Assembly (NCBI GenBank): GCA_965204535.1
Contig: OZ241996.1
Location: forward strand, 640,001-704,000
Direction of reading: 5' to 3'
Source: a bacterium
Lineage (GTDB): Bacteria; UBA8248
Length of the DNA stretch: 64,000 nucleotides
The stretch's first letter is position 1. Every line of letters begins with the position of its first letter. A program made the translations under genes and the position numbers. Positions 1-64,000 of this stretch are shown one piece after another. A model generated the notes under the pieces. The model made no database searches and was not told where the DNA came from. It was given only the letters and a program-made list of their open reading frames with translations.

Positions 1-71
1 GCGAGGTTCTCGTCCGACAGGTCGTACATGTGAACCACGTTGTCGAAAACGAAGACGTCGCCGTTCAGCAT
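1..71 (-). CDS. 5' fragment of a gene running off the window start, probably amidohydrolase family
   Basis: ATG at 71 preceded by GAGAGGG; reads MLNGDVFVFDNVVHMYDLSDENL, an N-terminal D-x-x-x-H pattern typical of amidohydrolase_2 proteins. Confidence 0.55.
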   Translation of the reverse strand, partial: MLNGDVFVFDNVVHMYDLSDENL

Positions 72-296
72 ATGAGCGTCCCTCTCGGGGTGGTTTTGCC
101 GGATAATCGGGCTGATTCCAAGTCTAAAATATCGCAAAAATCACAAATAGGCCACGGGGTGAAACGGGGTCTGGTGAAAAAAGAGGAATTTCCGAAATGC
201 GGTTGACCATGCGCGCATGAATCTATACATTGCCACCCGATTGGACGAATCAACCCTCTCGATTTCGAGATTTTTTGCTTTTGGGGGAGCAATTTG

Positions 297-974
297 ATGG
301 GCAGGTTCGTGAAAGTCCTGCAATCATCCATCGGCGCGAAAGTCGCCATGGCCGTCACCGGCATTCTTCTGGTCCTGTTCATCATCGCCCACATGCTCGG
401 CAACCTCCTGATGTTCGCAGGTCCCGAGGCGACGAACGCCTATGCGAAGGGGTTGAAGGATCTCGGCGCATTGCTGTGGGTGGCGCGCATAGGGCTTCTT
501 GTCGTGTTCCTGGTGCACATCGGTTCGGCCCTGCGCCTCTGGCGCATGAATCAGGCGGCCCGGCCGCAGGCCTACGCCGTCACCGAATCGACGATGGTCA
601 CCTATGCGGGCCGCTCCATCGTGCTGACGGGCGCCCTGGTGCTGGCTTTCGCCGCCTACCATCTGCTTCATTTCACGCTGTTCGCCACGAACCCCGAATT
701 CGCCCAGCTGCACGACGCGCAGGGACGTCATGACGTCTACCGGATGGTGGTTCTGGGATTCAGGAACACGGCGGTATCGGGCGTGTATCTGGTTTCGATG
801 ATCCTGCTGGGGCTTCACCTGAGCCACGGCGTGACGAGCCTGTTCCAGTCGCTGGGGATCAACAATCCCTCTTACAACCCTTTGATCAAACGGCTGGGCC
901 CCTGGAGCGGCGTGCTCGTTGCGGCCGGCTTCATGGCGATTCCGCTGGCCGTCTTGGCGGGCGTGTTGAAATAG
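297..974 (+). CDS. sdhC: succinate dehydrogenase/fumarate reductase cytochrome b subunit
   Basis: SSIGAKVAMAVTG, HMLGNL, five hydrophobic helices with His ligands; first gene of the sdh operon. Confidence 0.93.
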   Translation: MGRFVKVLQSSIGAKVAMAVTGILLVLFIIAHMLGNLLMFAGPEATNAYAKGLKDLGALLWVARIGLLVVFLVHIGSALRLWRMNQAARPQAYAVTESTMVTYAGRSIVLTGALVLAFAAYHLLHFTLFATNPEFAQLHDAQGRHDVYRMVVLGFRNTAVSGVYLVSMILLGLHLSHGVTSLFQSLGINNPSYNPLIKRLGPWSGVLVAAGFMAIPLAVLAGVLK

Positions 975-998
975 TTCTCCCTTGGTGAGGAGAAGGGT

Positions 999-2924
999 AT
1001 GGATACGAACGGCAGCCTGAACGGAAACGTCCCCGCAGGCCCTCTGGCGGAGAAGTGGGACAATCACCGCTTCAACATGAAGCTCGTGAACCCGGCCAAC
1101 AGACGCCGCTACAAGATTATCGTGGTGGGTTCGGGGCTGGCCGGAGGAGGCGCTGCGGCCACGCTGGGCGAGTTGGGCTACAACGTGGATTGTTTCTGCT
1201 ATCAGGACAGCCCCCGCCGGGCGCACTCCATCGCGGCCCAGGGTGGAATCAACGCCGCCAAGAACTACCAGAACGACGGCGACAGCACCTACAGGCTCTT
1301 CTACGACACCATCAAGGGGGGCGATTTCCGCTCCCGCGAGTCGAACGTCTACCGCCTGGCGCAGGTGAGCGCCAACATCATCGACCAGTGCGTCGCCATG
1401 GGCGTGCCTTTCGCTCGGGAGTACGGCGGGCAGCTCGCGAACCGCTCCTTCGGCGGCGCGCAGGTGTCGAGAACCTTCTACGCCCGGGGCCAGACGGGCC
1501 AGCAGCTTCTCCTGGGCGTTTACGCGGCCCTGAGCCGCCAGGTTGCGGCCGGTACGGTGAAGATGCACTCGCGCACCGAGATGCTCGAAATCGTCCTGGT
1601 CGACGGGCAGGCCAAGGGGGTCGTCACGAGAAACCTCGTGACCGGAGAGATTGAAAAACACGCGGCGGACGTCGTCATCATGGCGACGGGCGGCTACGGG
1701 CCGGTGTTCTACCTCTCGACGAACGCGATGGGGAACAACGTCACCGCCTCGATACGCGCCTATATGAAGGGCGCTTATTTCGCGAACCCGTGCTACACGC
1801 AGATTCACCCCACCTGCATACCCGTTTCGGGGGATCACCAGTCGAAGCTCACGCTCATGTCCGAATCGCTGAGAAACGACGGGCGCATCTGGGTGCCGAC
1901 GAAAGAGGGCGACCCGCGCGGTCCCGCCGAAATACCCGAGGACGAGCGCGATTATTATCTCGAGCGCATGTACCCGAGCTTCGGGAACCTGGCCCCGAGG
2001 GACATCGCCTCGCGCGCGGCGAAAAGAGCGTGCGACGAGGGACGCGGCGTCGGCGATACGGGCCTGGGCGTCTATCTCGATTTCACGGACGCCATCAAGC
2101 GCCTCAGTCTGCCCGTGGTGCAGCAGCGCTACGGCAACCTCTTCGACATGTACGAGAAGATAACGGGCGAGAACGCCTACGAAGTGCCCATGCGCATCTA
2201 CCCGGCCATCCACTACACCATGGGCGGGCTGTGGGTCGACTACAACCTGATGAGCAACATCCCCGGCCTGTTCGTGCTGGGCGAGTCGAATTTCTCGGAT
2301 CACGGCGCGAACCGCCTGGGCGCGAGCGCCCTCATGCAGGGGCTGGCCGACGGCTATTTCGTCGCGCCCTACACGGTGGGGAATTACCTCGCGAGCCAGA
2401 CGCCGGGCGATTATTCCGCCGATTCTTCGGAATTTACGCAAGCCGCCGACGACGTGAAAGACAGGATCAAGCGCGTGCTCTCGATCGACGGCAAGCGCAC
2501 GGTGACTTCGTTCCACCGCGAACTGGGCCTCCTTTGCTGGGAGCATTGCGGAATGGCGCGCACCGATCAGAGCCTGAAGAAGGCGCTCGATCTGATTCCC
2601 GCGCTCAAAGAAGAGTTCTGGCAGAACGTCTCCGTGCCCGGAGGCGGCGACGAACTCAACCCCGAGCTCGAAAAGGCGCTGCGCGTGGCCGATTTCCTCG
2701 AATTCGCGGAACTCATGTGCTACGACGCGCTCCTGCGGGAGGAATCCTGCGGCGGACACTTCCGGGAGGAATACCAGACCGAAGAGGGCGAGGCCCTTCG
2801 CGACGATGAGCATTTCAGCCATGTGAGCGCATGGGAGGCGCCGCGCAACGGCGGGCGCCCGATACTGCACAAGGAAAATCTCGAATTCGAGGAAGTTGAA
2901 TTCAGCGTGAGGAGTTACAAGTAA
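999..2924 (+). CDS. sdhA: succinate dehydrogenase/fumarate reductase flavoprotein subunit
   Basis: GSGLAG FAD motif, [10 protein letters not shown] covalent-FAD His, [26 protein letters not shown]. Confidence 0.96.
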
Positions 2925-3670
2925 TGGACCTCACCCTCAGGGTTTGGCGGCAAAAGGATGCCCAGTCGACGGGAACGCTTGAGACCTACCAGATAAGCGG
3001 CATCATCCCCGACATGTCTTTCCTGGAAATGCTCGACGTGACGAACGAGCGTCTCATCGAGGAGGGCAAGGAACCCATCGCCTTCGATCACGATTGCCGC
3101 GAGGGCATCTGCGGCGCGTGCTCGCTCGTCATCAACGGAAGAGCGCACGGGGGATTCTCCGGAACCACCACCTGCCAGCTTCACATGAGAAAATTCAACG
3201 ACGGCGATACCATCACGGTCGAGCCCTGGCGGGCGAGCGCTTTCCCGGTATTGAAGGACCTGGTGGTGGATCGCACCTCGTTCGACCGTATCATCCAGGC
3301 GGGCGGGTTCATCTCGGCAAACACGGGCGGTGCGCCGGACGGCAACGCTGTCCCCATCCCCAAGCCCGACGCAGATGCGGCCATGGACGCGGCCGCCTGC
3401 ATCGGCTGCGGTGCCTGCGCGGCGTCGTGCCCGAACGGCTCGGCCATGCTCTTCGTGGCGGCGAAGGTCTCCCACCTGGCGCACCTGCCGCAAGGGATGC
3501 CCGAGCGCGGCCAGAGGGTGCTCAGCATGGTCGCCCAGATGGATGAAGAGGGCTTCGGCAACTGCACCAACCACGCCGAGTGCGAGGCCATGTGCCCCAA
3601 GGACATCAGCATCAGCCACATCGCCAAGATGAACCGCGAGTTCATCCGCGCGACCGTGAGAGGCGAATAA
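2924..3670 (+). CDS. sdhB: succinate dehydrogenase/fumarate reductase iron-sulfur subunit
   Basis: [16 protein letters not shown]...[14 protein letters not shown]; start overlaps the sdhA stop. Confidence 0.96.
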
Positions 3671-3696
3671 GCCTTACTTTTCAGTCGCTTATAATG

Positions 3697-3724
3697 AGGC
3701 TCCCCCGCGCGGGGAGCCTTTTTT
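3697..3724 (+). terminator. intrinsic terminator after sdhB
   Basis: AGGCTCCCC-cgcgc-GGGGAGCCT followed by a T tract. Confidence 0.85.
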
Positions 3725-3892
3725 GTTGGTTGTGGAAATACTAGAGTTCACCGAAAACGTCGGATCTAGCGCATGGTTTTAGGCACCGAGGCCATGCGGA
3801 GAGGAGACAGGCAAAGCATTCGTATCGTTTGACAATCAACCGGTTGTTGCTGGAAATTACCCCAAGATGTTGTTGATTATTGGGACTCATTT

Positions 3893-4090
3893 TTGGTGGT
3901 GGTTATGAGAAAGCTTGTTCGAAATGTGCAGAGCGACGGCGCGGACAAGGGCGTAGAGGCTCTGGTGCGTGCGGCTCAAGAGGGGATGTCCGAGCAAGAT
4001 AAGATAGAAAATCGGAATGACTATCTTGCTAAGGGATGTTCACACGATACAGTCAGCAAACTTTTTCCCGACTTGCCTCCGCTTCCATAG
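3893..4090 (+). CDS. small hypothetical protein (uncertain)
   Basis: 65-aa ORF in a lower-GC intergenic stretch; no recognisable motif. Confidence 0.3.
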   Translation: MVVVMRKLVRNVQSDGADKGVEALVRAAQEGMSEQDKIENRNDYLAKGCSHDTVSKLFPDLPPLP

Positions 4091-4247
4091 CTAGCCGTAC
4101 CTTCCGATTGTTCTCGCTTGTTCGACGAACGCGCCCCCGCCCCCCAAGTCGCACGCATCCCCCCGTTTTCAATCCCGGCGATATGTACTATGCTATGAGC
4201 ATTCGATAGGAACCTGTCCATCTATTCTCATGCAGAGGGGTGAAGCC

Positions 4248-4985
4248 ATGTGCGCACAACAAGTAGAGATTCTTGATCGCTCCGAGATGACGGATCAGTT
4301 GAAGGAAATGATATCGCTCGATCCCAAAGAAACCACCATCGTCACCATCGACATGCACCGGGGGCATCTCGACCCCGAAGTCGCCACCATGCCGGCGAGT
4401 GACGAGGATTGCGAGAGCGTCATCAGCGCGGCAGAGGAACTCCTCGGTTTCGCCAGAAGCCACGGAATTCCCGTCGTCCACGTGAAGCTCATCTTCCGGA
4501 AGATTCCCGGCCTCGGAAGCGAGGGCATGCGGGTCCACTTCTGGAAGGCGCTCCACGACATTCAGGACGAGAAGAACCGCCTCACCCTGGGGCGCAAGAG
4601 CACGGTGAACGACCACAACATCATGGGCGAGGTGACGACCGAGATGATTCCCTCTCTCGTGGAAGAGGGCGACTACGTCATCGACAACAAAAAGCGCCTC
4701 GACTGCTTCATGGGAACGGACCTCCAGATGCTCCTGGACTCGCTGGGCACGAAGAACGTCTGCCTCATGGGCATCAACACGAACACATGCGTTCTGAACA
4801 CGGCCTTCACCGCCTTCAACTACGACTACCGGGTGGTGATGCTCTCCGACTGCGTGAAGAGCATGTACGGGCCGGATCTGCACGTCTTCGGGATGCAGAA
4901 CGTCATGCGCTGCCTCGGCTGGGTGTTCGACAACGAGGAGTTCATGGATAAAGTCGCCGAGGGCGCCGAGGGCAAAAAGAGCTGA
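4248..4985 (+). CDS. cysteine hydrolase (isochorismatase family)
   Basis: Asp-Lys-Cys triad motifs IDMHR, KKRLDCF, GINTNTCV. Confidence 0.88.
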   Translation: MCAQQVEILDRSEMTDQLKEMISLDPKETTIVTIDMHRGHLDPEVATMPASDEDCESVISAAEELLGFARSHGIPVVHVKLIFRKIPGLGSEGMRVHFWKALHDIQDEKNRLTLGRKSTVNDHNIMGEVTTEMIPSLVEEGDYVIDNKKRLDCFMGTDLQMLLDSLGTKNVCLMGINTNTCVLNTAFTAFNYDYRVVMLSDCVKSMYGPDLHVFGMQNVMRCLGWVFDNEEFMDKVAEGAEGKKS

Positions 4986-5095
4986 TTCCCCCGCGCTCGA
5001 AATAGAGCGTAATTCGATTTTCGCAGGCGGGCCGCAGCGGCCGCGCGATGGCCCAAGAGCGGCTTTTCGACTATTCACAGAAGAGGATTACCAAG

Positions 5096-5890
5096 ATGCC
5101 GAAAGTTCAGGTGGGTGATGTAGAGCTTTACTATGAGGATTACGGAGAGGGCGTTCCCGTCGTTCTCATCCATGGCCTCGCGGGCGATTGCAGCGCGTGG
5201 AAGGCGCAAATCGAGAGCCTGGAGAAGAACTACCGCGTGCTGGCCTTCGACAACCGCGGAGCGGGCAGGAGTTCCGCGCCCGATTATCCCTACACGTCGA
5301 GCCATTTCGCGGCCGACACCATCGGCCTGATGGACGCGGTGGGCATCACCGAGCCCGCGCACGTCATCGGACGCTCGATGGGGGGAGCCATCGCCCAGAT
5401 GATGGCGCTCGACTACCCCGACCGCGTGCGCAGCCTTCTCATCACCGCCTCTTTCGGCAAGCTGGACAGATACGGCTACCAGATCCTCTACAACATCAAC
5501 GAGGTGGTGAAGGCCCAGGGCTACGGACCGGCCGCGATGCACCAATCGCTCTTCTTCTTCCCGCCTCACTATTTCAACGAGAACAAGGAGCAACTCGACG
5601 CGTTCGAGGCGGGGCTCGGCAATACGGATCGCCCTATCCCCGGCTATGTGAATTCCACCCACGCCTGCCTGACGCACGACGCGCTCGACAGGCTCCACGA
5701 GGTGAAGTGCCCCACACTGGTGCTCGCGGGCGGGCAGGACGTGCTGTGCGCGGCGAGCGCCTCGCAGCAGATTGCCGACCGCGTGCCGGGTTGTGAGATC
5801 AAGATTTACGAGGAGGCGAGCCACTTCTTCCTCATCCAGTGCTTTGAGGAATCCTTGCACGACATCGAGGATTTTCTGGCGAGAAACTAA
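5096..5890 (+). CDS. alpha/beta hydrolase
   Basis: HGLAG, DNRGAGRS, GRSMGG nucleophile elbow, C-terminal SH. Confidence 0.9.
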   Translation: MPKVQVGDVELYYEDYGEGVPVVLIHGLAGDCSAWKAQIESLEKNYRVLAFDNRGAGRSSAPDYPYTSSHFAADTIGLMDAVGITEPAHVIGRSMGGAIAQMMALDYPDRVRSLLITASFGKLDRYGYQILYNINEVVKAQGYGPAAMHQSLFFFPPHYFNENKEQLDAFEAGLGNTDRPIPGYVNSTHACLTHDALDRLHEVKCPTLVLAGGQDVLCAASASQQIADRVPGCEIKIYEEASHFFLIQCFEESLHDIEDFLARN

Positions 5891-6008
5891 AACGAGCGGG
5901 GAGCGGGCGCAGTTTCCGCCCTCCTGATTTTCAGATCGCATCGCGGCGGGTCCGGCGGGCTCGCCGCGATGGTGGTTGTTGGGGGTGATTTTCGGGAGAT
6001 TTCTCTAC

Positions 6009-7202
6009 ATGGCTAAATTTACGGATCCCATCGAAGTCCGAGGGCAGCGCATCAAGCACCGCATCCTCATGTCCGCGATGACGACCTCGCGCGCAGAAGA
6101 GGACGGCGCGCCCTCCGCCTGGTCGCACGCGCACTACAAGGCCCGCGCCCGGGGAGGCGCCGCGGTTTGCTTCACCGAGGCGACCTACGTCAACCAGGAG
6201 GGGAAGGGCTTTCCCAACCAGTTGAGCACGCATGACGACGCGCACGTCCCCGCCCTTCGTGAGTTGATACGGGCGGTGGAAGACGCCGGCGCGCTGCTCG
6301 CGGTGCAGATTTATCACGCGGGCAGGACGGCGCTCAGCGCCATCACGGGCATGGAACCCGTGGGGCCTTCTCCCATCCCGCATCCCACCGAAGACGAGGT
6401 GCCGCGCGAGATGAGCGAGGCGGATGTCAAAACAGCGGTTCAGGCTTATGGCGACGCGGCGCGCAGGGTGCGCGAGGCGGGGGGAAAGATTCTCGAGATT
6501 CACGGGGCCACCTGGTATCTGTGCCAGCAGTTCTTCTCCCCGGCCTCGAACCAGCGGACGGACGGCTACGGCGGCGCGCTTGAGAACCGCATGCGCTTCC
6601 CGCTCGAAGTGGCGCAGGCCGTGCGCGAGGGCGGGGGAGACGAGATGGTGGTGAGCTACCGCCTGGGACTCCTCGAGCCCTTCGAGAACGGCTTCACGGT
6701 GGAGGACACGCTGGCTCTTGCGCCCGCGCTCGTGGAGGCGGGGGTCGACATCCTCCATTGCTCGCGAAACGCGCGCGTCGGGCTGCCCGTGATGCCCGAT
6801 TTGTACAACCCCGCTTTCGACAGGCTGCGCAAGGCGGTGGACGTACCCCTGGTCGCGAACGGGGCTGCCTTCGAGCCTGCGCGGATACAGGCGTATCTCG
6901 ACGGGGGCGCTGATTTCGTCGGTGTGGGGCGGGCCCTGCTCACGGATCCGGACTATGCGAACAAGGCGCTCGCCGGACGGGACGGGGAAGTCATCCGCTG
7001 CATCGAGTGCAAGCCGTGCGCCTTCATGGCGAACAGCAAGTGCCCCGACGAGGCCTATCCCTCGGGAATCCCCGAATCGATGGGCGAGGTGCTCGAAATC
7101 GCCGCCACGATGGCCGGCGGCGGCTACGCGCCCACGGCGAAAAAGCGTTTGACCACCGATGCGCCGATCGAAGAGCAACCCGAGGGTTCGTCTATCTCCT
7201 GA
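6009..7202 (+). CDS. NADH:flavin oxidoreductase (old yellow enzyme family) with C-terminal Cys cluster
   Basis: QIYHAGR, SNQRTDGYGGALENRMRF, VGR, CIECKPC..C. Confidence 0.88.
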   Translation: MAKFTDPIEVRGQRIKHRILMSAMTTSRAEEDGAPSAWSHAHYKARARGGAAVCFTEATYVNQEGKGFPNQLSTHDDAHVPALRELIRAVEDAGALLAVQIYHAGRTALSAITGMEPVGPSPIPHPTEDEVPREMSEADVKTAVQAYGDAARRVREAGGKILEIHGATWYLCQQFFSPASNQRTDGYGGALENRMRFPLEVAQAVREGGGDEMVVSYRLGLLEPFENGFTVEDTLALAPALVEAGVDILHCSRNARVGLPVMPDLYNPAFDRLRKAVDVPLVANGAAFEPARIQAYLDGGADFVGVGRALLTDPDYANKALAGRDGEVIRCIECKPCAFMANSKCPDEAYPSGIPESMGEVLEIAATMAGGGYAPTAKKRLTTDAPIEEQPEGSSIS

Positions 7203-7324
7203 GTTTCACATTGCAAACTATTGATAACGAATGGTTTTGAAGGTTTTTGGGATTCGATGAGGAAGCGAAGCCCGAATGTGCCCGCCCAGTTTTTGTCTAA
7301 ACGGTTCGTAGGAAATGCAGGCGG

Positions 7325-7735
7325 AGTTGTTGAGAAAGTCCCAAGGGGGGACAGCATCCCAATTATCGAATTGTTCACCGTAGGGACAGGTCGCGACCTG
7401 TCCCTACAGAACCATCGCGCCCTGCGCAGCGCCATCCGATGAACTCGCTTTTCCTCTCCGACATGTTTGCCACCGCCGTCATTCCGGCGAAAGCCGGAAT
7501 CCATTTTCAAGCAGAATGACAATGCTCCAGCTTTCCATCTCCCCATTGTTGGCGGGAACCAATCAGAAAAGGAAAAACAAAGGCAAAACAAAATGGATTC
7601 CGGCTTTCGCCGGAATGACGAGCAAAGCCGCCCTGCTTCGCAGGAAAAGGTCGTAACGACGGACAACCACGGGGGGTTGTCCCTACGGTCCGTCACTCGT
7701 TAGGGTGTGTAGGGACAGGCCCCCGTGCCTGTCCT
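7325..7735. repeat. mosaic of REP-like palindromes beginning with one unpaired MITE-like end
   Basis: AGTTGTTGAGAAAG end, GTAGGGACAGG..CCTGTCCCTAC units and an inverted doublet of GTCATTCCGGCGAAAGCCGGAATCC; lies between convergent genes. Confidence 0.85.
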
Positions 7736-8500
7736 CTAAGTATCTCTGGGGTCATCCGCTCCCTCGCCTCGATCCCCGAAGAGCGACCCCTGAAGCTGTG
7801 GCGGCTCCTTCTCCTCTTCGCGTCTTTCGGTACACGCCGCATCGTCGTTCCTCGGGCTGTTCACCCGCTCGCTCACCGGATAATACGAAAAGGCGTCTGA
7901 GGGGTAGGGCTTGAGAAACGGCTGAAGAACCTTCGCGCGGTTCTCGCGCGGGTTCAGCCAGTCCGCATAGGACGCCTCGGGCAGGATGACGGGCATCCGG
8001 TGATGCAGTTCGGCCAGCTTCTCGTTCGCCTGAGTCGTCAGGATCGTGCAGGTCTCGAGAACGCTCCCGTCCGCCCCGGTCCAGCTCTCCCAAAGACCCG
8101 CGAACGCGAAGGGTTTTCCGTTTTCCAGATGAATGAAGAAGGGCTGTTTTTTTCTCCCGCTCCCCGCCCACTCGTAAAAGCCGTCCGCGGGGATGAGGCA
8201 CCTCCTGTAGCGGAATGCGGCGCGGAAGGCGGGTTTCTCGGCGGCCGTCTCTGAGCGCGCGTTTATCGTCCTGGCCCCGAAATCCGCGTCTTTCGCCCAG
8301 AAGGGCACCAGGCCCCAGCGGGCGAGGGCGAGTTCACTCTCATTCTTCCCTCCGGATTCTCGCGCTCGGACGATGGCGACCTCCGTCCCCGGCGAGACGT
8401 TGTAGCGGGGCGGAAGCTCGCCCACTTTTTCGGGGTTTTCCAGCCCCAGGATTTCCGCGAGCCAGGGTATGGGTTCGATAAGGGTGAAGCGTCCGCACAT
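7736..8500 (-). CDS. SOS response-associated peptidase (SRAP/YedK/HMCES family)
   Basis: N-terminal MCGRF, RYNVSP, WGL, NARSET, RRCLIPADGFYEW, HHRMP. Confidence 0.95.
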   Translation of the reverse strand: MCGRFTLIEPIPWLAEILGLENPEKVGELPPRYNVSPGTEVAIVRARESGGKNESELALARWGLVPFWAKDADFGARTINARSETAAEKPAFRAAFRYRRCLIPADGFYEWAGSGRKKQPFFIHLENGKPFAFAGLWESWTGADGSVLETCTILTTQANEKLAELHHRMPVILPEASYADWLNPRENRAKVLQPFLKPYPSDAFSYYPVSERVNSPRNDDAACTERREEEKEPPQLQGSLFGDRGEGADDPRDT

Positions 8501-8503
8501 CGT

Positions 8504-9550
8504 CTACAAACCCCGCCAGGCGACGCCGTTCACCACGCCCAGGGGCGCTTCGCCGGCCAGTGCGCGGTGGATGTTCTCGAAGTAAACCTCGATTTCCCGG
8601 ATGATGTTTTCATCGTCCCCGCCCGCGCAGTGCGGCGTGGGAATGACGTTCGGCAGACGCAGCAGCGGGTGTTCGGGCGGAAACGGCTCGGGGTCGAAAA
8701 CGTCCAGCCCGGCTCCGCCCAGGTGGCCGTCTGTGAGCGCGCGATACATCGCCTCCTGATCGATCAGCGGCCCGCGCCCGATGTTCAGGATGTATGCCCC
8801 TTTGGGCAGGGCGCGAATCTCCTCCTCACCGATGATGCCGCGCGTCTCCTCGTTCAAGGCGACGCCGACCAGGAGCGCGTCTGCGTTTTGGAACAACTCA
8901 TCACGCGCAACGGATCGCGCGCCGAGCGCATCGTCCACGGATTCGGGCAGCGGCGTACGGTTCCAATACTGAATCTCCATCCCGAACGCGCGGGCGCGCA
9001 GGGATACGCCGCGTCCGATGTCGCCCATGCCCAGAACGCCCAGGCGGGCGCCGCGCAGCGGGGCGATTCCCTGCGTTTGCGTCCAGTTGAACGCGCTGCC
9101 GTCGGCTCTCTGGGGGGATGGGGGATTGTCCGAACCCTCGCGGGCGTCGCGCGTCGCGCCTTCGAAATTTCTCTTGAGTGCCAACAGCATCATCATGGTG
9201 TGGTCCGCCACCGAGTCGGTGATCGGCATCGGGAAGGTCATCACGGGTACGCCCGCCCGTGTGGCGCGCTCGATTTGCAGTTTCTCGAAGAAATAGCCGC
9301 CCGCCTGGATGAGTTTCAGCTTTTTCGCGCGCTCGTAAAAACCCTCGGGCAGCGGGTCGTTCTCGCAGAGAAAGAAATCCGCCTCCTCCATCGCCGCCAT
9401 CCGCTTTCCGGCGTCGGGCTCGATGATGAGTTCGATTTTCTCCTCATCCATCGCACGGGTCATGCGCTCTTCAATCGCAGGCGAGAAGGGCCTGCCGCGC
9501 AGGGCGCGGATGCAGGGCAGCATGCGTGCGACGACGCGGACCCGGCGCAT
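8504..9550 (-). CDS. D-isomer specific 2-hydroxyacid dehydrogenase
   Basis: GMGDIG NAD motif, NIGRG, LDVFDPEP, TPH; start uncertain. Confidence 0.88.
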   Translation of the reverse strand: MRRVRVVARMLPCIRALRGRPFSPAIEERMTRAMDEEKIELIIEPDAGKRMAAMEEADFFLCENDPLPEGFYERAKKLKLIQAGGYFFEKLQIERATRAGVPVMTFPMPITDSVADHTMMMLLALKRNFEGATRDAREGSDNPPSPQRADGSAFNWTQTQGIAPLRGARLGVLGMGDIGRGVSLRARAFGMEIQYWNRTPLPESVDDALGARSVARDELFQNADALLVGVALNEETRGIIGEEEIRALPKGAYILNIGRGPLIDQEAMYRALTDGHLGGAGLDVFDPEPFPPEHPLLRLPNVIPTPHCAGGDDENIIREIEVYFENIHRALAGEAPLGVVNGVAWRGL

Positions 9551-9553
9551 GGC

Positions 9554-11248
9554 TTATTCCGTCTTTCTCAGGAAACCGAAGTCACAGCCATCGGGCGCCT
9601 GGAGCACGTTCTCGATGAACAGCCTGCCGTAGCCCCTGTCGTAATGAGGCGGCACAGGCTCGAGCGTGGCGCGGCGGCGCTGGAGTTCTTCTTCGGGGAC
9701 GTTGAGATCCAGCCTCCGGTTCGGGACGTCCAGGGTGATCATGTCCCCGTCCCGGACGAGGGCGAGGGGGCCTCCAGCAGCCGCCTCGGGCGCCACGTGC
9801 AGCACGATGGTTCCCGACGCCGTCCCGCTCATGCGCGCGTCCGAAATGCGCACCACGTCGCGCACGCCCGCTTCGAGCAGCTTCTTGGGCAGCGGCAGGG
9901 AGCCTGCCTCCGGGAAGCCGGGCGCGCCGATGGGGCCCGTGTTCTGGAGCACGAAGACGCTCTCCGCCGTGGCGGGGAGGTCGGGGTCGTCGATCCGCTC
10001 GATCAAATCCTGCTGGGATGAGAATACGACTGCAGGCCCCGTATGCGTCAGCAGATCGGGGTCCGCCGCTGAAATCTTGATGACCGCCCCATCGGGCGCG
10101 AGCGAGCCCTTGACGATGACGAGGCCGCCTTCTTCCGATATGGGTTCCTCCCGCGTGTAGATGACGTCCTGCCAGGGCTGCGCCCCTTGGATTTTCGAGA
10201 GGTTTTCCGTCACGGTCTCTCCGGTCACCGTCAGGCAGTCCCCGTGGAGCAGGGGTTCGAGTTCCTTCATCACCACGGGGATGCCGCCCGCAGCAGCCAA
10301 GTCCTCCATCAGGTATTTCTTCCCCGATGGGCGGATGTTGCCGATCATGGGCGTTGTGCGCGAGATGTCATCGAACAGCGATAGCGGGAGGTCGATGCCC
10401 AGGCGTCCGGCGATGGCGGGCAGGTGGACGACGGCGTTCGTCGAGCCGCCCACGGCCATCAGCACGCGGATGGCGTTCTCGAACGCCTCGCGCGTCATGA
10501 TTTTCTCGGGCGTGATGTCTTTTTCGATCAACCCGGTGATGCGCCGCCCGCTTTGCTCCGCGAGGCGCATGCGGTTCGAGTTCACCGCCGGGACCGCCGC
10601 GAGACCCGGCAGCATCATGCCCATCGCCTCGGTGAGGGACGCCATCGTGCTCGCCGTGCCCATCACCATGCAGGTGCCCGTGGACGGGAAGAGCGAACCC
10701 TGGACCTCTTCGAGGCGCGCGTCGTCATAGTTGCCCGCCCGGTATTCCGCCCACGTCCCCCGGCAGTCCGAGCACGCGCCCAGTACCTTGTCCTCGAAGC
10801 GTCCGCCGATCATCGGCCCCGCCGTCACGCAGATGGCGGGCATCCCGGCGCTGGCCGCGCCCATGAGTTGCGCGGGGAGCGTCTTGTCGCAGCCGCCGAG
10901 CAGCACCACCCCGTCCATGGGCTGGCCCTTGATCATCTCTTCGGTGTCCATCGAGAGGAGGTTCCGGAAGAACATGGCAGTCGGATTCATGTACATCTCG
11001 CCCAGGGAGATGGTGGGAAACTCCAGCGGCAGGCCGCCCGATTGCCAGACGCCGCGCTTGACGGCCTCGGCGATCTCGCGCAGGTGGCGGTGGCAGGGGT
11101 TGAGTTCGCTCCAGGTCTGGGCGATGCCGACGATGGGCTTTTCCAGGTCCTCTTTCGTCAGGCCGAACCCCCGCGCGTAGGCGCCCCTTGCGAAAACGCT
11201 GAAGCCCGGGTCGCCATAGTTCGTCAGTCCTCTCAGGTGTCCCCGCAT
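9554..11248 (-). CDS. dihydroxy-acid/sugar-acid dehydratase (IlvD/Edd family)
   Basis: ELNPCH, GGCDKT, CMVMGTASTM, GGSTN, SDARMSGT, HVAPEAA; DARMSG is the sugar-acid dehydratase subtype. Confidence 0.92.
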   Translation of the reverse strand: MRGHLRGLTNYGDPGFSVFARGAYARGFGLTKEDLEKPIVGIAQTWSELNPCHRHLREIAEAVKRGVWQSGGLPLEFPTISLGEMYMNPTAMFFRNLLSMDTEEMIKGQPMDGVVLLGGCDKTLPAQLMGAASAGMPAICVTAGPMIGGRFEDKVLGACSDCRGTWAEYRAGNYDDARLEEVQGSLFPSTGTCMVMGTASTMASLTEAMGMMLPGLAAVPAVNSNRMRLAEQSGRRITGLIEKDITPEKIMTREAFENAIRVLMAVGGSTNAVVHLPAIAGRLGIDLPLSLFDDISRTTPMIGNIRPSGKKYLMEDLAAAGGIPVVMKELEPLLHGDCLTVTGETVTENLSKIQGAQPWQDVIYTREEPISEEGGLVIVKGSLAPDGAVIKISAADPDLLTHTGPAVVFSSQQDLIERIDDPDLPATAESVFVLQNTGPIGAPGFPEAGSLPLPKKLLEAGVRDVVRISDARMSGTASGTIVLHVAPEAAAGGPLALVRDGDMITLDVPNRRLDLNVPEEELQRRRATLEPVPPHYDRGYGRLFIENVLQAPDGCDFGFLRKTE

Positions 11249-11421
11249 CTTGGAATCTTCTCCCCTGGTGATTATTTTCTGGAATCCACCCGCATCATTC
11301 CTCATGGGCGGGGAATGGGCAAGCGCGTGCGGGGGTCGTCTTTTCCCCCGGCTTTTGCTCTCGCCCGAAACAGGGTACATTGGAGGGATGCAAAAGGCTC
11401 AGGTCTCGCAAGACAGGAGGG

Positions 11422-12012
11422 ATGAGCATGAGAAAGAGACTCTTTGCTTCCATTTCGCCGCCGAAGCGCCCCATCCGTTTCATTGTTGTTCTGTCCATGC
11501 TATTCGCCCTGGTATCGGCTATGGGGTGCGCCCGGGGGAAAAAAGCCGCTGAAGTTCCGCGCAGCGGCAAGGGCGAGATCGTCGTGACGAGCAGGCCCGA
11601 GGGCGCCGTCGTCATCTTCAACGGAAATCCGCGCGGGGAGGCCTATAAACTCAGGCCCGTCGAAATCAAGGGCGTGGACTACGGGCGTCATTCGATCCGG
11701 GCGGAGTTTCCCGGCTACGTCGGCCAGGTTCTCGAAGTCGACGTGCGCGCGAAAAAGACGTCCATCGAGATGCGGTTGACGAGAGAGGGCGCCGGCCGCC
11801 TCGTCGTCCGCTCCGACCCGCCGGGTGCGGAGGTCTTTATCGGGAGCCAGTACTACGGCAAGGCGGCCCCGGCGATCGAGGTGACGAATCTCACCCCGGG
11901 CGAGTATTCGATGTGGCTGCGGCTGCCGGGGCACGGGATGGAGCGCCGAAACGTCATCGTCGAGCGCAGGCGCGAGCGCCGCTACATGGTCGTTTTGGAC
12001 AAAGCGCCCTGA
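11422..12012 (+). CDS. PEGA-domain protein, probable lipoprotein
   Basis: two PEGA repeats (VTSRPEGAVV, VRSDPPGAEVFI); hydrophobic leader ending AMGC. Confidence 0.8.
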   Translation: MSMRKRLFASISPPKRPIRFIVVLSMLFALVSAMGCARGKKAAEVPRSGKGEIVVTSRPEGAVVIFNGNPRGEAYKLRPVEIKGVDYGRHSIRAEFPGYVGQVLEVDVRAKKTSIEMRLTREGAGRLVVRSDPPGAEVFIGSQYYGKAAPAIEVTNLTPGEYSMWLRLPGHGMERRNVIVERRRERRYMVVLDKAP

Positions 12013-12093
12013 ATTCGTCCGGTTGCCGATCGGCTGGTTCATTCACCTGACTGAACTGCGAACCCGGTTTGCGCCTGTTACTCGCGCTTCGGG

Positions 12094-12491
12094 GGTTGTT
12101 GAAAAAGCCCCCACAGGGCCCTGCAAGTAGAGGGTTTGTAGGGACAGGCCCCCGTGCCTGTCCCTGCGAAGCGTAGTCACGGGGATGATCATATACGATG
12201 TGGGCGGCCACAGGGGGCCGCCCCTACGGGTGAATATGCTTTTGATCGTCATTCCGGCGAAAGCCGGAATCCATTTGTTTTGCCTTTGTGTTTATTTCCT
12301 GATTGCTTCCCCCAATGACGGGGAGATGAAAAGCCGGCGTATCGTCATTCTGCTTGAAAATGGATCCCGGCTTAAAACATGCCGGAATGACGCCTGCAGG
12401 GGCGGTTCGCGAACTGTGGGACAACCCCGAAGAGGGGTTGTCACTACAAAACCATCGTACCCCCACCGCTTAAGGGGAGTTTTCAACAGCC
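12094..12491. mobile_element. MITE-like element carrying REP-like palindromes
   Basis: ends GGTTGTTGAAAAA and TTTTCAACAGCC; flanking 10-mers GCGCTTCGGG and ATGCTTCGGC (7/10). Confidence 0.65.
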
Positions 12492-12628
12492 ATGCTTCGG
12501 CGCCGATTTGCGGACTTGATCCGTGATGGCGATGGCTTTAATCTTGGAGGACGTGACCCGCATGAAGTTTCAACGCTTCTTCCAACGCGCGCGCTCCGCA
12601 CGTCCGGGAGGCGCCAAGGAGACGAGAG

Positions 12629-13735
12629 ATGTCCACCGAATACATTTGGGCGCTCTGCTCTCACAGGGCGGGGGACGGGTCGCAGGTGAACCAGAAGACG
12701 CCCGAGCGCCCCGCCACCCTGGATTATCTCGCCGAGGTGACGGCAGCGGCCGAGGAGGCGGGCTTCGCCAACATCCTCGTGCCGTGCGGCACGCACTGCA
12801 TCGACGCCTGGACGACGGCGGGCGCGATTTCGAGCCGGACGAAGAAGATCAAGTTTCTCGTGGCTTTCCGGCCCGGAATCACCGGCCCGGTCTACGCGGC
12901 GCAGCAGGCGAACAGCCTCGATTACCTCACCGGCGGGCGCTGCACGCTCAACGTCGTGACGGGCAGCACGCCCGTGGATCAGAAAAGATACGGGGATTTC
13001 ATGCCGCACGACGATCGCTACGCGCGCACGGGCGAGTTCCTGGACGTGGTGCGCAAGCTCTGGAACGCGGAGGGGCCGCTCGACTACAAGGGGAAATTCT
13101 TCGAGATCGAAAACGCAGGGATATTCCCCGAGCGGGTGACGAAGCCCAATCCCCCGATTTACCTGGCGGGAAGTTCCGACCCCGGCAAGCGGGTGGCGTG
13201 GGAGCACGGGGACGTGCACATGATGTACGCCGCCGAGCCCGAAGTCGTCGGGAAGGACATCGAGGAGGGCAAGCGCGAATCCCGGGCGTATGAGCGCGAG
13301 CGGCCGCTCAGCTACGGTATCCGCCATCTGGTCTGCGTGCGCGAGACGAAGAAAGAGGCGGTGCGCGCCGCCGAGGCGCTCATCGAAGGGAGCGACATCT
13401 CGAATACGGGAACGTGGAGTGACATGAAAAACGTCACCGAGTCCACCGGACAGATGCGCATCAACGAGATGGGCTCGCGCGACAGCCTCTGGATCACCGA
13501 TACGATCTGGATGGGCGTGAACAGGGTGCGCGGCGGTGCGGGGACGATGTTCGTCGGCACGCCGGAGATGGTCGCGGGCGTGATTCGCGAGTATTACGAC
13601 GCGGGCGTGCGGCATTTCATCATGAACGGATGGCCCCACAGGGAAGAGGCGGAAATTTTCGGCAGAGAGGTACTGCCGCTTCTCAATGACACCGAACCCA
13701 TCGTATTGCCTGAACCGGCCGGCGTCGCCGCGTAA
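12629..13735 (+). CDS. LLM-class flavin-dependent monooxygenase (SsuD/MsuD-like)
   Basis: ATLDYL, FLVAFRPG, GGRCTLNVVTG, HDDRYART.EFL, IYLAGSS, FVGTPE. Confidence 0.88.
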   Translation: MSTEYIWALCSHRAGDGSQVNQKTPERPATLDYLAEVTAAAEEAGFANILVPCGTHCIDAWTTAGAISSRTKKIKFLVAFRPGITGPVYAAQQANSLDYLTGGRCTLNVVTGSTPVDQKRYGDFMPHDDRYARTGEFLDVVRKLWNAEGPLDYKGKFFEIENAGIFPERVTKPNPPIYLAGSSDPGKRVAWEHGDVHMMYAAEPEVVGKDIEEGKRESRAYERERPLSYGIRHLVCVRETKKEAVRAAEALIEGSDISNTGTWSDMKNVTESTGQMRINEMGSRDSLWITDTIWMGVNRVRGGAGTMFVGTPEMVAGVIREYYDAGVRHFIMNGWPHREEAEIFGREVLPLLNDTEPIVLPEPAGVAA

Positions 13736-13750
13736 TCGAAAAAACTGGAA

Positions 13751-14284
13751 ATGACTCCCTACATCCTTGTTTTCGGCGGCAGCCGCAGGCCCCAGAACAA
13801 TACCGATAAGGCCCTCGCCCTCGCTCTCGATGAGTTGGGGAAGGGCGATTTCGAGATCAACCGCGTCCACTTGGGCGATCTGGATTTGCCCCTGCCCGGT
13901 GAGCCGAGCGACTCGAAAGATCCCGATATGCTGAAAAGTCTCGTGACGGCGGCGGCGGGCATCCTCATCGCGACGCCCGAGTATCACGGCAGCATCAGCA
14001 GCACGCTCAAGCTGGCGATCGACAACCTGGGCTATCCCTCCACGTTCGAGGGCAAGACCATCGCCATCCTGGGTGTGGCGATGGGGCCGAGCGCGGACAA
14101 CGCCCTCGCGCACCTGAGGCACATTCTCACCCACATCGGCGGAGAGGTTCTGCCCGGTCAGGCTTCCATCGGGAGCGTCCACAAGGTCTTCGACGAGGAT
14201 GGGCATTGCATAGACGAGGCGGCGGAGGCCGCAATCCGGAGCGTCCCCGCCCGGCTGCTCGACCATCTGAAAAATTCATCCTGA
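13751..14284 (+). CDS. NAD(P)H-dependent FMN reductase (SsuE-like)
   Basis: GGSRR, ATPEYHGSISSTLKLAID; adjacent to the LLM gene. Confidence 0.9.
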   Translation: MTPYILVFGGSRRPQNNTDKALALALDELGKGDFEINRVHLGDLDLPLPGEPSDSKDPDMLKSLVTAAAGILIATPEYHGSISSTLKLAIDNLGYPSTFEGKTIAILGVAMGPSADNALAHLRHILTHIGGEVLPGQASIGSVHKVFDEDGHCIDEAAEAAIRSVPARLLDHLKNSS

Positions 14285-14291
14285 AACGAAA

Positions 14292-15047
14292 ATGTCCGAC
14301 TCCGGATCGAGTTTTCTTCACAGAGAAAACGGGAATTCGCTCGCCTGGTTCCGGCTGGAGGGCGAATCGCCCGGCCTGATGTTCCTGGGCGGTTTCCGCT
14401 CGGACATGAGCGGGACGAAGGCGAGCGCACTCGAAGCCCATTGCCGGAAGGTGGGGCGCGCCTACGTTCGCTTCGACTACGGCGGACACGGGGAATCTTC
14501 GGGGAAATTCGAGGAGGGCACCATCGGCGAGTGGGCGGCGGACGCGCTGGCGATCCTGGATGAAGTCGCCCGGGGACCCCAGGTGCTCGTGGGTTCCAGC
14601 ATGGGCGCGTGGATGATGCTGCTCACGGCCCTGGCCCGGCCCGAACGCGTGAAAGGCCTCGTGGGCGTAGCTTCGGGCCCTGATTTTACGGATGGCTTCA
14701 AGAAGCACAGGCTCACCGAGGAGATGGAGCGTGAACTCGACGAGCGGGGATACGTCATGCACGCGCCCAACATCTGGGGGGAGCCGTATCCCATCACAAA
14801 GAAACTGCTCGATGAGGCAGAGAACCATCTGCTCCTGCGCGGCGAGATCGGTGTGACCTGCCCCGTGCGCCTCATCCACGGAATGGCCGATGAAACGATT
14901 TCCTGGGAGGTATCCCTGAAGCTTTCCAATGTACTCAAAAGCGACGACGTGAGGCTCATGCTCGTCAAGGACGGCGGCCACCGGCTCTCGCGGGATGCGG
15001 ACATCGAACTCATCATCCGCACCGCCGAGGAACTGGCGGGCGGGTAG
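14292..15047 (+). CDS. alpha/beta hydrolase (ABHD10-like)
   Basis: GGFRSDMSGTKA, FDYGGHGES, GSSMG, DGGHRLS. Confidence 0.9.
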   Translation: MSDSGSSFLHRENGNSLAWFRLEGESPGLMFLGGFRSDMSGTKASALEAHCRKVGRAYVRFDYGGHGESSGKFEEGTIGEWAADALAILDEVARGPQVLVGSSMGAWMMLLTALARPERVKGLVGVASGPDFTDGFKKHRLTEEMERELDERGYVMHAPNIWGEPYPITKKLLDEAENHLLLRGEIGVTCPVRLIHGMADETISWEVSLKLSNVLKSDDVRLMLVKDGGHRLSRDADIELIIRTAEELAGG

Positions 15048-15134
15048 GGGAAGAAAACTAGGATGTTGTTTTTACAATAATTCTCTTCATACTGATGTCT
15101 TCATCCACCAACCAATGTTTGAAGGGGAGAAAAA

Positions 15135-15941
15135 ATGTATATCATTAGTTCAAGAAAAGATTTTTGGAATGATAACGAAATTTCCAGCAATCCAGACGAA
15201 ATTAAGGAAGTTGTTGATTTTGATGATGTGATTTTAGAACCAAGGGAAACTTCCAATTATGAGTCGTTGATTGCTGACAAAAAGGTGCTCCTGCTTTGTC
15301 ACGGTTATAACAATGAGCCCCATGACGTGATTCGTGCGTATAAAATTGTAGATGAGATGCAGTCAAAACATATAGGTTATTTCGACGTTGTTGTTGGTTA
15401 CACATGGCCGGGTGGTGATGATTTCTTGGATTATTATGCTGCGAAAAACCGGGCTTCGGCGGTGTCGCCAAGGTTCACAAAACTATTGAAAACTACCATA
15501 AGAAATTGTTCAGAACTGGGAATTATGTCCCACAGTACTGGATGCAGGATATCTCTTATTGCATGTGAGAGGTTAAAAGTAATTGCATTCAAAAAGTGCG
15601 ACAAACTCTGGCAGTTTATGATGGCAGCTGCTGTGGATAATGAATCGGTTGAAACTGGTGAGCGGTACTACGATGCCACTTTATATAATGATAACGCCTA
15701 TATCTTTCATTCTAAGAACGATGATGTTTTGGGTATTGGCTTTACGTTAGCCGAGTGGGATTCGGCGCTCGGTTACAGTGGACCTGAGAATATCGACGAT
15801 ATTGTCCCTGCGACTAAAGTCATCAACTGTAAGCATGTGGTCGAATCACATGGTGCGTACAAGCGAACTCAGCAAGTCTATGATTATATTCGTAAAGAGT
15901 TAATGGACTCTCCAGCGAATCAATTCGCAACGCTCCGATAG
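15135..15941 (+). CDS. alpha/beta hydrolase of DUF900 type, AT-rich
   Basis: HGYNN, YTWP, SHSTG, AAAVD, HSKNDDVL, SHGAY; visibly lower GC than neighbours. Confidence 0.75.
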   Translation: MYIISSRKDFWNDNEISSNPDEIKEVVDFDDVILEPRETSNYESLIADKKVLLLCHGYNNEPHDVIRAYKIVDEMQSKHIGYFDVVVGYTWPGGDDFLDYYAAKNRASAVSPRFTKLLKTTIRNCSELGIMSHSTGCRISLIACERLKVIAFKKCDKLWQFMMAAAVDNESVETGERYYDATLYNDNAYIFHSKNDDVLGIGFTLAEWDSALGYSGPENIDDIVPATKVINCKHVVESHGAYKRTQQVYDYIRKELMDSPANQFATLR

Positions 15942-16097
15942 ATGCTTGAGCTTTTTGTGAGAGTTATTATCCATTGTGACAAAAAGGCGAAACCTTCGCA
16001 TGATTCAATTGTTGTTCTGCGGTATCTTGATTCGGGCTGGTTGTCGACGACGCATAAGCCTTGATTTCCGAGAATGCGCCGCACGAGAGGCGAAGAG

Positions 16098-16415
16098 ATG
16101 AAAAAAGAGCGCATGGTGGGTGCGAGGCTCCCTCTGGAACTGGTCCGCGAACTGGAACTCATCGAGAATGTGGAGCAGTCCGACCGTTCGACCACCCTGC
16201 GAAGGCTGCTGTCGAACGCGGTTCAGCAGTGGAAGCTGGAGCACTATTCCCGGCTCTACGGGGACGGAAAGGTCACCCTTGCGCGGGCGGCGCGCGATGC
16301 GGGAGTTTCCCTGTGGGAGATGATGGACTATGTGCGCAGCCGAAAAACGCCGGTCCAATATGACCTCGAAGATCTCGAGCGAGACTTGCAAACCATCCAT
16401 CAAAAGGATGGGTGA
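16098..16415 (+). CDS. RHH + UPF0175-family protein (putative antitoxin, no partner toxin seen)
   Basis: N-terminal VGARLP...DRSTTLRRLL; C-terminal LYGDGKVTLARAARDAGVSLWEM. Confidence 0.75.
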   Translation: MKKERMVGARLPLELVRELELIENVEQSDRSTTLRRLLSNAVQQWKLEHYSRLYGDGKVTLARAARDAGVSLWEMMDYVRSRKTPVQYDLEDLERDLQTIHQKDG

Positions 16416-16633
16416 TCCGTATCCGGTTTGAACGGTTGATACCCACTCGGCCTTCTTGCGCTTTTCATATTTGTGAGCACCGCCCCGGCGCATATGCCTG
16501 AACAAACGGCTTGACATCAACCCTTTGGAATCGTTAGTTTTAATTCGTAAGTTTTCTCTTCTTGTTTACCGCCCCTTTACAATCCTTTGAAGACGGTTTT
16601 CTGCCGGGATGAATTTCCGACCTTGAGGGGGGC

Positions 16634-18004
16634 ATGAAAATCAAAAAGAAACTCTTCAGCCGCATCGGGCGCCGCAAGGAATCTACACCTCCAAAGCCGG
16701 GAGAAGAGGGGTTTGATTTGCCGCCTCCCACGGCCATCAAGCCGGGCGTTCCGTATTCTGAGAACGAGGCGGAGCAAAGCGGCTATGGCTCTCACTTTGA
16801 GTTGTTGGCTTCCGGTGAAACGCCGAGCCCGGATGCGACGGGCGAAACGGATGCGCAAGAAAGCGGCTATGGCCTCGATCTGGAGTTGCTGGCTTCGGAT
16901 GAACGGCAAGGCGCGGAACCGGCGAACGTGGTGGACGCGCCAGAAAGCGGCCATGCCCCCGCCCCGGAATCATTGGCGGCGCCGGTCTCGGAGGAACCGC
17001 CGGGTGAGGTCGGGATACCTCGCGGGTCCGAGCCGCTTGAGGGATATGGTGATGGTTTCGATGTCCTGGCCGTGCCGGAACCGGCTGATTCGCCGGATGC
17101 AGCCGAGCCGCCTCTGAAAGGCGAGGAGGCCGCCTCTGGCGTGACTGCAAGCGATGGGGAGGCGTTAGAGTCCGCTCCTGCGATTCTTGAAGAAAGCGAG
17201 CCGGAAACAATTGGCGATGCCGCGCCTGCGTTTGAGGAAGCCCCCGACGCAGCCGAAAGCGTCGTGGGGGGATATGCGCCCGTGGCGCCGGAGATTCCTG
17301 GAGACAGCGGAGTGCGTGTTATTGACGATGCTGTCTCGGAGGATGATGAACCTCCGGCGGCGTCGATCCCGGATGATTCGGTGGATGAGGCTGTGCCATC
17401 TCACGAGCCCGGGCCGCTTGAGGGATATGGTGATGGTTTCGAGGCCCTGGCCGTGCCGGAACCGGTTGATTCGCCGGATGCGGCCGATTCGGATGAAGAG
17501 CAGGACGAAGCCGTTTCGGTTGTCGAGGAGAAGGTCGTAGAAGTGACTGCATCCGATCTTGCAGTCCCTCATGAAGATGAGCCGGGCGCTACGCCTGGTG
17601 TCGTTTCGGAACATGAGGACGTCACGGACGTAGTTGAAAACGCCGTGGAGGCGGCGGCCTCCGAACCGGAAACCTCTCAGGAAAGCGTGGCGGAGGCGAT
17701 GGTTTCGGAGCCGGAAACGCCTCGGGAGAGCGAGCCGGAGGCCGTCGAGGCGGCTGCCGACTTGCCATTGGAAGAACCGGACGAAGCCTCGGAACCCCCT
17801 CTCCAGGAAAATGGGCTCCTCCCTCTCGTGAGAGATGCGCGCAGAGTCTGGCGGCCCGGCAAGGGGTTCAGCCGGAGCGAACTGCGGGAAGCCGGCTTGA
17901 GTCCCGCCGAGGCTGCGCGCCTGCGCATCCGCGTCGACAAGCGCCGCCGCAACGCGCACCCGATGAACGTCGCAGCCCTCGAAAAAGCGAAGAGCGGCGT
18001 TTGA
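16634..18004 (+). CDS. acidic low-complexity protein with C-terminal ribosomal protein eL13 (L13e)-like domain
   Basis: RBS GAGGGGG; about 390 aa Glu/Ala/Pro/Asp-rich region, then PLVR..RPGKGFSRSELREAGL..AARLRIRVDKRRRNAHPMNV. Confidence 0.85.
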   Translation: MKIKKKLFSRIGRRKESTPPKPGEEGFDLPPPTAIKPGVPYSENEAEQSGYGSHFELLASGETPSPDATGETDAQESGYGLDLELLASDERQGAEPANVVDAPESGHAPAPESLAAPVSEEPPGEVGIPRGSEPLEGYGDGFDVLAVPEPADSPDAAEPPLKGEEAASGVTASDGEALESAPAILEESEPETIGDAAPAFEEAPDAAESVVGGYAPVAPEIPGDSGVRVIDDAVSEDDEPPAASIPDDSVDEAVPSHEPGPLEGYGDGFEALAVPEPVDSPDAADSDEEQDEAVSVVEEKVVEVTASDLAVPHEDEPGATPGVVSEHEDVTDVVENAVEAAASEPETSQESVAEAMVSEPETPRESEPEAVEAAADLPLEEPDEASEPPLQENGLLPLVRDARRVWRPGKGFSRSELREAGLSPAEAARLRIRVDKRRRNAHPMNVAALEKAKSGV

Positions 18005-18111
18005 GGGGGTATTGCTAGGTAAGGGCAGTTGCCATCAAGAATGCCACTCCTTGTGAAGTCTTTTCCCTCCCATGCCGTGATCATTTCATAATCTATACCC
18101 CGACTTCTTCT

Positions 18112-18176
18112 TGCAACGAAAAAATAGTTGCATTTCTAGGGTTTGCTCTATACAATGCAACTAATTTATAGTTGCT
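18112..18176 (+). promoter_or_regulatory. hicAB promoter with two palindromic operators
   Basis: TTGCAT(18128)-N17-TACAAT(18151) overlapped by TGCAAC-N9-GTTGCA (18112-18132) and TGCAAC-N9-GTTGCT (18156-18176). Confidence 0.75.
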
Positions 18177-18214
18177 CTAATGGTTTGAGCCAGTGATATT
18201 TAGACAAGAGACCG

Positions 18215-18469
18215 ATGAGCAAACACGAGAAGCTGCTGGATAAGTTCAGGAAGAATCCAAAAAATTTTACATGGAACGAATTGGTTCAGCTATTGGAGGG
18301 ATTGGGTTATCGGCAGTCAACGGGAGGAAGAACGGGTGGCTCACGGCGAAGGTTTATTCATTCGTTGGCTCCCCGGATTTTCTTTCACCAGCCCCATGCC
18401 GAAGGAAAGTTGAAGCCATATGTCATACGTGAGGTAAGAAAGAAGTTGGAGGAAGGTGGTTTGTTGTGA
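18215..18469 (+). CDS. hicA: HicA toxin
   Basis: FTWNELVQLLEGLGY, GGSRRRF, HQPH, LKPYVI. Confidence 0.9.
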   Translation: MSKHEKLLDKFRKNPKNFTWNELVQLLEGLGYRQSTGGRTGGSRRRFIHSLAPRIFFHQPHAEGKLKPYVIREVRKKLEEGGLL

Positions 18470-18532
18470 AATACATCTAAAGGGGAATGGCGGGGAATCA
18501 GATTTGCTCACGAGGATGGAAAGGGGCCAAAG

Positions 18533-18883
18533 ATGATCGGAGCTGTATTGAGGTACAAGAATTATCAGGGATCCATTGAATATGACGAGGAAAGCGAAAC
18601 CTTGCACGGCAAGGTGCTCCACGTGCGGGATTTGATTACATACGAAGCCGAAACCGCCAGGGAACTCAAGAAATCGTTTCAGGATTCGGTGAACGATTAT
18701 CTGGAAACGTGCGAGGCGGAAGGAATCGAGCCGAACAAGCCATACAGCGGGTCTTTCAACGTGCGTCCGGGACCCGCGCTTCATGAGAAACTTGCCCGTA
18801 TATCGGTCGCGCGCGGCCGGAGCATGAACGCCCTTGTGAAAGAGGTGCTCTCGGATTTCGTCTCGAAGGCGGATGAGGCCTGA
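18533..18883 (+). CDS. hicB: HicB antitoxin
   Basis: YKNYQGSIEY, FQDSVNDYL..C, KPYSGSFNVR..PALH, C-terminal RHH. Confidence 0.92.
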   Translation: MIGAVLRYKNYQGSIEYDEESETLHGKVLHVRDLITYEAETARELKKSFQDSVNDYLETCEAEGIEPNKPYSGSFNVRPGPALHEKLARISVARGRSMNALVKEVLSDFVSKADEA

Positions 18884-18907
18884 AGGTGAGGTAATCCCTG
18901 AAAATCC

Positions 18908-18982
18908 TGGCTCCGGCGGTAGGATTCGAACCTACAACCCATCGGTTAACAGCCGATTGCTCTGCCGTTGAGCTACGCCGGA
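18908..18982 (-). tRNA. tRNA-Asn(GTT)
   Basis: TCCGGCGTAGCTCAACGGCAGAGC..ATCGG-CT-GTT-AA-CCGAT..GGTTCGAATCC..CCGGAGCCA. Confidence 0.97.
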
Positions 18983-19073
18983 GTGAGAGGCGTTTCGCCT
19001 GAGTCGATATTCTACCGGATTCGGCACCGGCTCCCAAGCGTAAGGGGTTTATAGGGAAGCGGGCGCGGGCTTG

Positions 19074-20015
19074 TCAAGACGTCTCGGGTCCGCGCCCTTC
19101 CGCCAACTCGTGTTCTTCGTCGCCCAACGCTCGCCGGATCGCTTCGGCCAGACCGCGCGGGCGGATGCCGAACATCCCGAAAGCCATCCCATCGCTCACG
19201 GTCGTCTCGTTGCGGAGGCTTTCGACGAGTTTGCGCCCGACCCTGGCGTATAAGGGAGTAACCAGCGCGAGCCACAGGCTCGACAGGCGGGGGGTGAGCA
19301 CCGGAACGGCGATCATCACCCTATGCAGTCCCCGCTGACGGGCGTATTCCGCCATGATGTCCCCGTAGGAGGCGCGGTCGGCTCCCCCGATTTCCAGGAT
19401 GAGGCTTCGCCCCGGGGGAGCGTCGAGAGCGGCGACAAGGTAATCGATGACGTCTTCGACGGCGATCGGCTGGGCAAGCGTGCGAACCCAGCGAGGCGTC
19501 ACCATGACGGGCAGCCTCTCCACCAGCGCCCGGATCATCTCGAACGAGAGACTTCCCGAGCCGATGATGATCGAGGCCCTCAGTTCAATCGTCTGCACAC
19601 CGGATTCGCGGAGGATGCGGCCCACTTCCTGCCTGCTCGCAAGGTGGTCGGACAACGCATCCTCGTTTCCGAGCCCGCCCAGATAGACGATGCGCTCAAC
19701 CCCTGCGGCCCGGGCCGCGGATGCGAACCCCTTGGCGGCCTCGCGGTCTTCTCGGGTGAAGTCTCCGCCGGACGCCATCGAATGAACCAGGTAGTAGGCG
19801 GTGGATATGCCGCGCATGGCCGCGGGGAGCGTTGCGGGCTTTAAGAGGTCGCCACGCACCACCTCGGTCCTCGGTGCGACATGTGGTTCGAGGGCTTCCG
19901 GGCGGCGCGCGAGGCATCGGACCTCGTGCGATTCGGCTTCGAGCCGGCGGCGTAACCGACCCCCGATGTATCCGGTCGCGCCGGTCAACAGGATTTTATG
20001 ATGGTTGTCGGCCAA
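19074..20015 (-). CDS. NAD(P)-binding SDR/epimerase (YbjT-like)
   Basis: TGATGYIG, YYLVHSM, HLASRQEVG, RASIIIGSGSLSFEM, QPIA. Confidence 0.88.
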   Translation of the reverse strand: MADNHHKILLTGATGYIGGRLRRRLEAESHEVRCLARRPEALEPHVAPRTEVVRGDLLKPATLPAAMRGISTAYYLVHSMASGGDFTREDREAAKGFASAARAAGVERIVYLGGLGNEDALSDHLASRQEVGRILRESGVQTIELRASIIIGSGSLSFEMIRALVERLPVMVTPRWVRTLAQPIAVEDVIDYLVAALDAPPGRSLILEIGGADRASYGDIMAEYARQRGLHRVMIAVPVLTPRLSSLWLALVTPLYARVGRKLVESLRNETTVSDGMAFGMFGIRPRGLAEAIRRALGDEEHELAEGRGPETS

Positions 20016-20403
20016 CGGTAGACCCCCCGTCTGGTTTTTCCGAAATGGCGGCAGGTCGCGGCGATATCCACCCGGGATGAACGGAAGCCCGAGGGCTTCG
20101 GAAAGAGTGGTATTGAGTTGTGCCGGAGAGGTTGACGAACTTTAGCGGGAAACGAAGGAGACGCTTCGTTTCGGTATCCGGAGAGCTTACAGGGTCATCG
20201 AACATGGGAAACTTCCCTGTCTGTAGCGGCGCGACTCCGAAACCCCGTGGGGACAGGGAGTCAAGAGCCAAGTCTAAACAAATTGCCCGCCTAGGGGAAG
20301 AAAAATGATCCGTCGCGGTTTATGCGACGAGACGCCGATATATCCAGTGAATCGTTGGATTTGCGAGGCGTTCAGGATGTGGAGCAGGGGAGGCGGCCAT
20401 ACG

Positions 20404-21765
20404 CTAGTCGAGCAGCACCCTCGGCAGCCACATGGCGATTTCGGGGAAGACGATGACCAGCCCCAGCCCGATGAGCTGGAGAATCACGAAGGGAATGATA
20501 CCGCGGTATATCTGTTGCAGACGCACCTCTGGCGGGGCCACGCCCTTCATGTAGAACAACGCGAAGCCGAAAGGCGGCGTCAGGAAAGACGTCTGCAGGT
20601 TGACCGCCATCAGAATCGAGAACCAGTAGATGACCTCGCTCTTGGGCAGGTGGTCGCCGAAATCGAGCTCTGCGAGGATCGGCGCGAACACCGGAAGCAC
20701 GATGAGGGTGATCTCGATCCAGTCGAAGAAGAATCCGAGGATGAACGTCACCGCCATCAGGATCATCAGGATCCACCAGGGGTTGGTCCCCACCGAGTAA
20801 ATCACGTCCTGGATGAAGTCGTCGCCCCCGAGCGAGCGGAAGACGTAGGAGAAGGCGGTCGCGCCGACGAAAATGAAAAACAGCATCGCGTTGGTGAGCG
20901 AGGTGCGCTCGACCACGTCTTTCAGGACCGACCAGGTGAGCTGCCGGTTGACGATGGCGAGCAGGGTCGCTCCGGCCGCGCCGACCCCGGCCGCTTCGGT
21001 GGGCGTCGCCCAGCCGACGACGATTGACCCCAGCACCAGGACGATCAAAAACACAGCCGGCACCAGACCTTTGAGCAAGAGCAGGAGCAGTTCACCCGAT
21101 GTTTGCGGACCCATTTCCTTGGGCAGACGCGGCGCCAGGGCGGGGTTCACCATGCACCTCGTAAAGATGTAGGCGAAGTAGAGGCCGGAAAGAATCAGGC
21201 CGGGGAAGATGGCCGCGACGAACAGGGTCCCCACCGAGCGCCCGAGGAGATCGGCCATAATGACCAGCATGATGCTGGGCGGTATCAGGATGCCGAGCGT
21301 GCCCGATGCGGCGATGGTGCCGGTCGCGAGTTCCATGTTGTATTCGCGCTCGACCATGACCGGCAGCGCCATCAGGCTGATCATCACGACCGACGCGCCG
21401 ATGATGCCGGTCGTCGCCGCGAGGATGGTCCCCATGACCGTGACGGCGAGCGCCAGCCCGCCCGGCGTGCGCCGCAGCACCACCTGGAGACAGTACAGGA
21501 GATTGGCGGCGACGCCGGATCGCTCCAGCATCGTCCCCATGAAAATGAACATCGGTATCGCCACCAGCACCAGGTTGTCGGCGAAACCCCAGATGCGGAG
21601 CACGAGGTTGAAGAACTCGACTTGGGAGAAGACCTCGAAATACATGCCGATGAAGCCGAAAAAGAGCCCCACGCCGCCCAGCACGAATCCGACCGGGAAG
21701 CCCGAGAACAGGAGGATCGCCAGGGTGATGAACATGCAAGCCGGCAGGTAATCCTCGATATACAT
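20404..21765 (-). CDS. dctM: TRAP transporter large permease
   Basis: LVAIPMFIFMG, ATTGIIGASV, IPPS, TPTEAA, QTSFLTPPFG. Confidence 0.95.
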   Translation of the reverse strand: MYIEDYLPACMFITLAILLFSGFPVGFVLGGVGLFFGFIGMYFEVFSQVEFFNLVLRIWGFADNLVLVAIPMFIFMGTMLERSGVAANLLYCLQVVLRRTPGGLALAVTVMGTILAATTGIIGASVVMISLMALPVMVEREYNMELATGTIAASGTLGILIPPSIMLVIMADLLGRSVGTLFVAAIFPGLILSGLYFAYIFTRCMVNPALAPRLPKEMGPQTSGELLLLLLKGLVPAVFLIVLVLGSIVVGWATPTEAAGVGAAGATLLAIVNRQLTWSVLKDVVERTSLTNAMLFFIFVGATAFSYVFRSLGGDDFIQDVIYSVGTNPWWILMILMAVTFILGFFFDWIEITLIVLPVFAPILAELDFGDHLPKSEVIYWFSILMAVNLQTSFLTPPFGFALFYMKGVAPPEVRLQQIYRGIIPFVILQLIGLGLVIVFPEIAMWLPRVLLD

Positions 21766-21777
21766 GCGCTGGCGCTC

Positions 21778-22350
21778 CTAGTTCGACCCGGTCTGTTCGG
21801 TACCGGACTCTTCCTTTTTGGGGAGGAGTTGACGGAGATCCGCCGGGCCGAACAACTCGATGATCTTGCGCAGCAGGATGGTAATTCCTGACAGAAGAAG
21901 GACGAAGAGCCCTATCGGCAGGCACGCCTTGATCGCCCATCGATAGGGGAGGCCGGTCGCGGAGTCTGAGGCCTCGCCGACGGCCCAGGATCTCTCGACG
22001 AAGTCTTCAGCGAAATAGGTGACGATCAGACAATAGGGGATTACGAACACGATGCAGCCGATTAACTCGACCCAATCCTTGGCGCGCGTACTCAGCCGTT
22101 CGCGGAGCAGGTCGATCCGCACGTGGGCGTCCTCGATATAGGTGAAACCGATACACAACAGGAACAAGACTGCGTGGAGGTGCCATTCGCCTTCCTGGAG
22201 CTTGGTCGAGCCCAGCACCAGGAAGCGCCGGGTCACGACGTCGAAGATGATGACGACCATCAGCGGAATCGAGAGCCAGGCGCTGATCTTTCCGACGCCA
22301 GTCACGATTCGGGCCAGAAACTCTTGTATTCGAAAAAGTTGCCGCATCAA
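21778..22350 (-). CDS. dctQ: TRAP transporter small permease
   Basis: four TM helices, QEGEWH, HVRIDL. Confidence 0.92.
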   Translation of the reverse strand: MMRQLFRIQEFLARIVTGVGKISAWLSIPLMVVIIFDVVTRRFLVLGSTKLQEGEWHLHAVLFLLCIGFTYIEDAHVRIDLLRERLSTRAKDWVELIGCIVFVIPYCLIVTYFAEDFVERSWAVGEASDSATGLPYRWAIKACLPIGLFVLLLSGITILLRKIIELFGPADLRQLLPKKEESGTEQTGSN

Positions 22351-22375
22351 TGGGCTTTCCGGCGCAACATACGCG

Positions 22376-22416
22376 AAAAAGGCGCCGGAACCGTGACCGT
22401 TACGGCTCCGGCGCCT
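22376..22416 (-). terminator. hairpin plus U-tract between dctP and dctQ
   Basis: plus strand AAAAA-GGCGCCGGAACCGTGAC-c-GTTACGGCTCCGGCGCC. Confidence 0.65.
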
Positions 22417-22459
22417 GTGGGTGTTTCAAGCGAGACGGCTGAGCGCCGTCACATGGGCA

Positions 22460-23521
22460 TTACCTTAAGTATCCGAGGTCCTTCCATATCGCGTATTCCT
22501 TACGGAAAGCGCTGTAGGATTCCCATACCTTCTTGAAGGTCGCGTCGCGCGCGGCGTCAGCAGCGGCGACTTCGGCCCATTTCTTCTCGAGCGTGTCCAG
22601 GATCGACTGGGGCCAGCGATGAATGTTGACGCCCTTCTTCTTGAGTTCGGCCAAAGCCTTGCCCTGAATGGCCTCGCCCTCGGCGAGCCCCTGGCGGAAC
22701 GCGTCGCCGCACGACACCTCAATCTGCGCCCGCTGGGTGTCGGTGAGCGCGTCCCACTTCTTCCTGTTCAGCAGCAATTCGAAAACCGTCGACTGCTGGT
22801 GCCAGCCGGGGAAGTAGTAGTGCTTCGCCACCTGGTAGAAGCCGAGGTTCAAGTCGATCGCCGGCATGGAGTATTCCGTCGCGTCGATCGAGCCGCGCTC
22901 GAGCGCCGGGAAGATGTCGCCGCCCGCAATAAGCTGGGTCGATACGCCCACCTTCTCCATCACTTTGGCGCCCAGCCCGAAGAAGCGCATCTTCAAACCC
23001 TTCAGGTCGTCGATGCCCTTGATCTCCTTGCGGAACCAGCCCGACGCTTCGGGCGCGATAACGCCGCAGGGTAGCGATTTCAGGCCATGCTTCTTGTAGA
23101 TCGCATCCCAGAGCTCTATGCCGCCGCCGTAAAAAATCCAGCCCATATATTCGCCTGCTCTGGGGCCGAAGGGAACGGCGGCGAACATGGCGAGCGCCGG
23201 CTCCTTGCCGTACCAGTAGCCGGGCGTCGACCAGCACGCATCCACCGAGCCCTTCGCAACGGCGTCGAAGCACTCCTTGGCCGGGATCAGCGCGTTGGGC
23301 TCGAAGAACCTGATCTTGATGTTGCCGCCCGAAACCTTATCTAGACGGTCGACCATTTCTTTGCCCATCGAGCCGAGCTGGGTCAATTTGCTCGGGAACC
23401 AACTCGCCATTTTCCAGCGTATGCGCTTTGCGGCGTCCGCTTCACCGACTCCCGACGCCACCATCGTGAAGCTCAGCGCACAGATCATAAACCCGATCGT
23501 CGTAAGTTTCCTGATCGTCAT
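22460..23521 (-). CDS. dctP: TRAP transporter substrate-binding protein (TakP-like)
   Basis: signal peptide, WKMASWFP, AVPFG, GWFRKEI, LKGLKMR, YYFPGWHQ. Confidence 0.93.
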   Translation of the reverse strand: MTIRKLTTIGFMICALSFTMVASGVGEADAAKRIRWKMASWFPSKLTQLGSMGKEMVDRLDKVSGGNIKIRFFEPNALIPAKECFDAVAKGSVDACWSTPGYWYGKEPALAMFAAVPFGPRAGEYMGWIFYGGGIELWDAIYKKHGLKSLPCGVIAPEASGWFRKEIKGIDDLKGLKMRFFGLGAKVMEKVGVSTQLIAGGDIFPALERGSIDATEYSMPAIDLNLGFYQVAKHYYFPGWHQQSTVFELLLNRKKWDALTDTQRAQIEVSCGDAFRQGLAEGEAIQGKALAELKKKGVNIHRWPQSILDTLEKKWAEVAAADAARDATFKKVWESYSAFRKEYAIWKDLGYLR

Positions 23522-23811
23522 CAGCAGTTCCCTCCTTTCGAGTTGGACGAATCTCAAATCAGGGGCATCCATCTCCCTCGTTGATAAGGAGCCCCCATAA
23601 CCTCCTGCGTCATGATTTCTCTGGATAAGATTGATTCTAATTTTCCTGATTCATTCTATCTAACGCCAGACCGGTGTCAAGGGGTTAAATTCGGGGGCAA
23701 GCTGGCTTCCGAAGTTCGCGACGAATCTTCCATTTTTCGGGTGAGGTGTGATGCACATTGAAAATCGGGCAGGGTTGATGGCTGCGCAATTCATCGGGAA
23801 TCCCTGAAACG

Positions 23812-24630
23812 TCAGAAGCCGTAATAGCGCGGGTAGCCTTGTTTCTCCCAGAACCCGCCCAGGTCTTCGTTCGTGAAAAAGACGTAGCGCAGGAATTTCG
23901 CGCTCTTCCAGCCCACGTTCGTGGGCGAGGCGAGACGCAGCGGCGCGCCGTGCTCCAGGGGCAGCGTCTCGCCGTTGTACTCATACGCGAGGACGTTCTG
24001 CGGGTGCATCGCCTGCTTGAGATCGAACGTCACGCTGTAGCGCTCGTGCCCGTTCGCGGTGGCGAGCATGTCGTCGCACAGGAAGAACACGTAACGGCTC
24101 TCGGGTCTGAGCTTGTGCATTTCGATGAAGCGCGCGAGATGCACTCCCCGCCAGTGGCATATCGCGCTCCAGCCCTCGACGCAGATGTGCTCCACCGTCT
24201 GCTCCAGTACCGGCATCTCGCGAAGTTGTTCGAGCGTGTATTCCCGCACCCAGTGGCGCTTCATCATCTGCCCGTTTCTGAGATGGGCCTCCCCAACGAC
24301 GAGCCGCCACTCCTCGGGAGGGGTCTCGATGATCCGGGAGTTCGGCGTGACCACCGAGCCGTTGGGCCGCATCTGATCGGGCTGGACGGCGCTTCGGGGG
24401 TAGGTGCGCGCGAGGCGGTGGTTGCTGTCCGTAATGAGGCCCACCTTGTGGTTCAGGCGATCGAACCAGCTCAGCACGGCCTGCACGCCGGGTTCTTCGT
24501 TCAGGCGCGAGCACCCGGCCATGAAGGCGGAGGCGGCGGCTACGAGCATCTTCATGAATCCGCGCCGCGAAGCCGTCGATTTGCCCCCGCGGGATCCCAT
24601 GATTCGCTTTTCGCCTTTTTTCATCTTCAC
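23812..24630 (-). CDS. sulfite oxidase-family molybdoenzyme (MsrP/YedY-like), Tat-exported lipoprotein
   Basis: SRRGFMK twin-arginine signal, MAGC lipobox, HICVEGWS Mo-ligating Cys, HGAPLRL, GWKSAK, GGFWE. Confidence 0.88.
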   Translation of the reverse strand: MKMKKGEKRIMGSRGGKSTASRRGFMKMLVAAASAFMAGCSRLNEEPGVQAVLSWFDRLNHKVGLITDSNHRLARTYPRSAVQPDQMRPNGSVVTPNSRIIETPPEEWRLVVGEAHLRNGQMMKRHWVREYTLEQLREMPVLEQTVEHICVEGWSAICHWRGVHLARFIEMHKLRPESRYVFFLCDDMLATANGHERYSVTFDLKQAMHPQNVLAYEYNGETLPLEHGAPLRLASPTNVGWKSAKFLRYVFFTNEDLGGFWEKQGYPRYYGF

Positions 24631-24911
24631 TCTCCGGAGGACTCAGGCGGCGGCTTCAACACCTTGATGACGACGGGCGCGATGATGGGGACGGCCAGGA
24701 CGAGGGAGGTCGGATACAAAATGCAGGCCCACGTCAGAAACCCGAACTCAAATCGCGTTATCCAGGCCATCGGCCCGCTCAGGAGATAAGCGGCGATCAA
24801 GGCCAGCGCGGCGTTGATGCAGACGACGCCCAATACCAGCTTGCCGGCAAAAAGCCTGCGCCTCGCCAGTTGGGTTGGCAATACGAATTCGGTTTGTTCT
24901 TCCGTACCCAT
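24627..24911 (-). CDS. small membrane protein
   Basis: two hydrophobic helices; stop overlaps the next start (GTGA). Confidence 0.6.
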   Translation of the reverse strand: MGTEEQTEFVLPTQLARRRLFAGKLVLGVVCINAALALIAAYLLSGPMAWITRFEFGFLTWACILYPTSLVLAVPIIAPVVIKVLKPPPESSGE

Positions 24912-24914
24912 CCC

Positions 24915-25904
24915 TCAGCTTCCCGCTTTCGCCTTGCGCCGGAAGTCTCCAATGCGCCGTCCGCGCATGAGACCCAAGCGGATAAGGAGATACCCCGGCG
25001 CGCCGAACCACACGCCTGAGGCCTCACCGCCCAAAACTGCGTTCATCATATCCGCAACGAGGCTCCCGAGCCAGAAGACGAGCACCAGGATCGCCGCCTC
25101 CTCGGCGACGCGCCCGAGATTTTTGGCGAATTGCCTTTGTCTGGCCCGAAAGGCGTCTCGCTCCGCCTTGATCCCGACGATCATAGGCGCGAGTCCGCGC
25201 CGCCATCCGTGGGATATCACCATCAGGAAATGACCGATCATGAAGACGACCAGAAACAGCATCACCAGAAAATGCAGGAACCGGCTCGGCTGATAGCCCC
25301 CGAAAAGCCAGGTGAGCCAACCGAGTTGTACGGGTTTCAGGATGGCGAGGCCCGTCAAAACGGAGAGCACCCCGGCCAGTATGACGACGTTGTATGTGAT
25401 TTTTTGGATCGGGTTGAATTTCCCCTCGCCGGGGGAATGGTGAAAGGTCTTGACGGGATGCAGGAGCATTTCCTTGACGCCGGAGAAATCCGCCCGCGTG
25501 ATGCGGTAGTGCCTCCCTTCTTCCGTCAGGAGGAGCAGGAGCAGGAAGATCAGCCCGTTGATGGTGTAGGGCCACATGAGGGCGAAGTGCCAGCGCAGCG
25601 CGCCCGCGAGCCACTCGCCGATGCCGAAGGTTTTCGTGAGGCTTTGGACGAAAACCCTGTAGTCGGCGCCCAGGTTGATGGCGCGCGGGTCGGCCCGGGT
25701 TTCCGTCCCCCGCAGCGCCTCGTAGATCGCTTCGGGGTTGGGCCTGTCCGGGCCGAAAGCGGGGTACGCCCACCATATCTGAAACCCGCTCGCCATCATC
25801 AGGAGCAGGAGCGGCACGTTCAGCCAGTGGGTGAGCCTTAAGAGAGACGAGTAGGAATAGGCGGGCGCGTTCTCCGGTTGCGACGTTTCTTCTGTTTCCA
25901 TCAT
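24915..25904 (-). CDS. cytochrome b/b6-domain membrane protein with extra C-terminal helices
   Basis: RLTHWLN, WHFALMW, KFNPIQKITY, RFLHF...GH heme ligands. Confidence 0.85.
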   Translation of the reverse strand: MMETEETSQPENAPAYSYSSLLRLTHWLNVPLLLLMMASGFQIWWAYPAFGPDRPNPEAIYEALRGTETRADPRAINLGADYRVFVQSLTKTFGIGEWLAGALRWHFALMWPYTINGLIFLLLLLLTEEGRHYRITRADFSGVKEMLLHPVKTFHHSPGEGKFNPIQKITYNVVILAGVLSVLTGLAILKPVQLGWLTWLFGGYQPSRFLHFLVMLFLVVFMIGHFLMVISHGWRRGLAPMIVGIKAERDAFRARQRQFAKNLGRVAEEAAILVLVFWLGSLVADMMNAVLGGEASGVWFGAPGYLLIRLGLMRGRRIGDFRRKAKAGS

Positions 25905-26425
25905 TTTTCGGCGAGCAGCTTCATGATCATCGCTTCGGTGCGCTCGTGGTTGCCCTCGCCGATCGTCTTGAAGCGCACGACCCCTTTCTTGTCGATCAGG
26001 TATTTCGTCGGCCAGAAGCGATTCTGAAACGCGTCCCAGTTGGTGAAGTCGTTGTCCAGCACGACGCGGTATTTGATGCCGAGCTTGGCCATGGCTTCTT
26101 CGACGTTTTCTTTTTTCCTGTCGAAGTTGAACTCGGGCGCGTGGTTTCCGATGACGACCAGCCCCTTGTCTTCATAGCGCTCGTGCCACGAGCGCAGCGT
26201 GGGGATCTCCCGCACGCAATTGATTCAGGCGAACGTCCACATGTCGAGAAGCACCACCTTGCCGCGCAGATCGGCGAGCTTCACGGGTTCGCCGCCAATC
26301 CAGGGCCCGCCCTTGAGTTCGGGCGCGCGCGCGCCGGGCCCGAGCCCCGATGCGCCCGCCTGGTAGAACGTCCAGAACACGGCGAGAACGGCGATGGCGA
26401 TGATGCAGATGAGGGTTCGCTTCAT
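25901..26425 (-). CDS. selenocysteine-containing TlpA/DipZ-like redoxin (UxxC)
   Basis: ORFs 26225..26425 and 25901..26215 are in frame across TGA at 26225-26227, reading DMWTFA-U-INCVREIP; hairpin downstream of TGA. Confidence 0.85.
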
Positions 26426-26571
26426 GGTGGTCTCCTAGGCATAAGACGGCTTGTGAACACTTTAGGAGAAGGTTTGAGCGGATGCAAATACTTCTATACG
26501 ATGAATCGGGTGCTTATGCTGCCCCGCAGTTCAAATTTCGGTGAAGTTTATCCATTCAGGTGGAGAAGAAC

Positions 26572-26916
26572 GTGAAATATTACAATTTCGAAGAAATGGA
26601 AGCGCACGACACCGGGGAGAGGATTCAGCGCGTGGTGGCGGGCGAGCGTCTGACCGTGCTTCGCCAGACGATTCGCGCCGGCGTGGATATGTACAACCCC
26701 CATTCGCACCCGAACGAGCAGATGACGATCGTGCTGGAAGGCACGGCGAGGTTCGCTTGCGGCGGGAAGGAAGTGGTGCTCGGGCCAGGCGGCGTCGTGG
26801 TTTTTCCGCCGAACCAGGAGCACTCCACGCGCAACGCGGGCGATGGGCCGCTCGTCTTGGAGGAGATCTTCACCCCGGGCGTCGAGAAGCTGAACGAGCT
26901 GGCGCCCGAGGGCTGA
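26572..26916 (+). CDS. cupin domain protein
   Basis: HSHPNEQ, PPNQEH, EIFTP; RBS GGAGA before GTG. Confidence 0.88.
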   Translation: MKYYNFEEMEAHDTGERIQRVVAGERLTVLRQTIRAGVDMYNPHSHPNEQMTIVLEGTARFACGGKEVVLGPGGVVVFPPNQEHSTRNAGDGPLVLEEIFTPGVEKLNELAPEG

Positions 26917-26933
26917 ATGAGCCGGAGAGAAGC

Positions 26934-27740
26934 ATGAGCCGTCTGACGATTACTGGACTCAAGAAAGATTTCGACGACGTTTGCGCGGTCGACAATCTCT
27001 CCCTGGCGCTCGAAGACCGGGAGTTCATGGTGCTCGTCGGTCCCACGGGTTGCGGTAAATCGACGCTCTTGCGCCTCATCGCCGGCGTGGAGGATGAAGA
27101 CGGCGGCCACATTTATCTCGACGGCGTGCGGCTGAACGGCATTCCTCCCGGAAGGCGCGGGGTGCAGCTCGTGTTCCAGAGCTATGCCCTCTGGCCGCAC
27201 ATGAGGGTTTTCGACGAGAAGAAATACTCGAACCTCGGCTTCGCGCTCAAAATCCGCCGCTGGCTGCCGGGCATCCTGAACGAGCGCGCCCAGGACGTGA
27301 TGCGGCGTCTGGGGATCAGCAAAAAATGGTCCCGCCGCCGCCCGGACAGCCTGAGTGCGGGCCAGCAGCAAAAAGTCGCCATCGGCCGCGCCATCGCCAT
27401 ACCCCCGCAGGTTTTTCTCCTGGATGAGCCCCTGGCGAACATCGATCCGGTCGCGAGGCTGGAGGTCCGAAAAGAACTGAGAAGAGTGCACGACGAGATC
27501 GGGGCGATCAGCCTGCTCGTGACGCACGATTTATCGGATGCGTTTCAGATCGCCGACAGGATTGCCGTGATGCGCGACGGCGTGATCGTCCAGGTCGACA
27601 CGCCGGAGAACCTCATCAACCATCCGGTGGATTCGTTCGTCGAGAGTTTCTTCACGAGCGTGCACCATGAAAGGCTGCTGCAGGAGTTCCGGGCGAGGCG
27701 CCGGGCCAGGAAGACGAAACCGACTCCAGACTCACCTTGA
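26934..27740 (+). CDS. ABC transporter ATP-binding protein (MalK-like, no adjacent permease)
   Basis: GPTGCGKST, VFQSYAL, LSAGQ, LLDEP, VTHD. Confidence 0.9.
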   Translation: MSRLTITGLKKDFDDVCAVDNLSLALEDREFMVLVGPTGCGKSTLLRLIAGVEDEDGGHIYLDGVRLNGIPPGRRGVQLVFQSYALWPHMRVFDEKKYSNLGFALKIRRWLPGILNERAQDVMRRLGISKKWSRRRPDSLSAGQQQKVAIGRAIAIPPQVFLLDEPLANIDPVARLEVRKELRRVHDEIGAISLLVTHDLSDAFQIADRIAVMRDGVIVQVDTPENLINHPVDSFVESFFTSVHHERLLQEFRARRRARKTKPTPDSP

Positions 27741-28514
27741 CTCGGGGTTGGTTAGAAAATCCCGCCACGCCGCCCAGTAGGGCGTACCCCCCGTGTAATA
27801 CGTGTCGTTGTGGCCCGCTCCCTTGATGGTGAAAAACCGCTTGTGCTTTGAGCCCGCCGCCTCGTAGAGCCGCCTCCCCTGCGCGAAGGGTACGATTCCG
27901 TCCTTATCCCCGTGCAGGACGAACAGGGGGGTCTCCACTTCGGGGATCATGGCCGCGCTGTCGAATTTGGAGGAGATGATCCAGCCCACCGGCAGGAAGG
28001 GGAACATCTTCTTTCCCATGGCGAGGGTGCTCTCGAAGGGACTCTCGAGAATCAGGCCGCGCGCTTTCTTTCCTTCCAGGGCGAGCTTCACCACCACGGC
28101 CCCGCCCAAGGAGCGGCCAAAGAGAAAAATCCGCTCGGTCGGTACGCGCTCGGCGAGCCAGGCGTACGCGGCCCTGCCGTCGGCGTAGAGGCCCTCCTCG
28201 CCCGGTTTGCCCTCGCTTTTCCCGTAACCCCGGTAGTCGAAGATGAAGACGCCGGCGCCGAGTTCTTTTTGGATAAGCGCGATGTTCTCCGCGCGGTGGG
28301 AGAGGTTGCCCGCGTTGCCGTGCGCCCACAGGAGGACCGGGCCGTCGGGGTCTTTCGGCGCGACGTACCAGCCGTGCAGGCCTATGTCGTCTTCTGTCTT
28401 GAATGAGATGTTCTCGTAAACGACGCCGTAGTTTCCGGGCGTCACCTCGATTTCCCGGTAGGGGTGGTAGAGCAGGAAATTCTCTAATAGACCAAACATT
28501 CCCACGACCAACAA
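27732..28514 (-). CDS. alpha/beta hydrolase (BEM46/ABHD13-like)
   Basis: HGNAGN, DYRGYGKS, GRSLGG, HGDKD, AGHND; start uncertain. Confidence 0.88.
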   Translation of the reverse strand: MLVVGMFGLLENFLLYHPYREIEVTPGNYGVVYENISFKTEDDIGLHGWYVAPKDPDGPVLLWAHGNAGNLSHRAENIALIQKELGAGVFIFDYRGYGKSEGKPGEEGLYADGRAAYAWLAERVPTERIFLFGRSLGGAVVVKLALEGKKARGLILESPFESTLAMGKKMFPFLPVGWIISSKFDSAAMIPEVETPLFVLHGDKDGIVPFAQGRRLYEAAGSKHKRFFTIKGAGHNDTYYTGGTPYWAAWRDFLTNPESR

Positions 28515-28575
28515 AGCGCCTGCGCCGAGGAGCAGATAGCGATGGACTTTTTGCGAGATTCGCAGCGGACCATTC

Positions 28576-28992
28576 TCATCGAGGGGTTTGTGCGAGTTCC
28601 CGGTGGGCGGTCTTGATGCAGAGGTTCTGAATCGTCGTGATGCCCGCAGCCTCGAGGCGGCGCGCGGAAGCGGGATTCGAGATGCCTTTTTGCATCCAGA
28701 ACGCGCGCGGGCGCTTCTCTATCGCCTCATCCACCAGGGCGGGTATCTCCTCCGAACGCCGGAAGACGTTCACGATGTCTACGCGCTCGGTGATCTCGTC
28801 CAAGCTTGAATATGCCTTCTCCCCGAGGGCGGATTCGATTCTGGGGTTAATCGGGATGACCCGGTACCCCGCCTCCCGCATATACGCGGCGATCCGGTGG
28901 CTCGTGCGCGAGGGATCGTCCGAGAGGCCGACCACGGCGATGGTCTCGGCGTCGGCGAGCAAGGAAGCGAGTGACTTATCCTCAGGGTTCAT
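28576..28992 (-). CDS. CoA-binding protein (YccU-like)
   Basis: IAVVGLSDDPSR, VIPINP, DIVNVFRRS, WMQ.GI, C-terminal CIK. Confidence 0.9.
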   Translation of the reverse strand: MNPEDKSLASLLADAETIAVVGLSDDPSRTSHRIAAYMREAGYRVIPINPRIESALGEKAYSSLDEITERVDIVNVFRRSEEIPALVDEAIEKRPRAFWMQKGISNPASARRLEAAGITTIQNLCIKTAHRELAQTPR

Positions 28993-29175
28993 TCCATGCG
29001 TCTCCTTGATCTTTCGGCATGATACCACAGCTTTTATCGAGCGCATGAAGCACTCGCGGGGAAACAGCGGCTTGCCCTCAATGAAGACGAAGGTGTAAAT
29101 CATCGGGGAGGGGAGAGGACGCGCCTCTCCCTGATTTCATCTTGAGATATTTTCTCTTATCTGTGAGGGCATGAG

Positions 29176-29859
29176 ATGGCGGATGCGGCGGTTGTCGAGA
29201 TTTTCCACGAATACCACTGACCCTGGGCGTATATGGCCGCGGCGCGGCTGGACAAGGTGATGCCCGAGTTCGAAGGCAGGCTGCATCTCAAGTGGCGCGC
29301 ATTTCCCCTGGAAATCATCAACGACCGCCCTGCGCCGCGCCACATCGTGGATCAGGAATGGCCCCTGATAGCCGTTCAGGAGCCGCTCTCGCCGTGCAGA
29401 AGCTGGCCGCACGAGGAATATCTGCGCACCACGCTGCGCGCCTATCAGGCCTATGCGAGCGCCTATTCGCAGGACCCCGAAAAAGCGCGCGTCTACGACC
29501 TCAAGATCAGGCGCGGCTTTTTCTACGAGGGCAGGCGCGTGGATGAGAACGCGGTTTTATGCGAGATGGCGGAAGAGGCGGGTCTCGACGCCTCGAAAGT
29601 GCGCGCGGACTTGGAATCCGCCGTGTATGAGGCGGGCGTCATGGACGACTATCGGGAGGCCATGCGTCTGAGGGATGAAGAGGGCATGCCGATGACGAGC
29701 CCCACCCTCATCTTCCCGAGCGGGGAGGCCGTCTTCAACCCCTACGCTTCCGATAAGACGATTGAGGGCGGCAAACTCACCGAAGTGCACGCCCCGCCCG
29801 CCTACGGGGAGGCGGTGTATGCGGGTTACCGCGAGATTCTGGCAAGAGCGGCGGGGTGA
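29176..29859 (+). CDS. selenocysteine-containing DsbA/FrnE-family protein (UPWA)
   Basis: ATG at 29176 reads MADAAVVEIFHEYH-TGA(29218-29220)-PWAYM, in frame with ORF 29233..29859; WRAFPL and cis-Pro TSPT motifs. Confidence 0.8.
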
Positions 29860-29980
29860 TTTGGGAGCGCGCCTGAACCCTCGTCCGAAGTAAGTTCTAG
29901 CGCTATCCCAACAGGGTTGGTCCACTCGGATGAATAGGGAATAGGCGCGGCACATCCATGACGGTGTGCCGAATTGCTAA

Positions 29981-30102
29981 ATTGACCGGCAGTCTATTAA
30001 CACTTTCACCGTGTTTATAATATCACTTTCACCATATTTGTATTGACAATTTCACCGAATCTGTAATATAAATTTCACCACATTTGTATTGGTAATTTCA
30101 CC
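29981..30102 (+). repeat. 23-bp-period tandem array with TTTCACC core
   Basis: TTTCACC at 30004, 30027, 30050, 30073, 30096 and ATTGACC at 29981. Confidence 0.9.
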
Positions 30103-30121
30103 AGTTTCGTAGATGCGTTAA

Positions 30122-31408
30122 ATGCATGAGGACAGAATGATCCTGCCACGCCACCTGAGCGCCGAATTGCTGGACGCGCTGCGCTATTCACGTGTGATCA
30201 ACATCGTGGGGGCTCGTCAGGTGGGCAAGACAACGCTCGTTCGGGACATTCTCCAGAATGGAAGATTCATCACGCTCGACGATGATGCGTTGTTGGAAGC
30301 AATCGAAGACGACCCATGGGGGCAGTTGCAGCGGCTCGTCGGTGAGCTGAAAGATGGGCCGCTGGTAATCGACGAAGCGCAACGCTCCGGGAAGCTGTCG
30401 CTGGCGATCAAGAGGATTGTCGATCTCGGTAATCAAAAGGGGCAGTTTGTTCTCACGGGCTCCTCCAACATTTTCACAACGCTGCATGTGGCCGACTCGC
30501 TTGCCGGCCGCATGTTGACGCTGAAGTTGTGGCCGATGACCGTGGCCGAAACGATGTCGCGTGGCCCGTCGAAGATACTTGATTGGGCGATCTCCAAATC
30601 GCCGAACTTGAACGATCTGCCGGCGCCGGAAACCGCAACGAGGGCGGACTATATCGATCTCGTCCTGAGAGGAGGGTTTCCCGGGATCCGGGAGCTCGAT
30701 AACAGGAGGCGGCAGAAGGTCTATCGCGATTACGTTGATACGGTGGTGGATCGCGATGTTTCCGATATTGTCCGTATCCGAAAAAGCGACGCCCTGCGGC
30801 GTTTGCTTGATCAATTGGCCATTCGTACAGGTTCCGAACTCAACATCTCGTTGCTTTGCAAACTTATCGGTGTGCAACGGAATACTATCGAACAGTACCT
30901 TGATGTGCTGATACGGCTTTCGCTGGTCATCAAACTGGGTGCTTGGACATCTGGAGAAGCCCGCCGCGAGATTAAGAACGCAAAGCATCATTTCGCCGAT
31001 ACAGGGATAGCGGCGGCGCTACGAAACTTGACGCCGCGATCATTCGATCCCGATGCCGACCCCAAGGCACTTGGTGGATTGCTCGAGAGCTTTGTTGTTT
31101 CTGAACTCTTGCGTTCCGCGCCTTACCAGAATAACGGTTTTCGTTTCTATCACTGGCGCGACCAACGGGGGCGGGAGATCGATATTCTTGCGGAGAGCGC
31201 AAACGATGTGGCGGCCATTGAGGTAAAAGCGTCCTCCTCGGTGAGCCGTCAAGATTTCAGGCATTTGGAATGGTTTGCCGGCAAAGGTCCGGGAAAGACC
31301 CGGAAAGTGACCTCGATCGTTTTCTATTTCGGTGAAGAGAAGCTGGGATTCGGCGAACGTCGATATGCATTGCCGGTGAGTTGCTTGTGGGGAGCAACGC
31401 GGAAATGA
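30122..31408 (+). CDS. AAA_14 ATPase with DUF4143 (wHTH plus PD-(D/E)xK-like) C-terminus
   Basis: GARQVGKT, IDEAQ, LTGSS, LAGR, GGFP, DTG, YHWRD...EIDIL...IEVK. Confidence 0.9.
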   Translation: MHEDRMILPRHLSAELLDALRYSRVINIVGARQVGKTTLVRDILQNGRFITLDDDALLEAIEDDPWGQLQRLVGELKDGPLVIDEAQRSGKLSLAIKRIVDLGNQKGQFVLTGSSNIFTTLHVADSLAGRMLTLKLWPMTVAETMSRGPSKILDWAISKSPNLNDLPAPETATRADYIDLVLRGGFPGIRELDNRRRQKVYRDYVDTVVDRDVSDIVRIRKSDALRRLLDQLAIRTGSELNISLLCKLIGVQRNTIEQYLDVLIRLSLVIKLGAWTSGEARREIKNAKHHFADTGIAAALRNLTPRSFDPDADPKALGGLLESFVVSELLRSAPYQNNGFRFYHWRDQRGREIDILAESANDVAAIEVKASSSVSRQDFRHLEWFAGKGPGKTRKVTSIVFYFGEEKLGFGERRYALPVSCLWGATRK

Positions 31409-31483
31409 AACATTCGTTTCGAGGCATCTGGCGTATGCGTTGCCCTAGGTAGATGGCTTGAAAATACATCGATGAGGAGAGAC

Positions 31484-32299
31484 ATGAACTACCGTATTCT
31501 GGGCAGGACGGGGCTTGAAGTAAGCGAGATCGGCCTGGGCACATCGCATAATTTCATGCACATGGCGAGCGGCGAACCTGCCCGGTGCGTCGAGATCGTC
31601 CGGGAATGCCTGGATTGCGGGATCAATTTTTTCGATACCGCGCCCATATACGGGGAATCCGAGCGGGTGCTGGGTGAGGCGCTGGCCGGAAGCCGGGAGA
31701 AGATTGTCCTGGCGACCAAGGTGTGGGAGTCGAGCGCATCGGCGGCCCGCGCGAGCATCGAGCGCTCTTTCAGACGCCTGCGGACGGACGTGATAGACCT
31801 CCTGCAGATTCACAACATGGCGGGCTGGCGCGAGGTGACGCCCGTCATGCAGGCGTATCAGCAAGAGGGAAGAATCCGCTATCTGGGAATCACGGACAGG
31901 CGGCCGGAGAATTTCCCCGAACTCATCGAAGCCATGAAGACAGGCGCCTACGACGCCATCCAGATACCCTATTATCTGGGCGAGGTGCAGTGCCGCGAGG
32001 AGGTTCTGCCCCTGGCGGATGAGATGGACCTGGGCGTGATCGTCATGCGGCCATTCAGTCACCTGAAAAGCGGTTTGCTCGGGCCGGAAGGCTCCATCGC
32101 CCGTATGCCGGAACTGAAAGCGCATCATGACGGGACGCCGGGGCAGGCGCTCCTGAAATACCTTCTTGCGGACGAGAGGGTCTCCAGCGTCATTCCCGCC
32201 ACCGGCAGGGCGGGCCGCATGAGCGAGAACGCGGCGGCGTCGGGCGCAGGCGCGCTTTCCCCCGAAATCTGTTCGCGCTTAGAGGCGCTCGTAGGCTGA
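31484..32299 (+). CDS. aldo/keto reductase
   Basis: LGRTGLEVSEIGLG, FFDTAPIYG, ATKV, DLLQIH, VIPA. Confidence 0.92.
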   Translation: MNYRILGRTGLEVSEIGLGTSHNFMHMASGEPARCVEIVRECLDCGINFFDTAPIYGESERVLGEALAGSREKIVLATKVWESSASAARASIERSFRRLRTDVIDLLQIHNMAGWREVTPVMQAYQQEGRIRYLGITDRRPENFPELIEAMKTGAYDAIQIPYYLGEVQCREEVLPLADEMDLGVIVMRPFSHLKSGLLGPEGSIARMPELKAHHDGTPGQALLKYLLADERVSSVIPATGRAGRMSENAAASGAGALSPEICSRLEALVG

Positions 32300-32315
32300 A
32301 TCGATATTTATCGCG

Positions 32316-32769
32316 AGTTGTTGAAAAAGTCCCCGTCGGGGGACATTGCCTTTAGAGGGGAGGTCGATTTCGCGCGAACCCCCTACCTCCCTCTTTGAAA
32401 GCAACCCCCCCTACCCCCCCTTGTCAGGGGGCAAGAAAAAGCAAAGTCCCTCAACCCGGCGGGGGCGTATCGCCTTTTTATACCCCCCTCCGACAAGGGC
32501 CTATTGAAAAACCCCTTTGAGGAGGGGGGGCGGAGGGAATCATGGTTTTGTAGGGGCCGCATACATGCGGCCCGTCGCAGGGCGGCGAAAAATCAGGGTC
32601 GCATGTATGCGACCCCTACACACAAACAAATTTCCTCTCTCAGGGTTTTTCAACAGTCCCTCAAGAGGGGAGGGATTTTCCTCTCTGCTTGGTCGAGGGA
32701 GACCACCGCCGGAATGACGAACAAAACCACACCCTCCCCAAGGGCCGGATTTCGGGTTATTCAACAACC
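32316..32769. mobile_element. MITE-like element with a nested copy and REP-like cargo
   Basis: ends AGTTGTTGAAAAA and TATTCAACAACC; flanks share TATCGC in the same register; inner CTATTGAAAAA..TTTTTCAACAG pair. Confidence 0.55.
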
Positions 32770-32771
32770 CC

Positions 32772-33383
32772 CTATCGCCCGGATTTGCGAGTGAGACTCG
32801 GGAGATATCGGTACGTCTGCTCGGCGTATTTCTCGTAAACGGCGCCGTGCAGGTTGCGAAGATGCGGCTCCTCGACGTGGCGCACCTGCAACTCGATGCC
32901 CATCCAGGCCGTGGCGAGGTAAATCAGCATGTATATGTGCGGGAACAACACCAGCATGCCGATGCAGAACAGGAACACGCCGCTATAGATCGGGTTCCTG
33001 ACGAGGGAGTAGAGCCCATCCGTCACCAAATCGGTTTTCTCGACCTGGTCGACGCCGAACCTCCACGCGGTTCCCATCTGGTATTGCGCAATGACCATGA
33101 TCGTGATTCCGGCAAGCGAAATAGCTGCGCCGAGTGATCTTCCTGACTCGCCGGGATCGATTTGCGGATGAATCTCTCCGGTGGCGTCGAGCAAGGAGAG
33201 AACGAAAGTAGCTGAGAATGAGGCGAGCATAAGGATGCTCGTGTAGGTGGCGATTCTCGGAGCGGTTCGCTTCACCGTGCGTATGCCGAGATCTCCGGTG
33301 GCCAGGTAGTGAAGCGCGATTCTCCCGCCCACGGCGAACACCACGAAGACGAGATAGAGCGTCAGCGCATTGACGCCGATCAT
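32772..33383 (-). CDS. isoprenylcysteine carboxylmethyltransferase/PEMT-family membrane protein
   Basis: QMGTAWRFG, LVTDGLYSLVRNPIY, EEPHL...G..Y..Y. Confidence 0.88.
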   Translation of the reverse strand: MIGVNALTLYLVFVVFAVGGRIALHYLATGDLGIRTVKRTAPRIATYTSILMLASFSATFVLSLLDATGEIHPQIDPGESGRSLGAAISLAGITIMVIAQYQMGTAWRFGVDQVEKTDLVTDGLYSLVRNPIYSGVFLFCIGMLVLFPHIYMLIYLATAWMGIELQVRHVEEPHLRNLHGAVYEKYAEQTYRYLPSLTRKSGR

Positions 33384-33490
33384 ACAGGCTCCCGACTTTT
33401 TGCGGTCATTCCGTCAGGCGGAACACGAAGGACGGATGCTCCCACTCGTTTGGCTGACGCCTTCGAAGGGGAGCGCGAATCGCCGGGCGG

Positions 33491-33808
33491 TCAAGACGCC
33501 GTGGAGATGGCTCCGACCTCGTTATCCACGATGACGGGCGAGGTGAAGTATTCGATCTCAGGCTCTACGCCGAGGCGCTCGCGTATCCCGGCGCGCCAGG
33601 CGTCGTCGTAGAGCCGCTCGGCGTCTTCGCGCGACTCGAACAGATAGACCCCGCCGCCTGTGCGCACGTCGTCCGACACCAGATAGTATTTGCGTACCAG
33701 ACCCGGCACGTCACGGTAGAGAGGGGCCGAGTGCTCGAAGGCCGCGGCCATCTCCTCTTGGGTCTTTCCCTCGGGAAGCGTGAAGCGAACGATTGCGGTG
33801 ACTGCCAT
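33491..33808 (-). CDS. YdhR-like dimeric alpha/beta-barrel putative monooxygenase, copy 2
   Basis: YRDVPGLVRKYYL, GGGVYLFES, PVIVDN. Confidence 0.82.
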   Translation of the reverse strand: MAVTAIVRFTLPEGKTQEEMAAAFEHSAPLYRDVPGLVRKYYLVSDDVRTGGGVYLFESREDAERLYDDAWRAGIRERLGVEPEIEYFTSPVIVDNEVGAISTAS

Positions 33809-33820
33809 GAAGCGTCCTCC

Positions 33821-34135
33821 TTATGCCGTGGAAGCGGCCTTGGCTTCGTTGTCGACGATGACGGGCGAGTCGAAGTACTGGACGTCGGGCTCGACCCCCA
33901 TGCGCTCGCGCAGCCTGGCGCGCCAGACCTCGTCGTGGACCCGCTCGGCGTCTTCGCGCGACTCGAAGATATAGACCCCGCCGCCTGTCCGCCGGTCTTC
34001 GGACAGCAGATAGTATTTGCGCAAGAGGCCGGGTACGTCGCGGTAGAGAGCCGTCGAACTCTCGAAACCGGCAACCAGCTCCTCCTCGGTCTTTCCTTCG
34101 GGAAGCGCGAAATTGACAACTGCGGTAACGGCCAT
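33821..34135 (-). CDS. YdhR-like putative monooxygenase, copy 1
   Basis: tandem paralogue of 33491..33808. Confidence 0.82.
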   Translation of the reverse strand: MAVTAVVNFALPEGKTEEELVAGFESSTALYRDVPGLLRKYYLLSEDRRTGGGVYIFESREDAERVHDEVWRARLRERMGVEPDVQYFDSPVIVDNEAKAASTA

Positions 34136-34284
34136 GAAAGGTCCTCCTTGTGTGGTGGATTCGCTTTGAATTATAGCATGAAACGGGAGATGGGATTTGC
34201 GTAGGTACCACGGGTTTTATCTGTCCGTCTTCGTTCTCTCTAGCTCAATTGGCACGCTCTGAGTTTTGTAGCGTTAAGAAGTGA

Positions 34285-34881
34285 TTAGTTCGACGTATTT
34301 GGATCTGTCGCAGCACGTCTGGAATCCAACTCAGAAATTCGGCTAAATTCAATTTCAAAGAACTCAACAATGTCCCATTTTCCGAAGGTAAGGTTTCTCT
34401 CCGGTAGTTTGTATTCCTTGCGAATACGCTGTGCGAGTTGGATTGCACGCACTCCCATTTTGACTGTATTTTCTGAGGCAGCATTGCGCACGCAATCAAT
34501 GTCAGCGATGACATCCCACCAAAATGCAGGCTCCCGGTCAGCCATTTGGCACCGTTGCGGAAAGTCAAGAATCGCTTCCAAGATTTCGGATTTCATGAGT
34601 GCATAGTCGAGACTGTCAGGAAATGACGGAGGTTGCGGTACATTGCTCATATATTTGCCAGCTTGACCGTCATGATCCATAGCCAGCTTGTGGTCACTTA
34701 GCTTCTCGCCACATTCAATCGCGTATCCTTCGAGGGAAAATACTATCCTAAGAGCCAAGTGGCGAATGCGATCTTTTCTGGAACGCCTGTGTCTCCAGTG
34801 TTCTAGTCCCAATGACACAAGAGCTACGCTAGCACCACTTGCCAGGATAGTAGGCAAATGAGTAGTAAGCGTATCCATCAT
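34285..34881 (-). CDS. hypothetical protein with N-terminal TM helix, AT-rich
   Basis: 198-aa ORF, RBS GGAG, hydrophobic N-terminus followed by a basic patch. Confidence 0.65.
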   Translation of the reverse strand: MMDTLTTHLPTILASGASVALVSLGLEHWRHRRSRKDRIRHLALRIVFSLEGYAIECGEKLSDHKLAMDHDGQAGKYMSNVPQPPSFPDSLDYALMKSEILEAILDFPQRCQMADREPAFWWDVIADIDCVRNAASENTVKMGVRAIQLAQRIRKEYKLPERNLTFGKWDIVEFFEIEFSRISELDSRRAATDPNTSN

Positions 34882-35157
34882 GAGGTTTTATCTCCGTGCT
34901 AAAATTTCTGAAATTGTCGATGCCGGGATACATACCGCTCCATATCGCAAAGAATTCGGTCTGAATGATAGCATTAAACAGAGAAGAGAAAGCGTGGAAG
35001 AATGGTTAGTTATTTTCACGCCAATGAAAGCACTGCAGAAACTATAATTGAGAATTGTCCAGAAAGGTAATTACTGTCTCATGTAACATCATATTGCTGA
35101 GACCACAGTTAGCATTGCAATAGTATAGAAGAATCGGGCTTCAAGACAGGATTAAAT

Positions 35158-36303
35158 TTAGAATATGTTTGTCGAGTAGTCATCATCGTACACATCGTCA
35201 CTATAGTCGATATCTACAAAGTCGAAATCTACTGTGTCAATCGTTTCGGCCAATTCCAGGCCCGATAATGTAATTTCTATCGGAGCGGAGGAGAAATTTC
35301 CCTCGAATGAGAAAAGAACTGAAGCATCGAATTCCACCTCAGTTTCTGCATTTGTGCTACCGATTGGGAAGTAATCTTTGTCAATGGGATCCTTGGTCGA
35401 AAAGGTAAATTGGCACTCGGCTTTGGCTTGGATATTAACTCCAACTTGGGCAACGATTTTGCCATTCCCGATTTGCACTACTGTGAAATCGAACCCATCT
35501 TCAGATTTGATAAATTGAAAATCCTCAAGATATAGGAATACCCAGTCCGCTTCATAGCGGTATGCAGAACTTGCTTCAGGATAAACATTCATTTCGTTAA
35601 CTGCATCGCTCATGGCATTGGTAACTTGTTCGAGCAGAGCGGGTCGGTTGTCTTGACCCATATCCGATAACAACATAGCTATAATCTTCATAGCTTCTTC
35701 TGTGTGCTGTTGCAGTATCTGAAGAGCCTTTGCGAGATCTTCTTCAATATCGAGCCACTTTGAACTTTTCGCAAAATCGACCCATCCAGTATCCTTGGAA
35801 ATGGCCAATATCTTTTTTTGCTCTGATTCCGCGAACTTCTCCAAGGATAGAAGGGCGATGGCATCTGGAAATTCATTCTTTTTATTGCCTGATGTTTCGA
35901 AAGGGGCGGAAGGCTTAAAATAACGTAGAATAAGTTCCTTTACGTCAGCATTTTCTGCTGGTATCCATCTCATACCTGTCATGTCAGCAAATGTTTGAAG
36001 ACGTTGTTTCGCAGCATTATCAGCCGTGAGAGCCTTTTTGAATAAACCGTCTAACTGTTCTGAGATTTCTTGGGTGAACAAACCATTCTTGCGCGATTCC
36101 CGACTTGCTTTCTTGATCGCCTCTTGAGCTTTTTGGGCTTCAATCTTGAGGTATTTGTGAATTTCTCTGACAACAATTTCAGATAGTACGAATTCGACTG
36201 AGCCTTCCTTAAATTGTGTCAATTGCCCTAAAATACCCCCTTCAAGATTCCATCCCTTGTTCCGAAATATATTGGTGTCAAGGGTAATTGCGTCGTATTT
36301 CAT
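35158..36303 (-). CDS. PIN-domain protein (PIN_12/DUF4935-like), AT-rich
   Basis: TLDTNIF, EIVVRE, KKNEFPDA, SKDTGW acidic PIN tetrad; acidic C-terminal domain. Confidence 0.8.
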   Translation of the reverse strand: MKYDAITLDTNIFRNKGWNLEGGILGQLTQFKEGSVEFVLSEIVVREIHKYLKIEAQKAQEAIKKASRESRKNGLFTQEISEQLDGLFKKALTADNAAKQRLQTFADMTGMRWIPAENADVKELILRYFKPSAPFETSGNKKNEFPDAIALLSLEKFAESEQKKILAISKDTGWVDFAKSSKWLDIEEDLAKALQILQQHTEEAMKIIAMLLSDMGQDNRPALLEQVTNAMSDAVNEMNVYPEASSAYRYEADWVFLYLEDFQFIKSEDGFDFTVVQIGNGKIVAQVGVNIQAKAECQFTFSTKDPIDKDYFPIGSTNAETEVEFDASVLFSFEGNFSSAPIEITLSGLELAETIDTVDFDFVDIDYSDDVYDDDYSTNIF

Positions 36304-36396
36304 AATTTCGATTCTTCTTAATAATTACAATTCAAACTGCTATTAGTATCGAAAAATTCATTTAATATTTATTCTCAGTGTAACACCCTATTCAAC

Positions 36397-36798
36397 TCAC
36401 CCAACCGGATACATCCGCGTGACGCGCAGCCTCGCCACGAGGCGCTTCTCGTTCTTCATCGCTTGCAGGTATTCGTCGAGGTCGTCGGGGTCCTTTCCGG
36501 TGATGCGGCGGTAGAGATCGAGGTTTTTCGCGCCGTCTGGGTCCTCGACGAGTTCTGCCTCGCCCTCCGCGCAGAGATAGGGATAGAAGCTGTCCTGCGG
36601 CATCACGCAAAGCGTGGCCCTGGAGTCCCGCTTGAGATTCCTGGCCTTCACGCGGTTCCACGTCATGGATATCTCGGCGACGCCGTCTTGGTAATCGAAC
36701 ACGATGGGCGTGGGGTGCGATCTGCCGTCCGCGAGCAGGGTGCTCAGGACGCCGTAATGCTGCTCGTTCAGGAAGGCCAGCGCCTCGTCATGCGTCAT
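36397..36798 (-). CDS. PPOX-class (pyridoxamine 5'-phosphate oxidase-like) oxidoreductase
   Basis: GVLSTL..DGRSH, KARNLKRDSR, EGEAE, EKRLV. Confidence 0.85.
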   Translation of the reverse strand: MTHDEALAFLNEQHYGVLSTLLADGRSHPTPIVFDYQDGVAEISMTWNRVKARNLKRDSRATLCVMPQDSFYPYLCAEGEAELVEDPDGAKNLDLYRRITGKDPDDLDEYLQAMKNEKRLVARLRVTRMYPVG

Positions 36799-36809
36799 GG
36801 AGGTTCTCC

Positions 36810-37613
36810 TTATGAGTCCGAATCAATCACCGCCTCGACGAAATCATCGAACGCGGCGCAAAAGGCCCCGGGCGCATCCTGCATCGGGAAATGCCCGCAG
36901 GCGGGGATTATGGTTTTCACGCAATTCGCGATTCGCTCTTCGAACATCTCCCCATACGCCATCGCCCCGGCGTCTCCCTCGCCCACGCAGACCCAGGTGG
37001 GGACGTGGATTTCTTCCAGGCGCTCCCTCATGTCCGGCGTGTCGAGGATGGCGTCCACCGCCGCGGCGTAATCCTCAGGGGTGTTCTTGAGAAAGCGCTT
37101 CCTGAATTCTTCCGCGCTCGCTCCGTCGACGTAGTCCCGTGGCAGCGTCGCCCGCATTCCCTCGCTTGCCAGGGCCGCCTCGATTCCCTCATCGAGCGCG
37201 AGTTGCCGGAGAAGTTCGAAGCGTCCCCTCATTTCTCCTTCAGGCGCTGCGGCGGATGAGGCGACGAGCATCAGGCTGTCGACCCTCTCCGGGTGCTCGA
37301 GAGCGAACAACAGGGCGGTCCGTCCGCCCATGCTGTGTCCCATGAGGTGGACCCTGTCGAGTCCCCAGAAGTTGAGGAGCGCGAGCAGGTCCTCGGCCAG
37401 GGTTTCGATACCAAATGGGCCGAGGCGCTTGCTCGATCCCCCGTGGCCCCGATGGTCGTATGCAAAGGCCTGAAAGCGGCCTGCGAGCGCATCCATCACC
37501 GGCTCCCAGGTGTATATGGAATTGACGAATCCGTGCATCGCGACCAGGGGCGCGCCGCTTCCTTTCACGGTGTATGTGAGGTTCACGCCGTTCACCGTCG
37601 CCACCGGCATCAT
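36810..37613 (-). CDS. alpha/beta hydrolase
   Basis: MHGF, DHRGHGGS, GHSMGG, CGHF. Confidence 0.9.
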   Translation of the reverse strand: MMPVATVNGVNLTYTVKGSGAPLVAMHGFVNSIYTWEPVMDALAGRFQAFAYDHRGHGGSSKRLGPFGIETLAEDLLALLNFWGLDRVHLMGHSMGGRTALLFALEHPERVDSLMLVASSAAAPEGEMRGRFELLRQLALDEGIEAALASEGMRATLPRDYVDGASAEEFRKRFLKNTPEDYAAAVDAILDTPDMRERLEEIHVPTWVCVGEGDAGAMAYGEMFEERIANCVKTIIPACGHFPMQDAPGAFCAAFDDFVEAVIDSDS

Positions 37614-37730
37614 CCGCTCCTCCGGTTGAGAGAAATACGCCTTTCGCCTTTGCCGAGTCGCTAGAATACCCTATTATGCGGTTTTTCGCAGAATGGCTCA
37701 TCCGCTCGGCTCATTGACGGGAATTCGCGC

Positions 37731-38420
37731 ATGGACGGGAAAAGTGTGGCGGTCGTCCTCCTGAGCGGCGGCATGGATTCCGCCGTCGTACTGGCCATCG
37801 CGAAAGGGGAGGGATTCGCCTGCGAGGCGCTCAGTTTCGATTATGGGCAAAGGCACCGCTGCGAACTGGAGGCTGCCCGAAAAGTGGCGAAACAAATCGG
37901 CGCGTCCGGCCACACCGTCTTGTCCATCGACATGCGTCCCATCGGCGGCAGCGCGCTCACGGACGACATCGAAGTGCCCAAAGAGCGCGATGACATCGGG
38001 GAGGGCATACCGGTAACGTACGTTCCTGCGCGAAACACCATCTTTCTGAGCTATGCGCTCGCCCTGGCCGAGGTGAAGGGCGCGAGCGACATCTTCATCG
38101 GGGTGAACGCGCTCGATTATTCGGGGTATCCCGACTGCCGTCCGGAATACATAAACGCCTATGCGCAAATGGCGCGCCTGGCGACGAAATCGGGCGTTGG
38201 GGGCGCGCCTCTCGATATTCATACGCCTTTGAGCGCGATGCGAAAGTCCGACATTGCGCGAAAGGGTCTGGAACTGGGGGTGGATTTTTCTCTCACCCAT
38301 ACCTGTTACGATCCACTGGATGACGGGCGGCCCTGCGGGTTGTGCGACGCCTGCATCCTGAGGCGCAAGGGGTTCGAGGAAATCGGGGAGCGCGACCCGC
38401 TCCCTTATCCCGCTGCTTGA
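37731..38420 (+). CDS. queC: 7-cyano-7-deazaguanine synthase
   Basis: [39 protein letters not shown]. Confidence 0.96.
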
Positions 38421-38434
38421 TGTACGGAGGAATC

Positions 38435-40102
38435 GTGGAAGAGATACGAACGGACGTGTTGGTCGTCGGCGGAGGGCTGGCCGGAACCTTGGCCGCTCTG
38501 GCCGCGCGAGAAGAGGGGGCGGACGTCTGCATCGCCATGAAGGGCGAGGCCGGCCTGACGGGCAATTCCGCGCGCGCGGGCGGCGTTTTCGCAACGGTAT
38601 TGGAGGGCTTCTCCCCGCCGGAAGATTCCGTGGAAACCATGGTGGCGGATAATTTCCGCAGCGGATGGTTCATGTCCGACCCCGCGCTGGTGCGGGCGGT
38701 CGCAGCCGAGTCGGGCGCGGCCATAGAGCGCCTGCGTGATTACGTGGTTCCCTTCCTGGAGAAAAACGGCCGGATGACGCCCACGAAACTCCCCGGCCAC
38801 ACCTATCCCCGGGGAGCGCGCGTGCCGGGCGGCGGCCCCCGGATGATGATGATTCTCGGTGCCCGGCTCGCGCAGAGTGGCGCGCGCGTTCTGGAGGGTC
38901 TCTCTTTCATTGGAATGCTGCGTGACGGCGGGGGCAGGGTCGTGGGAACTGATTTTCAGGGAGAGGGGGACTCAAGCCTGCTTCGGGTGCACGCTCGCGC
39001 CACGGTTCTCGCGATGGGCGGCTTGGGGGGGATGTACCCCATCACCACGAACGCGCCGGGCGTCGCCGGCGTCGGCTACGGGGCGGCGCTCGACGCCGGG
39101 GCGCGGCTCAGGGACATGGAGTTCGTGCAATTCACGCCGACGGCGATGGCCCATCCGCCGCAGCTCAGGGGCAGAAACTCGGGCGGCATGGCGCTTTCCT
39201 TCCCTGAAGTGCGGTTGCGGAACACCCTGAACGAGCGGTTCATGGCCCGCTATGCGCCCGATGACATGGAACACGCCAAGCGCGACGTTCTCTCCCGCGC
39301 GATGCACCGCGAAATCGTCGAGGGGCGCGGAACTGAAAACGGCGGCCTGTATCTCGATTTGACCAAGGCGCCCTATGACGGGCTGAGAGACGTGATGGGC
39401 GAGATCCTCGATGATTTCGAGGCGGCGGGTCTCGACGTGCGAAAAGAGCCGATAGAAATCGCTCCCGCCGCACACTCGTGCATGGGCGGCGTCATCATCG
39501 ACACGAACGGGAAGACGGACGTGGAAGGCCTCTTCGCCGCCGGTGAGAACGGCGGCGGCCTGCACGGGGCGAATCGTCTGGCGAGCGGGGGCCTCACCGT
39601 CTGCGCCGTCATGGGCGACCGGGCGGGTCGGGCCGCCGCTCATGTGGAAGGAGAGGGCGGGCCGCCCGAGAAGAATGAAAGGGATGCGCGAGGCGCAGAG
39701 CAAACGAGTGAAAATCAACTCGATGAAATTGAAGAAAATATCCGAGACGCCATGTTCTCCGCAGGAGGCATCGAGCGGACTTCGGAGGCGCTGCAGGATG
39801 GACTGGAGAGAATCGCCGCTCAACGAGAAAGCATAAAAGCGCTGACGCCCGCAGGTTCGCTCGTCTCGCGCCATGCGCAGACGAGGCTCATGTGCCTGAC
39901 GGCGGAGGCGATGCTGGGCGCGATGCTCATGCGCGCTGAAAGCCGGGGGGCGCATACGAGGTCTGATTTCCCCGAGCGGGACGATGAGAACTGGCTGGCG
40001 AATATCCACGTTTCGCTGGGGGCTGATGGAACGGCGGCGCACGAGAAGGCTCCCATAGCGGATGAGTTGCGCGAGGCGTCGGCGATACATGCGAGCCCCT
40101 GA
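38435..40102 (+). CDS. SdhA/FrdA/NadB-superfamily flavoprotein, stand-alone
   Basis: GGGLAG, DMEFVQFTPT, HSCMGG, LHGANRL, ESRGAH.R.DFP; RBS GGAGG before GTG (alternative ATG 38420 overlaps the queC stop). Confidence 0.85.
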   Translation: MEEIRTDVLVVGGGLAGTLAALAAREEGADVCIAMKGEAGLTGNSARAGGVFATVLEGFSPPEDSVETMVADNFRSGWFMSDPALVRAVAAESGAAIERLRDYVVPFLEKNGRMTPTKLPGHTYPRGARVPGGGPRMMMILGARLAQSGARVLEGLSFIGMLRDGGGRVVGTDFQGEGDSSLLRVHARATVLAMGGLGGMYPITTNAPGVAGVGYGAALDAGARLRDMEFVQFTPTAMAHPPQLRGRNSGGMALSFPEVRLRNTLNERFMARYAPDDMEHAKRDVLSRAMHREIVEGRGTENGGLYLDLTKAPYDGLRDVMGEILDDFEAAGLDVRKEPIEIAPAAHSCMGGVIIDTNGKTDVEGLFAAGENGGGLHGANRLASGGLTVCAVMGDRAGRAAAHVEGEGGPPEKNERDARGAEQTSENQLDEIEENIRDAMFSAGGIERTSEALQDGLERIAAQRESIKALTPAGSLVSRHAQTRLMCLTAEAMLGAMLMRAESRGAHTRSDFPERDDENWLANIHVSLGADGTAAHEKAPIADELREASAIHASP

Positions 40103-40215
40103 GAGATGCGAGAGCAGTTGCGGTTTGAAGTTGACACCATCATAGGCGCTGGAGGATAACCAAGGAATACACACTTACTTTCGACAAGAATTCTTCTCGA
40201 GAATCTGGAGGAGTT

Positions 40216-41400
40216 ATGCAATATCCTTTTACCGAAGAACAATTGGCGCTGGCCGACCTGACCCGGGATTTCATGGAGCGCGAAGTCGCGCCCGTCGCCG
40301 CGGAGATGGACCGACGGCCCGACCCCAAGGATTGCTATCCGGGCGAGCTTCTGAACAAGGCGTCGCATCTTGGCCTCCGCACCATGGCGGTCCCGGAGGA
40401 GCATGGCGGCATCGGGGCCGACACGACGACCAAGGCCCTTTGCCTCTGGACGGGCGCGCAAATCGAGATCGGCGTCATCAAGTGCCTGAGCCAGTGCTGG
40501 AAGGTGTCGAACGCGATCTTCAAATGCGGTTCGGAAGCGGTGCTTGAAAAGTGGGGCAAGATGTTCGTGGAAGACCACGATTGCGTCGGCTCGTTCGTGA
40601 TAACCGAGCCGGATTACGGCTCGGACAACATCTACCGGCAGAGCGACCCCGCGCTGGGCCTCAAGACTTCTGCGGTCCGGGACGGCGATTATTTCGTGCT
40701 CAACGGGGCGAAACGCTTCACGTCGCTGACGAGTTGGGCGAAGATTCTGCTGGTCTTCGCGAGAACGGACCCCGATGTTCCGCTTCATCAGGGAACCACC
40801 TGCTTCCTCGTGCACGGAGACCAGGAGGGCGTCACCTACGGCAACGTGCACGACAAGCTCGGCTACAGGCTGTATCCCAACGCCGAGAGCTACTACGACA
40901 ACGTGCGCGTCCACAAGGACGACATCCTGGGCGAGGTCGACAAGGGCTTCCAGACGTTCGCCACGGTGTTCCGGGGCAGCGCGGAGCTTCCGGCGTGCAA
41001 CACGGGCATCGCGCGCGGCATCTACAACTTCTGCCTCCAGCACGCGAAAGAGCGCATCCAGGGCGGCAAGCCCATCATCGAGCACCAGACGATTCAGCAC
41101 ATGCTCGCCGAGATGCTGATGAATATCGAGGTGGCCGAGCAGTTCATGTGGCGCATCTGCTGGGGCGTGGAGAACGACGAGAGCTACAACACGCGCTTCA
41201 CGCGGTACGGAAAGGTGTTCAGCGATCAGGTGGCGCTCAAGACGATAGCCTTCGCCACGGACATTCTCGGCGGCATCGGCATCATGAAGGAGACGCCGAC
41301 GGAGAAGATGATGCGCGACCTCCTCACCTTCCTGCACGGCGACGGGACGGACTCGATGACGCTGCTGCGCGCCGCCCAGACGCTGGACGAGCCTGCATAA
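40216..41400 (+). CDS. acyl-CoA dehydrogenase-family protein
   Basis: ITEPDYGSD, LNGAKRF, DKLGYR, RIQGGKPI..HQ, GGIG. Confidence 0.9.
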   Translation: MQYPFTEEQLALADLTRDFMEREVAPVAAEMDRRPDPKDCYPGELLNKASHLGLRTMAVPEEHGGIGADTTTKALCLWTGAQIEIGVIKCLSQCWKVSNAIFKCGSEAVLEKWGKMFVEDHDCVGSFVITEPDYGSDNIYRQSDPALGLKTSAVRDGDYFVLNGAKRFTSLTSWAKILLVFARTDPDVPLHQGTTCFLVHGDQEGVTYGNVHDKLGYRLYPNAESYYDNVRVHKDDILGEVDKGFQTFATVFRGSAELPACNTGIARGIYNFCLQHAKERIQGGKPIIEHQTIQHMLAEMLMNIEVAEQFMWRICWGVENDESYNTRFTRYGKVFSDQVALKTIAFATDILGGIGIMKETPTEKMMRDLLTFLHGDGTDSMTLLRAAQTLDEPA

Positions 41401-41444
41401 GGGCGTCGCGAGGCTCTCATTCTCCGAATTGGGGGAGGAAAACG

Positions 41445-42218
41445 ATGGATTTGATGCTCACCGGCAAGGTGGCGATGATCTCTGGCGGAAGCCGGGGGCT
41501 CGGCTTCCACATCGCGAAGGATCTGGTGGGAGAGGGCTGCCACGTGGCGATCAGCGCGCGGGGCGAGGAGCGTCTGAACCAGGCGGTCGATGAGCTGAAC
41601 GCGCTGGGCGGCGGGCGCGCGGCGGGTTTGGTTGGCGACGTGACCCAGGAGGGCGTGCCCGATGCTTTTCTGCGCAAGACGCTCGATGCGTTCGGCGGCG
41701 TCGACATCCTCGTCAACAACGTCGGCGGCAGCAATCCCAAGGCGTTTCTCGACATCACGGATGCGGAGTGGCGCGAAGGGTTCGGCTTCAACCTCTATCA
41801 TGCGGTGACGCTCTCGCGCCTCGCGATACCGGAGATGAAAAAAAGAGGCGGCGGCTCCATCCTGAACGTCGCCTCTATCTACGGACGCGAGTCGAAGGGC
41901 GCGATGACCTACAACGCCTCCAAGGCGGCGCTCATCAGCTTCTCCAAGGGGCTCGCCCAGCAGACGGCGCAAGACAACATTCGCGTGAACTCGATTGCGC
42001 CGGGCAGCATTCTCTTCCCGGGCGGGGTGTGGGAGCGGCGGATAGACGAGGCGCCCGATGGCCTGAAGGGCTTCATTGATGCGGAAATGCCGCTGGGCCG
42101 GTTCGGCCGCCCCGAGGAACTCTCCGCCGTGGCCGTCTTCATGGTCAGCCCGAGAGCGAGCCTCGTGCACGGGGCCTGCTGGAACGTGGACGGCTCGCAG
42201 AGCCGCTCGAATATCTAA
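41445..42218 (+). CDS. short-chain dehydrogenase/reductase
   Basis: GGSRGLG, NNVG, YNASK, NSIAPG, VDG. Confidence 0.92.
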   Translation: MDLMLTGKVAMISGGSRGLGFHIAKDLVGEGCHVAISARGEERLNQAVDELNALGGGRAAGLVGDVTQEGVPDAFLRKTLDAFGGVDILVNNVGGSNPKAFLDITDAEWREGFGFNLYHAVTLSRLAIPEMKKRGGGSILNVASIYGRESKGAMTYNASKAALISFSKGLAQQTAQDNIRVNSIAPGSILFPGGVWERRIDEAPDGLKGFIDAEMPLGRFGRPEELSAVAVFMVSPRASLVHGACWNVDGSQSRSNI

Positions 42219-42231
42219 ATTCTGCCGAGAT

Positions 42232-43203
42232 TCACGAAACTTTCCGGAGGGGTTCGCGCACGCGCGTGAGCCACTGCTGTTTCAGCGTGCTCTTGACGAC
42301 GCGCGGAATGCTGAAGCCTATCGGTATCATCCTCGGCTCGACCAGGGGCCTGGACACCTTCGCCTCCTGAATGGGCAATCCCACTGTTTCGATCTTGTCC
42401 AGGTCTGGTTCGCCGAAGCCCGTGACGCGGGCGGCTTCCAGGGTTCTCAGCTTATCGGGCGAGAGTCCCGTGACCTCACAAGCGACGCGGTCGAGCGCCA
42501 CCGGGTCGGCGCTCGCGATGATGAGGCCCACCCGGCGGGGAGTTCCCTGTGCGGGCCCCTGGCCTTCCATCGCGCAGACGGCGTCCAGAACGGAGAGCCT
42601 CGTCTTGGGCAGCCGCGCCGTTTCGACGAGCATGAGCGGGAAATAATCCTCGAAAGTCCCGGCCTTGAAGTGCCACCACGCCTTCCTTTTCCCCGCCACG
42701 CAGCCGAAGAGGTTCTTGACCGCGCCCGTCATGTAAAGCTGGCAATGCGTCTTGAGCTTCGGCAGATTGATGATTCCGTCCGCATCCATGGCCTCTTTCG
42801 CCATGGTGAGGTGCGCATAAACGACTCCGTCGGGATTGGGAACCTTCACCCCTTTCCGGAAGGAGACGAGGGGAAGCCCGAGTTCCTCGCATACCCTCGA
42901 CAGACCGGCTTGCTCGGCGCAACTGGCGAGACTCCCCCAGGCGGGGCTGTCGCCCATGGATATTTTCCGGGGCGGCGCCGCCGAATTTTGGAGTTGCTGC
43001 GCCACCGCCCGGAGTATTTCGGGATGCGTCGTCAGCGCGCTCTCAGGCGGCGCACCTTTCAAGATGTTGGGTTTGAGCAGTATCTCGTCGGTTGTTGAGA
43101 CGAATTGCGCCGCGCCGCCCAACGCTTCGAGAGCCTCGGCGACGGCGTCGCTCACGCGCTCTTTGTCGTAGTCTTCGCAACGGACAATCGCTACCCGGCT
43201 CAT
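42232..43203 (-). CDS. DUF362 domain protein
   Basis: LLKPN, TTHPE, GDSP, INLPKLKTH, AVKNLFG, MEGQGP, DPVALD. Confidence 0.88.
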   Translation of the reverse strand: MSRVAIVRCEDYDKERVSDAVAEALEALGGAAQFVSTTDEILLKPNILKGAPPESALTTHPEILRAVAQQLQNSAAPPRKISMGDSPAWGSLASCAEQAGLSRVCEELGLPLVSFRKGVKVPNPDGVVYAHLTMAKEAMDADGIINLPKLKTHCQLYMTGAVKNLFGCVAGKRKAWWHFKAGTFEDYFPLMLVETARLPKTRLSVLDAVCAMEGQGPAQGTPRRVGLIIASADPVALDRVACEVTGLSPDKLRTLEAARVTGFGEPDLDKIETVGLPIQEAKVSRPLVEPRMIPIGFSIPRVVKSTLKQQWLTRVREPLRKVS

Positions 43204-43209
43204 GGACGT

Positions 43210-43539
43210 TTAACTCTCATTTTTGATGGCTTCTATCTTCTCGTCGCGTTCTTCTTCAAGCGCCTCGCGCTCGCTTCTGAATTTCTGGCGGAACGCGTTC
43301 AGCGCATCTCTTGCCTCGGGTTCGAGTTGCGCTTCGATGGCTTCGATGGGAGCGCCGCCCGTCATTTTCATCAATTCCTGCTGATGGAGAACGTCTTTTT
43401 CGGCGATTTTCCCCTCGTAAACCTTTTTGATTTCCTCAATCTTGTCCCTTTGCTCGGGAGTGAGTTTTTCCAGCTCCTGGCGCGCTTGCTCGCCGATGGC
43501 GGAAGTTTTCTCCATCGCTATTTCCAGGGCGCTCTTCAT
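43210..43539 (-). CDS. small coiled-coil hypothetical protein
   Basis: MKSALEIAMEKT start, RBS GGAGG. Confidence 0.75.
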   Translation of the reverse strand: MKSALEIAMEKTSAIGEQARQELEKLTPEQRDKIEEIKKVYEGKIAEKDVLHQQELMKMTGGAPIEAIEAQLEPEARDALNAFRQKFRSEREALEEERDEKIEAIKNES

Positions 43540-43626
43540 GATCAACCTCCACGGCTGTGTGATGACTTGTATGGGAAGGGCATTCTAGGTTGCGTGAGGA
43601 AGGGGGTCAACATCCGAGCCTTTGCG

Positions 43627-43822
43627 GGTTGTTGAAAGAGCGATAGTTTCTGGATTTGTCGCAGGCAGCCAACAGAAGAGAAAGAAAAATCACTCCCCCT
43701 CAAGGGGGGAGTGAATCCACTTCCTGCTTCCTTGGCAATGCCCCTCAAGGGGGGAGTGATTTCTCCTCTCTCGTCGGTTGCCTCAATTCCAAAAATCGCT
43801 TCCCGGGGGCTTTTCAACAGCC
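43627..43822. mobile_element. MITE-like element containing CACTCCCCC/GGGGGGAGTG palindromes
   Basis: ends GGTTGTTGAAAG and TTTTCAACAGCC; no recognisable target duplication. Confidence 0.5.
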
Positions 43823-43941
43823 CCATAATGCACAGGTTTTCAGGCGGATAGCGAAAACCACAGGTTACTTATCTCACGGGGACTCTCGGAGACGGAAATT
43901 TTGATATAAGAAGTCTTGATACGCCCACCTGTGGAGGAACC

Positions 43942-44910
43942 ATGCGCGAGCCCACGTTTGACGATGTTCTGGAAGCGCAAAAACGGGTCGCCGCCTACTT
44001 GCAGCCCACGCCCTTTCACGAGGTGCCGGTGCTCTCCGGACGCATCGGGTGCCGGTATTTCATGAAATTCGAGTCCATGCAGCCCATCGGCGCGTTCAAG
44101 GTGCGCGGCGGCGTGAATCTCGTCTCCAGGCTCAGTCCGGAGGAGAAGCAGGCGGGCCTCATCACGGCCTCGACCGGCAATCACGGTCAATCCATCGCCT
44201 ACGCCGCGCGGATCTTCGGGGTCAATGCGTTGATCGCGGCCCCGAACGGGGCGAACGCGGATAAAATATCGGCCATCGAGAGGCTGGGGGCGGAAGTCGC
44301 GTTCGCGGGGGAGGATTTCGACGACGCCAGGGTGTGGTGCGAGGAGCAGTGCGAAGCGCGCAGCATGCGCTACGTTCACTCGGCCAACGAGCCGCACCTC
44401 ATCGCGGGCGTGGCGACCCAGACGCTCGAGATCATGGAAACCGAGCCGGATATCGAAGTCGTCATCGTACCCCTCGGCGGGGGAAGCGGGGTGTGCGGCG
44501 CAGGCCTCGTCGCCAAACACATCAACCCCAAGGCCCACGTGGTGGGGGTCCAGGCGGAAAACGCTCCGGCGTTCTTCAAGAGCTTTTACGAAGGAAAAAT
44601 GCTGGCTCAGCCCTCAGCGGACACCTTCGCGGACGGACTCGCCACCCGGGTGCCTTTCGAACTGACGTTTTCGATGATCAGGCGATACGTGGATGAAATC
44701 GTGACCGTGAGCGAGGAGGAGATGTGCGACGCCATCCGCCTGCTCGTCTCCGAAGTACACGTCATCGCCGAGGGTGCGGGCGCCGCCCCGACGGCGGCCG
44801 CCATGAAGATGGATTTGAAGGGCAAGCGGGTCGCCGGAATCCTGAGCGGGCGCAACCTCACCAGTGAACACCTCGATATTATTCTCAGCGGCGGGACGCC
44901 TCGTCCGTGA
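43942..44910 (+). CDS. PLP-dependent threonine/serine dehydratase family
   Basis: GAFKVRG, ASTGNH, PLGGG, ADGLA, SGRN. Confidence 0.92.
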   Translation: MREPTFDDVLEAQKRVAAYLQPTPFHEVPVLSGRIGCRYFMKFESMQPIGAFKVRGGVNLVSRLSPEEKQAGLITASTGNHGQSIAYAARIFGVNALIAAPNGANADKISAIERLGAEVAFAGEDFDDARVWCEEQCEARSMRYVHSANEPHLIAGVATQTLEIMETEPDIEVVIVPLGGGSGVCGAGLVAKHINPKAHVVGVQAENAPAFFKSFYEGKMLAQPSADTFADGLATRVPFELTFSMIRRYVDEIVTVSEEEMCDAIRLLVSEVHVIAEGAGAAPTAAAMKMDLKGKRVAGILSGRNLTSEHLDIILSGGTPRP

Positions 44911-47480
44911 AATACACCATCAAAAAAGAGGCCGCGCGAGCGCATGAACCGGGAAGCCGGTATGTCGAGGTTGCGCTCAGCGTCCCGCAGCTAAAGCCGC
45001 TCACCTACCGGGCAAGTCGTGAACTCGCGGAGAGGCTGGCTCCCGGACTGCGCGTGCTGGTGCCGCTGGGCAGGCGGAAGGTGACGGGATACGTCGTCCA
45101 CCCGCCGGGCGAAAGCCCGCCCCCCGGGGTCGAGCCCGGGTCCATCAAATCCGTTCTGGAGATGCTTGACGATGAGCCGTTGCTCACGCCGGAACTTCTG
45201 GAACTCACCAGATGGGTGGCGGAGTACTATTGTTGCGGCTGGGGGGAGGCGCTCAAATTCGCGCTGCCGTCCCACAGGGAGAAGAAAACCGTAGAGCGTT
45301 ACCGCCTGAGTGAGACAGGGCGGGTGGAGGCGGCATTCGAAGAAGGCGGCCTGGGCCTGCCCGGCCTCAAGCCCTCGGAGGGTAAGGGGAGCCACAAGGC
45401 GCGCATTCTGGTGGCGCTTCGCAAGGGTCCGAGAACCATCGGTTCTCTTGCGGCGTCGTTCGGGCGCGGGACGCGCCCGGAGCTCATGCGTCTTCTCGAC
45501 GCGGGCTTCGTGGAGAAAGTCGTCGATTCTGTAGGCGGCTCTCCGCCCAAAACGGCGAAGTACGCGCGCCTTCTCGAGATGCCCCCGGAAGGTGAGCTGG
45601 AGTCTCTCGCAAAACGCGCGAAGCGGCAGGTGGAAATCCTGCGTCTTTTGAGTGAAGCGGAAAATGGACGGGTGCGGCTGGGGGAACTGGAAACCCTCTC
45701 GAAGGGTGCGCGCGCCGCTTGCGCGGCGCTGGAGAAAAAAGGGTGGGTCCAGGTGGAGGAGGGTCTCCTCCCGGATGAAGAGAATATGAGCGAGCTGAGT
45801 CCAGGGGGCGGTGCGCCCGCTATGGACCTCACCGATGAGCAGAAAGAATCGTTCGAACTGGTGAAAGCGGATATCGAGGAAAAGCATTTTTCGGTCACGC
45901 TTCTTCACGGCGTTACCGGAAGCGGGAAGACGGAAGTCTACATCCGCCTTGCGCAAGAAGCCCTCGCAAACGGATTGGGCGCATTGATTCTGGTGCCGGA
46001 AATCGGCCTGACTCCCCAGCTCCTGGGACGCTTTCAGGAGCGTTTTGGCGGTTTGGTGGCCTGTCTGCACAGCGCCTATTCGGAGAAAAAGCGCCTGTCG
46101 GAATGGCGGCGCATCAAGAACGGGGATGCGCCCATCGTCGTGGGCACGAGGTCCGCCGTCTTCGCCCCGGTCCCGAACCTGGGGATGGTTGCGGTGGATG
46201 AGGAGCACGACGGCTCCTACAAGCAGGAGGAGTCCCCTCGCTACCACGCGCGGGATACGGGCATCGTGCGCGCCAGGAATCTGGGGGTTCCGGTCGTGCT
46301 GGGTTCGGCGACGCCGTCGATTGAAAGCTATACGAGCGCCAGAAGCGGCCGCTACCGTCTGCGCTCGCTTTCGGGTCGGCCCACGGGGGGGAGGTTGCCT
46401 CAGGTGCGCCTGGTGGATTTGAGAAAAGAGGCCGGTTCCGACCCCAGGACGCCCGAGCTTCTCACGCGCGATTTGGCTTCCGCCGTCGGCGAGCGTCTGG
46501 AGCGAGGCGAGCAGACGCTGTTGTTCCTGAACCGGCGCGGGTTCTCTTCGGTGATCCTGTGCCGCGATTGCGGGGAGGCGCTCGAGTGTCCTCACTGCTC
46601 CATCCCGCTGACGTTTCACCGGGAAGGCGGGGGCAGGGTGCAGTGCCACTGGTGCGATTACAGCGCGCATCCGCCCAACAGGTGCTCCTCCTGCCGCAGT
46701 GATCAGGTGGGTTACTTCGGCGTGGGGACCGAGCGCGTCGAGCAGGCCGTGAAAGCGCGATTCCCGGAGGCGCGCGTCCAGCGTCTGGACCGCGATACGG
46801 CCCGCCGGGCAGGCGCATACGAGAGCATATTCGGCGCCATGCGAAGCGGGGAGATCGACATCCTCATCGGGACGCAAATGGTGGCGAAAGGCCACGATTT
46901 CCCGAAACTGACGCTCGTGGGGGTTGTGGTGGCCGACGTCGGGCTTCATCTGCCGGATTTCAGGGCGAGCGAGCGCACTTTTCAGCTATTGACCCAGGTG
47001 GCGGGCCGGGCGGGCCGCGCCGATTTGCCCGGTGAAGTCATCATCCAGACGTTCAGGCCGGACCATTTCGCGGTTCAGTGCGCGCGGACGCATGATTACG
47101 CCGGTTTCTACAAGAGAGAAGCCCTGGCGCGGGAGCAGTTGGGCTACCCGCCCTATCGGCGCCTGGCCAGGCTGCGTTTCGAGTCCAAGAACAAGCACCT
47201 CGCCGCGAAAGCCGGTGAATGGATGGCGTCATACTTGCGCAGGCATGGCGCTGCCGCCGCCGGGCGCGCCGCCGACCCTGTGGGGGTCGAATATCTGGGT
47301 CCCGCGCCGGCGCCATTCGTGAGGATCCGCGGCGTATGGCGGTATCACATGATCCTGAAGGCCAGGGGGGCGAAGCGCCTGGGCGAGGCGCTCAATTCGC
47401 TGAGGGCGGAATTTGACGGAGAAGCGGCTTTTTCCTCCGTTCGCCTGGCGGTGGACGTAGACCCGTTGAGTTTGATGTGA
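44907..47480 (+). CDS. priA: primosomal protein N'
   Basis: GVTGSGKTE, VPEIGLTPQ, DEEH, YHARD, four CxxC, GTQMVAKG, QVAGRAGR, VDVDP. Confidence 0.97.
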   Translation: MKYTIKKEAARAHEPGSRYVEVALSVPQLKPLTYRASRELAERLAPGLRVLVPLGRRKVTGYVVHPPGESPPPGVEPGSIKSVLEMLDDEPLLTPELLELTRWVAEYYCCGWGEALKFALPSHREKKTVERYRLSETGRVEAAFEEGGLGLPGLKPSEGKGSHKARILVALRKGPRTIGSLAASFGRGTRPELMRLLDAGFVEKVVDSVGGSPPKTAKYARLLEMPPEGELESLAKRAKRQVEILRLLSEAENGRVRLGELETLSKGARAACAALEKKGWVQVEEGLLPDEENMSELSPGGGAPAMDLTDEQKESFELVKADIEEKHFSVTLLHGVTGSGKTEVYIRLAQEALANGLGALILVPEIGLTPQLLGRFQERFGGLVACLHSAYSEKKRLSEWRRIKNGDAPIVVGTRSAVFAPVPNLGMVAVDEEHDGSYKQEESPRYHARDTGIVRARNLGVPVVLGSATPSIESYTSARSGRYRLRSLSGRPTGGRLPQVRLVDLRKEAGSDPRTPELLTRDLASAVGERLERGEQTLLFLNRRGFSSVILCRDCGEALECPHCSIPLTFHREGGGRVQCHWCDYSAHPPNRCSSCRSDQVGYFGVGTERVEQAVKARFPEARVQRLDRDTARRAGAYESIFGAMRSGEIDILIGTQMVAKGHDFPKLTLVGVVVADVGLHLPDFRASERTFQLLTQVAGRAGRADLPGEVIIQTFRPDHFAVQCARTHDYAGFYKREALAREQLGYPPYRRLARLRFESKNKHLAAKAGEWMASYLRRHGAAAAGRAADPVGVEYLGPAPAPFVRIRGVWRYHMILKARGAKRLGEALNSLRAEFDGEAAFSSVRLAVDVDPLSLM

Positions 47481-47544
47481 GGATACCCATCCTCAAAGGA
47501 GCCATATTTCGGAGAAACCAGATACTTCAGAACGGGGAGTTTAT

Positions 47545-48633
47545 ATGTCACAGGAAAATTTCACAGCGGCCCTCGTGGGCCTCGGGTGGTGGGCGACGCC
47601 GATAGGAGACGCCCTCCGCAGAAGCGGGAAGATAGACCTGGTCGCCTGCTACACGCGCAACGAAGAAAAGCGCGCCTCATTCGCGGAGGAGCATGGATGC
47701 GAGGCGGCGTCCAGCTATGAGGCGATACTGGAGAATCCAGACGTGGAGGGGATTCTCCTCACCACGCCGAACAAGGTGCATGCGGCCCAGATCATCGCCG
47801 CGCTCAAGGCGGGCAAGCACGTCTGGGTGGAAAAGCCGATAACGAACGTCCTGGCCGAAACGCCCGAAGTGCTGGGAGCCTGGCGGGCGTCCGGCAAGAC
47901 CCTGGCGGTGGGGCATTGCTACCGGCGCGCGGCGGGGCACCGGAAAATCCGCGCGCTGATAGAAGACGGCACCATCGGCAGGCCGCTTTGGGCGGAGGCC
48001 GTTTTTTCAAATCACATGGGGCAGTTTTTCACCCCCGACAGGTGGCGCTATTTCAGGGACGAGTGTCCGGGCGGCCCCCTCATGCAGATGGGGATTCACC
48101 ACTGCGACACGCTGAACTACCTGCTGGGCGACCCCGTTTGCGTGACGGGCGTTCACAAAAAGCTGGCCACCCCTGCGGAGATAGACGACGTGACGATGAC
48201 GATCACCGAACACGAAGGCGGCCCCGTCTCCACCCTGATGACGAGTTTCGTGACGCCCGGCGTATTCACGCTCAGGCTGCACGGCACACAGGCGGTGGTC
48301 TCCCTCGAGATGATTCGCGAAGATATCACCCTGGCCCACCGGACGAACGATGAGACCACGCTGGCGATTCAAAAGGCGGGCGAGGCCGGCTGGACGGACG
48401 TGCCCGTACCCGAGATGGCGGACATGATTCTCGACGAGGTGGAGGAGTTCGCCGATTGCGCCCGCACGGGCGCTGCGCCCGAAACCGGTCCCCGGGAGGC
48501 CGTCCATGCCCTGGCGCAGGTGGAGGGTTCGTGCCGCTCGGCGGAAGAGGCCAGAAAGATACAGATGACGGAACTTCTGGAAGGGATCGACGTCCAGGAG
48601 GCCGCGTTTTTCGTTGAGCGCCGAGCGAAATGA
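47545..48633 (+). CDS. Gfo/Idh/MocA oxidoreductase
   Basis: GLGWW, GKHVWVEKP, GGPLMQMGIH. Confidence 0.92.
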   Translation: MSQENFTAALVGLGWWATPIGDALRRSGKIDLVACYTRNEEKRASFAEEHGCEAASSYEAILENPDVEGILLTTPNKVHAAQIIAALKAGKHVWVEKPITNVLAETPEVLGAWRASGKTLAVGHCYRRAAGHRKIRALIEDGTIGRPLWAEAVFSNHMGQFFTPDRWRYFRDECPGGPLMQMGIHHCDTLNYLLGDPVCVTGVHKKLATPAEIDDVTMTITEHEGGPVSTLMTSFVTPGVFTLRLHGTQAVVSLEMIREDITLAHRTNDETTLAIQKAGEAGWTDVPVPEMADMILDEVEEFADCARTGAAPETGPREAVHALAQVEGSCRSAEEARKIQMTELLEGIDVQEAAFFVERRAK

Positions 48634-48636
48634 AAA

Positions 48637-48711
48637 TGGTGGGCCGTACTGGATTTGAACCAGTGACTTCTGCCGTGTGAAGGCAGCGCTCTGCCACTGA
48701 GCTAACGGCCC
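48637..48711 (-). tRNA. tRNA-Val(CAC)
   Basis: GGGCCGTTAGCTCAGTGGCAGAGCG-CTGCC-TT-CAC-AC-GGCAG..GGTTCAAATCC..CGGCCCACCA. Confidence 0.97.
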
Positions 48712-48991
48712 AGGGTTTTGCGTTTATCATAGGCCCCAAACGGGGTCAAGAACGGGGTTGTTGAGAAAGGCTTCTCGCTCGGAATTCAGCTCATCTGCGC
48801 GGCTGCAGACATAGCCCTTGAACAACATTGCCAACCAACGAGAGAGAAGAATCACTCCCCCCTTGAGGGTCTGGCTTCCCGAGGGGAAAGCCAGACGGAG
48901 AGGCCGAGCGGTTTGTGCGAAGGCCGATGCGGTGGGGGGAATATGTAACCACCCGCGTTTTGTGACGTAGGGGCGGCCCCCCGTGGCCGCC

Positions 48992-49944
48992 CGTATCGAA
49001 GATGTCTGTCCCCGTGGTTGTCCTTCGTCAGGACAGGCACGGGGGCCTGTCCCTACAGCTCTTGCGATTTTGATCGTTATTCCGGCAATCCCTCCCTCCC
49101 CGGTCGGCATTGATTGCCGGAATGACGAACCAATACCCTCCCTCCCCGCCCGGGATCCGTCTTGACGGAACGCGCGGCGGCGCATTAGAGTAACGCCTAT
49201 GAGGACCCACTAACGTGGGGGAAAACCGAATGACGGAATACGAAGCCGCAAGCCTCGCCATCCAGGAATCCACACTCGCGCTGCAGGAAGCATCCCTCGC
49301 CATCCAGAAAGCGTCCCTCGCGGCGCAGCAGGCCTCGGTGTGGGTCGCCGCGCTCGTGGGGGCCGCGCAGTGCTCCCTGATCGCCTACGGCCTCTACTTC
49401 ATGCGCCAGGCCGCGCGCCACCGCGACGCCCAGCACCGCGAGACCATGAAGGCGCTCGACAGCCGCCACCGCGAACACATGGAGGCGATCGCCGCCGAGC
49501 GCGAGGCGCAAAAAGATCAGCACCGCGTAACCATGGAGGCGATGGAGCGCACGCACCGGGAGAACATGACGGCGCTCGACAGCCGGCACCGGGAAACCAT
49601 GGAAGCGTTCGCCGCCCAGCGAGAGGATCAAAAAGCTCAGCACGCCGCAACCATGAACGCACTCGCCACCCAGCGCGAAGAGCACAAAGATCAGCACCAT
49701 GAGAACATGGAGGCGCTCAAGGCGCTGCGCGGGGAGCAAAGCGAACAGCACCACGAGAACATGGAGGCGCTCAAGGAACTCATCCGCCGCACCGCTGCGC
49801 CGCCCGACACCCCTCACCCCGAGTAGTCCTGAGCTTGTCGAAGGACGTATCGAAGATGTCTGTCCCCGTGGTTGTCTTTCGTCAGGACAGGCACGGGGGC
49901 CTGTCCCTACATCTCTTGCGATTTTGTTCGTCATTCCGGCAATC
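48992..49944 (+). repeat. 99-bp direct repeats (48992-49090 and 49846-49944) bracketing the cargo gene
   Basis: CGTATCGAAGATGTCTG...ATTCCGGCAATC, 4 mismatches by eye. Confidence 0.88.
49230..49826 (+). CDS. membrane-anchored His/Met-rich coiled-coil repeat protein
   Basis: TM segment VWVAALVGAAQCSLIAYGLYFM, then eight H-x3-M-x-A motifs; host-like codon usage. Confidence 0.8.
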   Translation: MTEYEAASLAIQESTLALQEASLAIQKASLAAQQASVWVAALVGAAQCSLIAYGLYFMRQAARHRDAQHRETMKALDSRHREHMEAIAAEREAQKDQHRVTMEAMERTHRENMTALDSRHRETMEAFAAQREDQKAQHAATMNALATQREEHKDQHHENMEALKALRGEQSEQHHENMEALKELIRRTAAPPDTPHPE

Positions 49945-50428
49945 AATGCCGACCGGGGAGGGAGGGATTGCCGGAATCCAGAGCCGATGAGGAAGGCAGC
50001 AGCGCCGGACAACCATAAAAACAACAAGACAAAAACGATAAAGCCAAAATCAAATTCCCTGGATTCCGGCGTGCGCCGGAATGACGGCGGGGGCAAACCC
50101 GCCGGAGAGGAAAAGCGGGTTCATCGGATGGCTCTGCGCAGGGCGCGATGGTTCCGTAGGGACAGGCCCCCGTGCCTGTCCGTGGCCCTCGCGCCTTTCC
50201 TGTATCGGGGTGAATACGACCGGCGGGCGGCCACAGGGTCAGACATATATGTCTGACCCCTGCGGCCTCCATTCGAGGGGCGCGCAGGACTTTTTCAACA
50301 ACCTCGAGAACGGATGCGTTTGAGGCCGCCTCCAAACTTTACGCGGGCTCAAGCCATCGGCTATGATAGTGGGAGTTGAAACCTTCATCGTCGAGTTTTC
50401 GCCAGTGAGCTTGAAAGGATAATCCCGG

Positions 50429-50650
50429 ATGAATCAACTGACGAACAATGGGGTGAAATACAACCTCGAAACCCGCGATCATGACCTGTACGGGTTCGGC
50501 GTGGACGTCTATATGCTCGATCAGGAGGGCGTCCAGCCCAAAGAACCCATCGCGTTCATTCCCGGAAAAGACGAGAACGCCGCGACCATTCTGACGCAGC
50601 AATGGCTCAAAATCGCTTTTCCGGCGGAGTTGCCGAAAGGCAAGAAATAA
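50429..50650 (+). CDS. small hypothetical protein
   Basis: 73 aa, RBS AAGGA, host-like codon usage. Confidence 0.65.
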   Translation: MNQLTNNGVKYNLETRDHDLYGFGVDVYMLDQEGVQPKEPIAFIPGKDENAATILTQQWLKIAFPAELPKGKK

Positions 50651-50718
50651 TAGCGGCGCCGCGCGGCAGGGAATCCGCTCGGGCAGCCTTTTCCCTGCTG
50701 TCCAACCGGGGGGACGCC

Positions 50719-51120
50719 TTGGAGTCGCCTCAAACCATCCAGACAGACCAGGCGCCGTCGCCCACCGGGCCCTTCGTGCAGGCGCGCCGCGTGGGGAACC
50801 TGTTGTTCATCGCCGGCCAGCGCGGCATCGACCCCGATTCGGGGGAACTCGTCGAGCGAACCATCGAGGCGCGCGCCAGAAGAACTTTCGAGAACCTGAA
50901 AGCCATTGCGGAGGCGGGCGGCGGGTCGCTCGCCACGTTCGTTTCCACCGTCGTCTACGTGAGGGACATGGATGCCGACCGCCCGGTCATCAACCGGCTG
51001 TATGAGGAATACTTCGGGCCGAACCTGCCCACGCGCACCATCGTGGAGGTGAGCAGGCTGAACCAGGACGACATCGTGGAAATCGAGGCGGTGGTGATGA
51101 TCCCCGGCGCGGAGACCTAG
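50719..51120 (+). CDS. RidA/YjgF family protein
   Basis: APSPTGPFVQA, IAGQ, PTRTIVEVSRL, VEIEA; TTG start inferred. Confidence 0.9.
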   Translation: MESPQTIQTDQAPSPTGPFVQARRVGNLLFIAGQRGIDPDSGELVERTIEARARRTFENLKAIAEAGGGSLATFVSTVVYVRDMDADRPVINRLYEEYFGPNLPTRTIVEVSRLNQDDIVEIEAVVMIPGAET

Positions 51121-52709
51121 CGCGCGGGCGCCGCGGGCGCAGGAAGCGGCTCCCACCATTTCTCGACGCCCAGATCCTCAGCGATCACGCCGGCGGCGTT
51201 GTAGCCGGGCGCCCCGTTCAGACCGCCCCCCTGGCAACTCGAACTGCACAGATAGAACCCCTCCAGAGGCGTCCGCATGCCGGAGAGCAGGGGATGGGGC
51301 CTGTTGACCCCCAGCTGTTCGGGAATGTAGGCCCCCATGCGCACGCCGCCGCGGATCATGTTCTTGTTCCCGCGCTCCACGTCGAGCGGGGTGTAGAGCT
51401 TCGCCGCGCGGACGTTGTCCGGCGTGAGGTTCGGAGCGTAGCCCCGCCACACGTCCACGAGGCGTTCGGTGTATTCCTCTTTGATTTCATCCCACTTCCG
51501 GGGGCCGCCGTCCTTGAGTTCATAGGGCGCGCCCGGCCACCAGAAGGCGACGTGGCCGCCTGGGGGCGCATAGGAGGGGTCGTGCTGGCTGTTGCATGAA
51601 CCGTTGCCCATGGGGCGCGACGGGATGAGGCCGTTTCTGCGCTCTTCGGTGTTTTCGGCCATCTCCTCGCCGGAATCCGCGCCGAAGATGATGTTGTAGG
51701 CCCGGCCCACGTCCGGGTCGAAGTTCTCTGCGGTATATCGCGGGGGTTCGGCCAGGGCGAGATGCAGCGTACTCAGGGAATGGAAGCCCCAGTCCCAGTT
51801 CCGCACCTTTTCGTTGACCTCATCGGGAAACGCGTCTTCTCCCGCCATTTTGATGGAAGCCGGCGCGTTGAGGCTTGAGGCGACGAATTGCGTCGCCGTC
51901 ATCTTCTCTCCGCCTTCGAGCATCACGCCCGTCGCGCGGCCGTTCTCCCGTATCACCTCGCGCACGTGGCTGCTTCTCAGGACGACGCCTCCGTTGTTGA
52001 TGACGATGCGCTCGAGCGCCAGGGGCAGTTGGATGGCGCCCCCCACCGGGAGGCCGAGCGTCGTGTGGGTGGAGAACAGGCTCGGCAGGAAGATACCCGT
52101 CCCCGGCGCGTTCTCCACCGTAATGGCGTGAGAGAACAAGAAGAACAAGGCCCGCATTTTGGGATGCTCGAAATGCGATTCGATGGCCTCGAAAATCGAC
52201 ATTTTCGCAAAACTCAGAATCTCGCGTCCCGCGTCGCCCTCCATCCGGGAGACGATTTCCTCCGGCGGGAGCGGCGGGTGAAAGAGGAAACTGCGCATGA
52301 GCGGGGCGAGTTCCACGGCGAATCGCCGGTGGAGGTAGACGTAAGATTCGGCGTCTTTTTGAGAGAATCGTGAGATGGACGCGGCGCTTTTTTCCGCGTC
52401 GCGGTGCAGCAGAACCGCCGTGCCGTCACGATACAGTGCGGCGTGCTGCACGTCGGGCGTGAGCCACTTGAACCCGTGTTTGTCGAGTTCCAGGTCCTTG
52501 ACGATTGGAAAATCGTCCAGACCGATGAAGAAATTCGCGTGCATGTTCGATTGGTAGCCGGGCAGCAGGAATTCCTGGGTGCTCGAGCCGCCGCCGATTT
52601 CGGGTTCGCTGTCCAGAACGGCGACTTTCAGCCCCGCCCGGGCGAGATACGCCGCGCACACCAGGCCGTTATGCCCCGCACCGATCACGATTCCGTCGAA
52701 TTGCGCCAT
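51117..52709 (-). CDS. phytoene desaturase-like FAD oxidoreductase (PYROXD2 type)
   Basis: GAGHNGL, IGGG, YAPN, TPLD.E, GAPGYNAA. Confidence 0.88.
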   Translation of the reverse strand: MAQFDGIVIGAGHNGLVCAAYLARAGLKVAVLDSEPEIGGGSSTQEFLLPGYQSNMHANFFIGLDDFPIVKDLELDKHGFKWLTPDVQHAALYRDGTAVLLHRDAEKSAASISRFSQKDAESYVYLHRRFAVELAPLMRSFLFHPPLPPEEIVSRMEGDAGREILSFAKMSIFEAIESHFEHPKMRALFFLFSHAITVENAPGTGIFLPSLFSTHTTLGLPVGGAIQLPLALERIVINNGGVVLRSSHVREVIRENGRATGVMLEGGEKMTATQFVASSLNAPASIKMAGEDAFPDEVNEKVRNWDWGFHSLSTLHLALAEPPRYTAENFDPDVGRAYNIIFGADSGEEMAENTEERRNGLIPSRPMGNGSCNSQHDPSYAPPGGHVAFWWPGAPYELKDGGPRKWDEIKEEYTERLVDVWRGYAPNLTPDNVRAAKLYTPLDVERGNKNMIRGGVRMGAYIPEQLGVNRPHPLLSGMRTPLEGFYLCSSSCQGGGLNGAPGYNAAGVIAEDLGVEKWWEPLPAPAAPAR

Positions 52710-52829
52710 CGGATTCTCTCCTCAAGATAGTGGATGCAGAATCCCCAGCTTATCGAATCGGGGATGAAAGGGCAAAAAGGCGGACGAAGAACACCCCGCC
52801 GCAGGGGACCGCTGAAAGCGCCCTGATGA

Positions 52830-53660
52830 GGGGTTGTTGAAAAGTCCTCTTTGCCAGGGGATAAAGGACAGCCCCTCCTCGGGGCTGTCCTGCCCCCCCT
52901 ACCCCCCTTGTCAGACTTGTTTGCTATCCAGCAGAGAGGATTCACTCCCCCCCTTGGGGCTGTTGAAAAAGCCCTGATGAACGCGGGTTTTGCGCGACCG
53001 AGGAGGGGCGGTTTTGTAGGGGCCGCATACATGCGGCCCTTGTCTTGTAGTGGGCAAAAAAAAATCAGGGTCGCATATATGCGACCCCTACATACAAACA
53101 AATTTTCCTCTCGGGGGTTTTTCAACAACCTCCCCTTGAGGGGGCTGTTGAAAAAGTCCCTGCACACCCCTCGAATGGCGACTGTAGGGGCGGCCCCCCG
53201 TGGCCGCCCGTCGGTCGTATTCATCCAGATACAGCAAGGGCACGGGGGCCTCGGACAGGCACGGGGGCCTGTCCCTACGGTGAACAATTCGATGATCGGG
53301 ATTTCTTCCCCACCGGAGGGTTTTTCAACAGACCCCTCAAGGGGGGAGTGAATCCTCTCTGCTGAATTGCAAACAAGTTTGAAGGGGGGAGTGAATGTAA
53401 AATTCTCCTCGGTGGAGGGAGCAACCCCCCCTACCCCCCCTGACAAGGGGGGGTAGGGGGGGTTGGTTTTGGGGCGAGGTATCCGTAGGGACAGGTCGCG
53501 ACCTCGGACAGGCACAGGGGCCTGTCCCTACAGAAACCACGTAAATCGCAACGACCCGCAGGGGCGGCTTTCCATCGTCATTCCGGGGTTCGGCGGTACA
53601 TAGAAGGGTCGTCATCCGCATATATGTCGGACATATATGACCGCGCAGGAATGACGGCGG
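52830..53660. repeat. nested mosaic of MITE-like ends and several palindromic repeat families
   Basis: GGYTGTTGA ends near 52832, 52958 and 53143; GTAG-type palindromes; CCCCCCTACCCCCC units; long IR at about 52912-52957 and 53336-53380. Confidence 0.88.
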
Positions 53661-54125
53661 TGGTCGATTCCGACCGAAACGGCTTTTCTGGAGTCCGATA
53701 ATTGCTATTATCAGAAAATATAACATCTCTCACGGCCATGTCAAGCGCAATTCCGGGGTCCCCGAAGGGGTTTCGGAGGCCGTTTTGCGTCTTTTTTCGC
53801 TTATATTTCGCTTATTTGCGGCCCGAATGCGCCCCGAATCGGGTTTTTCGGCGGAAAACGGGGTTTCTGGGGGCCGTTAATAGCAATTAGCGGTCACCAG
53901 GCCGGGAAAGGTGGACGCATACCGCAGGAATCCGCCTCTCGCGGAAAGACTCACCACCGGCCCGGAGCATGAAAGGGTTCAAGTCCGCCGCGTTTCAGGC
54001 GGCTCGAGATACGAATCAGTTTGTGAAGGCCCGAAATGAAAGCTGACGAAAGGAGGTTAATCGGAGAAAGCCGGAAATTCACTGAAGATCCCTTTTTCTA
54101 CTGTGTATTCAGGAGGACTCACTAA

Positions 54126-56831
54126 ATGATGTTCAAAGAGAAATCGATAAACAAGTTCTACGCTTTCGCGCTGGCGGCGCTGTTCGCGCTGACGCTGGCC
54201 GGCTGCGGCGGTGGCGGCGGCGGCAGTGCTGCTGCGCCGGACCCTGACCCGCCAGCGATGCCGACAGCTTATGAGGTGGCGGTTGATGCAATCGCGGCGG
54301 CCGAGACGGCGGAAGCCGCACAGGCGGCGGTCGCCACGGCGGTGGCCGCCGGCATCACAGGCGCGCAGCTCCAGGACCTGAACACGAAGGTCGCCGCGCG
54401 CGTGGCGGCCCTGGCCATGATGGCTCGGGTCGATGCGCAGAAAATGGCGATGATGGCCGCGGCCGGCAATGTCGACACGTCCGACCTGTCGGACGCGGAT
54501 GCCATCGCCGCCGCGAAAACCGCCATCGCCGCGCTCAAGGCGGCGATCGCCGCCGCGGCCGACGTCGACGACACGTCGATGTACGACGCGCAGGTGACAG
54601 CCGCCGAGACAGCCGTGGCGGCCGCGCAGAGCGCTCTCGACCATGCGGCCCAGACGATGGCGCTCACGAGTGCCGTCGAGGCCCTCCAGGCAATCGACCT
54701 GACCGACCTGTCGACGCAGGAGAAGATCGACGCCGCCCAGGGCGCCATCGACGCGCTTCAGACGGCGCTGGATGACGCGACGGAGCTGAGCGCCGCCGAG
54801 AAGACCGAGGCCATGACCGAACTGGGGACCGCCGATCGGACCGTGATGACCGCGCAGGGCAGGTACGACACCGCAGCCCAGAAGAAGGCGCTCGCCGATG
54901 CCGTTGCCGCCCTTGCCGCTCTCAACCTCGACAACCTGATGACGCAGGCGCAGATCGACGCGGCCGTGGCAGCCATCACCGGGGTTGATCTGGCTCTGGA
55001 GTCGGCGACCAATCTGACCGACGCCGAGAAGCTCGACGCCACCGTCGACGTGACGGTGGCCCAGCGGAAGGTGGACCGTGCGGAGACGGCTCTCGCCGAG
55101 AATGTCGGCCGGCAGCGCACGGCGCTGACGGAAGCCGGCACGGCCCTTGCCGACATCGACCTCGACGATCTGGACACGCAGGAAAAGATCGACGCGGCCG
55201 ATGCTGCCGTTGACGCGCTCAAGACGGCGCTGGCTGCGGCGACCCACCTGAGCGATTCCGAAAAGGCCACGTACCAGACCCAACTGGAGGCGGCCACGGA
55301 GACCGTGGGGGTGGCGCAGACCGGCATGGACCGCGACGGTCGCATGACGGCCCAGCGTACGGCGATCACGAGTGCCGTCACGATGGCCCGCACTGCGGTC
55401 GCGGGTGTGAGCGACGACTCGACCGATAGCGAGGTTGCTGCTGCGGACGCGGCGGTTGCCGCTCTCAAGAAGGCGATCGACGATGCGGTAGACCTTCCCG
55501 ACGGTGATACCGACGTTGCCAGCGCCAAGGGAACGCTCGCCACGCTCGAGCCGCAGCTGGCCGCTGCCAAGACGTCCCGCACGGCGGCGATGGCCGCTAA
55601 GCAAAAGGACGCGGACGCGGCCAATGCGAAACTCGGCAAGGATCTGCACGCGGCGCTGGGAGGGCCCGAAGCGGGTGGTAACGCGCTGGCCAACATTGAC
55701 GCTACCGCACTTGCCCTTTCGGCGGCAGGCCTCGTGATTGATGCCCCTGCAGGCGCGGGGAGTCTCGGAGCCACCGTTGACCCTGCTTCCGCAACACTCA
55801 AGGCCGGCGACCCCGCCGGAGCGTTGGGCGGCTGGTCGGGCATGGACTTTGCCCTTACCTCGGGTACTGGCACCTCGAGGGTCACCAACGAAGCCAGGGT
55901 CTACACGAACCAGGGTCCCGCAGACACGGAACCGTTCAGCGAGGCACATACTCTTATAGCGGCAGGCAGTCCAAATGCTGGTTCGTTGGAAGTAACCACC
56001 GCCAACATCGGTCTAGTCAGGGCAGATGCCTTCACGCACTCGGGAGAGCAAAATCACCCTGTACCCTCCAGGAGTACTGCAGTATTCGTCCGTGGAACGT
56101 ATGACGGTGCGCCAGGAGAATACAGTTGCCCATCCAGTTGCTCATCGACGAATGATGGTAGTGGCGCCCCGAGCGAGTTGGGCGGAACCTGGCATTTCAA
56201 GCCCGACGCGGGCGCGATGGTGTCCCGGCCCGATGCCCACTACCTGTACTTCGGCTGGTGGGTGAGCAAGGACAGTGACGGCAAGCCGACGGCGGCGAGT
56301 GCGTTCGCGAGTAGAGTTGGTACCGACCCCGGTAATAGCACTGATGGTCTCGACAATGCCGGAGACCTGACCGCAATAACCGGCTCGGCGACCTATGCCG
56401 GAAACGCCGTTGGAAAGTTCGCCATGGACAATCCGCTTGATGGCACGGGCAACGGCGGCCACTTCACGGCGGACGCCGAACTGACCGCCACGTTCAGTGG
56501 CACTAACCCCGGCGTGACCGGCACGATTGACAACTTCCGGCTGAACGACGGGTCCGAGGATCCGGGCTGGAGCGTGTCACTGGCCCGCGGTGCCTTGGGC
56601 ACTGCAGACGGATCAATCACGGCTCCTACGAATGACCCCACTGTCTGGTCGATCAACGGCAACAAGGCGCCGGCGTCCGGCACGTGGAGCGGCACCATGT
56701 ACGACGAAATGCCCGGAAACGCCCCGGACGGAGACGGCAGCAACATCCCGACCACGGTGACCGGAACCTTCTATTCCGAGTTCAGCACCATCGGCCGCAT
56801 GGTCGGTGCGTTCGGCGCGGAGAAGCAGTAG
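54126..56831 (+). CDS. large surface lipoprotein: Ala-rich helical repeats plus C-terminal TbpB-like beta domain
   Basis: RBS AGGAGG; lipobox LAGC then poly-Gly; repeated IDLxDLxTQEKIDAA; C-terminal YLYFGWW, SATYAG.A.G, FTADAEL.A.F, G.MVGAFGA. Confidence 0.85.
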   Translation: MMFKEKSINKFYAFALAALFALTLAGCGGGGGGSAAAPDPDPPAMPTAYEVAVDAIAAAETAEAAQAAVATAVAAGITGAQLQDLNTKVAARVAALAMMARVDAQKMAMMAAAGNVDTSDLSDADAIAAAKTAIAALKAAIAAAADVDDTSMYDAQVTAAETAVAAAQSALDHAAQTMALTSAVEALQAIDLTDLSTQEKIDAAQGAIDALQTALDDATELSAAEKTEAMTELGTADRTVMTAQGRYDTAAQKKALADAVAALAALNLDNLMTQAQIDAAVAAITGVDLALESATNLTDAEKLDATVDVTVAQRKVDRAETALAENVGRQRTALTEAGTALADIDLDDLDTQEKIDAADAAVDALKTALAAATHLSDSEKATYQTQLEAATETVGVAQTGMDRDGRMTAQRTAITSAVTMARTAVAGVSDDSTDSEVAAADAAVAALKKAIDDAVDLPDGDTDVASAKGTLATLEPQLAAAKTSRTAAMAAKQKDADAANAKLGKDLHAALGGPEAGGNALANIDATALALSAAGLVIDAPAGAGSLGATVDPASATLKAGDPAGALGGWSGMDFALTSGTGTSRVTNEARVYTNQGPADTEPFSEAHTLIAAGSPNAGSLEVTTANIGLVRADAFTHSGEQNHPVPSRSTAVFVRGTYDGAPGEYSCPSSCSSTNDGSGAPSELGGTWHFKPDAGAMVSRPDAHYLYFGWWVSKDSDGKPTAASAFASRVGTDPGNSTDGLDNAGDLTAITGSATYAGNAVGKFAMDNPLDGTGNGGHFTADAELTATFSGTNPGVTGTIDNFRLNDGSEDPGWSVSLARGALGTADGSITAPTNDPTVWSINGNKAPASGTWSGTMYDEMPGNAPDGDGSNIPTTVTGTFYSEFSTIGRMVGAFGAEKQ

Positions 56832-56899
56832 CAGCGAAGAGCAATGACGCCTTTCGCCTCGGGGCTTCACGGCCCCGGGGCCCAAGGCGATATGAGGAG

Positions 56900-57127
56900 A
56901 GCGAAAAGGGGGTTGCCCGTTGGTTGCTTCTCTCGTGAGAGCAAATTGTACCGCTCCCTGCTGTGAGTTTGAGTCCTCGAGCCGGGAACGGGAACAACGG
57001 GCGGCCCCTGTTTTCGCTTCATGCAGAAAGGCCGGCGCCCCGCTCGGCCGGGCCCCGGACCTCAGGGATTGTGTCGCGGCAACTCCCGCCTTCCGCCGGC
57101 CCTTCGCGGGGTGTCGGCCTTTTTTTC
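56900..57127 (+). other. two long GU-containing stem-closed structures ending in a U-tract (candidate structured 3' UTR or ncRNA plus terminator)
   Basis: 56900-56922 pairs with 56995-57018; 57027-57043 pairs with 57106-57122; followed by a T run. Confidence 0.5.
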
Positions 57128-57129
57128 TT

Positions 57130-58920
57130 GAAAGGACAGCCCCTCCTCATCAGGGGATAAAAACAACCCCCCCTACCCCCCCTTGTCAGGGGGGTAAAAA
57201 CAAAAACCCCCCTGAAGCAGTGGGTGTACGATGGTTTTGTAGGTCGGACATATATGTCCGACATATATGCGACCCTGGTTTTTTCCCATTCCAACAATGG
57301 GCCGCATATATGCGGCCCCTACAACAACCGTCCCCTCCCTAATCGCGTGAGACCCTCTTTCATCGGAGCTTTTTCATACCCCCCTGTCAAGGGGGGGTAG
57401 GGGGGGTTATTCCCTCCACCAGGGAGAATCCTAAATTCACTCCCCCTTTCAGACTTGTTTGCTATTCAGCAGAGAGGATTCACTCCCCCCTTGAGGGGTT
57501 GTCCCCTCCTGCCGAAGTGAAAGAATCAACTCCCCCCTTGAGGGTCTGGCTTCCCGAGGGGAAAGCCAGACGAGGAAGCCGAACCGACAGGTGAAGGCTG
57601 ACTCGGTGGGGGGAGTTTTTGTCTGTGGCATGTCCCCCCACCACATCGGCCTTCGCATAAACCGCTCGGCCTCTGTCTGGCTTCCCGAGGGGAAAGCCCG
57701 ACCCCCTCAAGGGGGGAGTGAATATAAAATTCTTCTCGGTGGAATAAGACCCCCCCGACAAGGGGTTGTTGAAAAACCCTGCAATGACGGCAACGAGATT
57801 CCGGCCTGCCGAAGGGAGTGTAGGGGCCGCATATATGCGGCCCGGCGTTGGAAGGCAAAAAGGCCGGGTCGCATGTATGCGACCCCTACACACAAACAAA
57901 TTTTCCCTCGGCGAGGGGCTTTTTCAACAGACCCCGACAAGGGGGGTTACTGCCTTGCCGAAGGGAGTGTAGGTCGGACATATATATCCGACCTACACTC
58001 CGCCTCGTTCTTTCCGAGCAATCGGGCGGACACGTCGGTCCCGGACAACCACGGGGGGTTGTCCCTACGCCCCCGCGGACCCGTAGGGACAGGCCCCCGT
58101 GCCTGTCCGTGGCCCTCGCGCCTTTCCTGTATCGGGGTGAATACGACCGACGGGCGGCCACGGGGGGCCGCCCCTACAACTGCGGCGCGTAATCGCTGTA
58201 GGGACAGGTCGCGACCTGTCCCTACGGGGTGTCGCTTCCCCGGTCGGTTCGATTGCCCTCTCACTTGTTGAAAGGCAACCCCCCCTACCCCCCCTTGACA
58301 GGGGGGTAAGAAAGACCTCTCCCCCGACAAAAAAGGATCAACTCCCCCCTTGAGGGGGGAGTGAACATCAAAGGCGCGCGCTCAACCAAAATCGCTCCAC
58401 GGGGCTGTTGAAGAACCCCTATCCGCCTCATCCTGAGTAGCGGCCCCTCGACTTCGCTCGGGACAGGCTCCGCCGTTGCCCGACACCCCTCATCCTGAGT
58501 AGGCGCGTAAGCGCCGTATCAAAGGTCAAATGCGATTGATGAATGAGCGTTTGCTCTCGCCCAGCGCGAGGCGTTCGACTCCCCTCGCCCTTCGATACAA
58601 ACGCTCCTTTCTCAGTCGCGTCTGACCTTCGGCGGCTACTCAGGGTGAGGAATGAGGCGTTGGCGGTTTGCGGGGGTTACAGACGGGGCCTTTTCATACC
58701 CCCCTGTCAAGGGGGGGTAGGGGGGGTTGGTTTTCCCGTAGGGGCGGCCCCCCGTGGCCGCCCGCATCGAAGATATCCATTCCCGTGGTTGTCCTTCGTC
58801 AGGACAGGCACGGGGGCCTCGGACAGGCACGGGGGCCTCGGACAGGCACGGGGGCCTGTCCCTACTACGGATGCGATTCGGTTTTGTTCGTCATTCCGTC
58901 TTTCGCCGGAATGACGGGTG
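57130..58920. repeat. 1.8-kb mosaic field of palindromic repeats
   Basis: all repeat families of the window recur here; 19-bp GGACAGGCACGGGGGCCTC tandem x3 at about 58802-58857. Confidence 0.9.
57764..57932. mobile_element. 169-bp MITE-like element with perfect 10-bp target duplication
   Basis: CCCGACAAGG at 57754-57763 and 57933-57942; ends GGTTGTTGAAAAA and TTTTTCAACAGAC; contains a GTAG palindrome doublet. Confidence 0.8.
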
Positions 58921-59397
58921 TTGTGATCTCTCCGGAAGGGTGTCGTAGGGGAGGCTTTCAGGCCGGGAGCGCATTTGCCCGCATTTGGCGTTACCGGGCA
59001 TGCGTCCGCGCGGGGCAGGATGGGGCGCGCGAATCGGGAGGAGTTCCGTATGGATATGGGCCGGATGTATCTGGAAAGAGGAAAGCGAACGGGCCCGGCG
59101 TTTTCCGCGCGAGGGGCATTCCTGAAAAATGCGAGAAATATCGATAAATTAACGGGGTTTTCCCGTAAATTTCCGACTATGCAAATGGTTGTAATCAAAG
59201 GGGTTGTCATATGAATCTGAGCGTCCCGCACTCAGATATGGCGCAAAAAAAAAGTTTTCCGGCGCCCCCGCATTTGCCCGCAACTGCCCGCGTTTCCCCG
59301 CGCGGCGAACCCGTCCGCCCGGGCCGCCCGGCCCCGAATCGGGGCGGTTCGGCACCCCGCGGGAGCGGGCGTCCGGTTCATACGGGCGAGGCGAAGA

Positions 59398-60030
59398 CTA
59401 GCCCTCTTCTTTCTCCTTCTCGATTCGTTCCTGCTTCACGCGCGCCACCTCGGCCTTGACGTCGTCGATGACGTCTTTGCCCCAGAAGAGCTTCCCCTCC
59501 ACCACGAACGTGGGGATGCCGTAAATACCCAGTCCTTTTCCCTGGGCGCGCTGGCTGTGCAGCGCGCCGATGTAGCGGCCCTCGGCGATGACGGCCTTGA
59601 TTTCCTCTCCGTCGAGGCCGACATCCTCACCGAGCCCGGCGATGACGTCCATATCCTCCAGGTTCAGGTCGTCCTCCCAGCGGGCCTTGTAGCAGCGATC
59701 ACGGAATTCCCTGAACTTCCCCTTGTCGCGGGCGTAATAGGTGGCCATGTGGAGGTTGGTGGTGCGGTAGTCGCCTCCCGCCACCCGGATGGGCACGTTG
59801 TACTTCTCGGCGAGAGGTTTGTGGTTATTCTCGTAGCTTTCCTGTTTCTGCTCGGGCGAGTAGCCGGCGAACTCCTGGCCGGGCGGTCTCCCCTCCCAGC
59901 TGACCCACTCGACGACGACGTCGGGGTCTTCTTCAATCACGGGCGTGCCACCCACGGTGGCGACATAGCAAAAAGGTCATGTGTAATCCGAGTATTTCAC
60001 CACTACGATCGGCTCTTTCAACTCACTCAT
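59398..60030 (-). CDS. selenocysteine-containing DsbA/FrnE-family protein (UPFC)
   Basis: RBS GGAGG; MSELKEPIVVVKYSDYT-TGA(59977-59979)-PFCYVAT in frame with ORF 59398..59955; GIPTF and FWG motifs. Confidence 0.88.
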
Positions 60031-60104
60031 GGCGTTGCCTCCGTCTGGTTTTTGTCGAACTCTGCAATATCCGGTGAATATCAGAATGGCAGCAATTTTC
60101 TGGT

Positions 60105-61541
60105 TTATACCACTTCGGCGCGGTCGTGGTCGATGGTGTCATGCCCTCCGGGGTCGACCCACACCCCCATCTCCCGGAGTTCAGCGATCGCCTGTGCGAT
60201 TTCCTCCTCGTTTCCGTCGAATTCGCAAACCTGCCACCCTGATTGGGCGTCCAGCTCGCTCCTCATGATGTTGATGGCAAACGAGTATTTTCTGCCGATC
60301 TCCCACAAGATAGGTTTCTGCACGAGATGACCCGGCACAGAGAGAACCAGCCGCTTGCAGCCCCGGGGTATGGGGGTTGCGTTGATGCCGACCGGGCCGC
60401 CGTTTTCGAGCCTTTCGAGAAAGCCACCGACGATTTCGGTGAGCTTGTCGTATTGCACGAGAAAAGCATCGTGCCCGTAGGTGGACTCCACCGTGTGCAA
60501 TTCCACTTCACGCCTGAGTTTCTGGAGAATCTGGGCGATCTCCATGCTTCTCTCCGGCGGGAAGAGCCAGTCGGATATGAAGCATACGAGCAGGCATTTG
60601 GTTTTCAGCCGGGACAGCGACGCCTCGAGGCTCTCGAAGCCCAGGGAAGCGTCGTACAGGTCCATCATGCGGGAGATATACAGATACGAATTCGCGTCGA
60701 AACGATCGACGAATTTGTCTCCCTGGTGATCGAGATAGCTCTCCACCTCGAACCGCGAGGCGATGTCCTCCAGCATTTTGTCCTTATCCCTGATCTCGCG
60801 GCCGAATTTCTCCCACATGATTCCTCGGCTCAGATAGGTGATGTGGGCCAGCATGCGCGCCGCGCTCAGGCCCTTGCGTGGCCCCTGGCCGGCGGCGTAA
60901 TCGCCGTCTTTCCAGTCGCCGTCCGCCGTGATGGCCCTCCGGGCGATTTTGTCCCATGCGATGCCCATCGGGTCCAGGCGGGCGGCTCCCGCGACCGGGA
61001 TGACGGAGTCGCAAAAATCGCCGTAGCGCAGTCCCCATTCGAGGGTCTGCATCCCGGCGAGCGAGCCGCCGATGACCGTTTTGAGGCGTTTTACGCCCAG
61101 ATGGTCGAGAAGCAGCTTGTGGACGCGAACGGTGTCCTCCACCGTGGTGACGGGAAAGCCGGTGTTGTAAGCTCTGCCCGTAGCGGGATTGATCGAAGCG
61201 GGCCCCGTGGTGCCGGAGCATCCTCCCAGGTTGTTCGAGGAGACGACGAAGTATTTTCGGGTATCGATGGCCTTTCCGGGGCCGATCATCGGGTCCCACC
61301 AGCCCGGACGCGGGTCGTCCGGACTGTGGAAGCCGGCTGCGTGCGCGTCGCCCGTAAGCGCGTGGATGACCAAAACGGCGTTGTCGGCGCCGGGCGAGAG
61401 TTCGCCGTATGTTTCATAGGCAATCTGGACTTCGGGTAATGTTTCGCCGGAATCGGTCCGGAACGGATCGGGCAGGGTGATGGTGCGTGTTTTCGTCAGA
61501 CCGACTGAACCGGGATCCTGCGGGGAATTTTCTCGATTCAT
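60105..61541 (-). CDS. metX: homoserine O-acyltransferase with C-terminal NIL domain
   Basis: HALTGDAH, GWW..IGPG, GGC.GTTGP, GGSLAG, FDANSY, SDWLFP, GHDAFL; tail LSVP..LVQKPILWEI..INIMRS..EFDG. Confidence 0.92.
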   Translation of the reverse strand: MNRENSPQDPGSVGLTKTRTITLPDPFRTDSGETLPEVQIAYETYGELSPGADNAVLVIHALTGDAHAAGFHSPDDPRPGWWDPMIGPGKAIDTRKYFVVSSNNLGGCSGTTGPASINPATGRAYNTGFPVTTVEDTVRVHKLLLDHLGVKRLKTVIGGSLAGMQTLEWGLRYGDFCDSVIPVAGAARLDPMGIAWDKIARRAITADGDWKDGDYAAGQGPRKGLSAARMLAHITYLSRGIMWEKFGREIRDKDKMLEDIASRFEVESYLDHQGDKFVDRFDANSYLYISRMMDLYDASLGFESLEASLSRLKTKCLLVCFISDWLFPPERSMEIAQILQKLRREVELHTVESTYGHDAFLVQYDKLTEIVGGFLERLENGGPVGINATPIPRGCKRLVLSVPGHLVQKPILWEIGRKYSFAINIMRSELDAQSGWQVCEFDGNEEEIAQAIAELREMGVWVDPGGHDTIDHDRAEVV

Positions 61542-61624
61542 GATTTGGCGCGATTTCCTTATTTCCAGGACAAGAATATATACTGATTTGTAGCAAAATT
61601 ATGTGTTTTGGCGCGCTTGTTCAA

Positions 61625-61681
61625 GTGGTTGTTGCATTTGCTTGTTTTTTCTTGTTTGCCGCCATGGTGGTTGTTACATTT
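61625..61681. promoter_or_regulatory. 15-bp direct repeat in a divergent promoter region
   Basis: GTGGTTGTTGCATTT (61625) and GTGGTTGTTACATTT (61667), 42 bp apart. Confidence 0.5.
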
Positions 61682-61770
61682 TCTACAGGCGAAATAAAAT
61701 ACTTCCGGGTCATGGAGTTGGAGATTCAACGGATTGAGAATGTATACTCCACCGTTTTTTGGTGTCTCAA

Positions 61771-62568
61771 ATGATAGTTTGTCCGCGGGATAGCCATGTT
61801 CGCCTCATCTGTCAGCATGACCATGCCCGGGCCGCAGGCGCGATTGCACGAAATTGGATAGGTATTGAATCGCTTCCCTCCCCGCCGGATGAACTCAGAG
61901 AGAAAGTTTTGTTCGCCATCGACAACCATGACGTTGGATGGTGCCGCCCGGATGCCACGCCGAGATGGGATGAAATGACGAAACTGCCTTACAGTTTTTT
62001 CGGCATAACGGCGGACAAGGCGGTGGAAATATGGTCGGAGGGCATTGATGCCTGCGCGTCTTTTCATCCGCTTTCGGGTTGTCTGGTCAGCATTCACTTC
62101 TCTGCGCTCGCCGAGGGAGGCAGAAGGGGGGCGCCCGGCGAAGTTTCCAAAGTGCTGAACGGGTTTATCCACGCTGAATCGAAACGGCAGAAGATGTTGG
62201 ACGCCCTGATTGAGCCGGGACACAAAGGAGCAATCGAAAATTCCGTGTCTTTGCTCAGGGTTTGCGATACGTTATCCCTATTGGCGTGCCGGGCGCCGGA
62301 AATCACCCCACCTGATGACGCTGTCCACCCCTTGAAGCAAAGCGGCTTGAAAGTGAAGACGGCTAACGTGGACGATCTGGAAATATCCCCTTGGCCGTTT
62401 CCAGGGGATTCGATCAAGCTGCGGATGCCGGGATTGGTTCTGCCGGGTGAGTATTTTGCGGATGAAAAAGAACTGGCCGAGGCGTTGCCCCTGGCGGAAC
62501 CCATCGTGTTTTCAAGTGTTCTCAGGCGCTTGCCGGAGTATGCGGCAACCAACCCTCCTCAGGATTGA
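61771..62568 (+). CDS. DUF3891 family protein
   Basis: MIV, QHDHA..AG..A..W, HDVGW, LVSIH, CDTLSL..C, PWPF. Confidence 0.75.
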   Translation: MIVCPRDSHVRLICQHDHARAAGAIARNWIGIESLPSPPDELREKVLFAIDNHDVGWCRPDATPRWDEMTKLPYSFFGITADKAVEIWSEGIDACASFHPLSGCLVSIHFSALAEGGRRGAPGEVSKVLNGFIHAESKRQKMLDALIEPGHKGAIENSVSLLRVCDTLSLLACRAPEITPPDDAVHPLKQSGLKVKTANVDDLEISPWPFPGDSIKLRMPGLVLPGEYFADEKELAEALPLAEPIVFSSVLRRLPEYAATNPPQD

Positions 62569-62583
62569 ACTCTTGGAGCTTGG

Positions 62584-64000
62584 ATGAAGAGCGAAACCGC
62601 CGCTTTGGAGTTGAACGTCGTCGCCGGGATTGTCCGGCATGAAGGGCGCATTCTCATTTGTCAGCGCCCTGAGGGTGGACACATGCCGGGTTTTTGGGAA
62701 TTTCCCGGCGGTAAAATAAAGGATGGCGAGAACCCCCGGGAAGCCTTGCAAAGGGAGATATGCGAGGAACTAGGGGTCGAAGTGCGCGTTGGCCCTCTTC
62801 ATTGGGAAACCCGTCACAGCTATCCCGACAGGGACGTCCATCTTCGCTTTTATGATTGCGAATGGAAAAGCGGAGTGGCTCAGAATTTGGGGGTGGCGGA
62901 GCACGAGTGGGTCCATCCTTCTTCGCTCGGGGATTTTGATTTCCTGCCTGCGGATGCGCGGTTGATAGAATCTCTCATGAATGGCGAGGAAATAGGGGAT
63001 TCGGGTGAAGAGGCAAAATCCGTCTCAAAGGCTGGTTTAAGCGCCGCTTATGATACGTGCATAAGAATCGTAGTCGGCCACTACGAAAATTTTCCCGTCG
63101 CCTCGAAGTTGTTGCCGGCGAAGATAAGGCCGCACGTCGCCGCGGTATACGCATTCGCGAGGGGCGCCGATGATATCGCGGATACGACAAGACCCGCACA
63201 AGAGCGGCTCGACCGTCTCGATGAATGGGAAGAAAAACTCGTGTCGGCCCAGAAGGGAGTCGCGGATTCGGACGTGTTCATAGCGCTTTCCCATACGCTT
63301 CAACAATTTGATTTGCCTTTACAGCCATTTCTGGATTTGCTCTCGGCATTCAAACAAGACGTCACAGTCCTCCGGTATCCGAACTATGAAGCCTTGCTCG
63401 ATTATTGCCGCCGCTCGGCGGATCCCGTCGGACGAATCGTTCTCATGCTGCACGGGATACGCGATGAAGAGGCATTTCGCGCCTCGGACGCCATATGCAC
63501 GGCCTTGCAGATTGCGAATCACTTACAAGACGTGAAAGAAGACGCCGAGCGCGGCATCGTCTACATGCCGCAGGATGAGATGAAACGATTCGCTGTCTCC
63601 GAGGATGATTTGCTTGCAGATGCGGCGACGCCTCAATTGCGCGCGTTCCTGGTTTTCCAGATAAAGAGAACAAAAAGACTCTTCAAGCAGGGTTTGCCCC
63701 TTTTGTACCGAACCCGCGGCGCATTGGGCCGTGAACTTCGCGCGATTTGGCGCGGCGGCGTTGCGGCGCTTGACGCAATTTCCCGTGCGGAATGGAACGT
63801 CTGCGCGGGTTCCCCGCTTTTGAATGGCCGGGATAAGGCCCAATCGTTGCTCGCTGCCTTTCGCCCGGTCTATCGACTCGAATCCAGTGTGGATCGGCAT
63901 GCCGAAGAAGAGTTGAACCGCGCATACTGCCGCTGGTTCATTCGTGCGAGCCGGTCGAATTTTTATCTGTCTTTTTTCAGCCTTCCTGCGGAGAAAAGGC
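62584..64000 (+). CDS. Nudix (MutT-like)-HpnC-HpnD fusion, partial (runs off the window)
   Basis: open frame from ATG 62584 to the window end: WEFPGGK..E...ALQREICEELG, then HYENFPVAS, AFARGADDIAD, YCRRSADPVG, LQIANHLQD, then YC....SRSNFYLSFFSLPAEKR. Confidence 0.85.
   Translation, partial: MKSETAALELNVVAGIVRHEGRILICQRPEGGHMPGFWEFPGGKIKDGENPREALQREICEELGVEVRVGPLHWETRHSYPDRDVHLRFYDCEWKSGVAQNLGVAEHEWVHPSSLGDFDFLPADARLIESLMNGEEIGDSGEEAKSVSKAGLSAAYDTCIRIVVGHYENFPVASKLLPAKIRPHVAAVYAFARGADDIADTTRPAQERLDRLDEWEEKLVSAQKGVADSDVFIALSHTLQQFDLPLQPFLDLLSAFKQDVTVLRYPNYEALLDYCRRSADPVGRIVLMLHGIRDEEAFRASDAICTALQIANHLQDVKEDAERGIVYMPQDEMKRFAVSEDDLLADAATPQLRAFLVFQIKRTKRLFKQGLPLLYRTRGALGRELRAIWRGGVAALDAISRAEWNVCAGSPLLNGRDKAQSLLAAFRPVYRLESSVDRHAEEELNRAYCRWFIRASRSNFYLSFFSLPAEKR

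Follow-up and report, generated by a model that had tools for sequence, protein, structure and literature searches.

An eL13-headed acidic protein conserved in a bacterial clade and its probable descent from a Druantia-like helper

In the window, the whole stretch of 64,000 nucleotides of bacterial DNA analysed here, we studied a gene for a 456-residue protein that ends in an eL13 (L13e) domain. The protein eL13 is regarded as belonging to the ribosomes of archaea and eukaryotes. Table 1 lists the gene with its signals, the parts of its product and its neighbours. We call eL13-headed acidic proteins of this type, including this one, family B. Bacterial proteins of about 700-1170 residues with a C-terminal eL13-type tail, encoded beside a DruE-like helicase, are called family A. 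What is new here, as read from the gene sequences, is an eL13-headed acidic protein that has neither the core nor the helicase of family A and is conserved in a bacterial clade. Our literature search found no published description of either architecture, and no paper on eL13 in bacteria or on ribosomal-protein tails in Druantia; the search covered mostly open literature, and preprint supplements (including that of Bell et al.) may list such partners. A passage of Yutin et al. (PMC3353972) assigns L13e to a subset of archaea.

Table 1. Features of the family B gene and its surroundings (positions in the window)
Feature	Position	Strand	Basis
sigma-70-type promoter-like site: TTGACA 16511-16516, 18-nt spacer, TAGTTT 16535-16540	16511..16540	+	conserved upstream alignment
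purine-rich RBS-like run before ATG	16625..16632	+	sequence; GAGGG-like run in relatives
eL13-headed acidic protein gene (family B), 456 aa	16634..18004	+	ORF; 94 homologues including itself
basic, weakly amphipathic N-terminal segment, residues 1-16, net +7	16634..16681	+	hydrophobic moment; conservation in homologues
acidic Glu/Asp/Ala/Pro arm, 375 aa, predicted disordered	16682..17806	+	AlphaFold2, composition
conserved proline motif (PPPxAI) near N-terminus	16715..16756	+	alignment of 47 homologues
arm motif copy 1 (YG-x-D/H-L/F-E-x-L type)	16784..16807	+	pattern match
arm motif copy 2	16868..16891	+	pattern match
arm motif copy 3, looser pattern; inside first duplication copy 16975-17106	17045..17068	+	pattern match
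arm motif copy 4, looser pattern; inside second duplication copy 17356-17487	17426..17449	+	pattern match
eL13 (L13e) core domain, residues 392-456	17807..18001	+	Pfam, NCBIfam, PDB sequence match, AlphaFold2, fold match, dN/dS, codon use
alpha/beta hydrolase, landmark across variable interval	14292..15047	+	Pfam; locus comparison
hicA 18215-18469 and hicB 18533-18883; neighbours, outside the unit	18215..18883	+	Pfam
tRNA-Asn, landmark neighbour	18908..18982	-	locus comparison

The original prediction had placed an eL13 domain of compact archaeal spacing at the C-terminus, quoting a peptide that begins at 17816 in the open reading frame, and the domain is real. Pfam PF01294 (Ribosomal_L13e) matched residues 406-442 with an E-value of 3.9e-8 and 33.8 bits, above its gathering cut-off of 24.9, and the isolated 65-residue head, a comparison that the prediction had proposed, scored 38.5 bits. 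The L13e equivalog model of NCBIfam, NF008914, matched over positions 25-73 of its 83 (E-value 7.6e-14) with 51.1 bits, which is below its whole-protein cut-off of 96. The protein is thus a member of the eL13 domain family (PF01294), and by the NF008914 cut-off it is not classed as a family-member ribosomal protein. Its best sequence match in the PDB was the archaeal eL13 9e6q_AH, aligned over 47 residues (E-value 2.3e-7); as this alignment needs no gaps, the compact archaeal spacing was correctly read. In the AlphaFold2 model, built with 47 homologues, only residues from about 392 to 456 are folded (pLDDT 82-94 per block). Superposition of this head, also proposed earlier, gave Z 9.3 with eL13 3j79_L (rmsd 1.9, 66 residues aligned) and Z 9.2 with 9e6q_AH (rmsd 1.8, 64 aligned). 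Among the 13 structure matches listed, the top 8 chains all belong to ribosomal large subunits and cover the head, and the next unrelated chain has Z 2.4. Matches of the protein to IcmE/DotG were rejected, as they add up 14 weak repeat matches of which no single one is significant.

The head (residues 392-456) has a net charge of +9. R407, G409, G411, F412, S413, E416, D435, R437, R438, H442 and N445 are identical in all 94 homologues. The positions invariant across the eL13 groups (GxGFS..E and D.RR...H..N) are all kept, as are, by sequence comparison, the conserved basic residues of eL13. The dN/dS of the head, calculated as pairwise means between related genomes, was 0.19, beside 0.22 for the hydrolase and 0.11 for another neighbouring enzyme; the head is under purifying selection. 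Its codon use is host-like (42nd percentile), and the codon adaptation of the whole gene lies at the 17th percentile. In summary, the head has the same core sequence, compact spacing and fold as eL13 (PF01294, NF008914; archaeal form 9e6q_AH). Family B differs from archaeal eL13 in being bacterial, in consisting of the core alone behind about 390 additional, mostly acidic N-terminal residues, in lacking the basic C-terminal extension, and in being encoded outside ribosomal operons in 1-3 copies per genome. The portions of PMC11354259 and PMC12368212 available to us do not give the contacts between the eL13 core and rRNA.

The acidic arm is predicted to be disordered, as had been proposed. Residues 17-391 contain 26% Asp and Glu and 2% Lys and Arg and have a net charge of -91, and AlphaFold2 blocks over residues 1-390 have mean pLDDT values of 35-56 without secondary structure. 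The dN/dS was 0.47 for residues 46-391 of the arm and 0.41 for residues 1-45. The length of the arm differs widely between family B homologues (whole proteins of 252-541 residues), and two kinds of motif are conserved in it. In the PPPxAI motif, P30 is invariant among the 47 aligned homologues, and P31, P32, A34 and I35 are conserved in at least 90%. A strict motif of the YGxDLExL type occurs in 1-4 copies in all 94 homologues and in none of the shuffled arms. In the window protein, one pair of arm motifs stems from an internal duplication of 132 nucleotides, whose copies are 83% identical. A complex prediction of the arm segment from residue 44 to 95 with the head scored 0.00, which speaks neither for nor against binding. 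No homology of the arm or the N-terminus to other genes of the same genome was found.

The hydrophobic moment of residues 1-11 is 0.55, compared with 0.53 at the 99th percentile of 11-residue segments of the arm; it is smaller than the family A median of 0.71, and the AlphaFold2 model of the window protein shows no helix at the N-terminus. The proposed role of this basic segment, which we put at a little short of an even chance, would be docking on a membrane. Upstream of the gene, TTGACA was found in 21 of 23 aligned regions, followed by a conserved TA-x-x-x-T hexamer, and we regard the two as a putative promoter; a scan for consensus promoters did not list the site at 16511-16540. The 3' end of the 16S rRNA has CCTCCTT, to be set beside the purine-rich run at 16625-16632.

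Searching with the head gave 94 proteins of 250-798 residues, the query included; in nearly all of them a basic N-terminus is followed by an acidic arm, which varies in length, and by the head at the end. When 61 genomes were searched, 19 matched, all from the same genus as the window, and one of these (G007) encodes a different protein. Family B was thereby found in 18 of the 23 genomes of the genus, and in none of 14 other genomes of the taxonomic family; when all 51 genomes of the phylum were searched with a profile, no family B turned up outside the genus. The five genomes of the genus without family B are the more distant ones (hydrolase identity 67-70%, compared with 72-96% in carriers). 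A search for the short form gave 19 proteins, all of which belong with family B by their identity; none is a named protein of an archaeon. In IMG/VR, searched with two patterns per alignment for families A and B, no viral copies were confirmed.

The survey of neighbourhoods, another proposed check, showed that the gene adjoins tRNA-Asn in all 17 carrier relatives (with the window, 18 of the 23 genomes of the genus). The same hydrolase lies beside it in 15 of the 17; the other two loci end at contig edges. The N-terminus and the head are in one frame at 15 of the 17 main-site loci of the relatives, of the remaining two one being cut by a contig end and one broken. Carriers have 1-3 copies; the seven extra copies, spread over six genomes, group in a single clade (100/99), and four of them are in frame and three are broken. 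Distances between family B proteins follow those of their neighbours, three genes compared at 16 loci (rho 0.56, permutation p 0.001). Family B is a conserved gene fixed at one locus in one subclade of the genus. The earlier concern that an archaeal segment might have been joined into the contig was not borne out: single contigs from runs X1 and X2, which are possibly the source samples, span 14000-18947 unbroken and with zero differences, and the gene stands at the same tRNA-Asn in 17 relatives, so that a chimera or misassembly was rejected. None of the 20 runs listed as matching is an RNA data set, which bears in neither direction on expression. The genome also has the markers of a bacterial host (tmRNA, bacterial 23S rRNA, bL28, bL35 and bL9).

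One of the functions first suggested was a partnership with the adjacent HicA RNase, which we took to include its regulation. In the window, hicA is adjacent and co-directional, and a hicB fragment starts within about 40 nucleotides downstream of the family B gene in seven main-site and five extra-copy loci. However, hicA is intact in only 6 of the 18 main-site loci and was seen at none of the seven extra-copy loci. Where hicA is missing, hicB is partial or contains a stop, and it is absent in five. The codon use of hicA is foreign (0th percentile), as is that of a nearby DUF900 gene, and the inverted repeat that precedes hicA points to regulation of its own. We regard a partnership with HicA as the least probable of the functions considered here.

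The same prediction had offered a host-directed effector. In the form considered here, it would enter sponge cells and compete with the host's eL13 in the assembly of the large subunit. A eukaryote-type target does exist in such a host, close relatives of family B were found in the sponge metagenome run X3, and the Lys/Arg-rich N-terminus resembles the pattern of a nuclear localisation signal. The secretion machinery argues against it, since FHIPEP, VipB and CagE/TrbE/VirB4, marker families of type III and flagellar export, of type VI and of type IV secretion, respectively, were each found in 0 of the 23 genomes of the genus. Moreover, the sequence shows no evident hydrophobic signal peptide, and the spacing of the head is archaeal, not eukaryotic. 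This role is very improbable, and both host injection and the partnership with HicA are unlikely from these observations.

When the head was searched against 1.84 billion representatives, 285 matches were obtained. The best 150 of these comprise family B, short archaeal-type eL13 proteins, and many proteins of about 700-1170 residues with the domain at the C-terminus; following the members of family B itself, the best matches include proteins of 689-814 residues with the same C-terminal domain (P0101, E-value 1.7e-11). These long proteins led to family A. In the case of G007, the family A gene overlaps the start of a gene for a helicase of 1425 residues, the one helicase scanned, which contains only DEAD, Helicase_C and MZB domains in Pfam (no PLD) and matches DruE in PADLOC with an E-value of 4e-154. 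An alignment of 13 family A proteins was searched against GTDB genomes and yielded 67 loci from 11 named phyla. The layout begins with an amphipathic N-terminal helix and continues with a low-complexity acidic arm (median 147 residues, 20% Asp and Glu, 39 measured), a chain of Ig-like domains, and a tail. The tail that ends the protein is eL13 in 49 of the 67 loci, some of them degenerate. Twenty unusual members were scanned: two end in a whole uS5, one in the C-terminal domain of uS5 and one in uS2, and two have sigma-70 regions before the core. The G009 member has RNA polymerase omega as its tail, and the back half of eL13 lies behind it out of frame. In family A, the eL13 tail can be replaced by uS5, uS2 or RNA polymerase omega. 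A divergent clade from metagenomes, mostly of low GC, added 50 loci (homologous at an hhalign probability of 99), with the helicase in 42 and eL13 in 26 of the 50.

Druantia type III consists of DruH and DruE, as stated in passages of four sources (10.64898/2026.05.13.724758; 10.64898/2026.05.12.722862; 10.1101/2025.09.15.676423; PMC13316683). Passages of two of them describe DruH as built of Ig-like domains, with a C-terminal domain that binds ssDNA (10.64898/2026.05.13.724758; 10.64898/2026.05.12.722862), and a passage of one describes the DruE of type III-B as having no PLD domains (10.64898/2026.05.13.724758). In the main texts of 10.64898/2026.05.13.724758, 10.1101/2025.09.15.676423 and PMC13316683, as far as these were available, 'ribosomal' and 'ribosom' do not occur. 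The family A system is like Druantia type III (III-B, or 'type III-like') in its two overlapping genes, its helicase of about 1400 residues with DEAD, Helicase_C and MZB, and its partner, which is an Ig-like chain by fold. As in III-B, a DruE-type helicase lies directly downstream of a single partner gene, in 62 of the 67 loci. It differs in that the partner matches no PADLOC model of DruH; none of 40 proteins (the window protein included) and none of 8 more gave a match. No DruH chain is among the structure matches listed for family A, with which homology to DruH is still compatible. A Clostridium helicase partner, which also has no DruH match, compared with family A at an hhalign probability of 0.2. 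This likeness applies to the family A system only. The window gene is not a Druantia type III system, because both a DruE next to the gene and a DruH-like Ig chain are missing; nothing of the system is present except the probable tail.

Families A and B share an amphipathic or basic N-terminus, an acidic disordered arm, and an eL13 tail with the same end point. In contrast to family A, family B has neither the Ig-like core of about 450 residues nor the downstream helicase, and it has its own arm motifs and its own putative promoter and is fixed in one subclade. These data suggest that family B probably descended from a family A helper. The distance from the GKGFS motif to the end of the protein is 48 residues in 89 of 94 family B proteins and 47-48 in 37 of 43 family A tails, and falls in this range in only 3 of 69 short proteins of the archaeal-type set, which we assumed to be archaeal from length and sequence and in which cluster mates are named archaeal for only six members. 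W406 is present in 100% of family B and 73% of family A tails; the three most frequent residues at this position in archaeal-type proteins do not include it. The phylogeny that had been called for gave a divided answer. A tree joined family B to 25 of 31 family A tails on a starred branch (97/80); four helper rows and four archaeal-type rows, mostly long branches, had been dropped from it and the rest sampled. A smaller tree joined it to all 18 family A tails (99/96), and this support is partly circular because the 18 helper rows were chosen after the first tree had been seen, with the divergent low-GC clade excluded. The 117-row tree left the placement of family B open, and AU tests rejected neither a clade of helpers and family B (p 0.167) nor a clade of helpers only (p 0.115). 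The trees of the heads rest on 66 columns.

The alternative is that eL13 came straight from an archaeon and that the arm and the N-terminus arose in place, in which case the protein would bind RNA with no link to defence. The mean identity of the window domain is nearly equal to the two sets (0.52 to family A tails and 0.53 to archaeal-type proteins), which favours such an origin. The weak profile preference points the same way: in a held-out test, family B leaned toward the helper profile by 0.0-4.5 bits, compared with 18-24 bits for held-out helpers and -11 to -13 bits for archaeal-type proteins. So do the undecided AU tests and the missing homology to family A outside the head. A search of the arm and N-terminus against family A gave 0 profile hits, with only 2 of 120 N-termini above 3 bits, and in genome G000 only the eL13 head of family B matches the family A profile; the shared layout could therefore be convergent. 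Against a direct origin stand the end point and W406, both common to family B and the helper tails, the starred branches, and the helper system in the same genus. This system occurs in G007 and G009, that is, only in genomes without family B, and in G007 the Druantia-like pair occupies the same tRNA-Asn site. Family B has the orientation opposite to that of the pair, which counts against the descent from family A. We consider direct transfer from an archaeon improbable; the immediate source of eL13 was more likely the bacterial Druantia-like partner family. In the original prediction, the domain was a horizontally acquired one repurposed in a bacterium. The repurposing of an archaeal-type eL13 stands, and it is the immediate source that has changed. 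The direction from A to B is one that we infer because family A forms two deep clades in many phyla, while family B is one subclade of one genus. Among 25 loci, no remnant of DruE was found downstream of family B, which likewise counts against the descent. Full-length DruE-like matches occur in 2 of the 23 genomes of the genus, both without family B, and in 0 of the 18 carriers, one of which (G010) has a partial match of 35%. As no carrier has the full-length helicase, family B would not work as the known Druantia pair does.

Our best reading of these features, a tentative one, is that family B is a domesticated remnant of a Druantia-like helper that may act as a membrane-docked tether of RNA or ribosomes. 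A helper protein would have lost its Ig-like core and its helicase, leaving the eL13-headed acidic protein. The basic N-terminus would dock on the inner membrane, the head at the far end would hold structured RNA, most likely ribosomal RNA, and the repeated YGxDLExL motifs of the arm would be docking sites that recruit a protein partner. That the head binds nucleic acid is reasonably probable because the residues common to all eL13 groups are retained; rRNA is a possible ligand, put forward with less assurance than the tether itself. Selection keeps the basic head, the short basic amphipathic N-terminus, and the charge and motifs of the arm, and leaves the length of the arm free. A ribosome-binding or hibernation-like factor and an RNA-mimic modulator, both among the first suggestions, may still be candidate roles. 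In E. coli FtsY with its A domain, a basic amphipathic N-terminus and a long acidic disordered region precede a folded domain acting at the ribosome. The layout of family B is like that of this and similar membrane-docked acidic arms, but the two are unrelated in sequence, and family B has no GTPase. The FtsY encoded in this genome is itself a short form that lacks a long acidic domain, and our literature search found nothing for this comparison. Further observations were counted against the tether, beside the weaker amphipathic character of the N-terminus and its lack of a modelled helix. The 23S rRNAs of three carriers and two non-carriers show no group-specific indel beyond one base, and family B is missing from 5 of the 23 genomes and broken in three of the seven extra copies.

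The main rival to the tether is a stand-alone immune decoy or sensor, whose head catches phage nucleic acid or a phage protein that targets translation, taken together with an acidic arm that mimics nucleic acid, soaks up basic phage proteins and perhaps signals to an unlinked host factor. The likely descent from a partner of DruE favours this, as do the several host-machinery domains accepted by the tail slot of the parent family, the position among toxin-antitoxin genes in a variable interval at a tRNA, the fast-changing arm, and the seven extra copies in six genomes. A decoy is less easily reconciled with the helicase missing from all 18 carriers (apart from the partial match in G010), with the lack of any catalytic domain in Pfam and NCBIfam and of any PADLOC match, and with a single site throughout the subclade where distances track those of the neighbours, whereas the parent system is patchy over 11 named phyla. 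We consider it rather unlikely, and less so than the other rivals.

A further alternative is a lineage-specific accessory ribosomal protein, with the head in the bacterial 50S subunit at the archaeal eL13 site and the arm trailing in the cytoplasm. The true eL13 fold with its invariant core residues, the conserved promoter-like site and the purifying selection would all suit such a protein. However, the gene lies outside the ribosomal operons and its product falls below the NF008914 cut-off. The product also stops directly behind the core, while archaeal-type proteins extend to a median of 62 residues past the motif and many of them have basic tails, and the 1-3 copies per genome and the low codon adaptation (17th percentile) do not fit either. 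In addition, bL28 is present in 22 of the 23 genomes of the genus, and bL35 and bL9 in G000; with no matching 23S insertion in the five genomes, family B fills no evident gap. This alternative is decidedly improbable, slightly more so than the direct archaeal origin.

Returning to the tether, we note that purifying selection maintains an eL13 core throughout a bacterial clade. Should family A be the true ancestor, a component of an anti-phage system would have been domesticated after the loss of its effector, and defence islands would be a route for ribosomal domains between the domains of life. A bolder version, which we think doubtful, is that eL13 passed from archaea into a mobile anti-phage system and from there into housekeeping, so that bacterial ribosomes would carry an eL13 held at the membrane by an acidic leash of 200-500 residues. 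As the head of 65 residues is small, soluble and easily expressed, the binding of eL13 to the bacterial ribosome becomes testable, and so does the role of the exchangeable ribosomal-protein tails of the Druantia-like systems.

Among the 94 homologues, the names given by NCBI include three from Nitrospinae or Nitrospinota and one from Rhodospirillaceae. Some family B homologues are named 'ribosomal protein L13e' in databases, a label that overstates present knowledge.

The exchangeable C-terminal tail of family A, the Druantia-like partner proteins encoded upstream of a DruE-like helicase, is the eL13 domain in most loci, and several partners carry another domain at this position (Table). Behind the RNA polymerase omega tail of the G009 partner (locus L138), the back half of eL13 is found out of frame and reaches the start of the helicase gene. 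Judged from the sequence, the omega tail together with this eL13 leftover looks like a tail exchange in progress. Three further partners with extra domains were found; in two of them sigma-70 regions precede the Ig-like core, and in one of them a weak NusG match and an SNF2 helicase lie behind it.

A second clade of family A (L145-L194) is metagenome-derived and mostly low in GC, with helicases of about 1600 amino acid residues, two of its members giving weak N-terminal HsdR-type matches. The tail is eL13 in 26 of the 50 loci and zinc-finger-like in others, and eL13 may have been first captured in this clade. A genome from another order, G044, retains short, decayed remnants of a family A gene and of the helicase that goes with it, about 3 kb from a tRNA-Pro gene.

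The protein P0170 (160 amino acid residues) has a family-A-like amphipathic N-terminus, followed by a short Ser/Asp arm and then the eL13 head, with no core. Its domain order suggests that it is possibly a second core-less form that arose independently.

Table. Coordinates of family A variants and of features near the family B gene
Feature	Location	Remarks
Family A partner with RNA polymerase omega tail	L138:7742-10235 (G009:C10)	Pfam Rpb6, E 6.5e-8
Family A partners with a uS5 tail (three) or a uS2 tail (one)	L112:7116-9932, L118:7560-9839, L119:7188-9737, L114:7296-10148	no eL13
Family A partners with extra domains	L111:5427-9476, L116:5481-9554, L106:6675-11945	
Remnants of family A gene and helicase	L139:8305-8622 (G044)	short, decayed
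DUF900 hydrolase	window 15135-15941	foreign codon use, GC3 0.41
HNH protein	L029:8843-10477 (G002)	544 amino acid residues
UPF0175 antitoxin-like gene	window 16074-16415	
Inverted repeat	window 18113-18175	22 nt, 86% complementary, directly before hicA

In family B, to which the window gene belongs, the usual ATG is absent from L033 (G003), L038 (G014), and L045 (G006), and the frame is still open; an upstream or unusual start codon may be used in these three loci. The GFS..EL..AG stretch of the eL13 head (window 17861-17920, residues 410-429) resembles the decapeptide repeats of IcmE/DotG; the likeness is weak and was taken as convergence.

In the genome of the window (G000), FtsY (L207, G000:C1 about 390000) is a short form that lacks a long acidic N-terminal domain. 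The 23S rRNA gene (L203) lacks five bases near position 1259 relative to four other aligned 23S genes, two of which are from genomes carrying family B; this gap may be real or may be an assembly error.

The 25 related regions compared contain no match to the DUF900 hydrolase of the window, and in G002 its slot holds the HNH protein. No PIN partner for the UPF0175 antitoxin-like gene was found within the window; in L042, a weak PIN match adjoins the UPF0175-like gene. The inverted repeat preceding hicA is likely the HicB operator.

What the first reader, a model, noticed from the sequence alone, without database searches (positions are those of the whole stretch)
29981..30102. Exact 23-bp-period array with alternating A/B units upstream of the AAA-DUF4143 gene
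Seen units: attgaccggcagtcTATTaacac / tttcaccgtgtttaTAATATcac / tttcaccatatttgTATTgacaa / tttcaccgaatctgTAATATaaa / tttcaccacatttgTATTggtaa / tttcacc. The core is fixed, the middle ~7 nt vary, and alternate units share TATT or TAATAT, giving a 46-bp higher-order repeat. The array is AT-rich in a GC-rich context, contains TTGACA (30043), and ends 20 bp before the ATG. Inference: iteron-like binding sites for the wHTH of the adjacent oligomeric ATPase (autoregulation or a loading platform), or a small repeat RNA acting like a type III antitoxin for the nuclease-like domain.
Basis: partly seen in the sequence, partly recalled or inferred. Interest (0 to 1): 0.72.

Follow-up and report, generated by a model that had tools for sequence, protein, structure and literature searches.

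The report
Promoter-operator repeats of candidate defence nuclease
Five head-to-tail 23-base DNA repeats sit in front of a very common but unproven anti-phage ATPase-nuclease gene and accompany its relatives across several bacterial phyla; they are likely binding sites through which the protein represses its own gene, and their alternation likely comes from the two promoter boxes being written into neighbouring repeats.

Summary
The array is real: five 23-bp units (29995-30109) plus one decayed unit, GC 29% against 61% upstream, and the only TTTCACC array at 23-bp spacing in the 4.56-Mb genome. The gene is an AAA_14-wHTH-DUF4143 protein (PADLOC candidate PDC-S01) with intact catalytic residues. 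A 23-bp array lies upstream of 40 of 42 homologues at 42% identity or more (coding control 1 of 42). Array and gene form one 1.6-kb insertion, missing from ten relatives. The A/B alternation matches a sigma70 promoter: TTGACA in unit A, TATAAN 18 bp later in unit B, in that order in 8 of 11 arrays (null 3.1). Relatives carry 3, 5 or 7 units (46-bp steps). Base 5 of the unit tracks residue 249 of the predicted recognition helix (Glu with G, Lys with C), moderate evidence that the protein reads the array. Best reading: a tandem self-operator over the promoter (binding and repression inferred, untested). A type III-like repeat RNA is not supported: no terminator, no consistent fold. I found no paper on these arrays. 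This scan noted the same phenomenon before on other genomes (at least eight notes).

The parts
29972..29994 (+). Unit 0, decayed repeat (core ATTGACC at 29981)
   Evidence: in 23-bp phase; decayed unit also seen in L001, L002, L005, L007
29995..30017 (+). Unit 1, A-type (TTAACA at 29997, 5/6 to -35 consensus); extra copy absent from 3-unit relatives
30018..30040 (+). Unit 2, B-type, weakened -10-like TATCAC at 30021; extra copy absent from 3-unit relatives
30041..30063 (+). Unit 3, A-type, carries TTGACA (30043-30048), predicted -35 box
30064..30086 (+). Unit 4, B-type, carries TATAAA (30067-30072), predicted -10 box 18 bp after TTGACA; predicted start of transcription near 30078-30080, inside the TTTCACC core (inferred)
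   Evidence: one search did not call it (its rule needs T at the last -10 position)
30087..30109 (+). Unit 5, predicted operator downstream of the transcription start (TTGGTA in place of TTGACA)
30122..31408 (+). AAA_14 + wHTH + DUF4143 (PD-(D/E)XK) gene, PADLOC PDC-S01; start at 30122 or 30137
   Evidence: Pfam; PADLOC PDLC04790 E 5e-136; AF2 model; catalytic residues
30785..30991 (+). Predicted winged helix (residues 217-285 counted from ATG 30137); recognition helix starts Q247-R248-N249-T250; residue 249 is codon 30881-30883
   Evidence: three helices plus hairpin in the model; weak GntR HTH match E 0.0014, below cut-off
29894..31480 (+). Approximate extent of the inserted cassette (array + gene) between a DsbA-like gene (29233-29859) and an aldo-keto reductase gene (to 32299)
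   Evidence: empty sites in 6 of 10 relatives

Best explanation
The array is likely a tandem self-operator: one predicted winged-helix domain of the adjacent PDC-S01 ATPase-nuclease would bind each 23-bp unit and so would cover the gene's own predicted -35 box, -10 box and start site, keeping a likely toxic nuclease at a low level. Shown: the array, its fixed period and position in homologues, its travel with the gene as one cassette, promoter-consensus hexamers in A-then-B order, and copy-number steps of 46 bp. Inferred: that RNA polymerase uses TTGACA-18-TATAAA, that the protein binds, that binding represses, and that residue 249 reads base 5. The alternation arises because a 22-23-bp period equals the -35 to -10 distance, so one unit is bent toward TTGACA and the next toward TATAAT. 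Slippage or unequal crossing-over then pairs A with A and duplicates the pair (3, 5, 7 units). Paralogues would keep private motifs and so avoid repressing one another.
For: Array upstream of 40 of 42 homologues at 42% identity or more; controls 1 of 42 coding, 1 of 41 downstream, 9 of 126 shuffles, 0-3 of 42 at periods 20-22 and 24-26 (anchor chosen by eye from these loci). Anchor-free test: 34 of 42 against 1 of 42; at 28-42% identity 60 of 108 against 1 of 108, 58 of them at 22, 23, 44 or 46. TTGACA-18-TATAAN at 11 of 12 or better in 15 of 18 sequences of the window's motif group; A followed by B in 8 of 11 representative arrays, null 3.1, P 0.0004, kin not independent. In distant homologues, promoter pairs peak 6 nt before the start codon (13 of 91; no other gap above 2); 8 of 9 with period 22 have a 17-bp spacer and L181 (period 23) has 18, with -10 offset one base from -35 as in the window. 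Cassette missing in 10 relatives, 6 of them with a clean empty site; the two-unit pattern is in 0 of 4 gene-less genomes and only at the scar in G011. The motif changes with the protein clade. Residue 249 Glu: base 5 is G in 34 of 35 units; Lys: C in 11 of 15; other residues: G 13 of 69, C 4 of 69 (found after looking). New loci after the prediction was noted: Glu 6 of 6 G in L216 and L110; non-Glu 3 of 23. In independent pairs, all 4 Glu or Lys versus other contrasts go the predicted way, one Lys contrast weakly. Precedent: AbiEi, a wHTH protein, binds two 23-bp sites covering -35, -10 and +1 and represses its operon (PMC3985639, passages).
Against: No binding or transcript data. The promoter scan called 0 sites; TATAAA lacks the last T, and L011 has no B unit. 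Residue 249 varies (N, H, S, R, P, D, G) while the TTTCACC core stays fixed. The windows that best track the core are 220, 343, 217, 226 and 142, not the recognition helix, and may mark one clade switch. The 249/base-5 pair ranks 7th of 3230 column-by-base tests and 2nd of 190 for base 5, among hits that look like noise. Holdout L215 (Glu) gave 0 of 3 G in the automatic register (2 of 3 after a one-base shift); L214 (Val) gave 3 of 4 G; L079 (Gln) has G in 4 of 5; no Lys holdout was found; the two clean Glu holdouts are kin of training clades. An array survives in G011 without the gene.
Confidence: 0.68

Rival explanations
1. The protein binds the array, but mainly as a scaffold: the array assembles or tethers an ATPase filament and holds the nuclease inactive (a DNA antitoxin or sensor), releasing or activating it when the locus is damaged or phage DNA competes. 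Repression would be a by-product.
For: The period is exact even in units without promoter boxes, up to 7-8 units (L080, L013, L002). The model resembles STAND/NB-ARC and Orc1-type ATPases, which oligomerise (own knowledge). Nuclease residues are intact in 40 of 42.
Against: Arrays lie directly upstream of the gene and, in the window's motif group, on the promoter; many have only 2-3 units. Extra units are explained by 46-bp duplication. No second copy of the array in the genome.
Confidence: 0.14
2. The array is a promoter duplicated in tandem, or a site for a host regulator, and is not bound by this protein.
For: A-B pairs are promoter modules and duplicate as such. An array persists in G011 where the gene is gone and may now drive the reductase gene. 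The co-variation scan is not decisive.
Against: Units without promoter boxes keep the motif and phase (L013, L014, L201, L080). One motif is shared by hosts of Nitrospinota, Acidobacteriota, Binatota and Pseudomonadota and follows the protein tree, not the host. A paralogue in the same genome has another motif.
Confidence: 0.11
3. The array is transcribed into a small repeat RNA that neutralises or guides the nuclease, like a type III antitoxin.
For: Repeats lie upstream of a nuclease gene; units 1-2 could act as an upstream promoter reading through units 3-5 (inferred). 5 of 36 arrays fold with z below -2 on the sense strand.
Against: No terminator between array and gene in the window; 1 of 36 homologues has one. 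Mean folding z is -0.21 sense and -0.49 antisense, with 5 of 36 below -2 on each strand. Window z is -0.98 and +0.09. No Rfam match near a gathering score. The predicted promoter lies inside the array, so in 2-3-unit arrays almost nothing is transcribed.
Confidence: 0.04
4. The array is an iteron-type origin or a recombination end used by the gene to replicate or move itself.
For: AAA+ plus wHTH resembles Orc1/Cdc6 (2v1u, E 2.9e-6). The gene is patchy (7 of 22 same-genus genomes) and inserted.
Against: No target duplication or inverted ends seen at the junctions; other genes use the same site (L224). No array at the 3' end. Up to 22 DUF4143 matches in one genome, G065. Neighbours vary. 1 relative found in viral contigs.
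Confidence: 0.03

Closest known systems
PDC-S01 (PADLOC phage defence candidate; COG1373; Pfam AAA_14 PF13173 + DUF4143 PF13635)
   Same: The gene is a member (E 5e-136). PMC12988326 (passages) calls it the fourth most common defence across prokaryotes, an ATPase fused to a PD-(D/E)XK domain, with validation pending for most PDCs.
   Different: None of the passages I read mentions an upstream array, promoter or DNA target. One representative tested in E. coli B against T7, T5 and T4 was not among the four protective systems (10.1101/2024.09.26.614923, passages).
AbiE antitoxin AbiEi and its promoter (PMC3985639, passages)
   Same: wHTH protein of a defence locus, 23-bp sites covering -35, -10 and +1, one monomer proposed per site, negative autoregulation.
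   Different: AbiEi sites are two inverted repeats and AbiEi is a separate antitoxin. Here 2-8 direct repeats would be bound by the ATPase-nuclease itself; binding is untested.
Plasmid iterons and Rep autorepression (P1 RepA, R6K pi, F RepE; recalled, no call)
   Same: Fixed-period direct repeats of about two helical turns next to the gene of a winged-helix protein, overlapping its promoter.
   Different: No sign of a replicon: solo gene inserted between housekeeping genes, many paralogues per genome, nuclease domain fused.
Archaeal ATPases PAB2304 (2qen) and SSO1545 (2fna); Orc1/Cdc6 on origin boxes (2v1u)
   Same: Best structural matches over ATPase plus wHTH: Z 14.2 (rmsd 5.4, 252 aligned) and 13.5 (rmsd 4.8, 248 aligned); Foldseek E 4e-8, 4e-6 and 3e-6.
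   Different: 16-18% identity; a shared fold shows no function. No close relative has a solved structure.
Type III toxin-antitoxin loci (ToxIN, TenpIN, CptIN; PMC5086642, passages)
   Same: Short repeats upstream of a nuclease gene.
   Different: Type III needs a promoter upstream of the repeats, a Rho-independent terminator before the toxin gene and an endoribonuclease toxin. Here there is no terminator, the promoter is inside the repeats and the nuclease is of the PD-(D/E)XK type.

Membership tests
PDC-S01 / COG1373 | AAA_14 + DUF4143 single gene matching PADLOC PDC-S01 models | tested here: met
PDC-S01 / COG1373 | Walker A/B and PD-(D/E)XK catalytic residues intact | tested here: met
   K31, D79, E80; E317, E347, D349, E362, K364 in the window and in 40 of 42 homologues; roles assigned from own knowledge of the motifs
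PDC-S01 / COG1373 | Anti-phage activity | not testable with these tools
   one published test of another member showed no protection against three phages
Autoregulatory operator array (AbiEi-like, Rep-like) | Repeats overlap the gene's -35/-10 boxes | tested here: met
   by consensus only; one search did not call the site; no 5' mapping
Autoregulatory operator array (AbiEi-like, Rep-like) | Adjacent protein has a DNA-binding HTH | tested here: met
   model; structural matches spanning the domain; weak GntR match below cut-off
Autoregulatory operator array (AbiEi-like, Rep-like) | Motif co-varies with the recognition helix | tested here: inconclusive
   supportive counts but rank 7 of 3230 in the blind scan and core not tracked by the helix
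Autoregulatory operator array (AbiEi-like, Rep-like) | Direct binding and repression | not testable with these tools
   needs EMSA, footprint and reporter
Type III toxin-antitoxin | Rho-independent terminator between repeats and toxin gene | tested here: not met
   0 in the window; 1 of 36 homologues
Type III toxin-antitoxin | Promoter upstream of the repeats, repeats transcribed as structured RNA | tested here: not met
   best promoter is inside the array; folding z near 0; pseudoknots were not modelled
Type III toxin-antitoxin | ToxN/TenpN/CptN-type endoribonuclease | tested here: not met
   Pfam gives AAA_14, DUF4143 and AAA_22 only
CRISPR or CRISPR-like mini-array | Constant repeats with unique spacers of about 20-40 nt (recalled) | tested here: not met
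   variable part is 7 nt, of which about 3 are free; no Rfam match
Iteron replication origin | Rep gene plus origin on an autonomous replicon | tested here: inconclusive
   chromosomal insertion between housekeeping genes; replication not testable here

The most novel reading that the evidence does not exclude
PDC-S01 proteins are sequence-specific, filament-forming ATPase-nucleases whose cognate DNA array is both operator and off-switch: a DNA antitoxin with a simple readable code (residue 249 to base 5). The nuclease would be released when phage degrades or outcompetes the host array.
Probability: 0.12. Interest if true: 0.82.

Novelty: new variant of a known kind. Interest (0 to 1): 0.55.

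Why it matters
PDC-S01 is reported as the fourth most common defence candidate in prokaryotes, yet in the papers I searched it has no demonstrated activity, substrate or structure. A cognate DNA site predicted from sequence gives a ligand for binding assays and structure work, a regulatory model, and a residue-base swap that can be tested at once. It also suggests why a heterologous test could fail or mislead: the outcome may depend on whether the native array was cloned with the gene (inference; I could not see the cloning details). Autorepression at a defence-gene promoter is a known principle, so the surprise is moderate. New here are the explanation of the A/B alternation as -35/-10 boxes, the 46-bp copy steps, the empty and scarred sites and the candidate recognition code.

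Tried and rejected
RNA evidence: no RNA holder listed, which is no evidence either way; four runs were laid, all contigs, with no 46-bp indel listed in them. Homodimer prediction: no verdict, score 0.00, not used. Single-sequence wHTH model: pLDDT 58, discarded. PDB sequence searches: nothing close. NCBIfam: no family. Rfam: 3 matches with E 1.5-4, far below gathering scores. Phage decoy copies: an exact two-unit pattern found 0 stretches in viral contigs. Searches for new holdout homologues were mostly empty: 0 new in 91 and in 17 genomes, 2 new in 401, 0 new in 251 and in 201. Alternative -10 register (TAWTAT, 15-bp spacer): kept as possible but disfavoured by the geometry in 22-bp relatives. 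Registering 22-bp subfamilies on the -35 box did not extend the Lys-C rule (L129, L152, L188 have A; read by eye). L153 was left out of the spacer count because the locus holds two family genes. No published start-site map for the NGR234 homologue turned up. Peptide-coding repeats were rejected because 23 is not a multiple of 3. Not-in-print claim rests on full-text searches for DUF4143 (4 papers), PDC-S01 (7), COG1373 (8), AAA_14 with direct repeats, promoter, autoregulation and defense (no AAA_14 hit among the 25 listed of 65) and recalled mycobacterial locus tags (20 listed of 180). Most were seen as listings only, and subscription journals are not covered.

Full report
Observation. The array is in the sequence as described. 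TRF gives period 23 (30004-30102) and period 46. Written from the conserved TA-n-T anchor there are five full units from 29995 to 30109 and one decayed unit at 29972. GC is 0.29 against 0.61 upstream. The four pairs of TTTCACC at 23-bp distance in the whole genome are all here, against 0.1 expected. Two public runs contain the stretch unchanged in one contig and may be its source. The 46-bp order is modest in the window (lag 1: 16-18 of 23; lag 2: 16-20) and rests on TATT versus TAATAT.

The gene. ORF 30122/30137-31408 is AAA_14 + DUF4143 and PADLOC candidate PDC-S01 (E 5e-136). The AF2 model (pLDDT 84.8) shows an ATPase, a three-helix-plus-hairpin domain at about residues 217-285 and a C-terminal nuclease-type domain. 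The best structural matches are archaeal ATPases 2qen and 2fna, then STAND/NB-ARC, RuvB and Orc1. The middle domain has a weak GntR HTH match below cut-off. Nuclease residues are intact in 40 of 42 homologues. Close relatives are labelled Nitrospinota or Nitrospinaceae MAGs.

The array belongs to the gene. All 15 loci of the first scan (71-98% identity; Nitrospinota, Acidobacteriota, Binatia, Alpha- and Gammaproteobacteria) show the same motif upstream. I pooled loci. Of these, 180 distinct proteins had at least 120 nt upstream; 11 loci without a full gene and 7 with short upstream were dropped. Among the 42 at 42% identity or more, 40 score as 23-bp arrays, against 1 of 42 coding and 1 of 41 downstream controls, 9 of 126 shuffles and 0-3 of 42 at other periods (anchor chosen by eye from these loci). 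An anchor-free test gives 34 of 42 against 1 of 42; at 28-42% identity 60 of 108 against 1 of 108 (58 at 22, 23, 44 or 46); below 28%, 7 of 30, five at period 52. Of 10 further loci examined later, 9 reached the score. The gene is in 7 of 22 same-genus genomes. Of 10 genomes without it, 6 have the DsbA-like and reductase genes 13-37 bp apart, one (G011, L222) keeps a three-unit array with the gene gone, one has another gene at the site and two lack the reductase next door. The two-unit pattern is in none of 4 gene-less genomes and only at the scar in G011. A paralogue in the same genome has a different motif, shared with L034, L035 and L038-L041 at a 52-bp period.

Why A and B alternate. In the window's motif group, 15 of 18 sequences have TTGACA, 18 bp, TATAAN at 11 of 12 or better. 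A is directly followed by B in 8 of 11 representative arrays (null 3.1, P 0.0004; kin are not independent). L008, L011 and L201 are the exceptions. In distant homologues, promoter pairs peak sharply 6 nt before the start codon (13 of 91; no other distance above 2), which fits leaderless genes and fixes the register: -35 in one unit, -10 one base further in the next. Period 22 gives a 17-bp spacer in 8 of 9 cases and period 23 gives 18 in L181. The window has the same geometry: TTGACA 30043, TATAAA 30067. The tool's stricter scan called no promoter, and a 15-bp register is not excluded. Same-genus copies have 3, 5 or 7 full units and differ by whole A-B pairs, as expected if mispairing matches A with A (inference).

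Does the protein read it? The motif follows the protein tree: TTTCACC, TTTCGCAC, TGGTG and TTTTCC cores behind a shared TA-n-T. A sliding-window test did not place the core on the recognition helix (best windows 220, 343, 217, 226, 142); positions 4-8 were best tracked by residues 241-252 (partial r 0.31) (32 dereplicated proteins; three arrays re-registered by hand). Residue 249 tracks base 5: Glu with G 34 of 35, Lys with C 11 of 15, others G 13 of 69 and C 4 of 69 (8 near-duplicate loci dropped). On the bottom strand these are Glu-C and Lys-G, common protein-DNA contacts (own knowledge). I noted the rule before fetching new loci. Holdouts: L216 and L110 gave 6 of 6, L215 gave 0 of 3 (2 of 3 if shifted one base), non-Glu gave 3 of 23, and there was no Lys case. 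In 21 independent pairs, the four Glu or Lys versus other contrasts go the predicted way (one weakly, 2 of 5 units), and a Gln-Lys pair has G versus C. The pair ranks 7 of 3230 tests and 2 of 190 for base 5 (holdouts included, L215 shifted). This is moderate support, not proof.

RNA option. Type III loci need a terminator between repeats and toxin gene (PMC5086642, passages). There is none in the window and 1 in 36 homologues; mean folding z is -0.21 sense and -0.49 antisense; the window gives -0.98 and +0.09; Rfam gives nothing.

Mechanism. Most likely (0.68) the protein binds one unit per protomer, head to tail, over -35, -10 and +1 and represses its own gene, as AbiEi does on two inverted 23-bp sites (PMC3985639, passages). 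Rivals: scaffold or DNA off-switch (0.14), duplicated promoter or host-regulator site (0.11), repeat RNA (0.04), origin or mobility end (0.03). What the nuclease does is open. PDC systems were predicted by embedding and left untested (10.1101/2024.01.29.577857, passages; S01 is not named in its main text). One PDC-S01 tested was not among the protective ones (10.1101/2024.09.26.614923, passages). A Thermus member rose 6.6-fold with plasmid in an Argonaute-containing strain (PMC4406477, section 7). PMC3424549 lists the family's function as unknown (passage). PMC13356809 and 10.64898/2026.10.19.760177 (passages) add nothing on arrays.

Novelty. I found no paper describing these arrays (mostly listings; subscription journals and bioRxiv supplements not seen). 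The scan's own notes describe the same phenomenon on other genomes; none is a look-alike of this locus. I had stated the operator reading before seeing them, and they are not independent evidence. Verdict: real, family-wide, a new variant of a known kind of control; interest 0.55.

Noticed in passing
G000:C2:750671-751858 (-), outside the window; also L034, L035, L038-L041: A paralogue has its own AT-rich upstream element: two inverted repeats at a 52-bp period ending at the start codon, unlike the window's motif.
   Followed up: partly
G000:C2:2953476-2954714 (+), outside the window: A third family member lacks the Walker A start of the gene, and no array is visible in the 530 nt printed upstream.
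   Followed up: no
L222 / L229 (G011:C1:2085889-2085927): Scar: a three-unit array remains in front of the reductase gene with the ATPase gene gone; its third unit resembles those of L006 and L008.
   Followed up: partly
L224 (G020), just after the DsbA-like gene: A different 432-aa ORF occupies the same site, suggesting an insertion hotspot; its first 60 residues had no PADLOC match.
   Followed up: partly
window 34285-36303 (-): Low-GC pair 3 kb downstream: a PDC-S67 match (E 4.8e-21) and a PIN_12 protein, likely another defence-type insertion.
   Followed up: partly
window 33519-34149: Tandem 327-bp duplication giving two similar 104-105-aa genes.
   Followed up: no
window 32404, 53424, 53446, 57166, 57390, 58278, 58710: A recurring doubled 9-bp G/C-run element in both orientations, possibly a REP-like repeat.
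   Followed up: no
L202, L204, L214: On three Rhodobacterales plasmids the homologue follows an ScpB gene, twice with DUF1403 before it.
   Followed up: no
L083, L112, L128, L136, L155, L169, L188, L193, L198 and others: Many distant homologues look leaderless (-10 box 6 nt before the ATG), some with palindromic 22-bp units.
   Followed up: partly
G065: One genome has 22 DUF4143 matches, a natural test set for private operators.
   Followed up: no
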